Part shown: positions 1 through 64,000 of the stretch, piece by piece
Layout of the letters: each line of letters begins with the position of its first letter
How positions within the stretch are numbered: the first letter of the stretch is position 1
DNA from: a virus
Length of the DNA stretch: 64,000 bases
IMG/VR virus record: IMGVR_UViG_3300031949_000022
Location: 1 to 64,000 of that record
Direction: 5' to 3' (one strand)
The notes under the pieces: model-generated
What the model was told of the DNA's origin: nothing
Databases searched by the model: none
What the model saw: only the letters and a program-made list of their open reading frames with translations
Program-made: the position numbers and the translations under genes

Positions 1-183
1 CCACACACGCTGGCGCGTCGTCGGCATGCGAGCGATTTCACCGTCATCTCCCACGACGTAGTCCCCGGTCAGATAGTCGAGAAACCTGGCGTCCTCCGGG
101 GCGTCCGGGGCGTCATTGACGTCGACCGGCGAGCTGTATCCGCTCGGGTAGAAGCCGGCTGGCTGTAGAGAAACGATGGTCAT
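1..183 (-). CDS. baseplate-module protein, 5' part only (runs off left edge); occupies the position of Mu gp46 / gp25-like wedge protein
   Basis: ATG at 183; too short inside window for the ORF track; own translation MTIVSLQPAGFYPSGYSSPVDVNDAPDAPEDARFLDYLTGDYVVGDDGEIARMPTTRQRVW..; directly downstream of spike gene in tail operon. Confidence 0.4.
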   Translation of the reverse strand, partial: MTIVSLQPAGFYPSGYSSPVDVNDAPDAPEDARFLDYLTGDYVVGDDGEIARMPTTRQRVW

Positions 184-244
184 AGTAATAGATCGAGACC
201 CCGGGAGTAGGAGGGGAGGCGCTGCTCCCGGGGCTCGAAGTGTT

Positions 245-562
245 TCAGCGTCGGTCGAGAGGGCAGGGGAGAATCAAACTGAGAAGCTTCAGCACCGGCA
301 GCGCGAGCGTGGGAATCGGGATCGTCAATGTCGGAAGCTTGAGCTTCAGCGGGAAACCGGGAATGCTCACTGAAAACGACGGGAGCGAAGGAAGCGAAGG
401 AAGCGCCAGCGACAGGAGGAACGAGAGAAGCGGAAGCCGCAGCTTGATCGGGAACCCTGGGATCTTAATTTCGAAGATCGGTATGGATGGGATCTCGGGC
501 AGCGACAGCCCGAGAATAGCCAGGATCAGCAGCGGGATCCGGAATGCGCAGTTGCTCATCAC
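245..562 (-). CDS. small Pro/Leu/Ile-rich repeat protein with hydrophobic N-terminus, function unknown
   Basis: 105-aa ORF; GTG 562 / ATG 559 overlaps stop of upstream gene; third codon positions mostly G/C in this frame; two copies of IPGFP(I/L)KL(R/K)LP. Confidence 0.5.
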   Translation of the reverse strand: MMSNCAFRIPLLILAILGLSLPEIPSIPIFEIKIPGFPIKLRLPLLSFLLSLALPSLPSLPSFSVSIPGFPLKLKLPTLTIPIPTLALPVLKLLSLILPCPLDRR

Positions 563-1170
563 TTGCCATAGAAGACACCGAGCGCCGGAGCTGCGGGCAT
601 CCCAGCTAGCCCCATTGGCGCCGATGGCGTTCGCCCGCCGAGCACGATGGTCCCGGTAATAGCGACGATCCCGTTCTTCAGCTGAATCGAGGCCTTGCCG
701 GTTTCGTCTGTCATCACCCGGCCGTTGGCCTCCGACATCTCGTCGACATGGCCGAATGCTGCCGTGGTGATTTTCTTGTTCTTGCGATCGATGATGATAG
801 CGACGTCGTCTTCGACGACGAGCGCGATCAGCTGATCCTTGAACAGGATGCGCGCGTTGTACCCTTCTCCGGTCGAGAACACCGCGGTCTCCCCAGGTCC
901 GAGCTCGTAGTACGTCTGAGTTGTCCGCGCGTCGACTGCGCCCACCACAACACCGTCCTGCCCCGGGGCATCATCGAGCAGCACCCCTTGGGCGGACCCG
1001 TTGCCGTTCGCCGGGGCAGGGACTGCTGCGAAGCCAAGCGCAAAGAGCATGTTGACGGATCCGTAGTCCGGAGGCTCTCCACCCTCGGGTTCGGAGCCCT
1101 TGCAGACGGCCGTCACCATGCCGGTCTTGGGGTCCAGCTTCGCGGATGAGATTTCGACGATGTCCGTCAC
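559..1170 (-). CDS. baseplate spike / assembly protein, Mu gp45 - P2 gpV-like
   Basis: Start moved to GTG 1170 (GTGA overlap with stop of gpD-like gene at 1167); YELGPGETAVFSTGEG and C-terminal G-rich segment resemble gp45/V family; position after hub protein. Confidence 0.65.
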   Translation of the reverse strand: MTDIVEISSAKLDPKTGMVTAVCKGSEPEGGEPPDYGSVNMLFALGFAAVPAPANGNGSAQGVLLDDAPGQDGVVVGAVDARTTQTYYELGPGETAVFSTGEGYNARILFKDQLIALVVEDDVAIIIDRKNKKITTAAFGHVDEMSEANGRVMTDETGKASIQLKNGIVAITGTIVLGGRTPSAPMGLAGMPAAPALGVFYGK

Positions 1171-2378
1171 AGGATGATGCTCCCTGGCCTGATGAGCTGG
1201 AGATTCGTCATCGGCGAGCTTCCCTTGCTGTGCTCGACCGTGCGCTCCAGCACCCATAGGTTTTCATCGACGTCCTCGATCTCGTCGTGAACCGTGGCCA
1301 TAACGTCGACGCCGTAGATCGCCCCGGAGTCCAGATTGACGACGCCCTGCAGTTTGCAGTCGTACATCATGGTTTTCCGGAGCCGCTCGCTCAGCATGCG
1401 GCGCAGTCCGCGCTCCAACTGCTCGACTGTCTTGCTTTCCTTGTCCGAGTAGTAGAGCGGGCGATAGCACGGCGCCGGGGAGTCGTAGATCGTCGTCGGG
1501 CCGCCCTTCTTTGGGTTGTACAGCTCCTCGACAACCGCTACCCCGCTGTTAGGCCCGGTGATGGTGAACTGGATCTCCGTGTTCTTGTAGAGCTCACTCG
1601 GGCTGCCAGCGCTGAACGTGGGGAGGGTTTTCGACAGCCCGCCAGCGGCGCTACCGGTTGCGATACCTCGGCCCTTGGCGGCCGTCACCGTGGGCACGTC
1701 TGACCAGTCCAGTTTCGCTACCCCGCTCAGGATGTTGCCCGGTCGGCTCAGGCGGAACAGCGGGGACTGCTGGTACTCGGGTTCGCAGAGGCAGATTTCG
1801 TTTCGTCGCGTGCTCGGCTGAATCGTTGCCCCATGGCGCGCCGCCAGATTGTTGGCCCACTCGAACGCACCGTCGCTGTCCTGCGGCTTCCAGTCCTCGA
1901 TCTTGATGGCAAGGAAGTCCCTCGCCGGCTTGCCCGTGTAGGGATTCTTGCCGGTCACCGCATTGCGGAGCGCATCGAAGTTACCTACTGAGACGTCCAC
2001 GCCCCATGGCTTGAACGCCACCAGCAGCGCCTGCACGAGGCTCTCGCCTTTCTTTACCCGCACCGCGGGGTCGATCCCGGAGTCAACGAGGTCCGCCAGG
2101 TAGTCGCGACCGTACACGCGAAGCGACTTGTCCCCTTCTCCGGTACCCTCTCTTCCGAAGATGCGGCCCAGTAGCTGCAGGTGCCCATCAATGTAGAGCT
2201 TGACCGGGCGCCACGGGCGAAACGTGCGACGCAACTGACGCGGGTCCTTGTGGTCGTATACCACCACTTCCCAGGCGTCAGTCGGGGTGAGGAAGTTCGA
2301 ATTGATGCGGTAGGACTCGATGTTGTCGAACGTCCCGACACCCTCGACCTCGATCGTCGGCTTGCTGTCGAGGCTCAT
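1167..2378 (-). CDS. tail/baseplate hub protein, P2 gpD (late control D) / Mu gp44-like
   Basis: 403 aa; N-terminal region (VEGVGTFDNIESYRINSNFLTPTDAWEVVVYD.., KLYIDGHLQLLGRI) typical of gpD family; 4-nt overlaps with both neighbours. Confidence 0.7.
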   Translation of the reverse strand: MSLDSKPTIEVEGVGTFDNIESYRINSNFLTPTDAWEVVVYDHKDPRQLRRTFRPWRPVKLYIDGHLQLLGRIFGREGTGEGDKSLRVYGRDYLADLVDSGIDPAVRVKKGESLVQALLVAFKPWGVDVSVGNFDALRNAVTGKNPYTGKPARDFLAIKIEDWKPQDSDGAFEWANNLAARHGATIQPSTRRNEICLCEPEYQQSPLFRLSRPGNILSGVAKLDWSDVPTVTAAKGRGIATGSAAGGLSKTLPTFSAGSPSELYKNTEIQFTITGPNSGVAVVEELYNPKKGGPTTIYDSPAPCYRPLYYSDKESKTVEQLERGLRRMLSERLRKTMMYDCKLQGVVNLDSGAIYGVDVMATVHDEIEDVDENLWVLERTVEHSKGSSPMTNLQLIRPGSIIL

Positions 2379-3262
2379 CGATTGACCCGCACGTATTCGC
2401 CGCGCTTGACCGTGCTCTTGCGCTTCAACGCCGGGTTCAGGTTGATGAGAGCTCCGACGCTCATCTTGTGGAAAGCCGCGAGCGCAATGATGCCGATCTC
2501 CATTTGGTTGATGACGATCTTCGTCGGGTTCGGCGGAGTCGTGGCCGTCTCGTTGAGACGGTACGCGGCCACGGCTAGGCGGCGCGCGTTGCGCCGTAGC
2601 GGTTGGTTGTCAGGGTTCTTGAGCGAGTCGACTCGCTTGTCGAGCTGCTCCATCTGCGAGGACAGGCGCGCCATGTTGGCGATGACCCTCGACTTCGCTA
2701 CCTCGAGCTGGTCACCGATCCCGCGGATGGCGTCGAAAAGCGGAAGCGTTGGCTCGGGAGGCTCCTCCTGCTTGTAGTCCACCTTCGTGGACTCGCGGTC
2801 GAAGAATCCGGCCATTCCCTGGGCGCCCTCAAGCGACTCGATCGCCAGGACCGCGGGAGCCTCCGCCGCTTCCTCCGGCGCGTAGACGAACTCGACCTGG
2901 ACGTCGACACCGTCCCTCCGGTTGACATCCAGCGTCTCGGACAGGCTCGCGCACTTGGCCTGCAACTCCCCGTGCACCGGGTCCACCAGCGTCCCCACGG
3001 AGCGGTCCAGGCACGCTCGCAGGAAGTCGGGATAGGCGGTCGTGAACCAGTTGGTCCATGGGCCCTTCGCCAGGTCCTCACGGGCAGGAATCGTGAACGA
3101 GTACGTCGGGTTCTCGCGCCCCAGGCTGTCGATCAGCTCATCATCCCGGAAGACGTACCGGTGGCGCGCAAACTCCTGCCGGAAGCCGTACTGCCGTCCA
3201 GCGCACGGGAAGCCGAGTCCCCGCCATGAGGCGATGGTCAGTCTGGCGAGAATGTCGGTCAT
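2375..3262 (-). CDS. Mu-like DNA circulation protein (gpN-like tail protein)
   Basis: N-terminus ASWRGLGFPCAGRQYGFRQEFARHRYVFRDDELIDSLGRENPTYSF matches the DNA_circ_N pattern (aSfRGvpF..GRR..He.P.rD....DLGr); follows tape measure as in Mu. Confidence 0.7.
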   Translation of the reverse strand: MTDILARLTIASWRGLGFPCAGRQYGFRQEFARHRYVFRDDELIDSLGRENPTYSFTIPAREDLAKGPWTNWFTTAYPDFLRACLDRSVGTLVDPVHGELQAKCASLSETLDVNRRDGVDVQVEFVYAPEEAAEAPAVLAIESLEGAQGMAGFFDRESTKVDYKQEEPPEPTLPLFDAIRGIGDQLEVAKSRVIANMARLSSQMEQLDKRVDSLKNPDNQPLRRNARRLAVAAYRLNETATTPPNPTKIVINQMEIGIIALAAFHKMSVGALINLNPALKRKSTVKRGEYVRVNR

Positions 3263-3292
3263 GGGCTAGGATGATCGGCTGGAGGCAAAAGA

Positions 3293-3460
3293 ATGACGGA
3301 AGACGAGCAGAGGGAGATCTTGGCGAGACACATGCAAGCGTTGCAGTCCACTGTCGATCGTAAGATGAAGACTGAACTTTGTGCCGAGTTCGCCAAGTAC
3401 CTCATCCAGTCCGATCCAGGGTTTCGTGGTGACGATACGGAGACAGACCAGGATGACTGA
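3293..3460 (+). CDS. hypothetical 55-aa protein, first gene of a reverse-oriented insert in the tail operon
   Basis: Not in ORF track (<60 aa); GGAGG at 3281-3285, ATG 3293; MTEDEQREILARHMQALQSTVDRK.. shares its N-terminus with the next ORF. Confidence 0.45.
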   Translation: MTEDEQREILARHMQALQSTVDRKMKTELCAEFAKYLIQSDPGFRGDDTETDQDD

Positions 3461-3995
3461 AGACGAGCAGAGGAGGATTCTGGAGCTGTACCGGAAGGCG
3501 TTGCAGTCCACTGTCCACCGAGAGAAAGAGCTGCCTGGACTCGACGCCTTTCGTGGCACGATGCTCGTGCGGGCCGACGGAACCGAGTATCACTACGACG
3601 ACGAGTGGTGCAGGGCAGAAGATGCTCGAGGTATGGGAGAAAGGCTCCGCCAGTTTCTCGACGCACTGGACAGGCTGGACGTGGTCAGCGGTGACGAGAC
3701 GGAGCCCGATCGGATGTACGTTGACGCCCACGCTGCGGCCATGGCTCTGGCCATGCCCAACGCGATCACGGAATTGGCGCGGCTCGAACTTCAACTCTCC
3801 GAAGCGGAGGCACTGGCGACAGGATGTAATATGCCGGACAGCAACACTACCGCTGAATCGCTTGAGCACGACCTGGAGTACATCATGGACGGGGACGGGG
3901 AAGAGTCGTACATCTGTATTGTGTGCGGCGGAGATCCGTTCAAAGGGTCCTGTTCTGGTCGTGGCGGGCGCATTGAAGAGGATGACGACGAATGA
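3453..3995 (+). CDS. hypothetical 180-aa acidic protein (moron), C-terminal Cys/Gly patch
   Basis: Internal ATG 3453 of the 3381..3995 ORF chosen because MTEDEQRRILELYRKALQSTVHRE.. duplicates the start of ORF 3293; opposite strand to all flanking tail genes. Confidence 0.55.
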   Translation: MTEDEQRRILELYRKALQSTVHREKELPGLDAFRGTMLVRADGTEYHYDDEWCRAEDARGMGERLRQFLDALDRLDVVSGDETEPDRMYVDAHAAAMALAMPNAITELARLELQLSEAEALATGCNMPDSNTTAESLEHDLEYIMDGDGEESYICIVCGGDPFKGSCSGRGGRIEEDDDE

Positions 3996-4045
3996 TCCGC
4001 CTCCTTTGCCTCGCTCGCCTGCGGGCAGCTTCGGTCATCTTCGGC

Positions 4046-6364
4046 TCACCCGCCCCGATTGACGATCGGTGAGTTCCGCTTCGGTGAGTCAGCGCCGGGA
4101 GTTCCGCCGCCGCCGGCAACTGCCGCACGCTGAGCCTGGGCCGCCGCTTGTGCTTCCTGTGCTGCCCTCAGTTGGGCCTCGATGACAGGGCGTAGCAACT
4201 CCTGCATCTTCGCCAGGTCTGCCAGCGCCTGCTGGTTTCCTCCCTGCTTGGCCTGGGCCTCCCGGACATCGAGGAACCCAGGGCCGGTTCCGAGAATCGA
4301 GTTCTTGAGCGTCTCCCAGAGGCCCTGTGTGGCGGCCGCGTTGGTGCTCTTGAGACCCTCAACGGTTCCGGTAGCACCTTCGAGCAGGCTCTTCGCGGCA
4401 ACCGGCGACACCGCTGTTGGCTCTGGAGTACCCGCTGAGATCGCTCCGGACTCGATACCTGATCGCCATTCGCGCCGGCGGCGTTGGATGTCGACCTGCG
4501 CGTTGGCGATGTCAGCGCCTCGTTGCGCCCCTTCGACAGCAGCACCACTCGTGCCCCTGTCTTTCGCGTCGAAGATGAAATCGATCAGGCTGCGTCCGGC
4601 GAAGTAGAACGTCGCGCCTGCAACCGTGATGGCACCGAGCTTTCCCATCATGGACATCTGACCGGTGATGAGCCCCTCGATGGATTTCTTGACCGCAGCA
4701 CCGATGCCAGCGGTCGCCAGGTCAGCGCCGACCTTCGTCGCAATGATAGCGGCAACGCCATGAAATGGGTTCTCAACGGCCCAGCTGCCGATCTCCGCGA
4801 TCTTCTGAGTCGCATCGGCAGCCGCCGGAATCAGGTCCTTGAGCTTTGGCGTGATCTCTTCCAGTACCGGGATGAGCCTCGTGCCAACCTCTCGGTTGAA
4901 GGACTTCGTGACCTCCATCAGCTTGATGTCTGGGTCCTCAAGCCTGCTCTGGTAGCGCTCCTGGATGACCTGTGTCCCGGTCTGGACGTTCAGGTACTTT
5001 GAGAACTCGGCGCGCACCGCCGCCTCTCCACCACCCTTCTTCTTGGTCTCAGCATCCGCGTAGATCTGCTGGTATCCACGAACCGCTCGGATGGACCGCT
5101 CATTGAACATCTTTCCGAGTTTCTCTGGATCACCTTTCGTCTTCTTCAGAAATTCGACAACGATCTCTTCCTGGGGACGAAGCTTCTTCGGACCCGGCCC
5201 CTTCGTCCAGACGTCCACGCCAAGCGCCTTGAACTGTACTGACTTCTCCGATAGCTCGGACGCGAATCGCTCCAGGCTCGTAATAGCCTCGGCAGCTGAA
5301 CTTGCTCCGCCAATTGCCCGAGTCGTCTGGGCCATGGCGCCCATGACTTTCAGTGATCGCTCTGCTCCACCCGAGAACTGCTGGCTCGACGCGGCTAGCC
5401 CAGCCATCTCGGTGGCCAGCATCTTGACCTCGACCGCTCCGACAGCCCCCTGGGCGGAAATGGTGCGCATGACGCTGTCAAGCGCCTTCATGCGAGCGGT
5501 CGGGTCCTTGATGTCGAGCGCCAGCGTGTTCAGCGCGTTGCCGGCGGCGGCGGTCATGTCGGCCAGGTCCGTCCCGGTTGCGATCGACACCTTGGCAAGC
5601 TGGGGCAGCATCTTCATCCCGCCGGCCAGGTCACCTGTGAGTCCTTGCCACTGCTCCAGGGCCGCCAACGCATCCGGAGCCGTCACTCCCTTGACGCCCT
5701 GGGCCGTCGCCAAGATCTCGCCCTTGCGCTTGGGCATCCCGGCCTGGTTGGCGAGCGACGACGCTTGGGCCCCGAGCTGGAGCTGCGACTGGACCGCGTT
5801 GACCCCGGCGAATCCGCCCCCGAGCGCCAGAATTCCTCCGCCGACTCGCGCGACGTCGCCGACGGCCCCTGAAACCGAGCGCCCCAGGAAGCCCGTCACG
5901 CGCCCAGCGGTCCGCTCGGCCCCAGGCTCCCGCCCAATGCGCCGCCGGGTGAGCACTGAGACCTCCCGATGCTTCTCCGCCTCGATGTTCCTGAGCTTCG
6001 CCCGGTGAGCGGTCGCGTCGTGAGCTCGCTGAACGCTGGCCGCGTCCTTGATGGTCTGGATCCGTCGCCGCCCCTCGGCATCGATGTCCCGGAGCCTCCG
6101 CTGGTGCCCCGCACGCTCCGCCGCTGAGCCCGCGACGCCCCTGGCCTGCCCAGGCAGTCTGCCCGCCATCGGCGCGCCTGGAGCCCGCCCAGAGCGCTCC
6201 GCTGCCATGGCCTCGCGCTTCACCTGCGCGAGCGTCCGCGCCCAGGTACGTGTGTAGCGGTTAGCCGACCGCGTGGCCGAGGCCTGCTGTTCCTGCTCCA
6301 CGGATCGGAAGACCCGCTTCAACTGGCCGATGCCGGTGGCTTCGATCTGGTACTGGAGTCGCAT
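4046..6364 (-). CDS. tail tape measure protein
   Basis: 772 aa, Ala/Gly-rich helical protein with hydrophobic C-terminal third, located between chaperone candidates and DNA-circulation gene. Confidence 0.85.
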   Translation of the reverse strand: MRLQYQIEATGIGQLKRVFRSVEQEQQASATRSANRYTRTWARTLAQVKREAMAAERSGRAPGAPMAGRLPGQARGVAGSAAERAGHQRRLRDIDAEGRRRIQTIKDAASVQRAHDATAHRAKLRNIEAEKHREVSVLTRRRIGREPGAERTAGRVTGFLGRSVSGAVGDVARVGGGILALGGGFAGVNAVQSQLQLGAQASSLANQAGMPKRKGEILATAQGVKGVTAPDALAALEQWQGLTGDLAGGMKMLPQLAKVSIATGTDLADMTAAAGNALNTLALDIKDPTARMKALDSVMRTISAQGAVGAVEVKMLATEMAGLAASSQQFSGGAERSLKVMGAMAQTTRAIGGASSAAEAITSLERFASELSEKSVQFKALGVDVWTKGPGPKKLRPQEEIVVEFLKKTKGDPEKLGKMFNERSIRAVRGYQQIYADAETKKKGGGEAAVRAEFSKYLNVQTGTQVIQERYQSRLEDPDIKLMEVTKSFNREVGTRLIPVLEEITPKLKDLIPAAADATQKIAEIGSWAVENPFHGVAAIIATKVGADLATAGIGAAVKKSIEGLITGQMSMMGKLGAITVAGATFYFAGRSLIDFIFDAKDRGTSGAAVEGAQRGADIANAQVDIQRRRREWRSGIESGAISAGTPEPTAVSPVAAKSLLEGATGTVEGLKSTNAAATQGLWETLKNSILGTGPGFLDVREAQAKQGGNQQALADLAKMQELLRPVIEAQLRAAQEAQAAAQAQRAAVAGGGGTPGADSPKRNSPIVNRGG

Positions 6365-6664
6365 CTAGGCCGGTGTGTCCCAGTTCAAAATCGGCCCCAT
6401 TCGAGCCTCGCTCCCAAGCACATCGACTGTCGCATAACTCCGAACGAGTCCCTGAACCCAACTGAACATGAACTGGTGCCGACCGTCGTCGAGGCAACGA
6501 ACCTCTTCGAGCCGAGTATCCGATCTCTCACCAAGTTCACGTCTCGCGTGCGCAAGAGCCGGCCCGAGTCCCTGAACTCTAGCGAGGGGTGTGCTCATTG
6601 CCTGTCGGCCTTCGGCTGGGGATCCGAAACCTCGCATGCCAGAACGCGTACTGGCCCTGGACAT
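6365..6664 (-). CDS. hypothetical protein; possibly the frameshift extension or second tail assembly chaperone
   Basis: 99-aa ORF overlapping the upstream ORF by 86 nt in the +1 frame; stop abuts the tape measure ATG (TAGATG); alternative internal ATG at 6598. Confidence 0.4.
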   Translation of the reverse strand: MSRASTRSGMRGFGSPAEGRQAMSTPLARVQGLGPALAHARRELGERSDTRLEEVRCLDDGRHQFMFSWVQGLVRSYATVDVLGSEARMGPILNWDTPA

Positions 6665-6920
6665 TTTGGCCGATGGTCGCCGTCAGGAGCTCGATGTTGC
6701 CCACGCACAGTTCATCGCCGGCCTCGTCCACTACCATCAGGCCGATCCGGCTCCCCGCCTCTCTCGTCAGCCACGACAGTTCCGATTCCCTGCCCTGCAC
6801 GAACACCCCGCGCACCACCAAGACGTCGTGCGGCTGACGCTTCACGATTGCGATGTTCGTCAAGAGCCGCTGTTTCCTTCCCTCGATGAACAGGCTCAAT
6901 TGCTTCCCTTCGCTGATCAT
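6579..6920 (-). CDS. tail assembly chaperone candidate
   Basis: 113 aa, ATGA overlap with upstream gene; position between tube and tape measure. Confidence 0.45.
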   Translation of the reverse strand: MISEGKQLSLFIEGRKQRLLTNIAIVKRQPHDVLVVRGVFVQGRESELSWLTREAGSRIGLMVVDEAGDELCVGNIELLTATIGQNVQGQYAFWHARFRIPSRRPTGNEHTPR

Positions 6921-7717
6921 TTCCTTCCTCCCTTGCTCCTCTGCTTCATCCGCTTACCGCGCTGCAGCGCCTCTGATTGCGTCAACAGCTTGTCGGTTGG
7001 AAGCGGCTCCTCGTCGGATGTCGAGAACGCGGCAGGCAGCTCGGTAAAGGAGCCAGTGCCAGTCGGTGAGCTCTGCGGCGCGGACTCGGAAGAATCTGGC
7101 AACATCGAGACAGGACGCCCCACTTCGTCCCGTAGCGACTTGACCTCCCGGGCCAACACCAAAATAAGGGTGGCCCAAAGACTCGAGTCCAGCACAGATA
7201 AAAAATACTCACCGAGCAGCGCATCGGAAAGGCGCGCTGTCCAGGTGTCGATCTCGTCCTCGGTGAATCCCTCGATCTGCCCGTACTTCGCCCGCACGAT
7301 GGCGATCATGTTGAGCACCTGGGCGATCTCCGGCTCGGTGAAGCTCGAACGCAGGTGCTCCGGACTCGTGAACATCCGCAGGTAGCAGCGGGTCCCGTCG
7401 CGCCGTTCGTGCTCGTCCACCTGGACCATCGAACGCCATACGACTTCGACGGCCTTGGCCTCCTCATAGATGTCGCGGTGCTCGCCCGGGACCTCCCCGA
7501 GCTGCTTCGCATACCGCTGGGCAGCCGCAAGCGCCTCGTGAGTCTCGGTGAGCGGGAGGAGCTTGACCCGGACATTCTTCTCCACGAGCTCGGGTTTCTG
7601 CCCGAGCTTCGGGGACTCCCATCGCTTGAACGCAAAAACCTCGGAGGGGCCGGGCGTCATGAACGCGCGGACCGCCTCCGAGGGCTCGACTGTGGGTGCT
7701 GACTTCTTGTCCGACAT
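6917..7717 (-). CDS. hypothetical tail-module protein (266 aa)
   Basis: Long ORF between tube and chaperone candidates; no motif recognised. Confidence 0.55.
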   Translation of the reverse strand: MSDKKSAPTVEPSEAVRAFMTPGPSEVFAFKRWESPKLGQKPELVEKNVRVKLLPLTETHEALAAAQRYAKQLGEVPGEHRDIYEEAKAVEVVWRSMVQVDEHERRDGTRCYLRMFTSPEHLRSSFTEPEIAQVLNMIAIVRAKYGQIEGFTEDEIDTWTARLSDALLGEYFLSVLDSSLWATLILVLAREVKSLRDEVGRPVSMLPDSSESAPQSSPTGTGSFTELPAAFSTSDEEPLPTDKLLTQSEALQRGKRMKQRSKGGRK

Positions 7718-7751
7718 GGCGCCTCCGACCAGTCAGTTCGTGCTGTAGCGT

Positions 7752-8120
7752 CTACTGAAGCTTCTGGATCTCTCCGATGAACGTCGCTGTCGCTTCGGTG
7801 CTGGCGTTCGTCGACTGACTGATCCCAACCGTGTCGAAGTATCCCTGCGTGATGAGGGACTTGGTACCGAGCGGGATCTGGATCTCGTGGTAGCTACCCT
7901 CTGCGCAGTAGTCGAAGAGCGGAGTTTCCAGACCGCCGATCTCCACCGCCCAGTTGCCGGTGATTTGAATGTCGCCAGAGCCAGGCGTCTTTCCGGCGAA
8001 GCCCTCGAGCGTGTCGACACGCTGCGCCCCGCCGTTCATGTTCGCCTGCCACTGCGTGGCCTTGAGCTGGAAGACGCCGTCGATCAGGCCCTTGAGAGCC
8101 AGGTGGTCATTCAGTGCCAT
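7752..8120 (-). CDS. tail tube protein
   Basis: 122 aa immediately downstream of sheath gene, size and position typical of contractile-tail tube. Confidence 0.7.
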   Translation of the reverse strand: MALNDHLALKGLIDGVFQLKATQWQANMNGGAQRVDTLEGFAGKTPGSGDIQITGNWAVEIGGLETPLFDYCAEGSYHEIQIPLGTKSLITQGYFDTVGISQSTNASTEATATFIGEIQKLQ

Positions 8121-8137
8121 GTGTCAGTGTCCTCCGG

Positions 8138-9700
8138 TCAGCTCGGGGTGGTTTCGGCGAGGAGCCAGCTGGCTTGATGCCTCTGGTCGCAGGTGCGACC
8201 CGAGCTGCTGCCCTGGGTGCGGCTCACGTTGTTCGGGTCAATGATGACGTCCGTCGCCTCCACCCACTCGTCGATCCGCTGGATCTTCCCAGCGTTGTAC
8301 GCGGGCGTAATGATGTTGGAGATCAGCCAGCTCTTGTAGCGGCTCGGTGTGACGGTGCGTGCCGGGATCTTCTGGTTGGTGTTGACGGTCACGCCGTCGG
8401 CCAAGTACTCGTCATCCCGAAGGTGAAAGTTCGAGTAAGTGAGTTGGTCGCGGAGAACCCAGGTGTCCGCCATCTCGTCCAGCACGCTGATCCGATGCGA
8501 CTCGGTTGCCCGGAAGTCATCGATCGTTCCGGCTGCGTTCTTCGACCGCGTCGTGACGTGCATGGTCAGCGCCGACCGAGCCTGATTCGACTCGACGCAA
8601 CAGATCCCGTCCGTGACGGCGTCGTTCTTGTCGTCAGAATCCGGCCAGTCCGCATTGGCGTACGCCGGTCGGATGAACCAGTCGGTTCCGCTATAGCCGT
8701 CGAAGTTGTAGTGCGTCTCGACGGCTTCGCGCTTCTGCGTGATGGCCATGAGATTGCCAGCCAGGCCTGCCGGATCGTGGTCGGAGTTCTTCTGCCAGAT
8801 CAGGTGAAAGCGCTCGCTGTTGAGGGCCAGCACGATCGTCGTCGTGGCGCCGAGCGTCCCGACCGCGCCGCCGAAGCCTCGAGTACGAAGACCCGGGTTC
8901 GGCTCGCTCTTGGTCGCGATGTGGGATAGGGCGCTGACTAGGTCGGCCTGAATCGCGCTGGTGAAGCACATGTAGTAGCGACGAGTCGCCGTGAAGGTGG
9001 CGAGCGCAGCGACGAGCAGCGAGTTCTCCGTAACCGCTCCGTCAGCCGCCACGATGTTCGAGCCTCCCGCGGCGCCGATTGTCGCAGCCGATACGGTGCA
9101 TCCGACTCCCATGCCGGGCGTCACGCTGATCACGCGCAGTCGGTAGATTCCGTTTTGTGAAGCTCCAGCAATGGGGGCTGTCCCCGTGACGGTGCCAGTT
9201 GCGTTGTTCCACGTCGCCGGTGCATGTGCGATTCCATTGAGCTTTGCTTCCAGAAGCTCGCCGATATCGGTGGCAGCATTCCCCGACACGAAGTTTACCG
9301 ACGTGACGGTGTCGTAGAACTGGACGACGATCTGACCGGTCCCCGTGGCAGGACCGGTAACGACGAATGCGCTGGTCGCCGACGTAGCCCCAGCTCCGGA
9401 GCTCGGGGCATGAGCGAGGTAGTACAGATTCCGGCATCCGCCCTTGAGTGCCATCCTGAGCGCCTGATAGGCGGGCCCGCGGATCCCCGCGTAGGTCTCC
9501 GCGTCGGACTCGGTGCGGATGCGGTACTCGGTGTTGGCCACCGTGCCCGCCGATGCGGCTGCTGCCGTGTAGGGACCAACGACCGCAGCGTCGCGGAACG
9601 CGGCCGCCGCACTCGATGCTCCCTGTCCGAGCAGCACCTCGACGGCGCTGAATGGGGCGCGGTAGCTGGAAGGGTACCCGGTGATGTCGAAGCCAGCCAT
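8138..9700 (-). CDS. contractile tail sheath protein
   Basis: 520 aa, N-terminus MAGFDITGYPSSYRAPFSAVEV.. and overall composition typical of sheath family; followed by tube. Confidence 0.85.
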   Translation of the reverse strand: MAGFDITGYPSSYRAPFSAVEVLLGQGASSAAAAFRDAAVVGPYTAAAASAGTVANTEYRIRTESDAETYAGIRGPAYQALRMALKGGCRNLYYLAHAPSSGAGATSATSAFVVTGPATGTGQIVVQFYDTVTSVNFVSGNAATDIGELLEAKLNGIAHAPATWNNATGTVTGTAPIAGASQNGIYRLRVISVTPGMGVGCTVSAATIGAAGGSNIVAADGAVTENSLLVAALATFTATRRYYMCFTSAIQADLVSALSHIATKSEPNPGLRTRGFGGAVGTLGATTTIVLALNSERFHLIWQKNSDHDPAGLAGNLMAITQKREAVETHYNFDGYSGTDWFIRPAYANADWPDSDDKNDAVTDGICCVESNQARSALTMHVTTRSKNAAGTIDDFRATESHRISVLDEMADTWVLRDQLTYSNFHLRDDEYLADGVTVNTNQKIPARTVTPSRYKSWLISNIITPAYNAGKIQRIDEWVEATDVIIDPNNVSRTQGSSSGRTCDQRHQASWLLAETTPS

Positions 9701-10017
9701 CAGCTCTGCACCTCACTCTTGGCGCCCTTGGGCGCGACCTTGGTTTGACCGGTGAAGGGCACGCCGCAGGCGCGCGCCGTCTCGGCGTCCGCCGGAATCA
9801 GCGGTGGGTCCTGGGCGTCCACGAGGAACTTCCTCAGAATCCGCTGCCCCTCTCGCGAGGTAGACTCGATCTCGGTCGGAGTGTCCAAGATCTCATTCCT
9901 GATCTCCGTGCCGTTGACCTTGAGCTTTCGCCCCACGTACCGCGGCAGATCGCCAGCGACACTCGGCCCCGGCAGCCTGCAGAAATGACCGGGCTTCGCG
10001 TAGAATCTGAGCTTCAT
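9700..10017 (-). CDS. hypothetical structural-module protein (105 aa)
   Basis: ORF whose stop shares 1 nt with the sheath start; no motif recognised. Confidence 0.55.
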   Translation of the reverse strand: MKLRFYAKPGHFCRLPGPSVAGDLPRYVGRKLKVNGTEIRNEILDTPTEIESTSREGQRILRKFLVDAQDPPLIPADAETARACGVPFTGQTKVAPKGAKSEVQS

Positions 10018-10047
10018 TCGTGCCTCGTTGGTGGGGCAGCGCCCCGG

Positions 10048-10506
10048 CTAGAATCGTGTTGCTAGCTCCGCCATGCGGCGGGCCAGGTAGTCGCCCTCGA
10101 CGCGGTACGCGGAGCGCCAAGCGCGGTAGGCGAACTTGTAGGGGCGGTTCCCAGGGTGGTTCACCTTCGCGAAGAACCGCAGCTCGCCGTGCCAGATGAA
10201 TCGAAGGGCTCTGGCTCGCCTCGGGCGAATGATGTGCGGTCGCGACCCCTTGTCGATTGGGTTTGCGTAGGGGACGTCGTTGTAGAGGTTGAGAAGACGC
10301 CCGCTGCTCAGCCGCTTGACGCCGTACCGCTGTCCGCGCTGCAGCCTACCGGTGCGCGGCTTGAACTTCGGGTATCTCTGGACGTGATCGATGGAGTGCT
10401 TCCCGGCGACTTCTGACGCGGCATCGAGCATCCGCTCGTTCTGCGCGAGGAAGTGATCGTGCCTCTGTCGCACCTCCGTCAGGTTGACGAGGCGCGCGAG
10501 AAACAC
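10048..10506 (-). CDS. HK97 gp10-like head-tail / tail-completion protein
   Basis: 152 aa; KFKPRTGRLQRGQRYGVKRLSSGR..PYANPIDKGSRPH resembles gp10-family pattern (TG.L..S......PYA..ie.G); position. Confidence 0.5.
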   Translation of the reverse strand: MFLARLVNLTEVRQRHDHFLAQNERMLDAASEVAGKHSIDHVQRYPKFKPRTGRLQRGQRYGVKRLSSGRLLNLYNDVPYANPIDKGSRPHIIRPRRARALRFIWHGELRFFAKVNHPGNRPYKFAYRAWRSAYRVEGDYLARRMAELATRF

Positions 10507-10507
10507 C

Positions 10508-11623
10508 TCAGGTCACCAGCACCCACTTGACGCCGTTGTACGTCATCGTGAGGTAGCCAGAATTCGTGGAGATGACCTGCGAAGCGGCGCCGTTGATCAG
10601 TTTGCCGTTGCCAGCGACCGTGATGTTTCGTGTAGTGGCCTGGGCGTCCCCGTCGATCACACGCACGACCTGCCCCGTCGTTGGCGACGCTGGCAACGTG
10701 ACGGTGACTGCCGTGGTGTTCCCGGTGACGAACACCTGAAGGCTTCGCCCATCGATCGTGGTGCTGGCTGCGACGTTGATGAGCAACTCGAACTCCTGCA
10801 GAACGAACGTGTTCTGAGTGACCAATTCGTCGATCAGCGGATTGGCGCCGTCGGGATCGTCGCCGATGACGGTCCCCGTACCGAGCTCCGCATTGACGCC
10901 CTCGTAGTCGTTGTCCCGCGTGTCTCCGTCGGTGAACGACTCGATCTCGGCGGCGAGCACGTCAAGGCTCACGGCCCAGTAGAGCGTTTCCTGGTCGGAG
11001 AACTTCGCGGGCCCGCGCCGGATGCTGTTCGGAGCAATCTTGCAGTTCGACCAATTCGCTGTGCCCATGCCTGGCCCCAGGACCAGTTTGGGCTGCGTGG
11101 CGTGCCCCGGGGTCACCGCGTAAGCCATGTGCCCGCCGCGGTCGATCGTCAGCAGCATCACCTTCAAGGCCGCCGCCAGAAAGTCGAGCATCTTTCGGCG
11201 GTCGCCGGACGTCAGTGGTCCGAGGATGTAGTCGACCGCGAAGGTCCGGGTCAGCTGGTTCTGACCGCTGTCGATCTCGTCCCAAGACCCTTCACCAGTC
11301 CAGTACACGGCCAGCAGCGGAAAACTCTGCTCGGTCGTCTGGAGGATGTGCGAGTCGGGCTCGTCGGGCAGCGTGTCGGCGACCGGGGTCGTCCCTGACA
11401 GGCTGCTTCCAACCGATGCGTCTGTCCACCGCGCCGCCAGCTCATCGTTCAGCGCGGCCGCCAGCAGGGCCAGGAGGATGTCGCGGCCCGGCTCGAGAGA
11501 GCCCGCCGTTGTCTCGTTGGTGTCGGCAAGCGGGAACGCTGTGCCGCCGACTCCTCGGTAAATGCTGTTGGCGGTCATGATGGCCAGGACAGCGGAGTCC
11601 AATACGGAGAATCTGCGCCCCAA
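10508..11623 (-). CDS. virion protein with C-terminal LP..G..V.V.D...N.ITV..NG..I.G small beta domain
   Basis: 371 aa, TTG start (uncertain; first internal ATG is at residue 16); C-terminus VTLPASPTTGQVVRVIDGDAQATTRNITVAGNGKLINGAASQVISTNSGYLTMTYNGVKWVLVT is a motif I associate with phage fibre/spike-type proteins. Confidence 0.55.
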   Translation of the reverse strand: MGRRFSVLDSAVLAIMTANSIYRGVGGTAFPLADTNETTAGSLEPGRDILLALLAAALNDELAARWTDASVGSSLSGTTPVADTLPDEPDSHILQTTEQSFPLLAVYWTGEGSWDEIDSGQNQLTRTFAVDYILGPLTSGDRRKMLDFLAAALKVMLLTIDRGGHMAYAVTPGHATQPKLVLGPGMGTANWSNCKIAPNSIRRGPAKFSDQETLYWAVSLDVLAAEIESFTDGDTRDNDYEGVNAELGTGTVIGDDPDGANPLIDELVTQNTFVLQEFELLINVAASTTIDGRSLQVFVTGNTTAVTVTLPASPTTGQVVRVIDGDAQATTRNITVAGNGKLINGAASQVISTNSGYLTMTYNGVKWVLVT

Positions 11624-11735
11624 GCCGTACCGTCCGGGTCTCGCGGACAGCTTGGCTTCCGTGGTTCCGGGTCCGGCTCCGGCTCTCGGTCGACCTTCCC
11701 GTCACCGATTTCACAGTCCGGACTCGTCCAGGTAC

Positions 11736-12164
11736 TCATTCCAGCGGCGCCGCCCGGACGGTGTAGTGGAGCGCGAAGTCCTTGGAGACGTCCACGATCC
11801 GGAGCTTCGTCGTCCCGCCGGGGCCAACGACCTTGACCCAGCGCTCCTGGGCGGCTGTGAGCGTCCCCTCGAGCGTCGCGATGGCTACCCCTCCCCCCGT
11901 ATGTGCCGGAGTCAGGGGGCCGATTTGGACGGTGTCCGAGGGTAGATTCTCGACCGCGATGGTCTCGCCCGAAAGCGACCTGAACTTCGGTGGCTGACCA
12001 CCTTCGGTGAGCTCAGTCTCAGCGTCCGAGGACGTCCCCTCTCCGACGCTAGCCCCCGTCCATGTCCGGACGACGACGTAGCTGCGGTGTGGGCGGAGGC
12101 CGCGAGCACCAGGGATCGACCGGATTGCGGCGATGGCCGGCAGGAGATCAGATGCGAATGTCAC
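11736..12164 (-). CDS. hypothetical head-tail module protein (142 aa)
   Basis: ORF in structural operon; no motif. Confidence 0.55.
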   Translation of the reverse strand: MTFASDLLPAIAAIRSIPGARGLRPHRSYVVVRTWTGASVGEGTSSDAETELTEGGQPPKFRSLSGETIAVENLPSDTVQIGPLTPAHTGGGVAIATLEGTLTAAQERWVKVVGPGGTTKLRIVDVSKDFALHYTVRAAPLE

Positions 12165-12780
12165 CGGGAGCCCTTGGCAAGAACACCTGGGCTCCGAGGT
12201 GTTTCAGCACCACGCCCATGTGCATCCAGATCTCTCCGCCAATCGCGGTCCAGCGTCTGCAGAACGCCACATCTTCACCGTCGTAGCTCCCCCCGGGCTC
12301 GTAGAGCGAGGCCCAGAGCGCCGTAACGCGGCCCTGGTACGTCTCATACATCATGCTCGAGTAGTGGTCGGCCATGGCCACGATGGCCTGCCTGGCAATC
12401 AGCAGAAAACCTCCCGGGACATAGACGCAACGGGCCAGGTCTCCGTCTGTTTGCCCCGAGAACTCGGCTGGTATCTCCCGCTCCTCCGTCTTCTTGCAGT
12501 AGACGCCCGAGACGAACCACTTGTCGGCTGCCAGGAGCTTCTGCAGATCCTTCGCCCTCCAGCCAATGTCCGAATCCAAACAGAGCATGTGGGAACATCC
12601 AGAATCCAAGAATCGCTTGGTCAGAATGTCGCGGTTTCGTGGGAGAAATGACCCGCGTTCGCCGTCGACTCGGATGCTTCCAGGAAGCTCAATGAGCGCC
12701 TGCATGCACCCGGCAGCACACTCCATGTGGACCTTGCCGTCGATGCTCGGAATGGCGACGAAGATGGTCGGATTAGCCAA
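12148..12780 (-). CDS. GT-A fold glycosyltransferase
   Basis: 210 aa; IFVAIPSIDG start, DXD-type motif LCLDSDIGW, and GEDVAFCRRW motif typical of GT2-like enzymes; overlaps both structural neighbours. Confidence 0.65.
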   Translation of the reverse strand: MANPTIFVAIPSIDGKVHMECAAGCMQALIELPGSIRVDGERGSFLPRNRDILTKRFLDSGCSHMLCLDSDIGWRAKDLQKLLAADKWFVSGVYCKKTEEREIPAEFSGQTDGDLARCVYVPGGFLLIARQAIVAMADHYSSMMYETYQGRVTALWASLYEPGGSYDGEDVAFCRRWTAIGGEIWMHMGVVLKHLGAQVFLPRAPGDIRI

Positions 12781-13192
12781 GCGAGATTTCCCCGCCGCTA
12801 CCTACCTGGAATCCTTCACGAGACCACGAGTCCCCTCGGTAGCCGCGTGTACCGAACGCATCGCCCTGGAGCGGGAACCCGAAGATGATCGAAAGCCTGC
12901 TGGCCCAGAGCCGTCCGTATGCTCTGGATTCCGAAACCTGCGATGAACCCTCGGATGCCGGGAAGAATTCGATCTCGTCGACCTTCTTAACCCCGGCCGC
13001 CGTCAGAACGCTGTTCACCTTCGCGTCAGCAGTGGCCAAGTTTGCCAGAAGAGTGACCACTTCTGCCTGCGTGTCCGCTCGAGTCCCGATCACATTGATC
13101 GCGCTCTCGAGACGAGCGTCATTCATCTGGAAGACGTCTGGGACCCCGAGAAACAGCCGGATCTTGACCTTTTGAGCCTCGGTGAATGCCAT
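12773..13192 (-). CDS. hypothetical head-tail module protein (139 aa)
   Basis: ORF in structural operon. Confidence 0.55.
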   Translation of the reverse strand: MAFTEAQKVKIRLFLGVPDVFQMNDARLESAINVIGTRADTQAEVVTLLANLATADAKVNSVLTAAGVKKVDEIEFFPASEGSSQVSESRAYGRLWASRLSIIFGFPLQGDAFGTRGYRGDSWSREGFQVGSGGEISLG

Positions 13193-13193
13193 G

Positions 13194-13673
13194 TCACTTC
13201 CGGTTCTGCTGTTGGATCTTCTGCGCCCGATGCTTCTCCAGATCGGCCAACTTCCCAGCCATCTCCTCGAGTTTGAGTTCGATTGCAGCCCTCTCGTCCG
13301 CAGATCGGGTCAGTCTGGTCTCCGCCTCGTTGAGCTTGGCCACCAGGGCATTGGCGCGCTCGGTAGCGGTCGTCAGTTGGCGCTTGGCCTTCTCGGCCTC
13401 CTGCTGTGCCGACACCGCTACCGCTTGGGCCTCTTCGAGCTGGCCTTTCAGGACACGGACCTCGTCCGCACGCGCCGTGTCCTGAGCAGCCCTTGCACGC
13501 GCAGACGCCTTGCTTTCAGCTGGCACCGGGCTCTGCCCCAGCGGAAGGGTCCGCTTGGCGCACAGCTCGACCCATTCGTCTGGAACATCGACGGTCCCCC
13601 ACGGCTCGCAAACGAACTCGCGAGACCCCATCGACCAACTGAGGCGATTCGACGTCTGGTTGTGCAAGATCAT
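13194..13673 (-). CDS. coiled-coil protein (159 aa)
   Basis: C-terminal 100 aa Ala/Glu/Lys/Arg-rich heptad-like sequence; 4-nt overlap upstream. Confidence 0.55.
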   Translation of the reverse strand: MILHNQTSNRLSWSMGSREFVCEPWGTVDVPDEWVELCAKRTLPLGQSPVPAESKASARARAAQDTARADEVRVLKGQLEEAQAVAVSAQQEAEKAKRQLTTATERANALVAKLNEAETRLTRSADERAAIELKLEEMAGKLADLEKHRAQKIQQQNRK

Positions 13674-14200
13674 GGGTTGACCAAGGTGATCATGGATCCC
13701 AGCGGCGCCGTGGTGATGTGGGCATTTACGTCGCCCTTCACCTCATTCGCCAACGTGATCGCCGTTGCCGAGTCGGTGGCGTTGGCGTTCGTGACGGTGT
13801 TGGTGCTGTCGTTGTTGAAGTGCACGTTCGCGGCAGTGATGTGCGCCGTGTATTTGCCCTTCAGGTCGTTGACCAACGCTACCGCCGTGGTTTCGTCGGT
13901 CGCGTTGGCGACTGTGATAGCCGCGCTGGTAGCAGTGTCGTGCGCCACCGAATCCGCAAAGTGCTTGTCCACCTTCACCTTGATGGCGTTGACTAGCACG
14001 TATAGCGTTGCCGCATTCGTCGCGTTCGCTGCCGAGACCGTATCGGCCACCTTGGTCGGATTCTTGTAGTCCGTCGTCGTTGTCGTCGACGTGATATCCA
14101 CGTGGAAATTGGTCGACACGCTCTCCGTGATCAGCTCATTGAGAGCCAATACGAGTGCCGGGACAATCTCCTCCGGAATGTTCCTGACCGTGTACGCCAT
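13670..14200 (-). CDS. capsid-associated (decoration-like) protein with three internal ~35-aa repeats
   Basis: Start moved to ATG 14200 (TAATG overlap with capsid stop); repeats ATNAATLYVLVNAIKVKVDKH / ATDETTAVALVNDLKGKYTAH / ATDSATAITLANEVKGDVNAH; directly after major capsid gene. Confidence 0.55.
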   Translation of the reverse strand: MAYTVRNIPEEIVPALVLALNELITESVSTNFHVDITSTTTTTDYKNPTKVADTVSAANATNAATLYVLVNAIKVKVDKHFADSVAHDTATSAAITVANATDETTAVALVNDLKGKYTAHITAANVHFNNDSTNTVTNANATDSATAITLANEVKGDVNAHITTAPLGSMITLVNP

Positions 14201-15234
14201 TACACCACCTGGACGTTCTTGCGGACGCCGCAAGCACAGGGTTTGGTCACCTTCACGTTGCAGTAGACCTTCGCCATGAACTTCTGCGAGTCGCCAGTCT
14301 TGGCCAGCATCTCGTAGGTGACCATGAGCGGGATCTCACCGAACCCATCGTTGGACCGAAGCATCTGGCCCGGGATGAGCCCCATCTGCCTCTGCTCGGG
14401 TTGCACCTGCACCACGATCTGGACGTACCTCGTGTTGAGGTAGTACAGCTGGCCGTTGGTCGCGTCCTTGTCCTTCAAGAACACGACGCCCTCGACGCTG
14501 ATTCCTTCCTCGGGCCCTGTGAACTCCACGACACCGCGCGCGGTACGCATCTGGGTGACGGGCTTCACGAACTGGCTGCGGCTGTCAAACAGCCCGCGGA
14601 CAGAGTTGAACACCGACGGATCGCACAGGACCAAGTCCGGGTGCTCCCCGCTTGCTTCGTAGATGGCTCGCAGATCCTCGCGGATCTGACTCTCCGACAC
14701 CGCCGTCGCCGAGCCCGGGTCCACCACGTACGGCTTCCAGTACGCGGACGATCCGCGCACGATGGTTGCGTAGGTGTTGGTGTCGTCGCCAATGGCCGAG
14801 TCCAGCCCAGTAGGCTGTGCGGGGGAGGCCGCACCATTCCCACTGAAGACGTAGCCGTTAAGCAACGTCGCCAGCGCCGCATTGGCGTTGACCACGTTCC
14901 GTCCCCACAGATCCATGCTCCCCTGAGGAGTCATGGACGTTGCGGCCGAGGAACGAGCCAGGCCCGTCACGCGGCTGTTTGCCCGGAGCAGAGTCCACGC
15001 CAGGACCGCGCTGGCCTGGGCGTCCGATCCGAAGTTCGCGGCGTCGGCGCCGTCGGAGTACGCTTCCGCGACTGCTCCGGACGACTCCGCAACCCATGCC
15101 ACGTTGGACCCCTCGCCAGTGACGATGGGAAGAACACGCAGCGCGGTGGTGGTGCGGTTGACCTGCCGGACGATATCACCGGCGTAGTTTTGGGCGAGGA
15201 TGATGAGCGCAAGGGTCTGGGGGACGTCAGCCAT
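14200..15234 (-). CDS. major capsid protein (HK97-fold type)
   Basis: 344 aa, follows scaffold gene; composition and length typical. Confidence 0.8.
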   Translation of the reverse strand: MADVPQTLALIILAQNYAGDIVRQVNRTTTALRVLPIVTGEGSNVAWVAESSGAVAEAYSDGADAANFGSDAQASAVLAWTLLRANSRVTGLARSSAATSMTPQGSMDLWGRNVVNANAALATLLNGYVFSGNGAASPAQPTGLDSAIGDDTNTYATIVRGSSAYWKPYVVDPGSATAVSESQIREDLRAIYEASGEHPDLVLCDPSVFNSVRGLFDSRSQFVKPVTQMRTARGVVEFTGPEEGISVEGVVFLKDKDATNGQLYYLNTRYVQIVVQVQPEQRQMGLIPGQMLRSNDGFGEIPLMVTYEMLAKTGDSQKFMAKVYCNVKVTKPCACGVRKNVQVV

Positions 15235-15273
15235 TTCTGTATTCCGTAGCGGGCCTGTGGTGGAGTCGTTGGA

Positions 15274-16074
15274 TCAGCTCAGCACACCGGGGTCGATCCC
15301 CAACTTCTCGAATGCTGCAAGCGTCGCGGCCGCGGGGTTCCCCTCGCTGTCCTTGCCGCCAACACCATTCTGGAAGCGAATTTGCGACTGGCCTTTCTTC
15401 GATTCCTCCTGGTGCCCGCCTGGTGCCGGGAGGAACGGTTTCACGTCGTCTGTCGCGAGCAGGAGAGGGAGAGCTTCTGCAAGCGGCAAATCTTCATTGG
15501 CAAGCGGTGCTCCCTTGTACGGAGCTCGCTTCACCGTGAGCATTGGTGAGCCCGCATCGTCGACCTTCAGCACACCTTTCACGTGCGAGTAGTAGTCGAT
15601 GAACGGGTCCAGAAGCTCGGGTTTGATCTTGGTTTGCACACCAGCTCGGAACGCGGCCTTGGCGGAATCAAACCGGTTCTTCTGCTCGAGCTCCAGTCGT
15701 TGCTTGTCGAGTTCGGTCGATTTGCGCTCGGACGCATCAAGCCGTTCCTGGAGCGCGGTCAACTGGCGCTGGTATTCCTTCGCCGCGTCGTTCTCTGAGG
15801 ACTTGTCATCGGTTTTCTTCTGACCATCGGTCGCCTTTGGCGTTGCCTTCGCTACGATGGCAGCAATCTGCTCATCGAGCTTCAGGCCTCCAAGAACTTC
15901 CGTGATAGCCGGTCCAATAGACCGCTTCAGTTGTGCCGTCACGGCGCTGTTGACGATGCGCCCAACGTCTTCTTCCGTGATGCCTTTGGGTTGATCCGGA
16001 GGTGGATCGCCTCCGCTTCCTCCCTTGTCGTCGGCCTTCTCGGATAGTGGTCCAAAGTGGAACGATGGCAGCAT
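15274..16074 (-). CDS. scaffolding protein
   Basis: Start moved to ATG 16074 (GGAGAGGAAG upstream); central coiled coil QRQLTALQERLDASERKSTELDKQRLELEQ; immediately upstream of capsid gene. Confidence 0.6.
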   Translation of the reverse strand: MLPSFHFGPLSEKADDKGGSGGDPPPDQPKGITEEDVGRIVNSAVTAQLKRSIGPAITEVLGGLKLDEQIAAIVAKATPKATDGQKKTDDKSSENDAAKEYQRQLTALQERLDASERKSTELDKQRLELEQKNRFDSAKAAFRAGVQTKIKPELLDPFIDYYSHVKGVLKVDDAGSPMLTVKRAPYKGAPLANEDLPLAEALPLLLATDDVKPFLPAPGGHQEESKKGQSQIRFQNGVGGKDSEGNPAAATLAAFEKLGIDPGVLS

Positions 16075-16188
16075 GGTTGCTTCCTCTCCCGGTGCAGCCC
16101 GGGTGCGCCGATAACGCTCGGTGTCAGCGTGCGGAGCAGTTGCAGGCGCTCCGTTCCCTGTGCACGCCATGGCGGCGTGTGAGTCTTG

Positions 16189-16803
16189 TTACGGGCAGTA
16201 GACCGTCAGGGCCACCAGCGTGGGCGCCGTGAGCGCATCGCTGGTCAACACGCGCGTAAACGCGATCGGCTCGATGTCATCTGAGGCTGCGAACGAATCC
16301 GTCGGAGATCCAACGGCGTCGCCGTACTGCACGTTGACTTGCCCGGCTGTCCCCCGCAGCTTGATCGCCGTGAACGTGTCGCCGGGCTGAGGTGTGCAGA
16401 TGTTTCCGCAGCCGATTTCAAAGGCGCCGGCCGTGCTTACCTGCGCTGGAAACACGATGGTCGGAGGGTAGTCGAACGCCTGTACCCCGCGCAGCTGGTC
16501 ATTGCCGTCTGCGGTTGCTGGGGTCAGGGACTCCGTGACGGCTATCCCCCCTCGGGTTCCCGTCAGCACGATCGGGTTGGTCGTGTAGGCACCGGCCGAC
16601 GATGACCGCGTGATAGTGATGGTGCGCGGGCACTTGAGCCACTTGCTCGCGGATACGGCCGCGCCGTTGTAGTCAGACGGCACCTTGGTCACGATGCTGG
16701 CTGATGTCGCGAACGACGGTTCAACCCCGTTGTCATCGTCCAGATCGGCAGCCGCGAACGTGATAGTACGCCGGGCGCTGTTGATGGGAACTGCAGAGCT
16801 CAT
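16189..16803 (-). CDS. hypothetical head-module protein (204 aa)
   Basis: ORF between MuF-like and scaffold genes. Confidence 0.55.
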   Translation of the reverse strand: MSSAVPINSARRTITFAAADLDDDNGVEPSFATSASIVTKVPSDYNGAAVSASKWLKCPRTITITRSSSAGAYTTNPIVLTGTRGGIAVTESLTPATADGNDQLRGVQAFDYPPTIVFPAQVSTAGAFEIGCGNICTPQPGDTFTAIKLRGTAGQVNVQYGDAVGSPTDSFAASDDIEPIAFTRVLTSDALTAPTLVALTVYCP

Positions 16804-17441
16804 AGTTCGTCCATGTGGATGATGGTCTCAGAGCAGCGGCAACTACCGTGCAGCGGAGCCGGCGGGTCAAATCCTTCGGATGCAGGGACTGTGTTACCGT
16901 CGAGCCTGTCGCAGCGATCACAAACGCGCTTGTCGCCGGCAGTGTCCCAACGCAGGAAGAGCACCGCTTTGACCTTCTCGGGAAGGTTGTCGATGACGCC
17001 GCGGCGCGCCTCGTTGAATGCTCGGGTAGCTTCCCAGGCAGCTCGACGCTCGATCTCAGGCAGGAACAGTCTTCCGTCTGGCAGCTGTGATTCCAGATAC
17101 CGGCTCGTTACCGCGTGAGCCTCGGCCGCCGCCGCCGTGGCGTTCTGTTTGGCCAGGGCTCGCGTTACTCGAACCCTCGGTACCCGGGGGGCCATACCAG
17201 TCGCGGCCTCCAGTTGGGCTATCGTGCGACGCAAGGACAGGTCAACGGCCCGCTCGCTAGCCTGCAGCACGCTTACTTGGACCGCGAGGAACAGCAGGGC
17301 TGCTTTTTTGGTAGCCGCCGCGTCCCCTTCGAGCGCTGTCTTGATCCGCTTCCTCATCAGCAGGAGCAGAAGGGCCTCGATCTCCACGATCCGTTTCAGG
17401 TCCTGTTTCCTCTCCTGAGCCAACTCCTCTTGCGATCTCAC
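16800..17441 (-). CDS. head morphogenesis protein, Mu gpF / SPP1 gp7 family
   Basis: C-terminal signature RWDTAGDKRVCDRCDRLDGNTV..PPAPLHGSCRC; GTG start 17441; G/C-rich third positions in this frame through the overlap with portal. Confidence 0.8.
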   Translation of the reverse strand: MRSQEELAQERKQDLKRIVEIEALLLLLMRKRIKTALEGDAAATKKAALLFLAVQVSVLQASERAVDLSLRRTIAQLEAATGMAPRVPRVRVTRALAKQNATAAAAEAHAVTSRYLESQLPDGRLFLPEIERRAAWEATRAFNEARRGVIDNLPEKVKAVLFLRWDTAGDKRVCDRCDRLDGNTVPASEGFDPPAPLHGSCRCSETIIHMDEL

Positions 17442-18858
17442 GGAGTTCCTCGTCGTTGTCGCGCTGTTCTTGGATCCCGGTCTCGATTTCGCCCCGGATC
17501 TTGCGTCGAGTGTCCTCGTCGAGCCCCGGAACTACCCCAATGGCAGCCCGGTATTTGGCCTCGATCTGGAACGTCTCGCTCGGAATTCCGAACGTCAACG
17601 CTTCCTTGAGTAGTGCCACCAGCGTCTCGGGAGCGAGCGTTTCGAACTTGTCGAGTCCCTCGACAGTCCACTCTGTTTGATCACCGCGTGCTCTGGATAG
17701 GAGGTTCAGGATGGACTTGAGAAAGTCTCGGACCAGCACCGCGTAGGCCCGAAGCACCACACGGATTGCCTCAGCATCCGCTATTTTGCTCTCTCCGCTC
17801 CGGCCAACAGCCGCCGCGTTGTTGTCAACTCCGAGCGACATCTGGGCGACGAGCCGGAAGATCTCGTCCTTCTGCGACTTGATTTCCTCTGACGTCAGGC
17901 TCAAATGACCCGTCGGCGGGGCCATGAACTCGGCTGAGTCCTCGGATCCAATCGTGATCCAGTATCCTGCCCCCATCTTTCCGGGGACGAAGTTTTCAGG
18001 GTCGGCCACCTTGAACAGAGGCATCGCATAGCAGGTCCGCTTGATGGACCAACTGAGACCGCTGCTCAGGCGGAAGTGTTCGATCTGGGCTGACTCTAGG
18101 CGGCTCGCGATCCAAAGCCCATCACCGACCGTGAGTTCCACCGCTGGAACACGACCAAGCCCGTGCTTGACCTCAACCTCTGGCGCTATGCTCGAGTTTT
18201 CGTTGAGAGTCTTGCCTTCGTCGACATCGACCCGGTATACGCTGACCGATTCACGGTCGGAAACCGTCCATTCATGGCGGGTCTTGTCGCGTGCGACTTC
18301 CGGAGTTTCTCGAGGCTTTGATTCCTGCTTGTAACAACACCACAGCAGGTTCCCCCTCTGGTCACGTTCCCAATCCAGTATGGATGGTTGCGGGACATGT
18401 CGCAGCTTGATGTCGGTAGCTCCCGTGGCGTCCGCCTCATACAGGCTGCTGGCCTTTCCGTAGGTCTCAGGGAAGTCCAGGGCGACGGTAGCTGTCTTGG
18501 TCACAAGAGCCGCAACTAGGCACTCCCGAAGGAACTCGATGAGGTCGGTGCCTTTTCCGTCGCAATCGTTCTCAACCGATTCGAACCACTCCGGTGGTTG
18601 ACCCCCGATCGGCTTGTAGATGATCGGAACAGCGAACATCTGAGCAGCGAAGAAGTCAACGACGGTGCCAATGTAGCTCCGGTATACAGCCTCTTTGCAC
18701 CGATCCGACCACGTTTCAAACGGTTCAGCCGGGTTCTGAACCAGGAACCGCTTGACGCGATCCCGGAAGCAACGACCACCCTTGTAAAGCGCGTCGTAGT
18801 CGAGCCACATGTCGACAGTGCGCTCGGGGTGATTGGCGTTCAGTTGCTTGACCAGCAT
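17257..18858 (-). CDS. portal protein
   Basis: 533 aa between terL and MuF; last ~61 aa overlap the MuF gene out of frame and look low-complexity. Confidence 0.75.
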   Translation of the reverse strand: MLVKQLNANHPERTVDMWLDYDALYKGGRCFRDRVKRFLVQNPAEPFETWSDRCKEAVYRSYIGTVVDFFAAQMFAVPIIYKPIGGQPPEWFESVENDCDGKGTDLIEFLRECLVAALVTKTATVALDFPETYGKASSLYEADATGATDIKLRHVPQPSILDWERDQRGNLLWCCYKQESKPRETPEVARDKTRHEWTVSDRESVSVYRVDVDEGKTLNENSSIAPEVEVKHGLGRVPAVELTVGDGLWIASRLESAQIEHFRLSSGLSWSIKRTCYAMPLFKVADPENFVPGKMGAGYWITIGSEDSAEFMAPPTGHLSLTSEEIKSQKDEIFRLVAQMSLGVDNNAAAVGRSGESKIADAEAIRVVLRAYAVLVRDFLKSILNLLSRARGDQTEWTVEGLDKFETLAPETLVALLKEALTFGIPSETFQIEAKYRAAIGVVPGLDEDTRRKIRGEIETGIQEQRDNDEELREIARGVGSGEETGPETDRGDRGPSAPADEEADQDSARRGRGGYQKSSPAVPRGPSKRAAG

Positions 18859-18862
18859 CTCG

Positions 18863-20269
18863 TCACATCAGACCGATGTTGGTCTGGCCCATGACCAGGG
18901 TGGACACTGGACTTGAGCAAGCGTGTAGCGCTAGAGCTAGCGCCCAGGCTCGATCAGCGTGCCCCGCGTCCGTATGGGGGGCATCGTACCTGACGTTGCC
19001 AGCACTCGTGACCTCGCGGCGGATCGAGCATAGCTCGTTCCTGAGCGCTTCTGCTGACCCGGGATCCGAGCCAGGAATAGCCTTGTCGGTTCTGGCGATC
19101 CGCACGGTGTTGTCGGTAAAATGGGTGTAAAGCGACGTCGCCAGGTCTTCCTTGACCGACGGCTTGAAAACCACAGGCTCCACTCGGGATACCCCGTACT
19201 GTCGCTGCATCGCCTCGGCCGGGAAGGCTCCTAGGCCGCTCGAGTCGACACAGAGCCTGCGGGCTCCGCATGTGACGAGCGCGTAGGAAACTAGAGCGTC
19301 TAGCGCTGCCTGATCTGTCCGCTTGCACGTCTTGACGATTCGAAGCCGGATGATCTTGTCCGCTCCCCGGCGTACCAGAACCAAAGCTGTCAAGTCTGCC
19401 GTACGTCCGATGTCGAGCCCTCCGTATGTTGGCCCGCCACTTGAGAGGTCGTCTTCCGAACATGCCGCAATGGCCTCGCTCGGGATGTATTGCATCGCTC
19501 CGTCGATGAATTTGCAGTTGAACAGCTGATCGAATATTCGCGGGTCGCCCTTTGCAAGGGTCCAGCACTTGGCCATGTCGACCCGCATACCGTCGTTGAT
19601 GGCCCTCTGGATCGGAAGCATGTGTCCGGCCCAACCATCGTTCTGCTCCGGGCGTTCCCAAAGTTCGTGGAAAGCATTCCCGGTACCGTTTGGAGTCGAT
19701 GCCACCCGAAGCCGGTATCCGTGCATCGTGACAGCTGCCGCACCGTCCCACACCTTCTCTGGGCGTTCGAGGTAGGCAAACTCATCCAGGAACACGTTGC
19801 CAGAGAATGACCTGCCGGCTGACGTTTGAGGTAGCGCGATGACGCGCCCGCCGCTCTTGAATTTGATCTCCTCGGCGGAGTCTCGTCCGCTGATGCCCGC
19901 CCATCTGGATCCGAAGTCCCTCAGCAGGGCAGCGTGCGTTTTGGACTTCTCGAGGACCTCTTTCGCTTCGCGCTCTCCCACGCTGATGAGGGTCGTGGTC
20001 TCACCAAACGCGACCCCCCACATGGTGGCGAGCCCACCAGTGGTGTGGCTGAAGCCAGTCTGCCGGCTCTTGTTGCAAATCGCTTGGTCGGAAGGCTCAA
20101 GCAGCCACTGCTGCTGGAACGGGTAGAACGTCTTGAACCAGGCGCCGAAAGCCCGCGCCTCACACGGTGGCAGTTTGGACAGCAGGAAGTCCCGATACTC
20201 GCGCCATTCCTGGCTCTCAGGACTCCTCAGAATCATCGTCATCCTCGACTTTGCGTGCCACCTTCCCAC
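18863..20269 (-). CDS. terL: terminase large subunit
   Basis: Walker-like NKSRQTGFS, Walker B VFLDEFA, nuclease Asp in GLDIGRTADLTALVLV; start uncertain (in-frame ATGs at 20242 and 20236). Confidence 0.9.
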   Translation of the reverse strand: MGRWHAKSRMTMILRSPESQEWREYRDFLLSKLPPCEARAFGAWFKTFYPFQQQWLLEPSDQAICNKSRQTGFSHTTGGLATMWGVAFGETTTLISVGEREAKEVLEKSKTHAALLRDFGSRWAGISGRDSAEEIKFKSGGRVIALPQTSAGRSFSGNVFLDEFAYLERPEKVWDGAAAVTMHGYRLRVASTPNGTGNAFHELWERPEQNDGWAGHMLPIQRAINDGMRVDMAKCWTLAKGDPRIFDQLFNCKFIDGAMQYIPSEAIAACSEDDLSSGGPTYGGLDIGRTADLTALVLVRRGADKIIRLRIVKTCKRTDQAALDALVSYALVTCGARRLCVDSSGLGAFPAEAMQRQYGVSRVEPVVFKPSVKEDLATSLYTHFTDNTVRIARTDKAIPGSDPGSAEALRNELCSIRREVTSAGNVRYDAPHTDAGHADRAWALALALHACSSPVSTLVMGQTNIGLM

Positions 20270-20915
20270 CGAAGCGCTCCGCTACTGCGGCCTGTATTGC
20301 TGCCGGGGTGATGACCATCGAGTGTTCTATCGGTCCGCCTTCCGGTCCAGAGTGCTCGAGCTCCATCCGGGTCAGCCCGAATTCCTTGGGCCAGCCGTGC
20401 TCCAGCGCCCACGATGCCGCTTTCAGCCTGATGCCGGCTTCGGCAGCGCGCTCGGGAATGACGGGCTCCCTACGGACCTTCCCATTGCCGTCACGGTCGA
20501 TGAACGTACCGTGGGACAGGGCCGCAATCTCGGCCCTCAGCGAGGTTTGCGCTACGGCTCTCGCCGCTCGAAACTGTACCGCCCAGGCGCGAAGTTCTTC
20601 AGGTGCGCGCGGATCTTCCTCGGCCTGTTGTACCCATCCCCGGACTGTCCTGTCAGAAACTCCGACCTCCAAAGCGGCGCCCGTGATGGTTCCAAAGGTC
20701 TGCTGGATGATCTGAATGATCTTTTGGCCCTTTTCCTGGTCCCACTTCAGCACCCAGGCCGGGTTGCCTCCCAGCGGGAGGACCGCTTTGCCAACGACCT
20801 TCATGGGCAGCGGGGGCTTCGCTTTCGGCTCTTTCGCCCGGCACGTTCGCAGGTTATGCCCGCGCTTCCCGCACCTTCTGCACTTATGCACGCGAACAGG
20901 GCCTTGTTTGGGCAT
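20217..20915 (-). CDS. terS: terminase small subunit candidate with N-terminal CCHC zinc knuckle and HTH
   Basis: CRRCGKRGHNLRTC (C-x2-C-x4-H-x4-C), HTH ITGAALEVGVSDRTVRGWV, acidic tail; directly upstream of terL. Confidence 0.6.
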   Translation of the reverse strand: MPKQGPVRVHKCRRCGKRGHNLRTCRAKEPKAKPPLPMKVVGKAVLPLGGNPAWVLKWDQEKGQKIIQIIQQTFGTITGAALEVGVSDRTVRGWVQQAEEDPRAPEELRAWAVQFRAARAVAQTSLRAEIAALSHGTFIDRDGNGKVRREPVIPERAAEAGIRLKAASWALEHGWPKEFGLTRMELEHSGPEGGPIEHSMVITPAAIQAAVAERFGGKVARKVEDDDDSEES

Positions 20916-20929
20916 ATTTTCCCTACATA

Positions 20930-21715
20930 TCAGCCCAGTAGCCCATCCCCTATGGGTTTACCCTTCAGGAGATCCATCACCATGTCTCCGCTCTGGGCGG
21001 GGTTGTCGAGGATCTCGTAACCGGTACGCTCGGCGAGCAGGTCCAGAAACTGCATCCGGTGCTCATGGTTTTTGAACACCAAGAACACGAAGAACTGGTC
21101 GTCGTCGCGAGCCTTCAGGGATCCGATGACCTTCGCCATCCTCTCCTTGGACTCCGCGAGTCGCTCGGACAGCTCCTGTAGACCTGCCGCGTTCCCCTCG
21201 GTCGCGGCCTTGTCGCCGAAAAGAGTGTAGATGTCGGCCGGGTCGAACCCTGTTGCGTCTAAGTCCAGACCAGGAGTCTTGTTCAGCAGCTCGTCGAGTC
21301 CATCAACCGTCCAGTCCCCCTGTGCCGTGGGGTTGTTGAGCAGGATGCAAGCCTCCTTCTCCTCAATCTCCGTCAGCGGAGGAACGGCCTTCGCGACCGT
21401 CAGGCGATAGTCCTTGGTGCCATAGAGTGCATCCAGGATGCCGAGTCGCTGGTTGCCACCGAAGGCATTGCCGGTGGGCTCGTTCCAGTTGCAGGAGGGC
21501 CCCAGCATACCAAGCTTCTTGATGCCCTTCCTGAGCCGCTTCTTGGACTCATCCGAAAGGATGCGCGGGTTGTAGGGCGCGTTGTGGATCTGGCTGCGAT
21601 GAATCTCGACAACGACGAAGCGCTCAACAGATTCCGTAGATGTCTCGGCGCCAGACGACCGCTTCGACGAACGGGAAGACCTCACAGACTTTTCGGTAGT
21701 CGCTTGGGTGTTCAT
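20930..21715 (-). CDS. ParB/sulfiredoxin-type nuclease-domain protein
   Basis: VVVEIHRSQIHNAPYNPRILSDESKKRLRKGIKKLGMLGP..GGNQRLGIL; start taken at ATG 21715, overlapping the upstream gene by ~90 nt. Confidence 0.65.
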   Translation of the reverse strand: MNTQATTEKSVRSSRSSKRSSGAETSTESVERFVVVEIHRSQIHNAPYNPRILSDESKKRLRKGIKKLGMLGPSCNWNEPTGNAFGGNQRLGILDALYGTKDYRLTVAKAVPPLTEIEEKEACILLNNPTAQGDWTVDGLDELLNKTPGLDLDATGFDPADIYTLFGDKAATEGNAAGLQELSERLAESKERMAKVIGSLKARDDDQFFVFLVFKNHEHRMQFLDLLAERTGYEILDNPAQSGDMVMDLLKGKPIGDGLLG

Positions 21716-22289
21716 CGTGCAACCACAGGACAGTGGGGGGTTCCAGGGAAATTCCCATTGATTCTCCATTGATCGATGGAGGGATCGGAATCGCTCTGAC
21801 CGCCATATAGCTCAGAACGTCTAGCCTTCTCCATCCAGCAATGGGGTTGAGCTCGTCTGGCCAGGCTTTGGCCGTGCAAGCCATCGACCTACGGCGCGCC
21901 ATCGAGTCCGACTTGCGTTTCCCTGTGATGACGATATCGCACTGGGCATCGTGCTTCGCAGCGTCGTAGACGTCACGAAACGACCAGGACGGGATACCAT
22001 CCATCGACATGTGCGACGGGCGGAAGTAGCCGCTCTTCAGCGCCGCCACCAGCCCTGGATGTGGGTACTGGCGGATCTGGGTGCCCCACCGCTTGGTGGC
22101 TCGTTCCAGTTGGGATTCGATGACGTCGAGCCCCGGGACGAACCACATGTGGAAGGCTTCGACACTCGCAAAGGTTCTGACTGCCATGTCGAGACAGCAG
22201 CAGGAATCCTTGCCCCCGCTGAAGGCCACCAGAGCATGCTGGCTCGCGTGGCCTCTCAGCAGTCCGAGAGCCTCGTCGATGCGTCCCAC
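21624..22289 (-). CDS. PAPS reductase / PP-loop ATP pyrophosphatase family protein
   Basis: PP-loop LVAFSGGKDSCCCLD; 221 aa; GTG start abuts upstream stop (TAGGTG). Confidence 0.8.
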   Translation of the reverse strand: MGRIDEALGLLRGHASQHALVAFSGGKDSCCCLDMAVRTFASVEAFHMWFVPGLDVIESQLERATKRWGTQIRQYPHPGLVAALKSGYFRPSHMSMDGIPSWSFRDVYDAAKHDAQCDIVITGKRKSDSMARRRSMACTAKAWPDELNPIAGWRRLDVLSYMAVRAIPIPPSINGESMGISLEPPTVLWLHDEHPSDYRKVCEVFPFVEAVVWRRDIYGIC

Positions 22290-22439
22290 CTATCGACCCG
22301 AGCCAGCTCCCGTCCCAGTCTTGCGATACCCGCCTCTCGCACCGGCACCTACACGACCAGCACTGATGGCACGGCCTCTCGCGGCCCTCGCCCTGGCAGC
22401 AGCAGCTCTCGCCTGTCCTGATAGTCTCGCAGCGGCCAT
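22290..22439 (-). CDS. 49-aa Arg/Ala/Gly-rich mini-protein (paralogue of 22904..23116)
   Basis: Trimmed from the 108-aa ORF to ATG 22439 (GGAGGG 8 nt upstream); MAAARLSGQ...TGTGAGSGR shares both termini with ORF 22904..23116. Confidence 0.4.
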   Translation of the reverse strand: MAAARLSGQARAAAARARAARGRAISAGRVGAGARGGYRKTGTGAGSGR

Positions 22440-22505
22440 TGTTCGGCCCTCCGTTCTGTTGTGTACACGCTTGACCCCATGGCCGCGGCGTGGTACTATC
22501 TGATT

Positions 22506-22907
22506 ATGCGACTTTTGACGTTGAAACCACCGTGGGCCTACATGTTGGCACACTGTGGGAAGAATGTAGAAAACCGATCCTGGTACACTCCGTACCGCGG
22601 GCCGCTCCTGATCCACTCGAGCCAGTCGTGTAGCAGGAGGTACTACACTGAGGCCGTCGAGTGGCTGGCGTCCCGTGGTCTCCCGTCGCTACCGCCGTAC
22701 GAGGACCTGGCGTGTGGGGCCGTCGTCGCCACCGCCTACCTGTCCAGTGTCGTGACTCGCCTCGGATCTTCCTGGTACGAGCCGGGGTCCTACGGGTGGG
22801 TTCTGATCGACATCCAGGCGTTGGCTCGTCCGGTGCCGTGCCGAGGAGCCCTGAAGCTCACGCGGCCTGATGCCGACGTGATCTCCGCGGTCGGGATGGC
22901 GGGCTAG
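22506..22907 (+). CDS. ASCH domain protein
   Basis: MRLLTLKPPWAYMLAHCGKNVENRSW..PLLIHSS..GAVVATAYL..SYGWVLIDIQALARPVPCRGALKL is a classic ASCH pattern; only plus-strand gene in this region; stop shares CTAG with the convergent ORF. Confidence 0.75.
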   Translation: MRLLTLKPPWAYMLAHCGKNVENRSWYTPYRGPLLIHSSQSCSRRYYTEAVEWLASRGLPSLPPYEDLACGAVVATAYLSSVVTRLGSSWYEPGSYGWVLIDIQALARPVPCRGALKLTRPDADVISAVGMAG

Positions 22908-23116
22908 CGGCCGCTTCCAGCGCCGGTTCGTCGTCGTCGTCGTCCGCCGCCCTTCCCCCCGACTTTGCCCTTGCTCATGAGAGCTCGGCTAGTCGTCAGG
23001 TTTTTGAGGTACGTGGAGCGGGCGTTGGGGTTTGGCTTGCGGGATTGTCCGGCGCGGCTGGCCTCATCGGAGTCGATCGCTCGACCGCGGAAGATGGCCT
23101 TACGCGCGGCAGCCAT
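22904..23116 (-). CDS. 70-aa basic mini-protein (MAAAR...TGAGSGR family)
   Basis: ORF track; ends GGKGGGRRRRRTGAGSGR; ATG abuts upstream stop (TAGATG). Confidence 0.5.
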   Translation of the reverse strand: MAAARKAIFRGRAIDSDEASRAGQSRKPNPNARSTYLKNLTTSRALMSKGKVGGKGGGRRRRRTGAGSGR

Positions 23117-23281
23117 CTACCGGCCCTTGCCTTTGCCTCGGCCCTTTTTGGTGCCTTTGCCGCCGCATTTGCTGAATTTCATGCAGACGTCAGGGTGGCT
23201 GGTTGGAATCCACTCGGCCGGGATGTCGATGACGAGACGCCGCGGAGATGGGCGGCGCTTCGGCTCAGCCTGTTCGGTCAT
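23117..23281 (-). CDS. 54-aa basic-tailed mini-protein
   Basis: Internal ATG 23281 of the 91-aa ORF; ends KCGGKGTKKGRGKGKGR; start uncertain. Confidence 0.35.
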   Translation of the reverse strand: MTEQAEPKRRPSPRRLVIDIPAEWIPTSHPDVCMKFSKCGGKGTKKGRGKGKGR

Positions 23282-23388
23282 CTTTTCGGACCTGGGAGTT
23301 GACCAGCCAACGTTGCCACGGTCTCCGCATAGCGTCCTGCCAAAGGATCTGTGTTGCGTTTCCTCCCACCGGACCCCACCCAGCCCCG

Positions 23389-23637
23389 TCACGCCCCGTC
23401 GTTTGACCTAGCGTCCGGCATCTGTTCGAAGACCCACTGCTCGAGTCGATCCCACACCTCCGGGAAGGTTGAGCGCAGCAGCGCCTCGGTCGTGACATTC
23501 CGGCCGCCTCGCTTGACCAGTGCATTTTCCCTCCGCAGCCAATCGGTAGCTTTTTCGGTCGTCCAACCGTGCTCCGACCCTCCCATCAGGTCTCGGACGG
23601 TCGGCATGTCGATGTAGAGCGGGAGTTTTAGCCTCAT
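23389..23637 (-). CDS. hypothetical 82-aa protein (possible small DNA-binding protein)
   Basis: ATG 23637 forms ATGA overlap with upstream stop. Confidence 0.55.
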   Translation of the reverse strand: MRLKLPLYIDMPTVRDLMGGSEHGWTTEKATDWLRRENALVKRGGRNVTTEALLRSTFPEVWDRLEQWVFEQMPDARSNDGA

Positions 23638-24419
23638 TTCGCCACCGTCCACCACGTCAGGTGTACCCCCAACGGACCCACCGGGTCGTCGTCATCGGAC
23701 CCGGCGTAGGAGTCCTGGGCCTCATGCAGGAGCTGTCGGCACTGACCCCGAGCCTGCTCGAATAGCCGCCGCTTCAGGTCTTCTGGACGCTTCTGCTGCT
23801 GGAGTACCTGCCATTCGGCCACCAGCCGCTCTGCGGGCTGTCCTGCCTCGTCGTGCTCGCCGAGGCGCCTGGATCTGGCCTCGAGGAGTTTCTCGCCGGC
23901 GGCCGTCAGCGGCATGATGGCCGCCCAGCGCCCCAGGCTGCCCGTCTCGTAGCGGTTCGCGGCCAGGCCATGGTAGGCGGCCAGGGCGGAGTAGAGCCGC
24001 CCCTGAGAGGCACGCAGGCGTCGGGAAACCCTACCGTAGCGGCAGAGCACATGGTCGTGGGGGCCATCTCCCCAGGCCCCACCGGAGTCGTCCTGCCCGT
24101 CGGCATCCAGGCTGGGGTCGAATTCCTCGACGAAGGGAGCGGCGGCTCGGCGAAGGATGTCACGGAGCGACGCGTCAAACCCTATGGTGGAGTCCCGGCA
24201 GCAGTTGCGCTGACGATATTCCCAGACCTGGACCCGGTGTTCGGGCGGGCTCAGGACGCGTTCGCCAGCGCTCGTCATCGACAGAGCCTCGGCGGCCTCC
24301 AGCATCCTGCCCCATGGGGAGCCCTCGAAGGCGCTCTGCCCGGCGCCGAAAAACCAGCGGAGGTCCGCCTCATCGTACGTCGTGAATCGTCTGCGATCCG
24401 TTGCCTGTGGTGCGATCAT
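23634..24419 (-). CDS. hypothetical protein (261 aa)
   Basis: Long ORF in operon; no motif. Confidence 0.55.
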   Translation of the reverse strand: MIAPQATDRRRFTTYDEADLRWFFGAGQSAFEGSPWGRMLEAAEALSMTSAGERVLSPPEHRVQVWEYRQRNCCRDSTIGFDASLRDILRRAAAPFVEEFDPSLDADGQDDSGGAWGDGPHDHVLCRYGRVSRRLRASQGRLYSALAAYHGLAANRYETGSLGRWAAIMPLTAAGEKLLEARSRRLGEHDEAGQPAERLVAEWQVLQQQKRPEDLKRRLFEQARGQCRQLLHEAQDSYAGSDDDDPVGPLGVHLTWWTVAK

Positions 24420-24435
24420 GCGGTAGCCTTTCTGT

Positions 24436-24684
24436 TCAGGCTATCCGGTTCGTATCAGCCCACCACAGCCCCCGAAGGTTGCCGCCTCCGGGGGCTTCGT
24501 TCGTCATGGTTCTTCCTTGTCTCACCATTTGGGCCAGCGTGTTTCCGCAAGCGCACACCCAAACGATGCACGGGTTCGCCGTGGCCGGCCCAGACACTGG
24601 ACGATCCAAGATGGCCATGAACGCGACGTTGGAATCGGCTACCATCGGGAGCCCACAGTTATTGCACATGATGGGCTTTGTCAC
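24436..24684 (-). CDS. hypothetical Cys-containing small protein (82 aa)
   Basis: CNNC...CACG pattern suggests a zinc ribbon; 4-nt overlap upstream. Confidence 0.5.
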   Translation of the reverse strand: MTKPIMCNNCGLPMVADSNVAFMAILDRPVSGPATANPCIVWVCACGNTLAQMVRQGRTMTNEAPGGGNLRGLWWADTNRIA

Positions 24685-25082
24685 TTTTCCTCGTCTCCAA
24701 GTGACGCCAACAATGCTGAGTAGTTCACCGTCTCGTGACGGTGCAGTTCAGCGTCAACCATCGCGTCGTGTAGTGCCTGCTCTTCCGGGCCCCGCCCGAT
24801 CGTCATCATGTCTTGATAGCCTGGGTCAGCGCGATCGTTGGGGTCCAGTCGCTCGGTGAAGCACACGAGCCGGTACTGATGTCCACATCCACCTTCGATG
24901 CGCTCGCACATCATGATCGCTGCACCGATGGCCGCATCCAGCGTTCTACGTTCGACTGTGCCCCGGAGCCATAGGCCCAAGGACAACGGTCCCTCGATTG
25001 AGCAGCTGACTCCGTTGTCGGTTAGTTCTGCTTTGAGATTCACGGCACGACCTCCGCGCATGCCGGTTCGACCACGCGCCAA
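24681..25082 (-). CDS. hypothetical protein (133 aa)
   Basis: ORF in operon; start may be the in-frame ATG at 25061. Confidence 0.5.
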   Translation of the reverse strand: MARGRTGMRGGRAVNLKAELTDNGVSCSIEGPLSLGLWLRGTVERRTLDAAIGAAIMMCERIEGGCGHQYRLVCFTERLDPNDRADPGYQDMMTIGRGPEEQALHDAMVDAELHRHETVNYSALLASLGDEEK

Positions 25083-26401
25083 TGTGCCTTCTCGGCGTAT
25101 TCGAGACGGAACTCGAATGGACGACGCTGGTCCACTGGCCCATCGAAGCGGATGACGCCGTCATGGCACAGGCTGACGCTGGTACCGTGCCAGTGGTACC
25201 AGGCCACGCTCTTGCCTGCGCGCATTGCATCAAGCGCCTGATCCCACGTCATCGCCTTCGGTGGCTCGGGGTCGGGCCATCCGCAGGCGGCTCGCTGCTC
25301 TGGAGTGAGGGCCGAGAGACACCTCCCGATTGGGAGCACACCGATAGGCATTCTGGCTCGATAGAATTCTGCCACCGTCCGCATCGCATCCCGCAGGACG
25401 TCGAGCTCAGCCTTCGCCTTTTTGAACTCCTCCGACATCTTTTTCGCAGCGTCCCTCTCTCCTCTGAGCACGGCTCGCAAGTTCTCCACTTTGCTTTCGG
25501 CCACCCCGACCCGGAGATTGAGCCGGTCGCGCTCTTCTCGCAAGATGTCGCGCTCTACAGCCGCTCGTTGATGCGCGACCCGCTCCCTCCTTAGATCATC
25601 CGCTGTCCGCTGGTGGTCGTCCCGCTCGAGGTCGTACATCCTGCGGCCAGGATCTTTCTGAAGATCTTTCTGAAGCCGCTCACACTCCGCTATCAGCTTG
25701 TCGCGTTCCGCCCGCAGCGCAACGATCTCGAGATTCTGACCATTCACAAGAACCTTGGTGAAGCCATTCACAGCCTTGGCCTGTGTGAACGATTCCGACA
25801 TTCCCACTAGAGCGTCCCGCTCCGCCTGCGCCTCGAGTAGTTGTTTCTCGCCGTCCTTGGCGTAGTCCCTCAACTCCCTGACAGCCCAGTCGTACAGGAT
25901 GGGAGGGGACAGATACGGATACAGAACTCGCCACCCGCTGGCAAACAACTCGTCGGCTCGACTCATAGACTTCGCGGTCTGCTTGTCGCTATCCTCAGGT
26001 TCGTCCACTCGACTGAGCGCGCGAGTGAGCCGCTCACAGTCAGCACGCAGGGCGTCCCGCTCGGCCTCTACAGACGCCAGCCTTAGGCCAGCATCGACCG
26101 CACTGGCGGACCCAGTCTCTAACTTCCATTTTGCCACCTCCGCGAACAAATCCTCGCGCTCGGCGGCTAGAGCTTTGTTCTGTCTGAGCCACCCAGCCTG
26201 CTCTAGTCCTTGATTGTGTGTCTGGTGAGCCAGCTGGTCTTTCAGCTCTTCATGTTCCTTTCGCCAAGCGTGCCGCCGGAGCTCGGCCATTGCATCCTCC
26301 CACTTGACGACGCTCCCGGTCTCGGACTCGCGAAGGCGCACTGTCGCGTGAACAACACCGTGCTGACTCGGCCATTCGATTTCTGGATCGTATCGCTTCA
26401 T
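25040..26401 (-). CDS. long coiled-coil protein with C-terminal DUF2829 (MW)-like domain
   Basis: 453 aa, repeated ERDAL/ERDKL coiled-coil segments; C-terminus MTWDQALDAMRAGKSVAWYHW...EYAEKAHWRVVE resembles the DUF2829 pattern (f.eAl.alk.GkkvrR..W ... DW.vv). Confidence 0.6.
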   Translation of the reverse strand: MKRYDPEIEWPSQHGVVHATVRLRESETGSVVKWEDAMAELRRHAWRKEHEELKDQLAHQTHNQGLEQAGWLRQNKALAAEREDLFAEVAKWKLETGSASAVDAGLRLASVEAERDALRADCERLTRALSRVDEPEDSDKQTAKSMSRADELFASGWRVLYPYLSPPILYDWAVRELRDYAKDGEKQLLEAQAERDALVGMSESFTQAKAVNGFTKVLVNGQNLEIVALRAERDKLIAECERLQKDLQKDPGRRMYDLERDDHQRTADDLRRERVAHQRAAVERDILREERDRLNLRVGVAESKVENLRAVLRGERDAAKKMSEEFKKAKAELDVLRDAMRTVAEFYRARMPIGVLPIGRCLSALTPEQRAACGWPDPEPPKAMTWDQALDAMRAGKSVAWYHWHGTSVSLCHDGVIRFDGPVDQRRPFEFRLEYAEKAHWRVVEPACAEVVP

Positions 26402-26431
26402 GGTCTCACCTCCGGTGGTTCGTGTCGTCGG

Positions 26432-26611
26432 TCATGGTTCAGGCTGTTTTCTTGTCAGCGTGACGGTGGCCCTAAGCACTTCGGTCATGTCTGGCGTTCC
26501 GGTGAACTCGACTTGCACGTGCCAGAACCCCTTGTTGTTGCGCTTCCTCTTCTGCAGCACGTAGTACGCGAGGGCTTCCTGGATCTGGCTCTTCGTCAGC
26601 TTGACCTTCAT
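26432..26611 (-). CDS. hypothetical 59-aa basic protein
   Basis: Not in ORF track; CCGGAGGTATCCATG context identical to the RBS context of ORF 26894..27205; MKVKLTKSQIQEALAYYVLQKRKRNNKGFWHVQVEF.. Confidence 0.5.
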   Translation of the reverse strand: MKVKLTKSQIQEALAYYVLQKRKRNNKGFWHVQVEFTGTPDMTEVLRATVTLTRKQPEP

Positions 26612-26630
26612 GGATACCTCCGGTCGAAGT

Positions 26631-26897
26631 CTATGCCCTGCGTCTCGAATTCAACCTGACTGTGCCGTAGCCGTAGCCGTCGCCGTCGCCGTAGCCGTCG
26701 CCGCAGCCGTAGCCGTCGCCGCAGCCGGAGCCGTCGCCGCAGCCGGAGCCGTAGCCGCAGCCGGAGCCGTCGCCGCAGCCGTAGCCGTAGCCGTCGCCGC
26801 AGCCGGAGCCGTAGCCGGAGCCGTAGCCGTCGCCGTAGCCGGAGCCGGAGCCGTCGCCGCAGCCGGAGCCGTAGCCGGAGCCTACGGGGAGCATCAT
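26631..26897 (-). CDS. 88-aa Gly-X dipeptide repeat protein (X = Tyr/Ser/Asp/Cys)
   Basis: ATG 26897 overlaps upstream stop (ATGA); MMLPV-(GX)36-GTVRLNSRRRA; the N-terminal part of the 156-aa track ORF overlaps the upstream gene and is discounted. Confidence 0.6.
   Translation of the reverse strand: MMLPVGSGYGSGCGDGSGSGYGDGYGSGYGSGCGDGYGYGCGDGSGCGYGSGCGDGSGCGDGYGCGDGYGDGDGYGYGTVRLNSRRRA
26667..26882. repeat. imperfect hexanucleotide array (GCCGNN)n, about 36 units
   Basis: Plus strand reads GCCGTA/GCCGTC/GCCGCA/GCCGGA units with recurring GCAGCCGGAGCCGTCGCC blocks. Confidence 0.9.
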
Positions 26898-27205
26898 TTC
26901 AGCCCCCACTGTTCCGGGACAGGAATCGTGAAGATCTCTGCCCCGTCGGGAATGTCCACGTCTGAGATAGGCCTGATATCCGCTTGCGATGGATCTTCGA
27001 TGACCGTCGAAAAACCGACTGACTTCCATCCGAAGATCCACACTGCGCGAGACAGATAGATGCGCCCATCCTTGCGAATGACGTCGCCAGCGAAGAGCCA
27101 TCCTCGGTCCACGACCACTACAGCCCTGTTTCCGTTGAGCTTGCTGCGGGTGTACTCAATGCCGTCAACTGTGATGTTTTCTTTCATGGTGTTTTCTCCT
27201 GTCAT
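26894..27205 (-). CDS. hypothetical 103-aa protein
   Basis: Start moved to ATG 27205 (GGGAGGTATCCATG; ATGA overlap with upstream stop); MTGENTMKENITVDGIEYTRSK.. Confidence 0.55.
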   Translation of the reverse strand: MTGENTMKENITVDGIEYTRSKLNGNRAVVVVDRGWLFAGDVIRKDGRIYLSRAVWIFGWKSVGFSTVIEDPSQADIRPISDVDIPDGAEIFTIPVPEQWGLK

Positions 27206-27429
27206 GGATACCTCCCGTCGATCGCATCGTTGTCCACGTCCTGGTAGTTCGGCGGGGCGTCGATGCTTTGGCCAGACTCTCCCATCGGCCTCCGGAGCCT
27301 CTCCCGCTCCCGAACGTTTCGCGTGATCTTCACAGCAGCCGGCCTCAAGATCGGATCGAGCCTCAGGATCGCCAAGCGGTCCGGTCCCTGGATGTCGTCC
27401 GGGATCTCGTAGTCGCTGCCACCAGCCAT
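27202..27429 (-). CDS. hypothetical 75-aa protein
   Basis: ATG 27429 shares 1 nt with stop of the DnaC-like gene (TGATG). Confidence 0.5.
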   Translation of the reverse strand: MAGGSDYEIPDDIQGPDRLAILRLDPILRPAAVKITRNVRERERLRRPMGESGQSIDAPPNYQDVDNDAIDGRYP

Positions 27430-28505
27430 CAACGCACCTCCACCACTGGCCCACGCTTCCCTCGGCACTCAACGAACCGGCGCACGGTGGCGTCGCCGTA
27501 TTCCGCGTCGATCGCTTCGAGCGTCCACCCCGTCGTGATCATCGTCGGCATTCCGTAGTTGTAGCGGTGACGAATCAGAGCACGCAGTGCGGGTCTGCCG
27601 ACGGCTGGTTCCCAGCCCAGGTCATCGAGCGCAACCCAACGTGCGCGCTTCGCGCGGTAGAGTGCGTTGCCGGTCTCGCTTACCCAGTCTCCGTGGCGTT
27701 CCGGTCGCGTCCCCTCGTCGGCCAGGCCATAGGCGATGCAGCCGGCAATGTCCTCCGCTGACACGAAGAGCAACCCCTTGAGCCGCGGGCGCGACACACA
27801 GTGTTGTGAGCGCGCCTGCTTGTCCGCCTGCTCAAGGGCCTCACGTTGGAACGACTGGTACATGATCTCGACGATCGCAAGCGATTTTCCCGTGCCGGTA
27901 TTGCCAGCGAGCACTCCGCCAATCGACACGTCTGCTGACTCGGCCACCGCGCGCAGTCGCGGGTCCATGAGACGCAACCGTTCTTCGCTCGACAGGTCCG
28001 CTGCCGGAGGCAGCGCCTCGCACGCCGAGCGCGTCGCGCGAACGACGGCTTCGTGGAGCTGCACATCCACCAGTGCTCGACGCTCAGCGACCAGTGCTCG
28101 CCAGTTCGTTGAGCGGAGGGCTTCAACCGTCTCACCGCAGAACTGCATATACGACCGCGTGCGATCGGGGCCCCAGTAGACATCGTCACTCGGGCTACCC
28201 GCGACCCAGTCTCTGACTTTGGCCCAGACATTCGACCGGCCGAGCTCGTAGAGCAGGTCCTGCTCAGGCCAGCCGGAGTCAGCTTGCAGACGCCCGAGGA
28301 TCTCCTGGGCCTGCTGGCTTCGATCGGCGGCTTCCATGCGCGCCGCATCCGCTGCGACCGATGCCTCACGCGCTCTCTGCTCGATATCGTCTGCGCGCTG
28401 TGCGCGTTCGCTGGCCACTGTTTCGCGGCGCTCGCGTTGTTCGAGCGTGAGGAGTTTGTCGAGCTCGAGAATTTCTTGTTCCAGGTTGGGCAACTGGTGA
28501 CTCAT
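27429..28505 (-). CDS. AAA+ ATPase, DnaC/IstB-like helicase loader
   Basis: Walker A GNTGTGKS, Walker B RWVALDDLG; follows replication initiator gene. Confidence 0.75.
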   Translation of the reverse strand: MSHQLPNLEQEILELDKLLTLEQRERRETVASERAQRADDIEQRAREASVAADAARMEAADRSQQAQEILGRLQADSGWPEQDLLYELGRSNVWAKVRDWVAGSPSDDVYWGPDRTRSYMQFCGETVEALRSTNWRALVAERRALVDVQLHEAVVRATRSACEALPPAADLSSEERLRLMDPRLRAVAESADVSIGGVLAGNTGTGKSLAIVEIMYQSFQREALEQADKQARSQHCVSRPRLKGLLFVSAEDIAGCIAYGLADEGTRPERHGDWVSETGNALYRAKRARWVALDDLGWEPAVGRPALRALIRHRYNYGMPTMITTGWTLEAIDAEYGDATVRRFVECRGKRGPVVEVR

Positions 28506-29527
28506 TTCGTCTCTGTGCCTGTCGGTGGTGGGGGTTGTTGTTTCTTCATCTCGGCGAGCAGACGGGCGGTGTAGCCGCTGCTAGGCTGGGCCGGACCTCG
28601 ACCGCTGCCAGGGCGGGCGTTCGGGCTCGAAGCCGGCGAGGTACACTTCTGCGGGTCGGTCGCGATGGTGCGTATCGTGGCTTTGTCGCGCCACCAGCTC
28701 CCGGGTGCGTAGACCTTCCGGATGATGCCGACGGCTCGTGTCGCGTCGCCGGCGCACTTGTCGATCAACCGGTGGATCGCTCGCCCGTCGGCGGAGTCAA
28801 ACAGGGGCTTCTCGCCACGGGCTGACTCGAACGCTTCGAAGTATGCGTTGCGGACTGCCAAGAACCCGGTCGTCTCCTCGGTTGGCGACTTGGGTGTCTT
28901 CTGGGTCTTCGGCTTCCCACCACTCTTGGGGGTCGGCGTTTTGGTCTTCGGTCCGGTTTTCGACTTCGAAGCTTCTGGTGACTCGAGTCGAAAATCATCG
29001 CCCCCTGGACTCGCGTCGCTCGTCGACGCGCTAATGCCTACTTCAATGCCTACTTCATGCCTACTTCCGAGCGTTTTTGGCAGCAACTCGGCTGGATTTC
29101 TGATCGCCGTGTCACCGGTCCCTGTCGTAGATGTCACCGGTCCCTGGACACCATGGCACCGGTCACGTGGTGGAACCGGTGACATGGTGGCACCGGTCAC
29201 GTGGTGGAACCGGTGACATGGTGGCACCGGTAACCCGTGACACGATGTCACCAGTGCCGAGACATCGAATTGCCAAGCTAGGCCGTTCTTGGTCGCCGGG
29301 TCGGGGAGAACGCCCGTCTCGACCAACGCCGACACCACGCGTTTCACGGTGCGAGTGCTGAGACCAGTCAACGTCGCCAGTCTCGAGGCCCCGGGCTTGG
29401 GCTTCGGGTAGCGGGTCGACCAGTGGTCGAGAATCGCCAGCAGCACCAGCTTTTCACTGGGCTGAAGAGAGGCCTCAAGTACGGCGCGGCGCGCCGCTCG
29501 TGGAGAGAATTCGGTCACAGACCGCAC
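28502..29527 (-). CDS. replication initiator-like protein with N-terminal winged-helix domain
   Basis: N-terminus EKLVLLAILDHWS..ASRLATLTGLSTRTVKRVVSALVETGVL (wHTH), Lys/Pro/Thr-rich linker, C-terminal domain; contains the ACCGGT repeat array; upstream of loader. Confidence 0.6.
   Translation of the reverse strand: MRSVTEFSPRAARRAVLEASLQPSEKLVLLAILDHWSTRYPKPKPGASRLATLTGLSTRTVKRVVSALVETGVLPDPATKNGLAWQFDVSALVTSCHGLPVPPCHRFHHVTGATMSPVPPRDRCHGVQGPVTSTTGTGDTAIRNPAELLPKTLGSRHEVGIEVGISASTSDASPGGDDFRLESPEASKSKTGPKTKTPTPKSGGKPKTQKTPKSPTEETTGFLAVRNAYFEAFESARGEKPLFDSADGRAIHRLIDKCAGDATRAVGIIRKVYAPGSWWRDKATIRTIATDPQKCTSPASSPNARPGSGRGPAQPSSGYTARLLAEMKKQQPPPPTGTETK
29111..29255. repeat. iteron-like array: 7 ACCGGT cores (plus 1 degenerate) inside the initiator gene; candidate origin
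   Basis: ACCGGT at 29114, 29136, 29158, 29175, 29192, 29209, 29226 (spacing 22,22,17,17,17,17); GTCACCGGTCCCTG x2 and a ~34-bp unit CATGGTGGCACCGGTCACGTGGTGGAACCGGTGA x2.7. Confidence 0.55.
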
Positions 29528-30018
29528 ACCTCCACGTCGCGCAACAACTCAGCCTCTGCCGCCTCGCCACCCGGCCACTCAGGCGAACATGGATCCGGCG
29601 CCGAGCTCGAATTGCTACGACTCTCGAGTAGTAGCTCTCGGCATGCCCCATCCCACTTTCGGTGAAAGGCATGCAGCACGGTCGTGTGGTCCAGCCCAAA
29701 GGCCCTGCCGGTCTCGTTCGAGCTCCAGCCGTACTTCGCTCGGCAGATGGCAATGGCCAGGGCCCGAGCGCGCGCCACGGAACGGTGCTTGTCCCTGCTG
29801 AGCACAGACTCGGGCGGGACTCCGAAAATCTCGCTTGCAGCCAGAATGGCTGGCAGGATGGCGCTCAGCATTCTCGGGTCGCGCGGGGCTGGACGCTTCG
29901 CAGCCTGGAGCTTAGTCGCCCCCCGACGCCGAGCCCCAAGCCTGCCTGGAGGAACGTACAGCGGCAGGCTCTCGACCCTCGGAAGTCCCTGCCACGCGTT
30001 GACAGCTCTAGCGACCAT
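29515..30018 (-). CDS. DnaA domain IV-like helix-turn-helix protein
   Basis: SRDKHRSVARARALAIAICRAKYGWSSNETGRAFGLDHTTVLHAFHRK matches the DnaA C-terminal DNA-binding domain pattern. Confidence 0.65.
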   Translation of the reverse strand: MVARAVNAWQGLPRVESLPLYVPPGRLGARRRGATKLQAAKRPAPRDPRMLSAILPAILAASEIFGVPPESVLSRDKHRSVARARALAIAICRAKYGWSSNETGRAFGLDHTTVLHAFHRKWDGACRELLLESRSNSSSAPDPCSPEWPGGEAAEAELLRDVEVCGL

Positions 30019-30331
30019 CAGAACACCAAGCCTTCACGACTACCAGAGCCTCTCGAATCGACCTCACTGTGCGCACACGAATCCCTTTCTCAGCGGCCTT
30101 GCAGTGCCAGACCCACTGCGCCGGGCTCAGCTTCCCGCGATCGGTTTTCACCTCGAGAAAACCGTAGGGAACTAGTACCAGGATATCGGGCGTCCCGGCG
30201 GGAGCCATCTTGATGACTCGCTTCGATGGACCCTCGCCGAGCACCGTGGTTCCGCTGTTGAGCCTCATCGCCCAGAACCCTGAGGCCGTGAGAGCCTCGA
30301 GGATCCCGCGCTGGAGAGCAGCTTCGCTCAC
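30008..30331 (-). CDS. VRR-NUC domain nuclease
   Basis: GTPDILVLVPYGFLEVKTDRGKLSPAQWVWH (PD..E.K); start moved to GTG 30331 (GTGA overlap with upstream stop). Confidence 0.75.
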   Translation of the reverse strand: MSEAALQRGILEALTASGFWAMRLNSGTTVLGEGPSKRVIKMAPAGTPDILVLVPYGFLEVKTDRGKLSPAQWVWHCKAAEKGIRVRTVRSIREALVVVKAWCSDGR

Positions 30332-30615
30332 GGCTTCCTTCGCATCTCTCTCCGGATCACACGGAGCTTTGCGACAGCGCCTTCGGTCGTCAGGCAATCA
30401 CCGAGGAGGAAATCCATCGTGTCCGCGAGCTCAGCCAGATAGAAGCGCTGCGTTTGCGTGGGCTCCCCGTACCGCGCCGCGTGCGCGGCTTCGGACCACT
30501 TCTCGTCGTTCAGGTCAGGGAATTGCCAGCGCGTCTCGCCTTCGCCGAAAATCAGATGTCCATGCTCTCTGCGGTTGAGTTCGTCTTCACGAAGTGTCTT
30601 CACTTCCACCTCCAC
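30328..30615 (-). CDS. hypothetical protein (95 aa)
   Basis: ORF in operon. Confidence 0.5.
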   Translation of the reverse strand: MEVEVKTLREDELNRREHGHLIFGEGETRWQFPDLNDEKWSEAAHAARYGEPTQTQRFYLAELADTMDFLLGDCLTTEGAVAKLRVIRREMRRKP

Positions 30616-30643
30616 GTCCCGAGCCCGACCATGCCGAATCGGA

Positions 30644-32122
30644 TCATCCGAACAGGCTCCTCTGCTTGGGCTCGGACTTCTTGTCCGTGGTCTCTGGTGG
30701 CTTCCACGACGCGGCGTGGTGGATGCGGGCTCGTGCGATCGTCACATACGGTGCGTAGTCGTCGGACTCCACGTCCGTCATGTCGTGCATCTCGATCCCG
30801 ATGAAGCGGAAGTTTTCGAGAATACACGCGACACCCGTCGTGCCGCTGCCACAGAAAGGGTCGAGGCAGAGGCCAGACGGTGGGGTAACGAGTCTGGCAA
30901 GCCATCGCATCAACTCGACTGGCTTGACGGTGCTGTGGACATTGCGAGCGCCACCGCTTCGCCCCGCTCCGGAGCGCGGGCAGGCCAGTGCAGCAGAGCC
31001 ATCCTTCCGCTTCGTGGCCTTTCCGCGACTCACCTTTGGCAGGTGTGAGCAGCCCAGTTCGCGCTCGCGGCGTGACGGCTTGGCCTGGTACAAGAAGGGA
31101 GGGAAGTCGTCGAGCGGGTGGGGGCGAAACTGGTTGAAGAAGCGGGAAGCAAAACCAGCGTCCGTGTGACCACCACGTGGCCTGTCCGCGTTGGCTTCGC
31201 CCCAGGACATTGGATTCCCATTGCATCCGGAAAAGCCACCAGAACTACTGGACGAGTGCCCACCCTGCCCATCGACCTCCCGGCACGGACACCCAGCCAC
31301 GCACCGATCACCGCACTCAGCGTCGTGGCTCAAAACCAGGTTCGCCGGCCACCTCCCAGCAGGGTGGCACTGGATTCCGATTCCCGGCGGCGCCGCGATC
31401 TTGTCGGCCTCTGGCTTGGCGCTGTGCCCGCTTGCATGCCACGACGGTGGACGCTCGGTCCAGTCGGTGGAGACCCGGCAGGAGTCCACATTGAGACATC
31501 CGCAGCCGTGAGTCAGCACGTTGTCGACCAGAGTACCCTTGAACGGTTTGCGTGCGAGCCACCAGAACTCAGCGCTCGGTTTCAGCCCCGTACCGAATCC
31601 GTCCCACCGCTTCGCCTCTTCGCATCCACCGGACCCCACCGAGTATGTCCCGCCCTTCTCTGCCGTCGGAGTACCCGCATTGCCGCCGGCCGTGTACGTG
31701 TGCAGGACTACACGCTGGTCCGTCGTACCGTTCCTCTGGTCAATCCCCTTGGAAACATTGAAACTTTTTGGCATCCCGCTTCCAAAAAGGTGAGCCACGA
31801 CGTCGCGAATATCGAACCCCGCACGCTCGAGTGCTGTTCCTGTCCAATGCGACGTTCTTGGAAGAGACCAGACCAAGGCGTGGCCACCCGGCTTGAGTAC
31901 GCGCAGACACTCCGCCATGATCTGTGTCAACCATGTCACCCAATGCGCACGTCCACCCTTGTCCGAATCCCAAGAACTCTGCATGAAGGAAATTCCCGCA
32001 GGTGGATCCGTAACGACCGAGTCCACCGAGCAGTCCGGCATCTCCCGCAGAGCGGCCAGCGCCTCGGAGTGCACCACGCACCACCGCTCCCTGCCCTCGA
32101 GGACGTCGGATAGGTCGGTCAT
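30644..32122 (-). CDS. orphan DNA methyltransferase (N6-adenine/N4-cytosine, beta class)
   Basis: Motif IV VVTDPPAG near the N-terminus, C-terminal HSTVKPVELMRWLARLVTPPSGLCLDPFCGSGTTGVA; ATG 32122 in ATGA overlap; no cognate nuclease seen. Confidence 0.85.
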   Translation of the reverse strand: MTDLSDVLEGRERWCVVHSEALAALREMPDCSVDSVVTDPPAGISFMQSSWDSDKGGRAHWVTWLTQIMAECLRVLKPGGHALVWSLPRTSHWTGTALERAGFDIRDVVAHLFGSGMPKSFNVSKGIDQRNGTTDQRVVLHTYTAGGNAGTPTAEKGGTYSVGSGGCEEAKRWDGFGTGLKPSAEFWWLARKPFKGTLVDNVLTHGCGCLNVDSCRVSTDWTERPPSWHASGHSAKPEADKIAAPPGIGIQCHPAGRWPANLVLSHDAECGDRCVAGCPCREVDGQGGHSSSSSGGFSGCNGNPMSWGEANADRPRGGHTDAGFASRFFNQFRPHPLDDFPPFLYQAKPSRRERELGCSHLPKVSRGKATKRKDGSAALACPRSGAGRSGGARNVHSTVKPVELMRWLARLVTPPSGLCLDPFCGSGTTGVACILENFRFIGIEMHDMTDVESDDYAPYVTIARARIHHAASWKPPETTDKKSEPKQRSLFG

Positions 32123-32439
32123 TCCGTCCCCGTCAGCGCCCTGATCGCTGCCTCGAGCTGGTCCGCCGTGTAGTTGGCGCCAGGCTGGCAAAGCGATCGG
32201 AGCTTTCCAAGCGCGAGGTATTGACGCCGCTCTTCCTGAAGCTTCTCGGTATCGTGTTCAAGGAATTGTCTGCTGTACGATTCTCTAGGGTACGTGTTCC
32301 CGGACAGGGTCCACTTGGTTCCGTCGTCGAGCTCGAGCCAGCGTTTCAGGATGCGCTTCACCTTGCGTGGTGCCCCAGGGCTCCACCCTCCGATCACGAC
32401 GACCACGTCACCGACTGCAAACGGTTTGGATTCGATCAT
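32119..32439 (-). CDS. hypothetical 106-aa protein
   Basis: Start moved to ATG 32439 (GGAGG upstream, ATGA overlap). Confidence 0.55.
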   Translation of the reverse strand: MIESKPFAVGDVVVVIGGWSPGAPRKVKRILKRWLELDDGTKWTLSGNTYPRESYSRQFLEHDTEKLQEERRQYLALGKLRSLCQPGANYTADQLEAAIRALTGTE

Positions 32440-32738
32440 ACGTCCTCCGGCCAGAGCCGCGTAGGCTTCCCGTCGCGCCCATGCTCGACCCGAATTCCGG
32501 CCTTCCCGAGTCGGTTCAGCCCGCTTCGGATTTGGTTTTGGATCGTCGCCACCGGGTTGGTCCAGGAGCATCGGCCAGCGAGCAGTGGGGCGAGCTCCTT
32601 CAGCGCGAGGCCCGGGCGCTCGGCCACGACCTGGGCCAGGATCGCGATGTCTACCTGGGCCTTGCGGATGTAGCGTCGGCAGGTCTGGCGCGCTTGGCGG
32701 TTGGATGCCGCGGTGGGGTTGCCTGCGTAGTTGTTCAA
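32436..32738 (-). CDS. small winged-helix-like DNA-binding protein candidate
   Basis: 100 aa; AILAQVVAERPGLALKELAPLL..; weak. Confidence 0.45.
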   Translation of the reverse strand: MNNYAGNPTAASNRQARQTCRRYIRKAQVDIAILAQVVAERPGLALKELAPLLAGRCSWTNPVATIQNQIRSGLNRLGKAGIRVEHGRDGKPTRLWPEDV

Positions 32739-33058
32739 CGCTTCGCCTCCGGGTCGATGCCGCAGGCTCGTAGAATCTCTGGCGTCAGCGCATCGATGGT
32801 GGAATGGAGGTGATACAGGTTGTCAGTCGAGTCCACTTCGCTGAACGCAACCTCGGCTTGAATCACCGCTTTGATCTCGTCCGGGATTCGGGGCCCGTGG
32901 AGCTTGTCCCATGCGGCCCATGCGGCCTCAACACTGGTACGTATCGGTCCCGTGACGCACCCGCCGTGGGCGCACGATACACGGCAAACTCCACTGGGCC
33001 AGCTGAGGAGTTCCGAGCCGCTGCCGCACACCGAACACTTGGCGTGGTCAGGCATCAT
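32735..33058 (-). CDS. Lar-like (restriction alleviation family) zinc-ribbon protein, paralogue of 36245..36592
   Basis: Start moved to ATG 33058 (GGAGG, ATGA overlap); CSVCGSGS..C..SC..GGC....EAAWAAWDK fits the Lar pattern C.FCG....C..C...eAi.aWN; shared C-terminal IDALTP motif. Confidence 0.55.
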   Translation of the reverse strand: MMPDHAKCSVCGSGSELLSWPSGVCRVSCAHGGCVTGPIRTSVEAAWAAWDKLHGPRIPDEIKAVIQAEVAFSEVDSTDNLYHLHSTIDALTPEILRACGIDPEAKR

Positions 33059-33543
33059 ATCCGTCCTCCGATCCTCTCCATGAGCGCGACCCTGCGCCGC
33101 GCCCATGCGGCGGTGCACCTTGGAATGCCACCTGCCTGACTGGCGAATCCCCCAGCGTCTGTCTTGCAGCGAGCCACTCCGTAGCGCCAATTGCGGAGCG
33201 CGCATTGAGCCCCGGCATCGAGACGAGCACCTAGCGTCGTGGCATCCCATGCGTCACGGCAGTGCCCGTGCACCTGCCAGGGGCCCCGGGCGCGGCCCTC
33301 GTCGCACTGAACCCCCTCGGGCATGTCCTGACACCTCTCCTCGAGGACGGCCCGGGCGAGCTTCGTCTCCGCGTACGCCTGGGCCGCCAGGAACCGACGC
33401 TCGCGTGGGTCCTTCGTTGCCCTGCAGATGGCCTGGGCCACCGGCAGGCGGAGCGCGTCACGGGACTCCGGGGTCTCTTCGCGGTCCTGGTACCAGGTCG
33501 GCAGGAGAGCCCAGGCTGCGAGGATGAGGAGGGGGCAGGTCAT
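33055..33543 (-). CDS. secreted Cys-rich protein, function unknown
   Basis: N-terminal signal-like MTCPLLILAAWALLPTW; 6+ Cys. Confidence 0.5.
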   Translation of the reverse strand: MTCPLLILAAWALLPTWYQDREETPESRDALRLPVAQAICRATKDPRERRFLAAQAYAETKLARAVLEERCQDMPEGVQCDEGRARGPWQVHGHCRDAWDATTLGARLDAGAQCALRNWRYGVARCKTDAGGFASQAGGIPRCTAAWARRRVALMERIGGRI

Positions 33544-33869
33544 GAAAAAGTGATCTGCCCGTATGGCGGGCTTGGCAGGTGTCGACGCTCACATTGGGTG
33601 TTCGCCCAGACGGCGGCGCCGAGCACGCGATCGAACTCACCGAACGTGGCGGCGTCGGCGGCGTCGGACATGTTCCAGTGGCCCCATTCGTCGCAGGCCA
33701 ATGGCTCCCCGATCATCCTGCCGATCATCCACCCGAACCGCGTCGAGACGATTCGCTCGGCCGCGAGCCAGTCGGTCTCGGCACGGGGTTTGGCGCTGCA
33801 CTCCACCGTGTCGTAGATGATCTGCGCGACCTTGCGGGTCAGGTAGTAGGTTGCTGTCTCTCGGGTCAT
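33540..33869 (-). CDS. hypothetical protein, paralogue of 34752..35102
   Basis: Start moved to ATG 33869 so that MTRETATYYLTRKV aligns with MTRQNSREFLVRKV; shared AERIV..W(M)..RM.G.PL...W......DA.F..FD..LG...W....C....LP.PPYG. Confidence 0.6.
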   Translation of the reverse strand: MTRETATYYLTRKVAQIIYDTVECSAKPRAETDWLAAERIVSTRFGWMIGRMIGEPLACDEWGHWNMSDAADAATFGEFDRVLGAAVWANTQCERRHLPSPPYGQITFS

Positions 33870-34009
33870 CGTTTCCTCCAGTACTTCCCCCGCTCGCACC
33901 AAGGTGTCCGCGGGTCAGGCCTTCGCGCCGGCAACAGCCATCCGATCAGCACGAGGTAGAGCGCGACGGCGCACGCGATCGACAGGGTGTCGAGGTCCAG
34001 GTCAGGCAC
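33866..34009 (-). CDS. 47-aa single-TM mini-protein
   Basis: Not in ORF track; GTG 34009 after GGAGG; VPDLDLDTLSIACAVALYLVLIGWLLPARRPD..; stop forms ATGA with the next gene. Confidence 0.45.
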   Translation of the reverse strand: MPDLDLDTLSIACAVALYLVLIGWLLPARRPDPRTPWCERGKYWRKR

Positions 34010-34223
34010 GCTCTGCCTCCGCTAGCCGCAGTTCGTCCTCGGTGACTCGCCATGGGCTGTTGACCTCGGTGTCCTTGAGCTTCCCCCGGTGCGGGGCAAG
34101 CCGGTGCACGAAGCGCACGCCCTGGCCATCCCATTGAATCTCGATGAAGCGCCGACTCCAGTGCCTGATTCGGCAGCCCACCGAGCGAGTGCCATCGGTC
34201 AGGACGATGTAGTGGTCAGGCAT
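34002..34223 (-). CDS. hypothetical protein (73 aa)
   Basis: ORF in operon. Confidence 0.5.
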   Translation of the reverse strand: MPDHYIVLTDGTRSVGCRIRHWSRRFIEIQWDGQGVRFVHRLAPHRGKLKDTEVNSPWRVTEDELRLAEAERA

Positions 34224-34755
34224 TCACGATCCTCCTAAACGTGATGACGGTGACGAGCGGATTGCTTGACCACGGGGCGCGATGGCCGTGGAGCTCATTC
34301 CACTTGTTGGCGAACGCCATCCATGGCGCCTGAGAGCCGTACCACTCGCAAAAGTGCCCCACGTACTCCTCGGTGATCCCCTCCGCGTAGACGTCGGCCT
34401 TGGGCATGTCGTGCAGATGCTCTGCCCGCACCCCGGTGACCTCGAGCGTGATGCGAGACGCCCAGCGGGGCATGTAGAGCGGGGAGCGCCAGAAGCAACC
34501 ATCTGGGTGGGCCCACTCACACCGGTAATCCAGTTCCCAGTTTGGTGGACAACTATCTGCCCCGGAAAGCGATGCCATGTGCCAGTCCGTCAGATCGAAC
34601 GGAGCGTGCAATCCCCAGGTTTCCTTCACCCAGACGTGATCCCCGACGGACCACTTGACCGGACGCTTGCCGATGAGCCTCCTGGTCATCGTCTTGCGCC
34701 CGGCGAGGATTGATCGCACGGATTCTCCGGTGAAAATCAGGGGTCTCGTGGTCAT
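34216..34755 (-). CDS. conserved phage protein, probably ASCH/PUA-like fold
   Basis: Start moved to ATG 34755 (ATGA overlap); LIFTGESVRSILAGRKTMTRRL...SPLYMPRWASRITLEVTGVRAEHLHDM is a family I recognise from many prophages. Confidence 0.5.
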   Translation of the reverse strand: MTTRPLIFTGESVRSILAGRKTMTRRLIGKRPVKWSVGDHVWVKETWGLHAPFDLTDWHMASLSGADSCPPNWELDYRCEWAHPDGCFWRSPLYMPRWASRITLEVTGVRAEHLHDMPKADVYAEGITEEYVGHFCEWYGSQAPWMAFANKWNELHGHRAPWSSNPLVTVITFRRIVNA

Positions 34756-35102
34756 CCTGTCCTCCCTACGATTCCGATTGTCTCGCCATACGGGGGTCGC
34801 GGCAGCCCGGAGAAGCACTCGCTGACGCACTGCCAGAACACGTACCATCCAAGGCGCGCATCGAAGAGGTCAAACGATGCGTCGTCTGAGATCTCCCAGC
34901 AGAGCCACTTCGCGAATCCGTCCTCGGGCAGCGGGTCGCCCATCATACGCCGGAGCATCCACTCAAGCTTCTCGTCTACGATTCGCTCAGCCTCGAGTTG
35001 ATCCATCCGTTGGCGCGGCTCGTCGCTGAGCCATTCGACGTGTCCGTCGAGGACCATGGAGACCTTCCGCACCAGGAACTCGCGGGAGTTCTGACGGGTC
35101 AT
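34752..35102 (-). CDS. hypothetical protein, paralogue of 33540..33869
   Basis: See 33540..33869. Confidence 0.6.
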   Translation of the reverse strand: MTRQNSREFLVRKVSMVLDGHVEWLSDEPRQRMDQLEAERIVDEKLEWMLRRMMGDPLPEDGFAKWLCWEISDDASFDLFDARLGWYVFWQCVSECFSGLPRPPYGETIGIVGRTG

Positions 35103-35632
35103 TGTCTCTCCTCTGCAAAATCGACCTCGACAAGTCCGTTCTTTCGCTCAGCAACTCGGCGAGAGATCGTGAGCACTCCGCCAATCCGTCGCATCTCCGC
35201 GACCAGCAGCACCTGCTCGTGTCGCTCGTCACGGGCCCAGTTCCACCCAGCTCTGACGACGCGCTTGGCGCGACTACCGGCCCAGATGAGCAGTCCCCAA
35301 CCGTCGGGGAGGTCGTCGGCAGTCGCCAGTCCTTCGAGCGTCAGCAGGTACCGATGGCGGCCCAGCGTCTGCGGTGGCTTGCGTCGATTGGCGACGACGT
35401 CCGCTCGCGACACCTTGGCCTCGACGACGGTGCACACGGTATCGACGACCGTACCGACCCCGGTACCTCTCCAGATGGATCGCCACCCGATCGCGTCCGG
35501 GATCTCAGCGAGGCCGGGGTGGGACGCCTCGCGCATGACGATGCAACACCGTTCCGTGCGGCTGAGCCAGGCGCAGGCGTGGCAGACCAGCTGGTCGTGG
35601 GTCAACGCCGCGTCCCTCGCACTACTCGCCAC
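35099..35632 (-). CDS. PD-(D/E)XK nuclease-fold protein, MmcB-like
   Basis: EIPDAIGW ... VVEAKVSRADVV motif arrangement. Confidence 0.5.
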   Translation of the reverse strand: MASSARDAALTHDQLVCHACAWLSRTERCCIVMREASHPGLAEIPDAIGWRSIWRGTGVGTVVDTVCTVVEAKVSRADVVANRRKPPQTLGRHRYLLTLEGLATADDLPDGWGLLIWAGSRAKRVVRAGWNWARDERHEQVLLVAEMRRIGGVLTISRRVAERKNGLVEVDFAEERQ

Positions 35633-35712
35633 AAGGCCAGCATGATGACAGTGAGCGACACGCCTGACGCACAGCCGAGCAGGTAGATGGCGAGGTAGGT
35701 GGGGTCTGTCAC
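35602..35712 (-). CDS. 36-aa single-TM mini-protein
   Basis: Not in ORF track; GTG 35712 in GTGA overlap with DUF1643 stop; VTDPTYLAIYLLGCASGVSLTVIMLALWRVVRGTRR. Confidence 0.4.
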   Translation of the reverse strand: MTDPTYLAIYLLGCASGVSLTVIMLALWRVVRGTRR

Positions 35713-36248
35713 GGTCGCACCTCCGGAATCGGCACCGGAGTCAGGCTTGCCGGAAGGTAGAGTAAATGCGTCGGGGAACCGTCAGCGTTCAGCCGCAACG
35801 CGTGCGGGACGACCCCGGACGCGCGGAGCATGTCCAGCACCTCGGCCCCACGTTGCCCCCCGAGCTTCCCCCAGCCGCAGACGACGAGGTCGGAGACGTG
35901 CGCCGCGTGCATGAGCCACTCGTCGTTTGCGGGACCGATTGCCTCCGGGTCCGGCGGTATCTTCCGAGGGTCGGTCTCGCGCCACGCACGCACGTTGACC
36001 GTCCAGCTCCACCCGTAGCCCCAGTCGGAGCAATACCGGAGCCAGCGGCGCAGTGTTGGATCGAGCTGCTCGGCCGTGGCGGTCGAGGGGTTCGCGCCGA
36101 TGAGCAGAGCCCGGCGCTTGTTGGCGAGCCCGGTAGGCCACCGCAGAAGGTATCGATACCGTCTGCACGCCGAGAACTCGGCGCTCGGAGCGTCAAAGAA
36201 CCGGTTCACTCCGTCGGCGTCGAAGAATTGGAGCTGACGGCGTGTCAC
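35709..36248 (-). CDS. DUF1643 family protein
   Basis: RRYRYLLRWP..LLIGANPSTATAEQLDPTLRR...GYGW..VNV...RETDP....GP.ND....VVCGWG......PTHLLYLP matches the DUF1643 pattern. Confidence 0.75.
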   Translation of the reverse strand: MTRRQLQFFDADGVNRFFDAPSAEFSACRRYRYLLRWPTGLANKRRALLIGANPSTATAEQLDPTLRRWLRYCSDWGYGWSWTVNVRAWRETDPRKIPPDPEAIGPANDEWLMHAAHVSDLVVCGWGKLGGQRGAEVLDMLRASGVVPHALRLNADGSPTHLLYLPASLTPVPIPEVRP

Positions 36249-36592
36249 GCCAGCACCTCGTCCGACGCGTCTCCAGAATCTCCGAGGCCAACGGCGGACA
36301 GATCTGATGGCGTCAGCGCGTCAATGCTTCGGAGCAGGTTCGCGTACTGAACGGAGTGCACGCCGCGCGGCAGGGCCACCTGCAGGCCCCGGTTCCACGC
36401 GAGGGCCGCCCTCAGCAGTGCCAGCACGGGTTCGGGGATTGTTCGCTGGTTCCAATCCTCGAGCCGTCTCCAGCTGCCTCCAGCGCAGCGACGTGGGGAC
36501 GAGCACCTCGCAGACGGCACACCAAGTCCGACGGGGTCCTGGCATTCCTCGGCCGGAGCCCCGCAAAACGGACATGGCTTCGCGCGGGTCAT
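36245..36592 (-). CDS. Lar-like zinc-ribbon protein, paralogue of 32735..33058
   Basis: Start moved to ATG 36592; MTRAKPCPFCGAPAEEC......RCAGGSWRRLEDWNQR. Confidence 0.55.
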   Translation of the reverse strand: MTRAKPCPFCGAPAEECQDPVGLGVPSARCSSPRRCAGGSWRRLEDWNQRTIPEPVLALLRAALAWNRGLQVALPRGVHSVQYANLLRSIDALTPSDLSAVGLGDSGDASDEVLA

Positions 36593-36600
36593 GGAGCCAG

Positions 36601-36963
36601 TCACGCCAGCACCGCCATCCGGTGTTCGCGCCAGAGAGCTACGGCCCCTCGAATGTTCTCCTTGGTGACCTCCGCATCGTCCCACCCGTCGGCGTCGAAC
36701 TCCGTAGACCAGATGGGTTCGGTCGACGAGACATCAGTGCCCGGAGCGTAGACCTCCAGCGAGCCGCCATCCCTCGCTCGGTAGTAGATGGGGTGGCCGT
36801 CGGCCTCCCCGGTCCCTTGCACCGGGCATGGCCCGTAGAAGTCGATCGACAGGCCGGGCTCGTTGATGCCCCCGCAAGTGGCTGCCGCGTTGTGCCCTAT
36901 CTCGTCGATTGCCTCGTCTGTCAGGCCGAGCAAGGCCTTCAGCGCATCGCGGACTTCGGTCAT
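36601..36963 (-). CDS. hypothetical protein (120 aa)
   Basis: ORF, 4-nt overlap with integrase stop. Confidence 0.55.
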   Translation of the reverse strand: MTEVRDALKALLGLTDEAIDEIGHNAAATCGGINEPGLSIDFYGPCPVQGTGEADGHPIYYRARDGGSLEVYAPGTDVSSTEPIWSTEFDADGWDDAEVTKENIRGAVALWREHRMAVLA

Positions 36964-38222
36964 GGAAGCACCGCCATCTGGTGGGCCGCGGAGGCGAGGG
37001 CCCAGTGCTCGAGCGATAGTCCACCGGCCGCTACCGACTGTCGCGTCCCTGCGCCGAGTCTCCCTCCCGGGCCCCAGGTCTCACCGGGTCCAATCTGGGA
37101 TTTTCCCCGGTGACCCAGGGCAAACCCCGCTATCCGAGGGGTAGCGCCACGGCTATGTTGGCCGATCTGGTTGACGGGAGTTGTCGCGAGAAGCGTGTCG
37201 GTTTCGGACACACTGTAGCGTTGGCGTATCGGATTGACCCCTGCCAGCTTGGCCTCGGCCAGGAGCCCGAGCGCCTCGGGTGTCGGCTGCCCGTAGACCC
37301 GGTCAACCAGCGCCGAGGTCGTGTGGCCGAGGAGCCTGCGGACCACGTCTCTGTCGACGCCGAGCTCGACCAGCAGGGTCGAGTGCGTCCGGCGGAGGTC
37401 GTTCGGCGAGCACCGTTCGATGCCCGCGCGGAGGCACGCGGCCAACAGGGACTCGTGGACGTGCTTCCAGTGGGCGAGAGGGAGGTACCCGACGGCCCCC
37501 TCGAGCAGCGGTCGGTAGACGGAGAGGACCGGGAGCCACCGGCGGGAGCCCTGCGTCTTGGTGCCGCCGACGAACACGCGCCCGGCGGCGAGGTCAACGT
37601 CGGTCGGGAGCAACCGGAAGGCCTCGCTCAGACGGACCCCGAGGGCCACGCAGATGGCCACCAGGGCGCCCCGGTGCGGAGGAAGCTGCGCCAGGAGCCT
37701 CACGACCTCCTCCCGCGTCAGGGACCGCTTGCGGGGCACGTAGGTGGCATTGAGGTCCGGGGGGCGGATCGTCTCGAGATCTCCAGCCCAGACGCTCGAC
37801 CGCTTCGCGAGCCTGAGCAGCATCTTGATGTGGCTCAGCTCCTTGCCGATCGTCTGGTCGGCGACGCCCTCGGTCCTCCGCTGCCGAACATACGCGTCGA
37901 CCAAGTCGGGGCCGACTTCAGCGAGCCGGCAGTCGTTCCCCCAGAGGCGAACGAAGTGCCCGAGCTTCATCCGGTAGATGCCCATGGTGGCCTCGGAGCG
38001 CACCGGAGCCTTGACCTCGATCAGTCGTCCGATCCACTCGCCGAGGGTCGCCGCTTCCGCGGCTGCGTGGGACGGATCAACGGCCTCGAGTTCGCGGCGC
38101 CTTCGCCAGGCTCGAGCCGCTGCAAGGCTCGTGCAGTGGGTCGTCCGCGCTTTCCTCGTGACCGGATCCGTCCGGACCCACCAGAATCGCCCGCGCCTGT
38201 AGAACCCGTCGCGCTCAGCCAT
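36960..38222 (-). CDS. int: tyrosine integrase with ~100-aa extension after the catalytic Tyr region
   Basis: Start moved to ATG 38222 (MAERDGFYRRGRFWWVRTD..); GVRLSEAFRL, NDLRRTHSTLLVELG, LLGHTTSALVDRVY boxes; ORF continues ~105 codons past the Tyr. Confidence 0.85.
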   Translation of the reverse strand: MAERDGFYRRGRFWWVRTDPVTRKARTTHCTSLAAARAWRRRRELEAVDPSHAAAEAATLGEWIGRLIEVKAPVRSEATMGIYRMKLGHFVRLWGNDCRLAEVGPDLVDAYVRQRRTEGVADQTIGKELSHIKMLLRLAKRSSVWAGDLETIRPPDLNATYVPRKRSLTREEVVRLLAQLPPHRGALVAICVALGVRLSEAFRLLPTDVDLAAGRVFVGGTKTQGSRRWLPVLSVYRPLLEGAVGYLPLAHWKHVHESLLAACLRAGIERCSPNDLRRTHSTLLVELGVDRDVVRRLLGHTTSALVDRVYGQPTPEALGLLAEAKLAGVNPIRQRYSVSETDTLLATTPVNQIGQHSRGATPRIAGFALGHRGKSQIGPGETWGPGGRLGAGTRQSVAAGGLSLEHWALASAAHQMAVLP

Positions 38223-38368
38223 CGCTCCAACCTCGCTCTCGGAATCCGCCAGTTGCTCTCGCCTAGTTCGAATGCCCCCGCGTCCCGCATGATGCCCGCC
38301 GCCATCCGCCTCGTGCACTTGAGGACGCGCGCCACGTCGCCGACGTCGTAGACCTCGGGGTCCGTCAT
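38021..38368 (-). CDS. xis: excisionase-type HTH protein
   Basis: ATG 38368 (ATGA overlap); MTDPEVYDVGDVARVLKCTRRMAAGIMRDAGAFELGESNWRIPRARLERWL; the remaining ~60 codons overlap int out of frame and look low-complexity. Confidence 0.55.
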   Translation of the reverse strand: MTDPEVYDVGDVARVLKCTRRMAAGIMRDAGAFELGESNWRIPRARLERWLSATGSTGAGDSGGSGRIRSRGKRGRPTARALQRLEPGEGAANSRPLIRPTQPRKRRPSASGSDD

Positions 38369-38790
38369 GAGCGCCGCGCCATTGGTCGGACTTCGATGCC
38401 ACACCCGATCAGCGCCAGATCGATCAGTTTCCGATCGATCACGCGCAGTCTGGCGGGTCCGTCTAGTCCCCAACCATATCCAGTGATATCAGCTACCCGC
38501 TTGGCCCATCCGGCCTCGAGTTGCATGCCAGCCGACAGACCCACCTGCTCCCCGCACGCAATGACCAGTTCGCAGCGCTCGATCGCCGCTCGGTCGATCT
38601 CGAGCCCGAGCTCCCTCATCGACTCGGGCCATTCCGCGGCCAGGATGATCCACGGCGCCACCGGTTCGATCAGGTAGCGCCCCGCGAGCCACGCGACCCA
38701 CCTCTGCGCCTTGAGTCGGTTGGTCTCTCGATCCGCGCCAGCCCCGAGGCGATGGGCGATGTAGCAGGGGATGAGCGACGTCACGCGCAC
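38365..38790 (-). CDS. nucleoside 2-deoxyribosyltransferase-like fold protein (DUF1937/DUF4406-like)
   Basis: YIAHRLGAG..N...A..W.AWL......P..PW..........LGLEIDRAAIERCELVIACGEQVGLSAGMQLEAGWA pattern. Confidence 0.5.
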   Translation of the reverse strand: MRVTSLIPCYIAHRLGAGADRETNRLKAQRWVAWLAGRYLIEPVAPWIILAAEWPESMRELGLEIDRAAIERCELVIACGEQVGLSAGMQLEAGWAKRVADITGYGWGLDGPARLRVIDRKLIDLALIGCGIEVRPMARRS

Positions 38791-38996
38791 CTCGCCCGGA
38801 GCACGTGCCTGACCATCATCGCGATCTCGTATCCGGGGGGCTGCTCACCGACCACGAGCCACGTGTGCCGGCAGCCGGGGCGGTGGGTGCACCGGTGGAC
38901 CTCGAGCGGGACTTGCCCGGTATGAACCTCCACGATGCGGTAGTGCTCGTGAGAACAGGCCTGCTCGGCTTCTGGGCGGCGGCGGAAGGGGATCAT
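38781..38996 (-). CDS. hypothetical 71-aa Cys/His-containing protein
   Basis: Internal ATG 38996 just after upstream stop. Confidence 0.4.
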   Translation of the reverse strand: MIPFRRRPEAEQACSHEHYRIVEVHTGQVPLEVHRCTHRPGCRHTWLVVGEQPPGYEIAMMVRHVLRARCA

Positions 38997-38998
38997 GC

Positions 38999-39694
38999 TC
39001 ACGCCTCGGCCACGGTTTCGACAGAGACGTTGACGCGAACATCTTCGTGCGGATCGGACGTCGCATTCCCAGTCGCGGCGCGAGCTTCCCTGCACCAGAT
39101 CTTCTGGTGGTGGTTCGTTGGAGCGTCACTCACCCGAGCCTGATCGGCAACGCCCTCGGCGTACATGTAGTCGTCGTACATGAAAGCGAACGACAGGTTC
39201 AGGCTGAACATGACGTCCAGCATGATCCCAGTCGGAACGTACGCTGGGTACGCAAGACGCTTGTCGAAGAATCGCTCGTAGCGCGACTGCTTGCCACGGA
39301 ACCGTCCAATCGCATCATCGACAGCGCTCTGCCCCTTGCCGATGATGGCGCCGATGTTCCGCTTGGCGATCGCATGTGGCAGCCGCACGGTGGGCCCATC
39401 GAGCACCGGGACCCAATGGCTGATTCTCGGAAGCTTGCTCCTGCCCTTGTGGTGCACCGCGTGGCAGAACAACCTCAGAATCAAGACCATCGTGTCCGTC
39501 ATCTCGAGTTCGTCGCAGATGGGCACGTCGTCGTCTTCGATCCTGAGAGTTTCGCGCCAGAGCCCGGCAAGCAGGCCCTCGAGCCACTGGCGCCCACGCT
39601 TTGCGCTCTTGAAGTCAGGGCACGACTTGAGGAGCTCGATGTCAGCTCGGTGCAAAGTTTCCAACGCTTTGAGTTGCTCGGATACGTCGTTCAT
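38999..39694 (-). CDS. hypothetical protein (231 aa)
   Basis: ORF in operon. Confidence 0.55.
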   Translation of the reverse strand: MNDVSEQLKALETLHRADIELLKSCPDFKSAKRGRQWLEGLLAGLWRETLRIEDDDVPICDELEMTDTMVLILRLFCHAVHHKGRSKLPRISHWVPVLDGPTVRLPHAIAKRNIGAIIGKGQSAVDDAIGRFRGKQSRYERFFDKRLAYPAYVPTGIMLDVMFSLNLSFAFMYDDYMYAEGVADQARVSDAPTNHHQKIWCREARAATGNATSDPHEDVRVNVSVETVAEA

Positions 39695-40671
39695 GACTTC
39701 TCGCCCCTGATGACGGTGAGTGCCATCTGTTTCCCAACGGTGGTGTTCCCGTGGACGCTCTCAACTTCACGCCACGCTCGAAGGCTGATGTCGCGGCAGA
39801 GCTGCGCCCACGCTTGGTGCTCCGTCGGTCCGATGATCGACTTGAGCGGCCTCCGGGTGAGGAGGTGATCTAGGTTTCGGTACAGCTCGAACAGCTCGCG
39901 TTCGTCGCGCTGGAGCTTCGCCGATTCTTCTGCCACCCGTTCCTCGTGTGTCGACGGCGTGAGCATCGTCTTCGGCTTCTCGGGCTTGGACGCAACGGCC
40001 TTCAGGACAGTGGGGTCAGCGATGGATCCGCCCTGACGCTTCTCCTCGGCCTTCACGGCCTTCGCCGCAGGAGTCGGTTTGACAGCCCCGCGGTTGACGG
40101 CCGTCTTCAGTTCCTCGGGGACGCCAGGCGTGGTGAAGACGGTTTCGAGCGCGCGGGCCTCGTCGACACCGACACCAAGCACGGCCGCTGCATCGTCCCG
40201 GCTCTTGGAAAGTGTGGGTCTAGCCCCACACTTTTCTGCAGGCTCACGCGCCCCCTTCGGGCGTCCCATCTTCCGCTTCGTCCCACCCGCGGAGACCGGC
40301 AGCTCCTTCAGTCGCTTGAACGCCATGGCGACCTCCGCCTTCGTTAGCTGCCGCCGATCCGTGTTCTGCCGGATCACGAACTCCACCTCGGCGCGGTAGT
40401 CCGGGAAGGGCGGGACTACACGGACGGGCACCAACTTCAGCCCAGCCTTGGCGGCGGCTGCCTTTCGAAGGTGGCCGGCCAGGATCGTGCCGTCCGCCTT
40501 GATCGCCAGAGGCTCTAGGACCCCTAGCTTTCGAATCGACGTCAGCAACACGTCGAAGGCGTCGCACTCTTCGGGGTCGCCGAAGATGAGCGAGTTTTCC
40601 GGGTGGCTCCGAAGGTCCGAGATCAACCGGGTGTCGCTCACGCTGCCTCCCTCGTCGCCACCAGCACCCAC
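39691..40671 (-). CDS. ParB/Spo0J-like N-terminal domain protein
   Basis: LRSHPENSLIFGDPEE..LLTSIRKLGVLEPLAIKADGTILAGHLRKAAAAKAGL; no ParA seen. Confidence 0.7.
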   Translation of the reverse strand: MGAGGDEGGSVSDTRLISDLRSHPENSLIFGDPEECDAFDVLLTSIRKLGVLEPLAIKADGTILAGHLRKAAAAKAGLKLVPVRVVPPFPDYRAEVEFVIRQNTDRRQLTKAEVAMAFKRLKELPVSAGGTKRKMGRPKGAREPAEKCGARPTLSKSRDDAAAVLGVGVDEARALETVFTTPGVPEELKTAVNRGAVKPTPAAKAVKAEEKRQGGSIADPTVLKAVASKPEKPKTMLTPSTHEERVAEESAKLQRDERELFELYRNLDHLLTRRPLKSIIGPTEHQAWAQLCRDISLRAWREVESVHGNTTVGKQMALTVIRGEKS

Positions 40672-40678
40672 GCCTGAG

Positions 40679-41395
40679 TCATGCTGACCGCCCGATTTCC
40701 GACCAGGCTAGGTCCAGAGCCTCCTCAGGGTAGGTGTGGACGCTTCCGAAGCGAGCGTCCGCCACGCTCCCGATGTGCCACCCGTTCGCCTTGCAGACCG
40801 CGGTCGCCCGCTTCCCGACCTTCGTCGCCTTGACCGCGTCCAGCTTCAGCGCGCGGCGCTTCGACCATCCGAGCACGCTGTAGTAGCCGAACCCGGCGTC
40901 CTGGATGCCCTGCTGTTCCAGGGCCCGTTCGACCAGCACGAGGCGACTGTCCTGGGCCAGCTGGCGCTGCTCGATGTCCACCAGCGCTTGCGCCATGGCG
41001 AGGGCCTGCTGGGCTGCTGAGGCCGGCTGCATTGCCAGCGACGGGGCCTCGCCCTTGACAATCGCTGTGGCCCACCGGCGGAAGTCCGCTCCCCGCTCGG
41101 ACCTGACCCGGTACCCGACGTGGAGAGCCATGTCCTGATTCACGTGGCGGAGCTTCACCGACCGCGTACCCGACCCGTGGGCCACTTGAGCGAAGTATTC
41201 CTTCGCGCTTGTCTCAGGCAGCTCGCTCTCAGCCAGGATGTTCTGTACGTGCTGCTCGATGGTCCTGCGGTCGACACCGAACAACTCGGCCAGCTGGGCG
41301 ATTGTGACCCATGCCTGCCCGTCCTCAACCCGACACGCCAAGTCGATGCCGTGCTCTTGGTACCGTACGATGTCGCTCACGCCACCCTCCCGCAT
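40679..41395 (-). CDS. RhuM / antirepressor-like DNA-binding protein
   Basis: AWVTIAQLAELFGVDRRTIEQHVQNILAESEL...HVGYRVRSERGADFRRWAT resembles RhuM N-terminal region. Confidence 0.55.
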   Translation of the reverse strand: MREGGVSDIVRYQEHGIDLACRVEDGQAWVTIAQLAELFGVDRRTIEQHVQNILAESELPETSAKEYFAQVAHGSGTRSVKLRHVNQDMALHVGYRVRSERGADFRRWATAIVKGEAPSLAMQPASAAQQALAMAQALVDIEQRQLAQDSRLVLVERALEQQGIQDAGFGYYSVLGWSKRRALKLDAVKATKVGKRATAVCKANGWHIGSVADARFGSVHTYPEEALDLAWSEIGRSA

Positions 41396-41682
41396 GCCAA
41401 CTTGAACAGCAACTCCCCCACCTCTTCCCCAACTTCCTCCTCCGCGTCGGCTTCCAGACGCCGGAGGCAGTATTCGACCAGGCTGCGATCGACATACCAG
41501 CAGCGTTGGAGGACGGGGGCTAGTGCGTCGAGGATCTCTCTGGCGACCATGCCGTTGGCCGACTTTGCGTCCTCGAGATCACATTCGACATCTCGGAGTT
41601 CACCTCTGAGATCCAGAATCTCGGCCCCGAGATTCTGGACTTCGTCTTCGAGATCCCGGACTTCGACTTCCAGGTTTCTCAC
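41377..41682 (-). CDS. acidic coiled-coil protein (101 aa)
   Basis: GTG 41682 in GTGA overlap; VRNLEVEVRDLEDEVQNLGAEILDLRGELRDVE. Confidence 0.45.
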   Translation of the reverse strand: MRNLEVEVRDLEDEVQNLGAEILDLRGELRDVECDLEDAKSANGMVAREILDALAPVLQRCWYVDRSLVEYCLRRLEADAEEEVGEEVGELLFKLACGRVA

Positions 41683-41924
41683 GCCGCATCGCTCCTCTCG
41701 ACCCGCCGAATCGCCTTGAGCACCCACGCCGGAATCTTCGTCTTCGCGTTCTCCCAGTCGCAGAGCGAGTCCACGCTGGCACCAGCCCCGAGCCAGGCCG
41801 CCGCGACCGGCCTCGACCAGCCAAGCGAACACCTCCACGAGCGGAGCTCCTGGCTCGCCTCACGTTCGCATCGCCGACGATCCTCCGTTGTCAGCGGAGG
41901 GAGATATCGCAGGTTGCCCCTCAT
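41679..41924 (-). CDS. XRE-type HTH protein
   Basis: RSWRCSLGWSRPVAAAWLGAGASVDSLCDWENAKTKIP. Confidence 0.55.
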   Translation of the reverse strand: MRGNLRYLPPLTTEDRRRCEREASQELRSWRCSLGWSRPVAAAWLGAGASVDSLCDWENAKTKIPAWVLKAIRRVERSDAA

Positions 41925-42106
41925 GACTCTCGCCTTTCCAGCTCCTGCAGCTCCTCGATTCCAGCCAGCAACACGTCGAGCTCAACGGCCCGGCGTGCAC
42001 GCTCGACATCCTCGCCGGTCCGGGCCGCGCGGGCCTCGGCGAGCTCGGTCAAGAGCGCGTCGTACGTCGAGGGCAGGACGAGAATGGGGAAGGCGATGGG
42101 ATTCAT
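41921..42106 (-). CDS. hypothetical protein (61 aa)
   Basis: ORF, 4-nt overlaps both sides. Confidence 0.5.
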   Translation of the reverse strand: MNPIAFPILVLPSTYDALLTELAEARAARTGEDVERARRAVELDVLLAGIEELQELERRES

Positions 42107-42372
42107 GACCTCACCCTCCTCGCCTCGAACCCCAATGCCCCCAGCGTCTTTCCGAGTAGGTGCTTCACTACCCAGGCCTCGAGTTTGGCGGCCACTGCCT
42201 CGGGGGTCTTCCCGCGGTGGAAGGAATCACCGAACGGGGCGCATCCACCGGTGCATGGCAGTCCACCAGTGCCATCGATCAGGAACAGCAGCTTGCCAAC
42301 CCGAAGCTTCCAGTCATCCCCGTCGCGTCGCATCCGGTGGCCGAAGATGGTCGGGACGGCGAGGGGCTTCAC
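42103..42372 (-). CDS. hypothetical protein (89 aa)
   Basis: Start moved to GTG 42372 (GTGA overlap). Confidence 0.5.
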   Translation of the reverse strand: MKPLAVPTIFGHRMRRDGDDWKLRVGKLLFLIDGTGGLPCTGGCAPFGDSFHRGKTPEAVAAKLEAWVVKHLLGKTLGALGFEARRVRS

Positions 42373-42617
42373 GCGGCGTCCCCCGCGGGACTCTCCGATT
42401 CGGCGGGCTCGTCGACGGCGGGCTCGTCCCACCAGGTCCACGGGATCCCGAGTTCATCCTCGAGCGACTTCCTGTTCAGCCCATCTGGCTTCTGGTCACC
42501 CCGTCGCCAGCGCAGGACGACCGACGGGGAAGTTCCAAGCTCCGCGGCCAGGTCCTGTTGGGCCCCGCGCTTATCCAACAACCGGGCCAACCGACGCGAC
42601 CCACGAGACTCTGCCAT
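42369..42617 (-). CDS. Cro-like HTH regulator, first gene of leftward operon
   Basis: LARLLDKRGAQQDLAAELGTSPSVVLRWRRGDQKP; divergent from the CI-like gene. Confidence 0.7.
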   Translation of the reverse strand: MAESRGSRRLARLLDKRGAQQDLAAELGTSPSVVLRWRRGDQKPDGLNRKSLEDELGIPWTWWDEPAVDEPAESESPAGDAA

Positions 42618-42624
42618 GCGGCTG

Positions 42625-42660
42625 AGGCTGTTACTACTTAGTTACGTTGTCAAGTAGTAA
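42625..42660 (-). promoter_or_regulatory. leftward promoter with overlapping inverted-repeat operator
   Basis: On minus strand TTGACA (42653-42648)-N17-CAGCCT (42630-42625)-N7-ATG 42617; inverted repeat TTACTACTT 42631-42639 / AAGTAGTAA 42652-42660. Confidence 0.5.
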
Positions 42661-42709
42661 TCACACATCGGGGGTTGAATGCCGCATTACCAGTAGGGAA
42701 GATTGAAGG

Positions 42710-43066
42710 GTGCCACGCAAAAACGACCTCCCTCTGCCCGCTCAGTTACACACGTTCCCCGAGCGGCTGCGTCTTGCTCGACGGTGGGCCGGACTCGGAG
42801 TCAACGAACTCGGAACGAAGAGCGGTTCGAGCGGGGCCGTCATTAGCCGGGCCGAATCCGGTGATCGAATCCCGGAGACAGCCGTCATCGTCCGCATAGC
42901 GGAGAAGCTCGGGGTCCGCGTTGGATGGCTCCTGTCCGGTGAAGAGCCGATGGTCCTGACGATCATCGCCGCTGAGGACAACGCCAGCGCCATCAAGGAA
43001 GCCCAGAAGCGCAACCCGGAGGGCAACGACTCCGAGCGTAGAGGACGGGGCCAGCGCCGCACGTAG
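42710..43066 (+). CDS. CI-like XRE-family repressor
   Basis: FPERLRLARRWAGLGVNELGTKSGSSGAVISRAESGDRIPETAVIVRIAEKLGVRVGWLL; GTG start; divergent from Cro-like gene. Confidence 0.75.
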   Translation: MPRKNDLPLPAQLHTFPERLRLARRWAGLGVNELGTKSGSSGAVISRAESGDRIPETAVIVRIAEKLGVRVGWLLSGEEPMVLTIIAAEDNASAIKEAQKRNPEGNDSERRGRGQRRT

Positions 43067-43252
43067 GGAAGCGACGAAGCGCCTCGACCCATAGACGGAT
43101 GCGAGTTGCACCCGAGCCCAGAATAGCCTCGCCTCATACACGTCCCCGACGGCCTTCCTCACCAGCAACACACACCCACCCATGATGTAAGCCCTCCCGG
43201 TCCAGTTTTGGACCAAACGGCGGCCTGCGGAGAAACTTCAGGCTGCGGTCTG

Positions 43253-43288
43253 TTACCACTTGACAACGTTACCTCGTGGTAATAGTCT
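43253..43288 (+). promoter_or_regulatory. rightward promoter with overlapping inverted-repeat operator
   Basis: TTGACA 43260-43265-N17-TAGTCT 43283-43288-N7-ATG 43296; inverted repeat TTACCAC 43253-43259 / GTGGTAA 43276-43282; aligns base-for-base with the leftward module. Confidence 0.5.
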
Positions 43289-43295
43289 GCAAGAC

Positions 43296-43601
43296 ATGGC
43301 ACCCCGCACCCCGCAGAGCTCACCCAGCGCCATCGCCATGCCTGGGGACTCGCCGATACCGGCTGGTTGGCACCAGCGCCAGGACGCGGCGGCTCGAGAG
43401 GAGCGGAGCCACCCCAGCCAGAGGAGACCAGCCGTGTCCGTCACCACGATGACGACCGCCCGCGCAATCCCCGGCGGCGTCGAGATCACCACTGTCACTA
43501 TCACCCGCGTCAGCGAGCCACCGCCCCGCCCCGTCCTCGAGACGACCGGGGAGGAAGTCACTGAGCACTGCCGCGTGATCGCGCTCCGGAGGGCGGCATG
43601 A
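43296..43601 (+). CDS. hypothetical protein (101 aa), first gene of rightward operon
   Basis: ATG 43296 sits 7 nt after the putative -10 hexamer. Confidence 0.45.
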   Translation: MAPRTPQSSPSAIAMPGDSPIPAGWHQRQDAAAREERSHPSQRRPAVSVTTMTTARAIPGGVEITTVTITRVSEPPPRPVLETTGEEVTEHCRVIALRRAA

Positions 43602-43807
43602 CCTTCTGGCCCATCCTCGTGATGCTCGGTATTTCGCTGGCCATGAACGCGGTCGCTGTGTACCGAGCGCTGACTAGGCAGCACAGAATTGCATCCGCAA
43701 AGGCCGCGGAACGCCGACGGTGGCTCATCCGTAGGGGATGGACACCGATGTGCTTCCACGGAATCGAGACATTGATCCCGCCGCCACCGCCGCCGAGGGT
43801 CCAATGA
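43598..43807 (+). CDS. small membrane protein (69 aa)
   Basis: TM segment FWPILVMLGISLAMNAVAVY; ATGA overlap. Confidence 0.55.
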   Translation: MTFWPILVMLGISLAMNAVAVYRALTRQHRIASAKAAERRRWLIRRGWTPMCFHGIETLIPPPPPPRVQ

Positions 43808-43920
43808 AGCTCACCCCCACCGACAAGCGCGAATCGAAGCGGGCGCGCCGCCAGCGCCGGGCCCGGGAGCGCGCCGAAGGCACCGCTCAGCGAGACAGCC
43901 AAGGGAGGCACATCCGATGA
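43804..43920 (+). CDS. 38-aa basic mini-protein
   Basis: ATGA overlaps at both ends; MKLTPTDKRESKRARRQRRARERAEG.. Confidence 0.4.
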   Translation: MKLTPTDKRESKRARRQRRARERAEGTAQRDSQGRHIR

Positions 43921-44204
43921 GCCGCCCCGCACCCGAGCCCGTACCCTGCCGCCCCGCGAAGCGGAGCGCCGTCCGCACCGACGACCTCCGCGCAGCTTCC
44001 GCGCTGGCTGTCGTGTGCGGGGCAGACGCGAATCTCGACCGCTGGACCGAGGACAACCCGGGGCCCGCGCTCAGAATTGCGGCCCTCACGATCGCGAAGT
44101 GGCAGGGCGACGACCTGACTGCCGAGCTGTCGCGACGGCTGCGCGTGGCATCAGCACACGGAGCACTGACCGCCATCGAGGCGTTCGAGCGGGGGGCAGC
44201 GTGA
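43917..44204 (+). CDS. hypothetical protein (95 aa)
   Basis: ORF, ATGA overlap. Confidence 0.5.
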   Translation: MSRPAPEPVPCRPAKRSAVRTDDLRAASALAVVCGADANLDRWTEDNPGPALRIAALTIAKWQGDDLTAELSRRLRVASAHGALTAIEAFERGAA

Positions 44205-44389
44205 CCTCCGCACAGGCCGTTCGCCTCCAGGTGCTGACGGTCGCCGCGCGCCTCGGCGTGCCTCTGGAAACGGTGGAGTCGTGGCCGCAGGAGAGCCACG
44301 GGATGACCACGATCGACGGCGTCCACCACCGATTGGTCGAAGACACCCGCGACACCGACCGGTGCCCGCCACCGTGGGAGGAGTCATGA
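44201..44389 (+). CDS. hypothetical 62-aa protein, possible HTH
   Basis: GTGA overlap; AARLGVPLETVESW. Confidence 0.45.
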   Translation: MTSAQAVRLQVLTVAARLGVPLETVESWPQESHGMTTIDGVHHRLVEDTRDTDRCPPPWEES

Positions 44390-44820
44390 TCCCGCGACCC
44401 TCAACAACACACCGTCGCCCTACTGGTTTCGAGGTGCACGAGCATTGGTATATCACGGGCCAAAAGGCACGAATCAGCGGTTCCAGATTGAATCACTCGC
44501 ACGCAGGAGGGAATCTCCCGCACGTTCACGAGGACGAGATCCAACGAACTGGTCCGGGAGCCTATACGATCGACAGGGACGCTTGGATGCGCGAAACTGG
44601 GTTGCGCGGTGGGGGTCGAAAGAGATTCACCAGTAAGCCCACTGGTGAGCAACTTCCGATTGTTGCTGTCAGCCCACCGCAAATCGATGTCGTAATCGTG
44701 GGGGATGGCGGCGCAGCTATTGCGGGTGCTGCACAGGGTCCTGGAACCGCGCCCATCGTCAGATTGTGCCTGGGCATGCTGGCTGAAGTAGCGAGCGTCA
44801 AACAGGTGGCGGCATGCTGA
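44386..44820 (+). CDS. hypothetical protein (144 aa)
   Basis: ATGA overlap at 44386. Confidence 0.5.
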   Translation: MIPRPSTTHRRPTGFEVHEHWYITGQKARISGSRLNHSHAGGNLPHVHEDEIQRTGPGAYTIDRDAWMRETGLRGGGRKRFTSKPTGEQLPIVAVSPPQIDVVIVGDGGAAIAGAAQGPGTAPIVRLCLGMLAEVASVKQVAAC

Positions 44821-45092
44821 TTGACGGAGGCCTCGTGGTCACGATCGCGCCGGAGCAGGAGCCGCAGGCCTGGGCAGATCCGGTGGATGGTGTCGTGCTC
44901 GATCTCGACGACGACCTGCGGGTCTTCGTGACCATGGCGCAGGCGGGAATTCTTTGGGCCGCTCTGGACGACCTGTTGGCATCCAAGATCCTGTCTACAC
45001 CACCCGCGGACGACCGCGACCCGGACGACGACGACGACCCCGACGACCGCGACCCGACGGTCAACGAGCTGCTGGACCGAGGGGGGGTATGA
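44814..45092 (+). CDS. hypothetical acidic protein (92 aa)
   Basis: ORF; Asp/Pro-rich C-terminus. Confidence 0.5.
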   Translation: MLIDGGLVVTIAPEQEPQAWADPVDGVVLDLDDDLRVFVTMAQAGILWAALDDLLASKILSTPPADDRDPDDDDDPDDRDPTVNELLDRGGV

Positions 45093-45105
45093 AAAAAGAC
45101 TCGAG

Positions 45106-45121
45106 GCCGACTTCGGTCGGC
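45106..45121. terminator. GC hairpin GCCGAC-TTCG-GTCGGC after an operon segment
   Basis: Perfect 6-bp stem with TTCG loop; A6 run upstream (a T run on the minus strand, 8 nt away), no plus-strand U tract. Confidence 0.3.
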
Positions 45122-45342
45122 GCGCATGCGGGGGACTACAGCCCCAACGCCTGTAGTGCTGATGGCGCGGCGGCGATCCCGCGCTCGGAGAACGTCGGAA
45201 ACCGAAACGCTACCCAAACTGCCCGCCGTGCAGACGTGCACACAACGACGGAGGCCGCGGTCTCTGTCGGGGTGGGTGCAAGTAGAAGATGTGACAGCCG
45301 GGAGAGACCGGCAATTCCCCGCGAGCTGGACCGAGGTGGGAT

Positions 45343-45603
45343 GTGAACACTCAATCAAGATCGATGACAGTATCCTACTTCGTCGACGACAAAGAGGCGT
45401 TGAACGGCGTAGTTCGCCACGACAAGAATGGACCGTACTCCGTGCTCGAAATTGGCGAGGTGACGTTCTTCGGATTCTCGTCCGACCAGCTCGAAGAACT
45501 CGCGGTCCAGTGCCGACAGACAGCTTCGGCTCTGAGGCGTGCACAGCAGGAGATCCATCGGGACCGCGATGACGCCATGGTTGAGGCGCGAGGTGAGCTG
45601 TGA
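45343..45603 (+). CDS. hypothetical protein (86 aa)
   Basis: GTG 45343 or ATG 45364; follows a 250-bp gap. Confidence 0.5.
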   Translation: MNTQSRSMTVSYFVDDKEALNGVVRHDKNGPYSVLEIGEVTFFGFSSDQLEELAVQCRQTASALRRAQQEIHRDRDDAMVEARGEL

Positions 45604-46211
45604 CCGACCCAATCCTAGCCTGGCATTTCCTCCCTGCCGACCGTCGCCTCGCCAACGGCGACGGACGCCTAGTCACACCAGGATCTCGTCTGACTGTCTA
45701 CGGGTCCATCGTGCTGTGTGAACACGAACTGCACGCAAGCGTCCGAGCAATCGACGCTCTAAGCGTCCGAGCAATCGACGCTCTCCAGTATGCGTCTGGA
45801 CCCATCATCTGCCGGGTCGTCGTCGACGGCGTTGTATCCGGAGACGACCAGATCGCTGGAACGTCACGTCGTTGCCTGTGGCTCGTTGATGGCACTCGAT
45901 TGCTGCGCGAGTTTGCGTGCTGCTGTGCACGCCAAGCGTTGGCGCTAAGCGCCTATCCTGACCCGCGTAGCTTTGCAGCAATCGACGTCGCCGAGCGGTT
46001 CGCTCGCGGCGAAGCTACGAGCGAAGAGCTGTTCGCCGCCAGTGCCGTCGCCAGTGTCGTCGCCAGTGCCGCAGCCTGGGCCGCCACCAGGGCCGACGCC
46101 TGGGCCGCCGCCGGGGCCGCCGCTTGGGACACCGCCGGGGACGCACAGAATACCGAACTCGAGCGTCGGATCAGAGCCGCGCATCGGGCGCAGTGCGGAG
46201 GTGAGCTGTGA
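45600..46211 (+). CDS. conserved hypothetical protein with Ala/Trp-rich C-terminal repeats
   Basis: 203 aa; GTGA overlap; contains an in-frame 24-bp tandem duplication. Confidence 0.55.
   Translation: MTDPILAWHFLPADRRLANGDGRLVTPGSRLTVYGSIVLCEHELHASVRAIDALSVRAIDALQYASGPIICRVVVDGVVSGDDQIAGTSRRCLWLVDGTRLLREFACCCARQALALSAYPDPRSFAAIDVAERFARGEATSEELFAASAVASVVASAAAWAATRADAWAAAGAAAWDTAGDAQNTELERRIRAAHRAQCGGEL
45737..45784 (+). repeat. perfect 24-bp tandem duplication (2 copies)
   Basis: AAGCGTCCGAGCAATCGACGCTCT x2, encoding SVRAIDAL twice. Confidence 0.9.
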
Positions 46212-46681
46212 GCCTATTTCTCTCCGAGGCCGCCCGGCAACTCGAGGCGGAGCGAGATGCGATGATGGCCGAAAATGAAGAGCTCGACGGGCGTCGACTG
46301 GATGAGGTCGAAAACCGCGCACGGGCTGAAACAGAGCGCGACGCCGCCCGAGAGGACGTTGGCGCCCTACAGGTCATCGTCCGCGGCCTGACCGAGGAGC
46401 GCGATCAGCTGCGGGAGCGGATCGCGTCCCTCGAGGCCGAGGCGGATCGTTACCATGTCGAACGCGACGACGCAGTTGGTCAGCTTCTGAAATTACGAGC
46501 AGAACGCGACGCGGCCCGCGTCGAGACAGTCCGCTCCGGCCAGCGCCTCACCCGCATCCGGACCGTGGCGAGGATGGCAGAGCAGTTCATCGGAACTCGT
46601 GTGGACTGTTCACCCGGATGCGACTGTGTAGAGTGCTGCCTGCGGGCGGCCATCTACCAGCTCGAGGAAGGGGACGTCTGA
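46208..46681 (+). CDS. coiled-coil protein with C-terminal Cys cluster (157 aa)
   Basis: ERD-rich coiled coil; CSPGCDCVECC. Confidence 0.55.
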   Translation: MSLFLSEAARQLEAERDAMMAENEELDGRRLDEVENRARAETERDAAREDVGALQVIVRGLTEERDQLRERIASLEAEADRYHVERDDAVGQLLKLRAERDAARVETVRSGQRLTRIRTVARMAEQFIGTRVDCSPGCDCVECCLRAAIYQLEEGDV

Positions 46682-46893
46682 TGGCTGTCGTACTCAGGGA
46701 TCCGTGTGAATGGGATCCTCTCAATGACCGGCTCAACGAAGGGATCATGATGAGCGACGGAACCTGGACAGCAATGCAAGGGTGCCGTCACGAGGCCGAC
46801 GTGATGGTAGGCAGAGATGGGCTGCGACTTTGCAGATCGTGCGCTCTGCTCCCACGTTTCCGTAGGTTCCGGATCCGGAAGGAGATCCGCTGA
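46681..46893 (+). CDS. hypothetical 70-aa Cys-containing protein
   Basis: ATG shares 1 nt with upstream stop (TGATG). Confidence 0.45.
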   Translation: MAVVLRDPCEWDPLNDRLNEGIMMSDGTWTAMQGCRHEADVMVGRDGLRLCRSCALLPRFRRFRIRKEIR

Positions 46894-47039
46894 TGTTCCG
46901 CCGCTACCCGACCCACCAGATGGTCAACTATTGCGACTGGGCCAGCTGGTACTTCGCCACCGGATACCCCGGCATGGCCGCACTGCTGGTGCGGTGCTCC
47001 GCACACTTGATCGAGCGCTGCTACAGGGAGGCGTGTTGA
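46893..47039 (+). CDS. hypothetical 48-aa protein
   Basis: Not in ORF track as such; TGATG junctions at both ends; MFRRYPTHQMVNYCDWASWYFATGYPG.. Confidence 0.4.
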   Translation: MFRRYPTHQMVNYCDWASWYFATGYPGMAALLVRCSAHLIERCYREAC

Positions 47040-47248
47040 TGCCGGCTATAATCGACTACTACGTCACGGTCTGCAAGGAATGCAGGACAGCGTCCTGCTG
47101 GCATGGCGAATTCATGTGCCAGAAGGCACAGCATGCCGACGTTGTCGATGTGCTAGCCAGCGTGCTGTGTGCCGAGAACAGGGAGCACCCCGAGAACTAC
47201 TCACGCGAGAAGCTGCTCGATGTGTGCGGTGTGGTGAGGGACGCCTGA
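47039..47248 (+). CDS. hypothetical 69-aa Cys-rich protein
   Basis: MPAIIDYYVTVCKECRTASCWHGEFMC..; TGATG junctions. Confidence 0.45.
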   Translation: MPAIIDYYVTVCKECRTASCWHGEFMCQKAQHADVVDVLASVLCAENREHPENYSREKLLDVCGVVRDA

Positions 47249-47469
47249 TGCCGACCATCAAGTTGACCTACACGGAACCAGAGCACGCCGAGCTCGAGAC
47301 CGAGGCCAAGCGACAGGGCAAGACCCTGTACCAATTCGTCTGGTCGACTCCGCTGTTGGTCGCGCGAGCACAGGCGGAGCTCACCAAGATGGAGTCGATC
47401 AAGCGGTCGAGCATCATTAGCACTCAGTGGCCGCGCAACAGCTCAATCGAGCCGGGTGCGGACAAGTGA
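47248..47469 (+). CDS. hypothetical 73-aa protein, possible ribbon-helix-helix
   Basis: MPTIKLTYTEPEHAELETEAKRQGKTLYQFVW. Confidence 0.4.
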   Translation: MPTIKLTYTEPEHAELETEAKRQGKTLYQFVWSTPLLVARAQAELTKMESIKRSSIISTQWPRNSSIEPGADK

Positions 47470-47771
47470 CGACTCAACTCACCTGGGCCCAGCGTGCACG
47501 CAACTGGTCGCTACGATGCAGCGTCACGCTCCCAGGCTGCCCGTGGGCAATGCGGCTCATCGAGCGCAAGACCGACGACGACGTCAAGCGAGACGTCTTG
47601 CTCGTTCAGGCCGGACTGATGGGCGCGATCGCGGAGCTGTGCGGAGTCTGTCCCGTCAACCGGAGCCGGGTTGATGAGCTGCTCGAGCGAACACGCGAGG
47701 CTGAGCTGCTACTGTTTCAGATCGAGCGCCGGCGCGAGAATCGGTATCCGACGAACATGACCCCGGTGTGA
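47466..47771 (+). CDS. hypothetical protein (101 aa)
   Basis: GTGA overlap at 47466. Confidence 0.45.
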   Translation: MTTQLTWAQRARNWSLRCSVTLPGCPWAMRLIERKTDDDVKRDVLLVQAGLMGAIAELCGVCPVNRSRVDELLERTREAELLLFQIERRRENRYPTNMTPV

Positions 47772-47798
47772 GTCGGGAAAAGCAGTAGGACAAGTCCA

Positions 47799-48875
47799 AT
47801 GACCATCCACATCCGCGCCTCATCGACTCCGCAGATCATGCGCTGCGCCGGCAGCCTCTACCCGGAGCCCAGCGAGCTACTGATCGACCAGGACAGCGAC
47901 GCGGCCGACATGGGCACCGCGGCGCACGCGGCGGCGGCAGTGCTCGTCCAGAGCGGCAGCATTCCGTGGGACACGCTCCCGGACGACGCCGAGCTTAGGA
48001 TGCTGTGCGCTCTGGCGACCAAGCTTTGGCGCCGGGTCGAAGCGTCGTATCCGAACGCGATGACCGAGGTCTCTCTGCGCTACGAGACCGGCGGCATCGT
48101 CGTCACCGGGCACGCCGACATTCTGTCGATCGGTGGATCGATCGCGAGGCTTGCAGACTGGAAGTACGGCCGAAAAGACTCAGACTACTCCGCTCAGCTG
48201 AAGACCTACGCGGCTCTCGTCCTCTACCAGCACCCCGAACTGACGCAGGCCACGAGTACGATCCTGTGGGTCCGCGACCAGGAGATCGAGAGCTACACGA
48301 TGGGCCAGCGTGAAGCCCGCGAATGGCTGGAAGAACTAGCCTCGTCGGTCATCGACTGGAACGGCGTCTACACCACCGGATCGCACTGCCAGTGGTGCCA
48401 GCGGACAGCGTCGTGCCCTGCATCTCGCGCGATGGTGCGGCGCTCAGTCGAGGCCTTCGTGCCGGGCAACGCGGCGGACCAGCTCGCGGCCATGACGCCC
48501 GACCAAGTGATCTCCCTACTCGACACAGCCAAGCTGGTCGAGCGGTACGCGAAGGCTGCGCAGCAGGTGGTCCGAGACCTCGTGGTTGCCACCGGCGACG
48601 TCGTCGGCTCGGGGCATCGGCTCACGCTCGAGGCAACGCATCCCCGGGAACTCGACCCACTGAAGGCGTTCCCTGTGCTAGAATCAATAGGGTTCGGGGA
48701 CATGGAGCTCGCCCAGTGCGTGGACGTTAGCCTCAGCAAAGCCGAGGACATCGTGCGGAAGCGGGCCCAGCGAGGGCAGGGCGCTGCGTCCGTACGTGAG
48801 CTCGTTACTGCCCTCGATGATGCGGGGGCAATCACCAGGAAGACAAGCTACCGACTCGTGAGCAAACGAGTCTAG
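47799..48875 (+). CDS. PD-(D/E)XK exonuclease, Cas4/DUF2800-like
   Basis: GHADILS...LADWKYG...AQLKTYAALVL and C-terminal Cys cluster HCQWCQRTASCP. Confidence 0.7.
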   Translation: MTIHIRASSTPQIMRCAGSLYPEPSELLIDQDSDAADMGTAAHAAAAVLVQSGSIPWDTLPDDAELRMLCALATKLWRRVEASYPNAMTEVSLRYETGGIVVTGHADILSIGGSIARLADWKYGRKDSDYSAQLKTYAALVLYQHPELTQATSTILWVRDQEIESYTMGQREAREWLEELASSVIDWNGVYTTGSHCQWCQRTASCPASRAMVRRSVEAFVPGNAADQLAAMTPDQVISLLDTAKLVERYAKAAQQVVRDLVVATGDVVGSGHRLTLEATHPRELDPLKAFPVLESIGFGDMELAQCVDVSLSKAEDIVRKRAQRGQGAASVRELVTALDDAGAITRKTSYRLVSKRV

Positions 48876-48886
48876 GAGGACAGCGA

Positions 48887-49738
48887 ATGGCAACCGACAA
48901 GCTATCGACCGTAGACCAAGCGACCAAAGACATCGAGGTCGTGCTCGAGCAGTGCAACGCGGCGGCGCTGCGCGAAATGCCAGTGCTCCGTCAAGCGGTC
49001 ATCTTGGCCACCGGCGTCACGCAGATCCGTCGCTGCCTGACCGACGACATCATGCGCTCTGTGTTCATGCCGCTGCAGGGGTCTGCGCTCGGGTTCGTGA
49101 CCGACAAGGATCGCGACGGAGGCTATGACCTGCCGACCGTGCGTAACGTCGTCGTCGAAGCGCTGATCCACGGGTTCTATCCGGTCGGAAACGAGATCAA
49201 CATCATCGCTGGTAGGATGTACGGGGCCAAGAACGGGTTCGCGCGGAAGGTGCGAGAGTTCGAGGGGTTGTCCGATCTGATCATCACACCCGGCGTCCCC
49301 GTGATGAAAGACGGCGGAGCGATCGTGCCGATGCGCGCGACGTGGATGGTCTCAGGTAAACCGTACACCATGATCCGTGATGTCACCAAGACCGCCGACG
49401 GGACCGTGCACGACAGCCGGATACCGGTCAAGGTCAACTCCGGGATGGGCGTTGACGCCGTGATCGGGAAGGCAACCCGAAAGATGCTGAAGTCGATCTA
49501 CGACATGCTGAGCGGGTCAGTCCTGACCATCGAGGACGGCGAGATCGGAGAGGTAATCACGGCCGAAGGTGTCTCGGTGAACACGGAAGCGTCCCCGGCG
49601 CCTGCAGATCCCGAGCAGGACGGGCGCCGAATCAAGCTCGGTAAGAAGGCAGAGAAGAGCGGAGTGGAGACGCTATCTGAGTCCATTCCGTACGGCAACG
49701 GCAGCCCCGCGGAGACTCGTCAACCGGGTGAGGACTGA
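48887..49738 (+). CDS. single-strand annealing protein candidate (RecT/Red-beta-like)
   Basis: Position after the exonuclease; EALIHGFYPVGNEINIIAGRMYGAKNGFARK loosely RecT-like. Confidence 0.45.
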   Translation: MATDKLSTVDQATKDIEVVLEQCNAAALREMPVLRQAVILATGVTQIRRCLTDDIMRSVFMPLQGSALGFVTDKDRDGGYDLPTVRNVVVEALIHGFYPVGNEINIIAGRMYGAKNGFARKVREFEGLSDLIITPGVPVMKDGGAIVPMRATWMVSGKPYTMIRDVTKTADGTVHDSRIPVKVNSGMGVDAVIGKATRKMLKSIYDMLSGSVLTIEDGEIGEVITAEGVSVNTEASPAPADPEQDGRRIKLGKKAEKSGVETLSESIPYGNGSPAETRQPGED

Positions 49739-49939
49739 CCCCAACCCCCATGCCCCTCCCCCGTGGAACCAGAGCACCTGAGCCTCCAGCCCGCCTCTCC
49801 GGCTGCGCTTGGTGCTCTGGTCTTGCGGGGGAGCGTCATGACCTGCGCGCAGAGCTATCAGCGAGAGCACCGGGCGTCCTCCCCCGCGACCGTGCCCGTT
49901 GATAGCTTTGCTCGTGGTCATGATCACAAGGAGGACAAC

Positions 49940-50887
49940 GTGACGCAAGCAAACACCATCGAACCCCAGGACCCGCAGGGCCCGATCGTCGTCTACCAAT
50001 TCACCGTCGAGGAGCTGCGACATCAGCTCGCACGATACGCCGACGCCGAGTTTGCGACGCCGGCGCAGTACCGCGACGGAACCAAGGCACTCGCGGTCTG
50101 CCGCACGCTACGCGGTGACATCGAGTCAAAGCGTAAGGAGCTGAAAGCTGGAGCCTTGGAGTATGGACGCCGTGTGGACGGCGTGGCGAAGCAGCTGACG
50201 GCCGCCGTCGAGGAGGTCGAGTCCCCGCTGAAGGCCCGCAAGGCAACGGTCGACGAAGAGAAGGATCGTGTCCGTCGCGAGAAAGAGGAGGCGGAACGGG
50301 CCGCGCGTGAGGAGGAGCTACGTGCGCAGCGAGAGGCAGAAGAGGCCAAACTCCGTGCTGAACGCGAAGCGGAGGAGGCGCGTCTGGCCGAGGAGCGCGC
50401 GGCCCTGGAGGCCGAGCGACGAAAGCTGGCGGAGGAGCAGGCTCGGCAGAGAGCAGAGCGCGCAGCCGAGGAGGCCAGGTTTGCCGCGGAGCGTGATGCG
50501 GAGGAACAGGCGTTGGCGCACGAACGCCGCAAGCTCGAGGCTGAACGCCGAGCCATCGAAGAGCAGCGGCGACAGGCCGAGCTCGACGAACTCGAGCGTC
50601 GGGCCATTGCTCGCGCCGAGCAGGAAGGCCGGGAACGTGCTTCCCGCGAAGCCATCGAGGCCGAGGAAACTCGCGTGCGTGAAGCGGAGCGCCAGGCCGC
50701 GCTCGCCCTCCGACTCGATGCGCTGAGGCCCGACAAGGAACGGGCGCTGGACTATCTGGACCGGCTGCTGTCAGTCGACGCCCCGTCCGTGAGCGATCAG
50801 GAGCTTTCCGCGGAACTCGACGTCGTCCGGATCACTCTGACCGAGAGCCGCGAGTCGATTGCTGGTATCGGTGACCCCCATGGATGA
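49940..50887 (+). CDS. highly charged coiled-coil protein (DUF1351-like?)
   Basis: Start moved to GTG 49940 (AAGGAGG 6 nt upstream); ~170-aa Glu/Arg/Ala-rich block. Confidence 0.5.
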   Translation: MTQANTIEPQDPQGPIVVYQFTVEELRHQLARYADAEFATPAQYRDGTKALAVCRTLRGDIESKRKELKAGALEYGRRVDGVAKQLTAAVEEVESPLKARKATVDEEKDRVRREKEEAERAAREEELRAQREAEEAKLRAEREAEEARLAEERAALEAERRKLAEEQARQRAERAAEEARFAAERDAEEQALAHERRKLEAERRAIEEQRRQAELDELERRAIARAEQEGRERASREAIEAEETRVREAERQAALALRLDALRPDKERALDYLDRLLSVDAPSVSDQELSAELDVVRITLTESRESIAGIGDPHG

Positions 50888-51029
50888 CGCAACGATGCTT
50901 GACACCGACAACCCGGCCCAATACTTCGCAGCCGTGAAACGCAGCGTCGTGGCGATGATTGCTGAGCTGACGGAGCTGAAGCACAACGCGCCGAACCTAC
51001 TCCGCGCCTGTGGAATCGAGGAGAGATGA
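50880..51029 (+). CDS. hypothetical 49-aa protein
   Basis: Own ORF call; stop forms ATGA with the MazG-like start. Confidence 0.35.
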   Translation: MDDATMLDTDNPAQYFAAVKRSVVAMIAELTELKHNAPNLLRACGIEER

Positions 51030-51406
51030 AGCCACAATACGAACCGGTGTCCATGGAAAGTAAACTCGGGTACCTCATTGAGGAAGCCGGCGAGGTTCTG
51101 GCGGCAGCCGGCAAAACCATCCGGTGGGGGCTAGACAGCACGAATCCGGAGCTTCCTCCGGAAGAACAGGAGACGAATCGGGACTGGCTATTGCGAGAAC
51201 TAGTCGATCTAGATGGCGCGATCAGAAGGGTTCGCGAAGCCGTGGGAGAAGGGCCGAGCGTGACACTGCCCCGCCACGAGGCCCAGCTACTGGCTACCTT
51301 CGCGTACTGGACGATGGCAGAAGTGGAGCGAGACGTCATCGCGCCACTGCTGGAAAAGCTAGGGTTTCCGATCCCTGAAGGACGTACTTGGCCGGAGGGA
51401 CGATGA
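51026..51406 (+). CDS. MazG-like nucleotide pyrophosphohydrolase
   Basis: KLGYLIEEAGEVLAAAGK motif (EE.GE). Confidence 0.65.
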   Translation: MKPQYEPVSMESKLGYLIEEAGEVLAAAGKTIRWGLDSTNPELPPEEQETNRDWLLRELVDLDGAIRRVREAVGEGPSVTLPRHEAQLLATFAYWTMAEVERDVIAPLLEKLGFPIPEGRTWPEGR

Positions 51407-52050
51407 AACCGAGCGAACGATGCATCGAGCCCAACGTGTTCGTACGCGGAGAACTGATCAGATCTGCAACGATCAATGTCACAGCGCTCGGTGGCGTGCT
51501 GGATGAATTCGGCGCGCGTGTCGCTGCACTGGAGTCCAAGGACCAACCCATCGCGGAAAGCCACGGCTTGGACCCCGAGCGTGTTCTCTGGCTGATATCA
51601 CTGGCCAACGACGTCATTCCGAAGGAATACACGATGCTTCGCGAAGACATCGAGTGCATGCTCCGGACTCTGCGGCAAGCGGACTGGCGCCGAAAGCTCG
51701 AAGAATCAGCGGCGGCGGTCAAGGGTGGACCTTCGTGGCAGCGTGCCGGAATCGACCTGAATCCTGAAAAATACGAGACGTACCCGCCAGAGCCATGCCC
51801 ACACTGCCACGGGATGAAAACCGAGCCTTATAGCGATCCATCTGCCCCAGGAGACGAGAAGCCGTGTCGCGAGTGTGTGAAGCGACGTGAGTTCTGGGTG
51901 ATTGTGTCCAACTCCGAGCACGGGATCAGCGAGGCCTACTACAGCCAGCGCCCAGAGTGGCCCGGCATGGCTGCGATGGGCTGGACCGAGCACCATCTGG
52001 TCGAGCTCCGGGACGGCGAGCAGATCGTCAACCCAGGAGGAAAGCCGTGA
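51403..52050 (+). CDS. hypothetical protein (215 aa) with CPHC...CRECV pairs
   Basis: ATGA overlap at 51403. Confidence 0.5.
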   Translation: MKPSERCIEPNVFVRGELIRSATINVTALGGVLDEFGARVAALESKDQPIAESHGLDPERVLWLISLANDVIPKEYTMLREDIECMLRTLRQADWRRKLEESAAAVKGGPSWQRAGIDLNPEKYETYPPEPCPHCHGMKTEPYSDPSAPGDEKPCRECVKRREFWVIVSNSEHGISEAYYSQRPEWPGMAAMGWTEHHLVELRDGEQIVNPGGKP

Positions 52051-52178
52051 GAATCCGCCCGCTTTTCGCTTGGTACGACTGCTGGGTCGGGATGTACTGG
52101 GACCGCCGACTCCGCAGGCTCTATGTCCTGCCGCTGCCGTGCATCGGTTTTGTGGTCCAGTTCGAGGTGAAGCCGTGA
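52047..52178 (+). CDS. conserved 43-aa phage mini-protein
   Basis: AGGAGG 6 nt upstream of GTG 52047; VRIRPLFAWYDCWVGMYWDRRLRRLYVLPLPCIGFVVQFE is a motif I recognise from many phages. Confidence 0.5.
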   Translation: MRIRPLFAWYDCWVGMYWDRRLRRLYVLPLPCIGFVVQFEVKP

Positions 52179-52642
52179 GCCGAGCAGCACCGTCATACTG
52201 CGTCGACTGCGGTGCCGGATGTTGCACGCACATAGCGCGCGCCCTGGACGCCAAGGACGCTCGCATCGCGGAGCTCACCCGGGAGCGGGACGAAGCACGG
52301 ATGATGGCCATCGAGGAATGTGCAGCACGATTCGGCTCTGTCCGAGCTGCGCTCACCCGGGAGCGAGACCGGGCTCTGGCGGAGCGAGATGCGGCCGTCA
52401 CCCGCGAAGAACTCGGGGTCACGGCGAAGGAGCTGCTCTTGGAGCGGGACGAGGCGCGGCGGGAGCGCGACGAGGCGAGACGACAGCTCGTGTCGGCACT
52501 CATGGCAGGAGACTGGCCCGGGACGCTGGGTACAGAGCGTGCCGAGGCTGATCGCCGATGGCCCGGAAGCGGGGAGGCGTTGTTCCCTTGCGCGCAGGTT
52601 GACACAGCAGGAGACTCCGCCGATGCCCCGCCGCCCAGGTGA
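52175..52642 (+). CDS. coiled-coil protein with N-terminal Cys cluster (155 aa)
   Basis: GTGA overlap; YCVDCGAGCC then ERDEAR repeats. Confidence 0.5.
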   Translation: MSRAAPSYCVDCGAGCCTHIARALDAKDARIAELTRERDEARMMAIEECAARFGSVRAALTRERDRALAERDAAVTREELGVTAKELLLERDEARRERDEARRQLVSALMAGDWPGTLGTERAEADRRWPGSGEALFPCAQVDTAGDSADAPPPR

Positions 52643-52790
52643 CTCACGCGGCCGCGGGCATGACCCGACGCTAGGCGTCACTGGCACGGTAGGTGCACCA
52701 AAACCAAGCCCATGCGCCGCACCATCGACCAGCACTGGCTGACTCAGCTCTTGTCCCTCCCGGACGACTCGAGCCCGACTGAGCTCGCGT

Positions 52791-53129
52791 TCAGAGCCCC
52801 TTCGGTCTATCGCGAACGTTGAGCAGATCCCCGCCCAACGCCAACATGCGAGCGATTGCCTCACGTTCCGCGCGGTTGGCAGCGTCTACCCCCCAAGCGT
52901 AGCCCAGGACCACGATGGCCGGGCCAGGCGCTGGAACGGTACGGATCCACTCTCGGACCCGCGCCCCTGACCCAATCCCACGATGGCACCTGACCCTCGC
53001 CTGTAGCGGTGAGCAGGTCCGACCAACGTACCGGATCGCGAACGGAAACAGGTCGGCTAGCCCATATATGCAGAATTGCCTACTCTTCAAGTCCCGTGAC
53101 ATTCTCCGAAGAGACATAGCAACCACCAT
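52791..53129 (-). CDS. GIY-YIG nuclease-domain protein
   Basis: FCIYGL....IRYVGRT......R..H......VREWI...AEREAIARM....LLN; opposite strand to surrounding operon; start 53129 or 53117. Confidence 0.55.
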   Translation of the reverse strand: MVVAMSLRRMSRDLKSRQFCIYGLADLFPFAIRYVGRTCSPLQARVRCHRGIGSGARVREWIRTVPAPGPAIVVLGYAWGVDAANRAEREAIARMLALGGDLLNVRDRPKGL

Positions 53130-53184
53130 GCCACTCGTGACACATGGCCCGGGACCTGCTAGCCTACCTGCAGGAGCCCCCAGC

Positions 53185-53418
53185 ATGCCCGGAGAAGCCA
53201 CAGGCCCGATCGCCCGGATCCTCGGATGGCAGGAGCCACTCACCCCACGCCAGCGCAGGATCCAGCGATTTGTTCGCTCGGAGGTCACGGAGTCCTTATC
53301 CGACGAGCACACTCTACAGGCCGTCGCCGAGAGCTTCGGCACGACTTACCGCTCGGTTCGGCGATGGCTAGACCGATGGCCCGACCTTCAGAGCACTGAA
53401 CGCCGACGGGCCGGGTAA
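53185..53418 (+). CDS. small HTH protein candidate
   Basis: LTPRQRRIQRFV...HTLQAVAESFGTTYRSVRRWLDRW; start uncertain (53128 or 53185). Confidence 0.4.
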   Translation: MPGEATGPIARILGWQEPLTPRQRRIQRFVRSEVTESLSDEHTLQAVAESFGTTYRSVRRWLDRWPDLQSTERRRAG

Positions 53419-53433
53419 GGGACCGTGACTTGG

Positions 53434-53600
53434 ATGTCATGGCAAAACGCAGCAGAAAACCGTCAGCCACTCGGCCGCCATGACAGACATGACATAGTCG
53501 ATCTCTCGCTAAAGCTCGAATTTGCCAGTTCAGTATGTCACGCTTGTCATGTGGGCCACTTGTCTACCTTCGGGAAACCGGCAGATCCGAGCATGTCATG
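53434..53600. repeat. cluster of TGTCATG / CATGACA motifs in a G+C-poor non-coding patch
   Basis: TGTCATG at 53435, 53545, 53594; TGTCACG at 53536; CATGACA at 53479 and 53488; TGTCATGGC (53435) and GCCATGACA (53477) form a 9-bp inverted repeat. Confidence 0.6.
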
Positions 53601-54029
53601 CTTGGCACAGTCCTCGCATATACCCTAGACGTTCCCGGCAACGGGGGCCGGGCCCGAGGGCACAGCGGGCAGAGGACGACCGGGCTAGACAGGTCGAGTC
53701 GAGGCAGGCCGGACAGGACGCAGGCAGCTACCGAGGCCCGGGGAATCAGGGCCGCCCAGGGCTCGCCGCCGAAAGGTCGCGGGCCTGGGGCGTCAGCGGG
53801 GCGCCAAGGCCACTGGCCGCCGCACCCTCGAGGTGTGGGAGCATCGCGGCGCCAACACCCGCCGACCTCGCCTCGCGGACCGGCTGGGCATCTACCACGA
53901 GCACACGGCGGACTACGTCCTCGCGCCGCGGGCCTAACCTGGCACGCCGATTGCAACACTGAAAACTCAGAAGCCCACCCGGGGAGGACCCGGGCGGCAA
54001 CCCGGCGAGGAGCCGGCAGGAGACACACC

Positions 54030-54212
54030 ATGGCACACATCACGATCACCGTCACCGCCGACCCGAACTCCGACGACTGCCTCCAGGCCGCAGTTGACTC
54101 GTACGTCGCTGAGCATCCCGAGGCCGCCGGGTGGGACCTCAGCCCCCGGTGGGCAGACGACGACGACCGAGAGACCGTCGAGCTGACCGTCCCTGTGGCA
54201 GCTCAGCGCTGA
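54030..54212 (+). CDS. hypothetical 60-aa acidic protein
   Basis: AGGAG upstream of ATG 54030; only the last 60 codons of the 225-aa track ORF look coding. Confidence 0.45.
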   Translation: MAHITITVTADPNSDDCLQAAVDSYVAEHPEAAGWDLSPRWADDDDRETVELTVPVAAQR

Positions 54213-54307
54213 TCCGACCCTGAGCCTGGGGCCTCGCGGGGCCCCTCACTCAGCGCCGCATCGGCCCTGACGGGACGCGAGGAGCGAACCGAACTCGAGG
54301 AGAGACG

Positions 54308-54535
54308 ATGCCACAACAATCATGTCCATGGTGCTCGCACTGCGGGCCCAGATACGACGAGGGGACGCCGAGGGTCGAGATCCCCGGAGCTCACTCCGAC
54401 GGCACTACATGCGTGTGCCGCCATATTACCTGTCAGTCGCGCCAGGAAGCGCGCGCTGTCGGCGGGAGGTACTTCGACGCGGCGCGCTGTCGGTGGGTCT
54501 GCCTCGGAGGATGCGAGGCGTTATTGATTGTCTGA
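54308..54535 (+). CDS. hypothetical Cys-rich protein (75 aa)
   Basis: CPWCSHC...CVC..C...C..C..C; AACTCGAGGAGAGAC leader. Confidence 0.45.
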   Translation: MPQQSCPWCSHCGPRYDEGTPRVEIPGAHSDGTTCVCRHITCQSRQEARAVGGRYFDAARCRWVCLGGCEALLIV

Positions 54536-54546
54536 CGCCCGCCGGC

Positions 54547-54566
54547 CAGCCCCTCACGGGGGGCTG
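54547..54566 (+). terminator. GC hairpin CAGCCCC-loop-GGGGCTG
   Basis: 7-bp stem 11 nt after the stop of 54308..54535; no U tract. Confidence 0.35.
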
Positions 54567-54622
54567 AGCGCTGGGATTCAGCCGACCCGGGAGGACCGGG
54601 CCGCAACTCGAGGAGAGACATC

Positions 54623-54838
54623 ATGAAATTCACAGCCGCATCCCAGGTCCAGCGCTATCTCACCGAGCACCCCGAAGCCTGCGCAGAGTACGCGCAGCGC
54701 GACACCACCGGAGAGTGGTTCGACCACCACGCCGTGTGGCTCGACGAGTCCGGTGAGCTCGTCCAGAATCACCCGACAGACAGCCACCGCGGTCCGATTG
54801 CCGCGCCGGCTGAGGCCAATTATCGGGTGGACCGCTGA
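54623..54838 (+). CDS. hypothetical protein (71 aa)
   Basis: Same AACTCGAGGAGAGAC leader as ORF 54308. Confidence 0.45.
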   Translation: MKFTAASQVQRYLTEHPEACAEYAQRDTTGEWFDHHAVWLDESGELVQNHPTDSHRGPIAAPAEANYRVDR

Positions 54839-54849
54839 ATAGGAGATCG

Positions 54850-55011
54850 ATGATGCGCCACGAAATCACACACCAACCCGACCCCGACGACGGCCACCTG
54901 ATCCAGATCGTCACCCCGGAACGGCTCCGGGAAGTCCTGGATGCCGACGGCGAGACCTACGATCGGCCGGCGGACTTCGGGCCTGAGGATCAATGGGAGG
55001 TCGAGCCATGA
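54850..55011 (+). CDS. hypothetical 53-aa acidic protein
   Basis: Own call; AGGAG upstream; ATGA overlap with next ORF. Confidence 0.4.
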   Translation: MMRHEITHQPDPDDGHLIQIVTPERLREVLDADGETYDRPADFGPEDQWEVEP

Positions 55012-55235
55012 AGTGCCAAGAGTGCGCTCCCGATGAGTGGCCCGGCGAGGCCGTGGACCATCGATGCGCAGCGACCGATGAGGACGGTACATATGGCACC
55101 ATCGCTCTGAGCCATCCTCGCCACGACGGACTTTTGCATGACCGATATTGGTCCTACTCGTGGCCCGACTGTGATGTGTGCGGAGAATCCTACTGCACGC
55201 ACTGTGGACTCCACGCTTGGGATCAGTGCAACTGA
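55008..55235 (+). CDS. hypothetical Cys-rich protein (75 aa)
   Basis: MKCQEC...C...CDVCGESYCTHCG. Confidence 0.45.
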   Translation: MKCQECAPDEWPGEAVDHRCAATDEDGTYGTIALSHPRHDGLLHDRYWSYSWPDCDVCGESYCTHCGLHAWDQCN

Positions 55236-55253
55236 CGACACCGTTCCGTCCCG

Positions 55254-55281
55254 CCCCCGCGCTCGCGAATGAGCGCGGGGG
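55254..55281 (+). terminator. strong GC hairpin CCCCCGCGCTC-GCGAAT-GAGCGCGGGGG
   Basis: 11-bp perfect stem 19 nt after stop; no U tract. Confidence 0.45.
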
Positions 55282-55305
55282 CTCGGGGAGTTGAAGGAGA
55301 CCACC

Positions 55306-55500
55306 ATGGGACAGTATTTCGTAGTCGCGAACAGTCAGTCGAGCACCGAGGTCCTGGAGGCGCTGGCGGACACGGTGGAGGCCACTGTGTGGCTCGGGAG
55401 GGTCCCTCGGACCCTGTCCCTCTCCGAGGTCCTGGCCGGGGCAGAGCGGGCGGAACAACGCATGGCGGCCTGGCCCGAGTGGAAGCGGCGGGTCGCGTGA
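55306..55500 (+). CDS. hypothetical protein (64 aa)
   Basis: GAAGGAG upstream of ATG 55306. Confidence 0.45.
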   Translation: MGQYFVVANSQSSTEVLEALADTVEATVWLGRVPRTLSLSEVLAGAERAEQRMAAWPEWKRRVA

Positions 55501-55781
55501 CAAATCCAGTGCATTGCTGGCACTCCGTCCGCTACGACAGCCACGATAGCCTGACCACCGCGCCTCTCGACCCCACCATTTACCGGTGCCCGGTGTGCGA
55601 ATTTCTGATGGACCTTCGAACTTCCGCCGAATCGACGCTCATCGTCCCTCCCGAGCCTGCTCCACTGGCTGAAACCAAGGCCGCTCGCCAGCGCAGAATC
55701 AACCTGGAGCGTCTCAGAGAGACCGCGGCGGAGCGAAGGCGGGAGCAGAGGGCACTGGCGCGGTCCGGGAGAGTCGCATGA
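55497..55781 (+). CDS. hypothetical protein (94 aa) with CPVC motif
   Basis: GTGA overlap. Confidence 0.45.
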   Translation: MTNPVHCWHSVRYDSHDSLTTAPLDPTIYRCPVCEFLMDLRTSAESTLIVPPEPAPLAETKAARQRRINLERLRETAAERRREQRALARSGRVA

Positions 55782-55972
55782 CCGACTGGATGGACCCGCT
55801 CGCTGTCATGCTCATCCGGCCGCCCACCGACCGCCTGAGGGTTCCGACCGACGACATCGTTCTCCACTACCGGGAGCTGCTGCTGACCGAGCACGTGGAT
55901 ATCGACGGCGCTGCGGAGCGCAGGTGGTGGACGTGGGAGATCACAAACGCAGAAACGCCCCGCCACCCGTGA
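55778..55972 (+). CDS. hypothetical protein (64 aa), last gene of rightward operon
   Basis: ATGA overlap. Confidence 0.45.
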   Translation: MTDWMDPLAVMLIRPPTDRLRVPTDDIVLHYRELLLTEHVDIDGAAERRWWTWEITNAETPRHP

Positions 55973-55984
55973 GGGCAGCGGGGC
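55957..55984. terminator. hairpin GCCCCGC-N14-GCGGGGC between convergent operons
   Basis: 7-bp stem spanning the stop codon of 55778..55972; convergent gene ends at 56009. Confidence 0.3.
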
Positions 55985-56008
55985 ATCGTGGTACCGGCGG
56001 GCTGGTGA

Positions 56009-56392
56009 TCAGTCGGGCTTGACGCGGGACAGTGCCGCAATGGCCGTCCCGAGGTTTCCGATGCGCTCGGACCTGCGCTGGACCGCTGAAGCGTCCAGAT
56101 CGCCGAAGTTCATCGCTTGCTCGCGGGAGTTGACTTCTCGTCGAAGGTCGGTCGCCAGCAGAAACATGGCGCGCTGGACCGAATCGGACTTGACCTCTGC
56201 TTCCGGGCAGTCCGGCAGCAGATCTCTGTCGTAGGCCAGTTGAGCCACGAACTGGATCAGGCCAGCTACGGCATCCTCCTGCGTTGTCCCCGTAGATCCC
56301 TCGTCTGGCCTGGACAACAGCGACGCGATGAACCCCTGGCTACCGTCGTCGAACGTGTAGGGCTTGACCGTGTATGAAAATTGATTGGACAT
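56009..56392 (-). CDS. HicB-like (UPF0150 fold) protein, no HicA partner seen
   Basis: Start moved to ATG 56392 (GGAGG upstream); YTVKPYTFDDGSQGFIASLLSRPDEGSTGTTQEDAVAGLIQFV resembles the HicB N-domain. Confidence 0.45.
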   Translation of the reverse strand: MSNQFSYTVKPYTFDDGSQGFIASLLSRPDEGSTGTTQEDAVAGLIQFVAQLAYDRDLLPDCPEAEVKSDSVQRAMFLLATDLRREVNSREQAMNFGDLDASAVQRRSERIGNLGTAIAALSRVKPD

Positions 56393-56532
56393 TTTGTTTC
56401 CTCCAGATCGGGAAACCCAGTGGGCCCCGGGTGGATGGTTGAGCGTCGAGTGTAGCACGAGAACCCGTAGTCGTCTGGCCTTTCCGGACGGCGCCGCCGA
56501 ATGTGGCGACTGAACTACTGGCGTTCAGTGGT

Positions 56533-57195
56533 TCAGAAGCCTGAGGTTCTAGGGTCGCTATACGGGTTTCCCGTATCGCCGGGCGCTCGGACCACATCGG
56601 TCTCGCGAGGGATGGGGCGCGCCGCCATAGCGTCGGACACCATGCGCCTGATGTCCTGCTCTTGGACACGCTGCGATGCATCCAGTGCCATCCTGGAGCT
56701 TTTGGTGGCGATTTTCTCAACCATCTCATCGGAGACAGTCTGGATCGTCACCTCGCGGGTCTGGTCGCGGACCTCCTTCCGACTCTGTGATAGCTGACCC
56801 CAAACCGTCAGGATTCCCACAAGCACTGCGGCAATCGGCGCGGCAACAGCCGCAATGATGGTGCGTCGTCCAGACCTTCTGCGGGCCTTCTCGATGGTCT
56901 CGATCCTGGCAGACTGCGCGAGGATGGCCTCTCCCTGCGCCTTCGCCGACCTCTGGATCGATTGGACGCTCTCGTAGATCCTGCGGATCAGGGCCTCGTA
57001 GCCACCGTCCACAGGCGTGAGTTCGCTGGGTGCCATTGGTGGTAGCGACGGCGGCACGAGCGGAGGAAGCGGGTGCACGCGCGAGACTGCCTGCTGGGTG
57101 AGGGCTCCGAGCGGCGGAGTCGGGGCGCGTCTCGGGTGGACCGGGCTCGGCGGAGGCAGTGGCACCCCTGGCAGACCAGGGGCCCACTTGGTCAT
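56533..57195 (-). CDS. membrane protein with Pro-rich N-terminus, central TM and coiled coils (lysis-module accessory, spanin-like?)
   Basis: ATG 57195 in ATGA overlap; TM TIIAAVAAPIAAVLVGILTVWG. Confidence 0.5.
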   Translation of the reverse strand: MTKWAPGLPGVPLPPPSPVHPRRAPTPPLGALTQQAVSRVHPLPPLVPPSLPPMAPSELTPVDGGYEALIRRIYESVQSIQRSAKAQGEAILAQSARIETIEKARRRSGRRTIIAAVAAPIAAVLVGILTVWGQLSQSRKEVRDQTREVTIQTVSDEMVEKIATKSSRMALDASQRVQEQDIRRMVSDAMAARPIPRETDVVRAPGDTGNPYSDPRTSGF

Positions 57196-57563
57196 GGGCC
57201 CGGCTCCCGACCGTCCACAACAGCGAGTGCCGGCCGGCGCCCGTGGGTCGCCACGCACTGCCCTTCGATCCGGTCGAGCCGATCGGTGTACGTCCGGAGC
57301 AGGGTCAAGATCTCAGCCTGCGATTCCCCGATGCGAAGCACTGCCCGGTGCAGCTCCTCTTGCCGGCGTCCCATCCGGCAGACCTCGTCTCGGTATTCCC
57401 GGATCTCTCGCCGCATCTCGGCCACCGACTGGACCAGATCACGGATCGCGTCAGGGCCTGCCGGAATGGTATCGTCAACATGGGCGATGGGAGGAGCCCG
57501 GGGGATCTGCCCGATTGGATCGGGCACGGAACTCTCGTTGGGCGGTGGTCGGTCGGCGTTCAT
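57192..57563 (-). CDS. hypothetical protein (123 aa)
   Basis: ORF, 4-nt overlaps. Confidence 0.5.
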   Translation of the reverse strand: MNADRPPPNESSVPDPIGQIPRAPPIAHVDDTIPAGPDAIRDLVQSVAEMRREIREYRDEVCRMGRRQEELHRAVLRIGESQAEILTLLRTYTDRLDRIEGQCVATHGRRPALAVVDGREPGP

Positions 57564-58363
57564 GCTGCGTCCTTCGGTGGGGGTTCGCTCGGGCTACCAT
57601 CGTCTGCGTCCCCCAGGGTCTGATCGCGCTCCGCTCTCATGTGCTCCCAATCGTCATCATCGAGGCCTATCCATGGGATGGCAGGTGGTCGCACCGTGTC
57701 CGGGACCGGCTCTCCTGGGGCCACAATGAGCGGAAGCTGAGAGCCAGAGCAGAAATCGTGGTCGATGGCTCTCGGGTGCGCATGCTCTCCGCGGTGCAGC
57801 GCCCCGCGTTCCCACGGTCCTACCCGGTACTGGACCAGCGTCGGAGGGATCCCTCCGGGGCTCGCATAGACTCCGGGAGTGGAGCGCCAGTGCGCTACCC
57901 AGAGCGGGAGCTCGAGCATCCACTCGGGCTTGCCCAGCAGCGCCCAGTCCCGCTGCGTAATGTAGATCCCGGCCTGTCCGAACATCTCCTGCAGTGACAG
58001 CACGACGTCGTGTAGCTGCTCACACCACTCGGGGCGCGGAGGTATCGAGCCGTCGCCCTTCGGAGACTCGACGTCTACCCATGGGATCAGATCACCCTCA
58101 ACGATACCGCAGGCGTCGGCCGCGTCCTCGAATGCACCCATCTGCTCAGACGTGCTCTGCCCCGGGACGTAGAAGTGAAAGAGCCCGACAACGCACGCAG
58201 TGCGCTTGCGCAATGCCTCAACGTGCTCCACCGTGCGCTTGTCGCGCTTGACGCCGAACGTGGCTCGCACGATCGCGAAGTCGATCATCTGAGGGACGAG
58301 CCACGTTGGCTGGAACGACGAGATGTCCACGCCGTGCAGTGGGTAGTCGCGGGGAGCAATCAC
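57560..58363 (-). CDS. GH25-family muramidase (endolysin)
   Basis: HGVDISSFQPTW....IDFAIVRATFG.. typical GH25 N-terminal pattern. Confidence 0.75.
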   Translation of the reverse strand: MIAPRDYPLHGVDISSFQPTWLVPQMIDFAIVRATFGVKRDKRTVEHVEALRKRTACVVGLFHFYVPGQSTSEQMGAFEDAADACGIVEGDLIPWVDVESPKGDGSIPPRPEWCEQLHDVVLSLQEMFGQAGIYITQRDWALLGKPEWMLELPLWVAHWRSTPGVYASPGGIPPTLVQYRVGPWERGALHRGEHAHPRAIDHDFCSGSQLPLIVAPGEPVPDTVRPPAIPWIGLDDDDWEHMRAERDQTLGDADDGSPSEPPPKDAA

Positions 58364-59094
58364 GCCGTCACCTTCGACAGGTCTTCGGCTAGCCGCTCCA
58401 GCTCAAAACCTGGGGGACTCTGGCCATTGGCCAACATGTCCTCGGAGAGTAGCGCGTACGCCTCGTCCGGGCACGTGTACCACCAGTCCCACGTCACGCG
58501 CTGGTGACGACCCCAGGTGATGACCGATAGACCATCCCGGTCAACGTCCGTGACGAACATGGCGTGGCCGCCGGCTTCGGACTCTCCGATCGGTGGTGCG
58601 TCCCAAACAGCTGACGTCCAGATGTCGTCGTACAGAGTGGCCCCGAAGTAGAGACCACCGAACAGCCAACACGCGGCCCGTACCATGCCGACGTGCCTTG
58701 GATTGACGGCGACGTACGCTCTGACGGTGTGCCCCTCGAGCCCCGTCGCCCGGAGGTACCGGCATCCGTCGAGCATGTAGGCCCCGCGATCCGAACTTGG
58801 GTCCGCGGGGTCGTACCCTGAAATCGCACTGTACATGGAGACGACAGAGGCGTCCGTCACGGTAACTGCCTGTGCTGCACCGAGCGCATTGCCGGTCCAC
58901 GACTGGATGGCATGCCCCGCCGCTGCCGCTACGCAGTCGCCGAGGGCATCATTGCGCATCATGCCGAGTTCTCGGGGGCACCACTTCGACCACGCGAACC
59001 CTCCGGGGACGACCGGAAGACGTGCGGTGACGAGGTAGTTCTCGAGCTTCAGCGTTCGAGGGTCCAGTTTCGGGGGTAGCTTGCCAAGTTTCAC
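58360..59094 (-). CDS. papain-like cysteine peptidase candidate (second lysin)
   Basis: NDALGDCVAAAAGHAIQSW (Cys) and EAGGHAMFV (His); adjacent to the muramidase. Confidence 0.55.
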   Translation of the reverse strand: MKLGKLPPKLDPRTLKLENYLVTARLPVVPGGFAWSKWCPRELGMMRNDALGDCVAAAAGHAIQSWTGNALGAAQAVTVTDASVVSMYSAISGYDPADPSSDRGAYMLDGCRYLRATGLEGHTVRAYVAVNPRHVGMVRAACWLFGGLYFGATLYDDIWTSAVWDAPPIGESEAGGHAMFVTDVDRDGLSVITWGRHQRVTWDWWYTCPDEAYALLSEDMLANGQSPPGFELERLAEDLSKVTA

Positions 59095-59097
59095 GGG

Positions 59098-59487
59098 TCA
59101 GAGCCCTCCGCAAATGACCGAGCCGCACGATCTGGCAGACTCCTGGTCTCTCGAGTTGATGACGCACGACAAGTCGAGCGACGCCCGCGGACCGAGCGCC
59201 AAAACGGCGTTGGTCTCCGTGACGCACTGGTCGACCGAAATGCCCTCTGGGCACCCGATGTCGTGCAGGCGCCAGCAGAACGAGACCACCGGGTCAGCGG
59301 GCACACCCCCGGTCCCCGGGACCCCCCCGGTGGGAGGAAGCGCCCCGCCCGTGCCTGATGTCCCGCCGGTGGCGTCAGGCTGCCCTCCAGTCGCGGGCGG
59401 CGGCTCGGGGGGGACAGGGTCGGGGCGCTCGCAGCTCGGGGCTGGAAGGAGCGCCACGAGGGCGAGGATGGCCAGGTAGCGGGTCAT
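59098..59487 (-). CDS. Pro/Gly-rich lipoprotein (o-spanin-like)
   Basis: Signal MTRYLAILALVALLPAPSC then PDPVPPEPPPATGG..; six further Cys. Confidence 0.6.
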   Translation of the reverse strand: MTRYLAILALVALLPAPSCERPDPVPPEPPPATGGQPDATGGTSGTGGALPPTGGVPGTGGVPADPVVSFCWRLHDIGCPEGISVDQCVTETNAVLALGPRASLDLSCVINSRDQESARSCGSVICGGL

Positions 59488-59675
59488 AGCATAGCCCTCA
59501 CAGCGGCATCCTTCCCCTCGAGCAACTTCCGCAATGCGGCCGTGCGCTCCTCGGATGCTGGCGCGGTAAATACTACGTGGTCAGCGAGCTCGCAGAAGTG
59601 GCGACTCATCTCACGAAGATCGCCTTCTGGCAGGTGGTCATAGGCAAAAAATCTGATGATCGGTTCATCGTTCAT
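59484..59675 (-). CDS. conserved hypothetical 63-aa protein
   Basis: ATG 59675 in ATGA overlap; FFAYDHLPEGDLREMSRHFCELA...ALRKLLEGKDAAVRA. Confidence 0.5.
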   Translation of the reverse strand: MNDEPIIRFFAYDHLPEGDLREMSRHFCELADHVVFTAPASEERTAALRKLLEGKDAAVRAML

Positions 59676-60346
59676 GGATTGCACTCCCGCACCCACGCCG
59701 ACTCGGCCTCGCTCGACAGGTACTCAGCCGTCACCGCGGTGGCGCCCATGACGCCCGCGCCGATGGCCAGACCGAGCTCGGCGCGCTCGTTGTCGACCGG
59801 CCAGGTAGCGATGCCGGAAGCGCCCGCTAGGAAAGCGGACCCCTTCGCGACGCCGCCCAGCCACCGGTGCTGATCGTCGAGCGACCGGCACCGCTCCGTC
59901 TGGGGTGGCGCGGAGGCTCGAGCTTGCGGGTTGAGACCGGCAAGACGACTTTCCTCGAACGAACCAGCGCAGCCGCTCACGAGCAGAAGCAGCGTGGCAG
60001 CCACGACAGTGCCAGCAACCTTCGATGCCGGGACCGCTTTCTTGACCAGATGGTAGACGCCCGTCGCTTCCACGCCAGCCCAGAATGCCGCGGCAAGCTC
60101 CGACGCATCGATGCCGTCAGACGCGAACCCCGCCACTACGATCGGGCCTCCGGCGAGGACGAACGGAACGATGGGCTGTGCGAGTCGCGGCCACGTCGTG
60201 ATGTCGCACCATGCCGGCAGGAGAGCCCACAGTGTTGGGGCCTCGGACTTCGAGAGCACGCGGGCCGCGAACAAGAGAGCGACGGTTGCCAGCACAACGT
60301 AGTGCTGGACGCCTGGGGAGTTGAGAAATTCGAGCACTTGGTTCAT
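59672..60346 (-). CDS. polytopic membrane protein with an internal lipoprotein-type signal (holin and/or unimolecular-spanin-like)
   Basis: N-terminal TM segments; residues ~101-126 VKKAVPASKVAGTVVAATLLLLVSGC form an n-h-lipobox arrangement; weak C-terminal TM. Confidence 0.5.
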   Translation of the reverse strand: MNQVLEFLNSPGVQHYVVLATVALLFAARVLSKSEAPTLWALLPAWCDITTWPRLAQPIVPFVLAGGPIVVAGFASDGIDASELAAAFWAGVEATGVYHLVKKAVPASKVAGTVVAATLLLLVSGCAGSFEESRLAGLNPQARASAPPQTERCRSLDDQHRWLGGVAKGSAFLAGASGIATWPVDNERAELGLAIGAGVMGATAVTAEYLSSEAESAWVRECNP

Positions 60347-60349
60347 CGG

Positions 60350-60595
60350 TCAATCTTCCTGGCGGTCACCCGCCTCGAGTTGTGAGTGCAGCACGACCCC
60401 GCCACCGATCGCGACGGTCCCGCCCACGATCATGCAGGCGCCGAGCTCGAATTGGCGGTGCTTGGTCTGGCCGTTGGCGATTCCGCACGCGACCGAAGCG
60501 GTAGCGCCTGCGACGACCATGGCTAGTGCGGCGTCACGCTGCGCGGAGGGGCCGCAAGAAGCGAGGAGAAGAGCGAGTGCAACGAGGCGGGTCAT
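60350..60595 (-). CDS. small lipoprotein with two hydrophobic segments
   Basis: MTRLVALALLLASCG lipobox; AALAMVVAGATASVACGIA and LGACMIVGGTVAIGGGVVL. Confidence 0.5.
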   Translation of the reverse strand: MTRLVALALLLASCGPSAQRDAALAMVVAGATASVACGIANGQTKHRQFELGACMIVGGTVAIGGGVVLHSQLEAGDRQED

Positions 60596-60604
60596 GTGTC
60601 CAGC

Positions 60605-62176
60605 TTATGGCCCGAGGCCATACAATACCACATCCAGCTTAGCGACAACGCGCGCAGTGTGGGCACCAGGGTTCGTCACCGTGAGTAACGCTCCGTCCTC
60701 CGATACAGTCCACACCGCCGTCGGGGCTCCAAAGCCCGTATCCGCGACCTGTGGGTCACCGTCCGCAAACGCTTCCGTGTCGGAATTGACGGGGTTGACG
60801 GAATTGATATGCGGAACGAACGCCGCTCCTTCGCCCTCCGGATTCTCTACCACGCACCTTGCAGCGAGACGTCCAACGGTCTCAAGATGTGGCGCACCGC
60901 TTACTTGCGACAAGAACACTTCAGCGCTAAGACGCGCTGCCTGGTCAATGGGTATCGGCACGGTCACTACGAACAACCCGCCGCTGCTCGCTGCGGACCC
61001 TGCCGACACTTGTCCTGGTAGCTCCGTGATGCCGGCCTTGCTGAAGATGTTTGCGGGGAGTAGTGTGGGCGAGTTCTCAATGAGAATCCTGCCGACAGTC
61101 GAATCAGCGCTGATGTAGTTCGACCTGGCCGGTGGCGTCGGCGGCAGTACAAGGTAGCGGATGTGCACGAAGTCAATGCCGGACATGAGCAACGTCGGTG
61201 CCGCCGACGAGCCAAGGTTGGCAGATCCTCCCGAAAGGGATTCTATGTTGACGGAATTGATGTACTGTAAGTTCATGCCCGCAATCTGCGGCGGCTGAAC
61301 CGGAGCGTTACACATGACATTCCGCACTACAAGAGATCGCAACGGATACTCCTCCTGCCCCATCACGCTGACGGGCACGTGTGCACCCTCGTCGAACCAA
61401 CTGTCTACGATCGTCACCATCACATCGCCGCCATTTAGATGATCCCCGACCACCTTGAGCCACCCACTATTCCCCGCGTACTGCACGCCGCTGCTCACCC
61501 CGTTCAGGAATCCGACATCATACGAGACGCATGAGCCATAATGTACGTGCAGACACCCCTGAATTGTCACCACTGCCCAGCTGTCCGTCTGCGACGAGCA
61601 ACAGATCGTAGCACAGTCGTTCACGTGTACGTTCGTACAATAGACGCAATAGAGTACGGAGTGCTGGGACTGCACGTTAAAGATCCGCACGCGCTCAATC
61701 ACAGCTAGCTGCGCGATATAGGCAAGCTCAAAGCCGTAGTTACAGCTGTTACCTGCCGAAATTCCCTGTACCGTGAAGTCGGCAAGCCGTACGCATTGCA
61801 GGTTACCCATCACCGGGGGGTCGAAGCCGTCCAACTGCAGGATAGTCGCGTCGCGTCCAGCTCCGATGAGCTCACACGTAGTTGTGAGGCCGGCAAAGTT
61901 CCAGGTCGTGTTGACGGGCGCCGAGTTCTGCACGTAGAGGCCGGGCGGGATAAAGAGCCGCGTAGCGCTCTTGGTCCCAGGGGACGCCTCTGCAAGCGCG
62001 GACATGAGAGCGTAGGCCTTGTCCCAAGCTGGAGCAATGTCCGTTGATCCCGTAGGATCGGCGCCGCAATCGGCCACGAAGTCGAGATATCCAGTCGATG
62101 CCCACAACACGACAGTTGGCGTTATGGCTGGCACTGATCGGAGGGTGGTGAGCTGTGCGCCAGGTGTCAGTGTCAT
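60605..62176 (-). CDS. tailspike with right-handed beta-helix (pectate-lyase-like) domain, probable polysaccharide depolymerase
   Basis: Start moved to ATG 62176; DFVADCGADPTGSTDIAPAWDKAYA matches DFGAkGDG..DdT.Aiq.A; many Cys/Asn/Val-rich helix turns; lower G+C than the rest. Confidence 0.65.
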   Translation of the reverse strand: MTLTPGAQLTTLRSVPAITPTVVLWASTGYLDFVADCGADPTGSTDIAPAWDKAYALMSALAEASPGTKSATRLFIPPGLYVQNSAPVNTTWNFAGLTTTCELIGAGRDATILQLDGFDPPVMGNLQCVRLADFTVQGISAGNSCNYGFELAYIAQLAVIERVRIFNVQSQHSVLYCVYCTNVHVNDCATICCSSQTDSWAVVTIQGCLHVHYGSCVSYDVGFLNGVSSGVQYAGNSGWLKVVGDHLNGGDVMVTIVDSWFDEGAHVPVSVMGQEEYPLRSLVVRNVMCNAPVQPPQIAGMNLQYINSVNIESLSGGSANLGSSAAPTLLMSGIDFVHIRYLVLPPTPPARSNYISADSTVGRILIENSPTLLPANIFSKAGITELPGQVSAGSAASSGGLFVVTVPIPIDQAARLSAEVFLSQVSGAPHLETVGRLAARCVVENPEGEGAAFVPHINSVNPVNSDTEAFADGDPQVADTGFGAPTAVWTVSEDGALLTVTNPGAHTARVVAKLDVVLYGLGP

Positions 62177-62255
62177 ATCAAACTCCTTATGCTGATATTG
62201 TGGTGTACCAATGCCGATTCCGATTCCGATTCGCACCTGTCGTCTTGCTTTCCGA

Positions 62256-63830
62256 CTATGCTGTTAAGCCCCATCGTGCGGCCATGGTCTGGAGGGCGAG
62301 GCGGAGAACTTCATACCTATCAGCAGCCGTAACCCCCGGTACCTGTCCCGCCATAACCACAAGCGCAGACTGTATTTGATTGGGTGTAGTTTGAGAATCG
62401 TACCCCCACGTGAATGCTGTCATAGCTGCGGACCCTAGATTCGCCAATATTACGGTGGAAACGAGTGACATAACACCGGCGACAGGCAACCACAGTTCAC
62501 GAGATCTGTCCGTATTGCAGATTAGAGCGAAGGGGACTGGCGTCGCTATAGATGCTGCCAATGCGCCATAGTTTCCAGTAGAAAACCCCCCCCCATCGTG
62601 CCGCGTATATGACAATTGGGCGCCGTTGATAACCAGCGGCTGGTCGTATCCTCCCGTTGCGTCATTCCTCCAACGACAGGGGGCTAGATAATCTCCACTA
62701 CCGCCTGTAATACCAAAAAGTGCGAAAGCCGGGTCATCTCCGCTAGCTACTGCTAATACATCGGCGTTTAACGATGTGAGGTAAGACACTCGCCCCGTTT
62801 CACGCAAAGGCACCGGCAAACCATTGAGCGTTTCAAGCGTGTCCTGAAACAGCGGCTGTTGCGTGATGTCGGCTTTCGTCAGATGCGCGTTACGCAACGC
62901 CCCCCCACCGCCCACGCGACTAAGGTCGGCGATAGCGGAGAGGCGCTCTTGGCGGAACGTGCAGGACGCGACAGTGATACCGTCGGCCACGTTGCCAACA
63001 TACACGGCGGGCGTTGCGGTCGCATCGTCACCAAGCGCGGGCTCGAGCAACTCCACTCGACAATCCCGAGCAACAACTCGACGAAAGTACACCACGGCGC
63101 TGCCCACCGCAACCGATGCTGTGACGGTCGCTCCAGATTTGTTGCCAAGCGCGCCAGTCACCAGATTGACGTTTGCCCAGTCGGCGCCAGCCCAAACGCG
63201 CACCCACGCTTGAGCGCCTGTCATGGTTCCGGCTAGAGAGACGTCGCACCACGTGCCGACGTCATTGGTGGGGTTACTTTGGTAGCAGTAGTGACGGCTG
63301 TTTGAAACCGTCGCTTTGACTGCGTTGCCCGCAACGGTGACGGCCGCATTGCTATCCCACGTATTCAGATCTGCCGGAACGCTCGCGTCGCTCGGCGTCC
63401 ACGAGCCCACATACGTTTCCCACCAACCTGAGACGCCGCCAGATATGCTGTTCGGAGTGCAGACCACCGTGCACGCGAGCGTGGCCCGGGCCGTCGTGCC
63501 GCCGACTTCGCGGACGTAGAGGGAGAGCGAGCCGGCGTCGCCGCCTGCGGCCGTGACGTTTCCAGTACCGACTCCACCCGTGACCGTGATGGTTCCTCGG
63601 ATGTTCGCGAAGTCTGAGTCGAAGCTGCACTCGTACGTCTGGTCCATCGGGACGTAGAGCGACACCGCCGTAGCGACCCCGACAACGAATTCCGCTCCAG
63701 GAGCTGGAGACGTGATTGTGACGTTGTAGTTGCCGGTGCTCGTGATGACGCCAACGCCAATTCCTACCATGACCCGCATGAACGGAGCCCTCCAACTGAT
63801 GCTGTCGTAACGACGTGGATCGAAAGTCAT
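62256..63830 (-). CDS. tail fibre / receptor-binding protein
   Basis: 524 aa, Gly/Thr/Val/Ala-rich, upstream of the tailspike; lower G+C. Confidence 0.6.
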   Translation of the reverse strand: MTFDPRRYDSISWRAPFMRVMVGIGVGVITSTGNYNVTITSPAPGAEFVVGVATAVSLYVPMDQTYECSFDSDFANIRGTITVTGGVGTGNVTAAGGDAGSLSLYVREVGGTTARATLACTVVCTPNSISGGVSGWWETYVGSWTPSDASVPADLNTWDSNAAVTVAGNAVKATVSNSRHYCYQSNPTNDVGTWCDVSLAGTMTGAQAWVRVWAGADWANVNLVTGALGNKSGATVTASVAVGSAVVYFRRVVARDCRVELLEPALGDDATATPAVYVGNVADGITVASCTFRQERLSAIADLSRVGGGGALRNAHLTKADITQQPLFQDTLETLNGLPVPLRETGRVSYLTSLNADVLAVASGDDPAFALFGITGGSGDYLAPCRWRNDATGGYDQPLVINGAQLSYTRHDGGGFSTGNYGALAASIATPVPFALICNTDRSRELWLPVAGVMSLVSTVILANLGSAAMTAFTWGYDSQTTPNQIQSALVVMAGQVPGVTAADRYEVLRLALQTMAARWGLTA

Positions 63831-63839
63831 ATGTTTTGT

Positions 63840-64000
63840 TCAGCCAGCCGCTAGCGGCTGTGAGAGCACGACTCCCGTGTGCATCCAGATGGTGAGGCCA
63901 GCTGCCCTGCATCGCGCTGAGAAGGCCTGCTCATCCCGCTGTCCCATCACAGTGCTAGTCCAGAGAGCGTGGACCCTGCCGACGTCTGGCACCACGTAGT
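63840..64000 (-). CDS. 3' end of a second GT-A glycosyltransferase (paralogue of 12148..12780); gene starts beyond right edge
   Basis: Own translation ..YVVPDVGRVHALWTSTVMGQRDEQAFSARCRAAGLTIWMHTGVVLSQPLAAG*; aligns with GEDVAFCRRWTAIGGEIWMHMGVVLKH of the first GT. Confidence 0.5.
   Translation of the reverse strand, partial: YVVPDVGRVHALWTSTVMGQRDEQAFSARCRAAGLTIWMHTGVVLSQPLAAG

Follow-up and report, generated by a model that had tools for sequence, protein, structure and literature searches.

A small phage gene encodes a protein made almost entirely of glycine alternating with tyrosine, serine, aspartate or cysteine, and it forms one half of a widespread two-gene unit in which the other half is a protein of about 100 aa predicted to fold as a small beta-barrel. 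The unit occurs in hundreds of uncultured phages and in at least one cultured phage. The window analyzed here is a stretch of 64,000 nucleotides from IMG/VR record IMGVR_UViG_3300031949_000022. The 88-aa product of its repeat gene is MMLPVGSGYGSGCGDGSGSGYGDGYGSGYGSGCGDGYGYGCGDGSGCGYGSGCGDGSGCGDGYGCGDGYGDGDGYGYGTVRLNSRRRA, which reads MMLPV-(Gly-X)36-GTVRLNSRRRA, where X is Tyr (11), Ser (9), Asp (9) or Cys (7). The 36 units are uninterrupted, no basic or aliphatic residue lies inside the array, and the tail is basic. The coordinates of the gene, its parts and its neighbors are collected in Table 1.

Table 1. Features of the Gly-X repeat locus and its surroundings, in window positions.
Feature	Position	Strand	Description
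Gly-X dipeptide-repeat gene	26631-26897	-	88 aa plus stop
Start codon of the repeat gene	26897-26895	-	ATG, overlapping the partner's stop
Leader	26883-26897	-	MMLPV
Gly-X array	26667-26882	-	(GGC-NNC)36, X codons TAC/TCC/GAC/TGC
Tandem repeat reported by TRF	26664-26882		Period 6, 36.5 copies, score 263
Repeated block GCAGCCGGAGCCGTCGCC	26721 and 26757		Two occurrences, 0 expected
C-terminal tail	26634-26666	-	GTVRLNSRRRA
Partner gene	26894-27187	-	97 aa, predicted small beta-barrel (Sm/LSm-like, DUF6948-like)
Stop codon of the partner gene	26896-26894	-	TGA
Likely Shine-Dalgarno sequence (inferred)	26903-26907	-	GGGGG in the partner's terminal Trp-Gly codons, 6 nt before the ATG
Following ORF	26432-26611		59 aa, GGAGG RBS
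Intervening ORF	27202-27429		75 aa
DnaC-like loader	27429-28505
Iteron-like repeats	29033-29231

The observation made in the earlier note, that of a translationally coupled Gly-X ORF on a hexanucleotide array, is correct. Its account of the recurring block and of the RBS-preceded 59-aa ORF also holds, and the array additionally shows a 12/18-nt higher-order register. Two small corrections are required. The gene had been placed just after the DnaC-like loader, whereas the 75-aa ORF and the 97-aa ORF lie between them. In addition, the same frame stays open upstream to 27101, which is incidental.

Comparison with related loci shows that the ORF is a genuine, selected coding gene. All 80 IMG/VR loci retrieved through the upstream 97-aa gene carry a (Gly-X)n ORF directly behind it, with 7 to 72 units. 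In 58 of 60 distinct junctions the start overlaps the partner's stop, and TGGGG(G/A) precedes the start in nearly all loci, although its Shine-Dalgarno role is inferred. A hairpin sequestering this sequence is present in the window but is not general across loci (median z -0.56). The conditions named beforehand in the note as able to refute coding were examined, and the ORF passed them. All 33 length differences between near-identical loci are divisible by 3, only the G-X frame is open in 60 of 60 distinct arrays, and conservation follows G-X rather than the plus-strand Ala/Val frame, because lineages using GGA/GGT or NAT codons keep the same pattern. Copy number does drift in 6-nt steps, as the note had suggested, and sometimes in 3-nt steps. 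However, array lengths come from short-read metagenome assemblies and many contigs break inside the array, so the length polymorphism may be partly an artefact. As the unit is 6 nt and the observed differences are in frame, the array does not have the frame-shifting repeat unit of an on/off contingency locus.

The ends of the protein are also conserved. Leaders of the 60 distinct loci are 4–11 aa long and follow the consensus M-x(0-8)-[FLIM]-[RK/x]-P-[VI], directly followed by the first Gly of the array; one IMG/VR locus, L004, has MIPVG. The tail motif of the family is G-T-[CPVI]-S/x-x-x-R-x-R-R, with examples such as GTCSPHRGRRAQ, GTVRSSKRRRS and GTPSPNRLRRTA, while the sequence labelled P0002 ends GSVRSNKRRRPN. 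This motif is encoded with 5 Ser, 4 Pro and 5 Arg codons. Across the family, X is Tyr 48%, Asp 21%, Asn 15%, Ser 8% (156 of about 1920 X residues), Cys about 1% (18 of about 1920) and Ala 0.4%. The X codons are TAC plus its one-step neighbors, but the transition-derived His and Cys are the rarest, which suggests selection for Tyr, Asp, Asn and Ser. A DGR-type origin of the variable codons was considered and dropped, since the variation is limited to these one-step neighbors and no reverse transcriptase was seen, although not in a formal search.

The partner gene has more than 1090 homologues, falling into 254 clusters at 50% identity, and at least 341 IMG/VR loci. Across 81 loci it is the only gene conserved with the array, the next most common neighbor occurring in 17 loci, and a relative with a 96%-identical loader lacks both genes together. 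The AF2 model of the partner has a pLDDT of 87. The best PDB matches found by Foldseek are archaeal Sm and LSm chains, but the similarity is weak (E 2e-3, TM about 0.5), and the model lacks the N-terminal helix and has an extra N-terminal hairpin. Against BFVD, DUF6948 proteins are matched with E 2.5e-4 and TM 0.58–0.68. In contrast, no Pfam hit was obtained at E<=1 for 24 family members, precomputed Pfam assignments are empty for all 120 listed homologues, and the profile–profile comparison with DUF6948 (PF22253) is not significant (hhalign E 0.057 over 22 columns). The partner has invariant Trp, Phe and Arg residues (W30, F32, W50, W54, F59, W94, R21, R28, R72). A search of 254 representative clusters for a fused partner–array protein found none, only tandem duplications of the barrel, which hint at self-association and are consistent with oligomerisation.

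The association was also examined from other directions. Genes that are true members of DUF6948 have a Gly-X protein downstream in 13 of 13 cases checked, including 4 chosen blind to the array. Conversely, 87 of 99 arrays found by DNA pattern alone have such a partner upstream, while 12 have no recognized partner. The cultured Eggerthella phage PMBT5 carries the pair as gp37/gp38. This pair was reached only through a BFVD structural hit: blastn and tblastn searches with the region and with the partner or DUF6948 proteins against 50,697 cultured phage records found no relative for the window's partner or for three DUF6948 proteins.

Neither gene of the pair has an informative annotation. Searches of Pfam, PHROGs, NCBIfam and PADLOC with both genes and with the flanking domains of related proteins gave only low-complexity hits, such as TrAA12 and keratin head, and PDB sequence searches with profiles of the partner and of the 'FGAC' domain gave no hit. 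Literature searches on DUF6948 and on GYGDGYG or glycine-tyrosine phage repeats found no paper on such proteins, and the PMBT5 genome paper does not mention gp37/gp38. The note's statement that no characterised phage protein of this kind was known agrees with the databases and literature searched. Nevertheless, the pair is abundant, with about 2000 DUF6948 proteins in metagenomes in addition to the partner homologues, and at least 120 array-bearing viral contigs, a lower bound. It is conserved far better than any of its neighbors, and its repeat protein is sometimes called in the wrong frame in public records. A protein of strictly alternating Gly and Tyr/Asp/Asn/Ser with fast-changing length is a natural experiment in low-complexity sequence function in bacteria and their viruses, and its presence in a cultured phage makes the question directly accessible to genetics, imaging and biochemistry.

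The sequence comparisons establish that the ORF is a selected protein-coding gene of a large phage (Gly-X)n family (X = Tyr >> Asp, Asn, Ser), encoded behind and translationally coupled to a gene of the 97-aa family or of DUF6948, and that the pair is a self-contained module moving between otherwise unrelated phage genomes, usually among replication, recombination and nucleotide-metabolism genes. The earlier note did not recognize this module. Everything concerning its function is inferred, including expression level, disorder, self-association, partner binding, oligomerisation, nucleic-acid binding and phase separation. The preferred reading, with a probability of about 0.35–0.4, is that the array is an intrinsically disordered, highly expressed, multivalent polymer with Tyr as stickers and Gly/Ser/Asn/Asp as spacers, which would self-associate and/or offer many repeated binding sites to the aromatic-rich, probably oligomeric barrel. 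Together the two proteins would build a condensate or gel, or a cross-beta filament. The Arg-rich tail would give Tyr–Arg contacts or nucleic-acid binding, and coupled translation would fix the ratio of the two proteins. The assembly would act early in infection on DNA/RNA metabolism or on a host factor.

Several results are consistent with this reading. In an AF2 model of an artificial partner–repeat fusion, the array has a pLDDT of about 30 while the barrel stays at 75–90, although low confidence does not prove disorder. C-ending optimal codons (GGC 95% in arrays against 44% in the neighboring gene) suggest high expression, the mRNA is less structured than shuffled controls (z = +3.4), and the synthetic peptides GYGYGYG, NYNYNYN and SYSYSYS self-assemble into amyloid fibrils (PMC8163036). 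However, no experimental or structural evidence supports self-assembly, partner binding or any target. The fusion model gave no confident docking of leader or tail on the barrel (tail pLDDT about 49), and Asp-rich variants such as the window's copy, with a net charge of about -5, would disfavor simple coacervation. A bolder form of this reading remains possible but doubtful. In this form, tailed phages of many lineages would carry a minimal two-protein condensate kit, consisting of the Sm-like/DUF6948-like barrel and a co-translated polymer of tunable valency, that forms a membraneless compartment or gel organizing phage DNA/RNA metabolism or trapping a host factor. Repeat number would evolve rapidly to tune the material properties, and the system would be a prokaryotic-virus counterpart of eukaryotic Tyr/Arg-driven low-complexity assemblies.

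The functional interpretation offered in the note is only partly supported: of its three proposals, a silk-like or condensate-forming peptide remains the most plausible class, whereas the RiPP and the acidic or thiol/metal-binding decoy ideas are not supported as family features. Among the alternatives, the one that survives best, although unlikely, is a passive flexible spacer, in which the array is only an entropic linker or bristle holding the conserved ends, or the flanking globular domains of DUF6948-type proteins, at a distance from each other or from the barrel, with the function residing in the ends. The conserved ends, the flanking domains, the free variation in length and the lack of a predicted fold agree with this view. 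However, a linker does not need about 48% Tyr or strict Gly at every second position, and the composition appears selected for Y/D/N/S and against H/C/F. Moreover, the array is the only feature shared by all architectures, and PMBT5 gp38 lacks the basic tail.

Slightly less likely is a decoy or mimic aimed at a host or defence factor, for example a competitive substrate or sponge for a Tyr/Ser/Asp-modifying enzyme, a protease or a protein that binds Gly/Tyr-rich tails, with the barrel as chaperone or adaptor. The module sits among early accessory genes, is mobile and has a hypervariable array, and the window's copy is acidic and Cys-rich. However, charge and Cys content are not conserved, and many arrays have almost no Asp or Cys, as in the IMG/VR loci L021 (S17 Y4 D1) and L007 (Y15 N11 D1). 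There is also no PADLOC hit, and the partner is unusually conserved (55–70% identity across unrelated phages), unlike typical fast-evolving anti-defence genes.

A translation-level device is improbable. In this view, the run of GGC plus NAC codons (Tyr/Asp/Asn/His, the queuosine-tRNA set) would act as a sensor or sink for Gly-tRNA(GCC) and Q-tRNAs, or for anticodon nucleases, and would control downstream expression, with a dispensable peptide. GGC makes up 95% of Gly codons even in phages of 43–50% GC, NAC makes up 85–87% of Tyr/Asp/Asn codons against about 50% in the adjacent gene, and 85% of X residues are NAY-coded. However, downstream genes differ between loci, some lineages use GGA/GGT or NAT throughout, and leader and tail are conserved at the protein level. 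The bias is also explained by optimal-codon selection plus homogenisation by slippage, and the NAY set is simply the first-position neighbors of TAC. A microcin B17-like RiPP precursor that is modified and exported is very unlikely. The window's copy has Ser and Cys between glycines and PMBT5 gp38 has GCG units, but no YcaO/cyclodehydratase, dehydrogenase, protease or transporter is conserved nearby, the window's neighbors have no such Pfam or PHROG hit, and no NCBIfam RiPP model is hit. In addition, Cys and Ser are minor across the family, leaders, at 4–11 aa, are shorter than the recognizable leader of about 15–30 aa that marks this class, arrays reach 72 units, and many of the proteins carry globular domains. 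Least likely of all is a non-coding DNA or RNA repeat, such as iterons, a G-rich structure or a slippage-prone spacer, with an incidental ORF, since, despite the perfectly periodic hexamer array with near-invariant GGC near the replication genes, the frame is kept, start–stop coupling and synonymous changes indicate a protein, Rfam gives no hit, the RNA is less folded than shuffled controls, and the window's real iteron-like repeats lie elsewhere.

The closest known systems are the DUF6948 phage proteins and the uncharacterised Gly-X proteins downstream of them. The layout is the same: a gene of about 90–130 aa for a beta-barrel, whose stop overlaps the start of a (Gly-X)n protein, in early/recombination regions. 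However, DUF6948-type repeat proteins usually carry an N-terminal 'FGAC' domain or a C-terminal globular domain, whereas the window's type has only a 5-aa leader and a basic tail. The microcin B17 precursor McbA is likewise a small Gly/Ser/Cys-rich peptide, but it needs McbBCD and a 26-aa leader, none of which is present here. In the eukaryotic Sm proteins SmD1/D3/B an Sm-fold barrel is associated with a Gly-Arg dipeptide repeat, but in cis and with Arg as X, while mammalian high-Gly/Tyr keratin-associated proteins are Gly/Tyr/Cys/Ser-rich like the window's copy but do not strictly alternate and are structural matrix proteins; there is no evidence of homology. Collagen-like or polyglycine-II repeats have Gly at every third residue, while the period here is 2 residues. 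Silk fibroin (GAGAGS)n repeats share Gly at every second residue and a hexanucleotide/hexapeptide-type array prone to length change, but in silk X is the small Ala or Ser, allowing tight sheet packing, whereas here X is mostly bulky Tyr or polar Asp/Asn; silk is also secreted, very large and eukaryotic.

The FUS-family prion-like domains, with their [G/S]Y[G/S] motifs, and the Tyr–Arg grammar of phase separation (PMC10888811) offer an analogy in mode of action rather than homology. The window's array has 11 G-Y-G motifs in a polar, aliphatic-free segment predicted to be disordered, with an Arg-rich segment in the same molecule. In contrast to FUS, the period is strictly 2, Gln is absent, and the protein is a stand-alone bacterial-virus product of 30–160 aa with a separate barrel partner, for which phase separation is only inferred. 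The synthetic prion-inspired heptapeptides mentioned above have the same binary X-Tyr pattern and a predicted glycine steric zipper for GYGYGYG (PMC8163036). They are only 7 residues long, whereas the natural arrays mix Tyr, Asp, Asn and Ser, are 14–144 residues long and often carry negative charge.

The observation made in the earlier note, of a short ORF built from uninterrupted Gly-X dipeptides, holds. The minus-strand ORF translates to MMLPV-(G-X)36-GTVRLNSRRRA, 88 aa, in which X is Tyr 11, Ser 9, Asp 9 and Cys 7 (counted on locus L002, which is the window's own contig). Tandem Repeats Finder reports a 6-nt period with 36.5 copies and a score of 263. Every Gly codon is GGC and every X codon is NNC, the 18-nt block pointed out in the earlier note occurs twice against 0 expected, and the array has a 12/18-nt higher-order register. 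The ATG overlaps the TGA of a 97-aa ORF, referred to below as the partner, and a GGGGG run inside the last Trp-Gly codons of that ORF, a putative SD, lies 6 nt upstream of the ATG. In the window, the GGGGGC of this putative SD can pair with GCUCCCC, the Leu-Pro codons of the leader, enclosing the start codon. Across 58 loci, however, this hairpin is not consistently better than shuffled sequence (median z -0.56; 15 loci below -1.5). The features of the window and of the related loci are collected in the table.

Coordinates of the repeat gene, its neighbours and further features of the window and of related loci
Feature	Sequence	Coordinates	Strand	Remarks
Gly-X repeat ORF	window	26897->26631	minus	88 aa
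Tandem repeat, 6-nt period	window	26664-26882
ATG of the repeat ORF	window	26897-26895	minus
TGA of the 97-aa ORF	window	26896-26894	minus
97-aa partner ORF	window	26894-27187	minus
Potential hairpin at the putative SD	window	26886-26909
DnaA_C-type HTH protein	window	29515-30018	minus
HTH_36 replication initiator	window	28502-29527	minus
DnaC-like loader	window	27429-28505	minus	phrog_50
75-aa acidic ORF	window	27202-27429	minus	MAGGSDYEIPDD...; start overlaps the loader's stop
59-aa ORF	window	26432-26611	minus
453-aa ORF	window		minus
Iteron-like repeats	window	29033-29231		inside the replication-initiator ORF
AATGCCTACTTC x3	window	29033-29067
Perfect 24-nt direct repeat x2	window	45737-45784
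12/24-nt repeat	window	46034-46144		CGCCGCCAGGGC x7.5
ORF containing the 12/24-nt repeat	window	45600-46211		Ala/Trp-rich low-complexity stretch (AAAWAATRADAWAAAGAAAW)
Contig without the pair	L001	1-1221
Region with the array and the annotated frame	L096 (MW202566.1)	2742-3105
79-aa G-X ORF	L096 (MW202566.1)	2742-2981		directly after the partner homologue
(Val-Met)n frame annotated in GenBank	L096 (MW202566.1)	2815-3105
G-X ORF ending early and five further arrays	L050	4306-5044

The presence of tail sheath, portal, large terminase, methyltransferase and exonuclease genes shows that the window is a myovirus-type phage genome. It comes from a 72-kb metagenome contig and has no close relative among 50,697 deposited phage genomes. 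A gene of the same length as the 75-aa ORF is called in the same position in loci L003 and L004. The iteron-like repeats comprise a 34-nt unit x2.3 at 100% match (17-nt x4.6), built from TCACCGGT/ACCGGTGA palindromes, in addition to the threefold AATGCCTACTTC. They probably represent the phage origin embedded in its initiator gene. Elsewhere in the window there are two further repeats, and the second of these, with the 12/24-nt unit, lies within an ORF, where it encodes an Ala/Trp-rich low-complexity stretch.

The 97-aa protein has more than 1,090 homologues in the metagenome protein collection, and 254 clusters at 50% identity. Scanning IMG/VR with its alignment confirmed 341 loci, of which 80 were fetched, and in all 80 a (Gly-X)n ORF lies directly downstream on the same strand. 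In 72 of these, the ORF was found by a simple scan for at least 8 units. Of the other 8, which were also resolved, one has a short array (L025, 7 units), two have interrupted arrays, four contigs end inside the array, and L084 has a 10-unit array that was listed in the scan. No such array occurs anywhere else in those ~500 kb, apart from extra copies in L050. In this locus the G-X ORF ends early (...GYGDGRGRAL) and five further G-X arrays follow in two frames, several ending GRGRGR, which may be tandem extra copies or a frameshifted or misassembled array. An 82%-identical relative (L004) ends in MIPVGYGEGYGDG with the same ATGA overlap. In 58 of 60 distinct junctions the start codon overlaps the partner's stop, as TGATG/TAATG in 40, ATGA in 15, and longer overlaps in 3.

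The repeat ORF is a real, selected protein gene. Only the G-X frame is open across all 60 distinct arrays, while the other frames are open in 20-45 of them. Among locus pairs whose partner genes are at least 90% identical in DNA, 33 differ in repeat-ORF length; all 33 differences are divisible by 3, and 25 are divisible by 6. This amounts to about ten independent events, and differences reach 210 nt even when the partner gene is 100% identical. Because these are short-read assemblies and many contigs stop inside the array (L003, L004, L042, L056, L059, L069-L072, L080, L083), the exact lengths remain provisional. The conserved C-terminal motif G-T-[C/P]-S-P-[H/N]-R-x-R-R is written with five Ser, four Pro and five Arg codons. 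Several lineages use GGA (L011, L043), GGT (L040, L064, and the AT-rich MW202566.1) or NAT codons (L060, L047, L080, L081), yet keep the same G-X pattern. The earlier note had named such comparisons as possible refutations, and the coding reading passes all of them.

Across the family, the leader is M-x(0-8)-[F/L/I/M]-[R/K/x]-P-[V/I]-G, the array has 7-72 G-X units, and the tail is G-T-x-S-x-x-R-x-R-R. The window's GTVRLNSRRRA fits this tail, as do the repeat proteins P0002 (GSVRSNKRRRPN) and P0011. Over 64 distinct arrays, X is Tyr 914, Asp 400, Asn 282, Ser 156, Thr 38 (mostly the terminal G-T), Phe 33, His 32 and Cys 18, with everything else at 13 or fewer. These residues are TAC and its six one-step non-synonymous neighbours. 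His and Cys, which arise from TAC by transitions, are nevertheless the rarest, and this is read, by inference, as selection for Tyr plus small polar residues. Seven of the 18 Cys belong to the window's copy, so the Cys richness is lineage-specific; gp38 of Eggerthella phage PMBT5 is another Cys-containing case. Acidity is not conserved either, as locus L021 is S17 Y4 D1.

Codon use in the arrays is extreme. In a comparison of the arrays in L005-L084 with adjacent genes, GGC is 95% of Gly codons, against 44% in the adjacent gene of the same loci, and TAC/GAC/AAC are 85-87%, against 46-56%. This holds even in phages of 43-50% GC. The simplest reading is optimal-codon selection in an ORF that would be highly expressed, combined with homogenisation by slippage. 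In addition, 85% of X residues are NAY-coded (Tyr, Asp, Asn, His), which are the codons read by queuosine-modified tRNAs. A link to this codon set is not supported by anything else, and the pattern probably reflects optimal-codon selection plus the mutational neighbourhood of TAC.

The partner is the only gene conserved with the array across 81 loci, and the next most frequent neighbour occurs in 17 loci. Neighbours include ThyX-like, ribonucleotide-reductase-like and MazG-like proteins, recognised by motif. A contig (L001) whose loader C-terminus is 96% identical to the window's has an unrelated 88-aa ORF (MKIRVTIDIQ...) in place of both genes, followed by a homologue of the 59-aa ORF. The pair is therefore gained and lost as a unit. 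The partner models confidently, with pLDDT 87, as a small beta-barrel with one helix. Its best PDB matches are archaeal Sm and LSm proteins, but these are weak (E 2e-3, TM ~0.5). In BFVD it matches an uncultured-phage orthologue, proteins of Rheinheimera phage barba and Eggerthella phage PMBT5, and several DUF6948 proteins (E 2.5e-4). It does not hit any Pfam model, and hhalign against four DUF6948 proteins is not significant (E 0.057). Some homologues (P0156, P0157, P0276) carry two tandem copies of the predicted barrel in one polypeptide, which hints that the domain works as a dimer or higher oligomer.

The same arrangement extends to DUF6948. The proteins found with the repeat peptide as query are (Gly-X)n arrays fused to various small domains. 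Each one whose context could be read lies immediately downstream of either a Pfam DUF6948 gene, with overlapping start (P0001, P0017, P0029, P0033, P0019), or a member of the 97-aa family (P0005). Four DUF6948 loci found from the DUF6948 side (L091-L094) also have the array downstream, as do four DUF6948 genes chosen only for the length of their contigs from 1,985 hits, which makes 13 of 13. In the reverse direction, a 27-nt array pattern retrieved more than 120 IMG/VR loci. Of the 99 with enough upstream DNA, 45 have a DUF6948 gene upstream, 40 have a 97-aa-family gene, 2 have a divergent PMBT5-like partner, and 12 have no recognised partner. The median gap between the partner's stop and the array is 35 nt. 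Among the arrays without a recognised partner (such as loci L133, L190, L122, L208, L157), some follow a domain with a GFHFC motif and precede an INGK..VDG..PT domain, while others are MKYPKG-(GX)n-GAYPYPLVTR peptides. No natural fusion of barrel and array was seen among the partner homologues and their clusters.

The pair also occurs in cultured and deposited phages. In Eggerthella phage PMBT5 (MH626557), gp37 (94 aa, ...VIADRGWIFEG...) is followed 3 nt later by gp38 (108 aa, MANYGYGNGYGNGYG...GCGYGDGYG...). Both are annotated 'hypothetical' and lie between SSB and DnaD/DnaI, and the genome paper does not discuss them. In MW202566.1 (locus L096), the partner homologue is followed by a G-X ORF that matches the family, whereas GenBank annotates the overlapping (Val-Met)n frame. 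Such arrays are probably mis-called elsewhere too.

Taken together, the analysis establishes, with a probability of about 0.9, a highly constrained alternation of Gly with Tyr or a small polar residue, free variation in valency, and obligate co-encoding and coupling with a conserved, aromatic-rich predicted barrel, apart from the 12 of 99 pattern-retrieved arrays with no recognised partner. It also establishes a location in early/DNA-metabolism modules and the absence of a confident fold for the array (pLDDT ~30 in a fusion model whose barrel stays at 75-90). The mechanism, in contrast, is inferred, and its probability is only about 0.35-0.4. In this view, the array would be a disordered multivalent polymer whose Tyr residues mediate self-association and/or repeated binding to the barrel. 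The Arg-rich tail would contribute Tyr-Arg or nucleic-acid contacts, giving a higher-order assembly. Support from the literature is by analogy only: the synthetic peptides GYGYGYG, NYNYNYN and SYSYSYS form amyloid fibrils (PMC8163036).

Among the alternatives, a passive linker survives best, although it is unlikely, and a decoy or mimic for a host factor is slightly less likely still. A translation/tRNA-level device is very unlikely. A RiPP precursor and, last of all, a non-coding repeat may be practically set aside. The interpretation put forward in the earlier note is supported in part: its coding reading stands, while the RiPP precursor it suggested ranks near the bottom.

Neither annotation nor a paper was found for the pair in the databases and literature searched. 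As a conserved two-gene system, it therefore appears to be undescribed. The repeat protein is not a member of the collagen-like, RiPP or contingency-locus classes. The partner is DUF6948-like in predicted fold and gene context, but not by the Pfam model. By analogy, the repeat protein would work most like Tyr-rich low-complexity, prion-like sequences and binary X-Tyr amyloid peptides, and it shares the every-second-Gly rule with silk, although it is not a member of any of these families.
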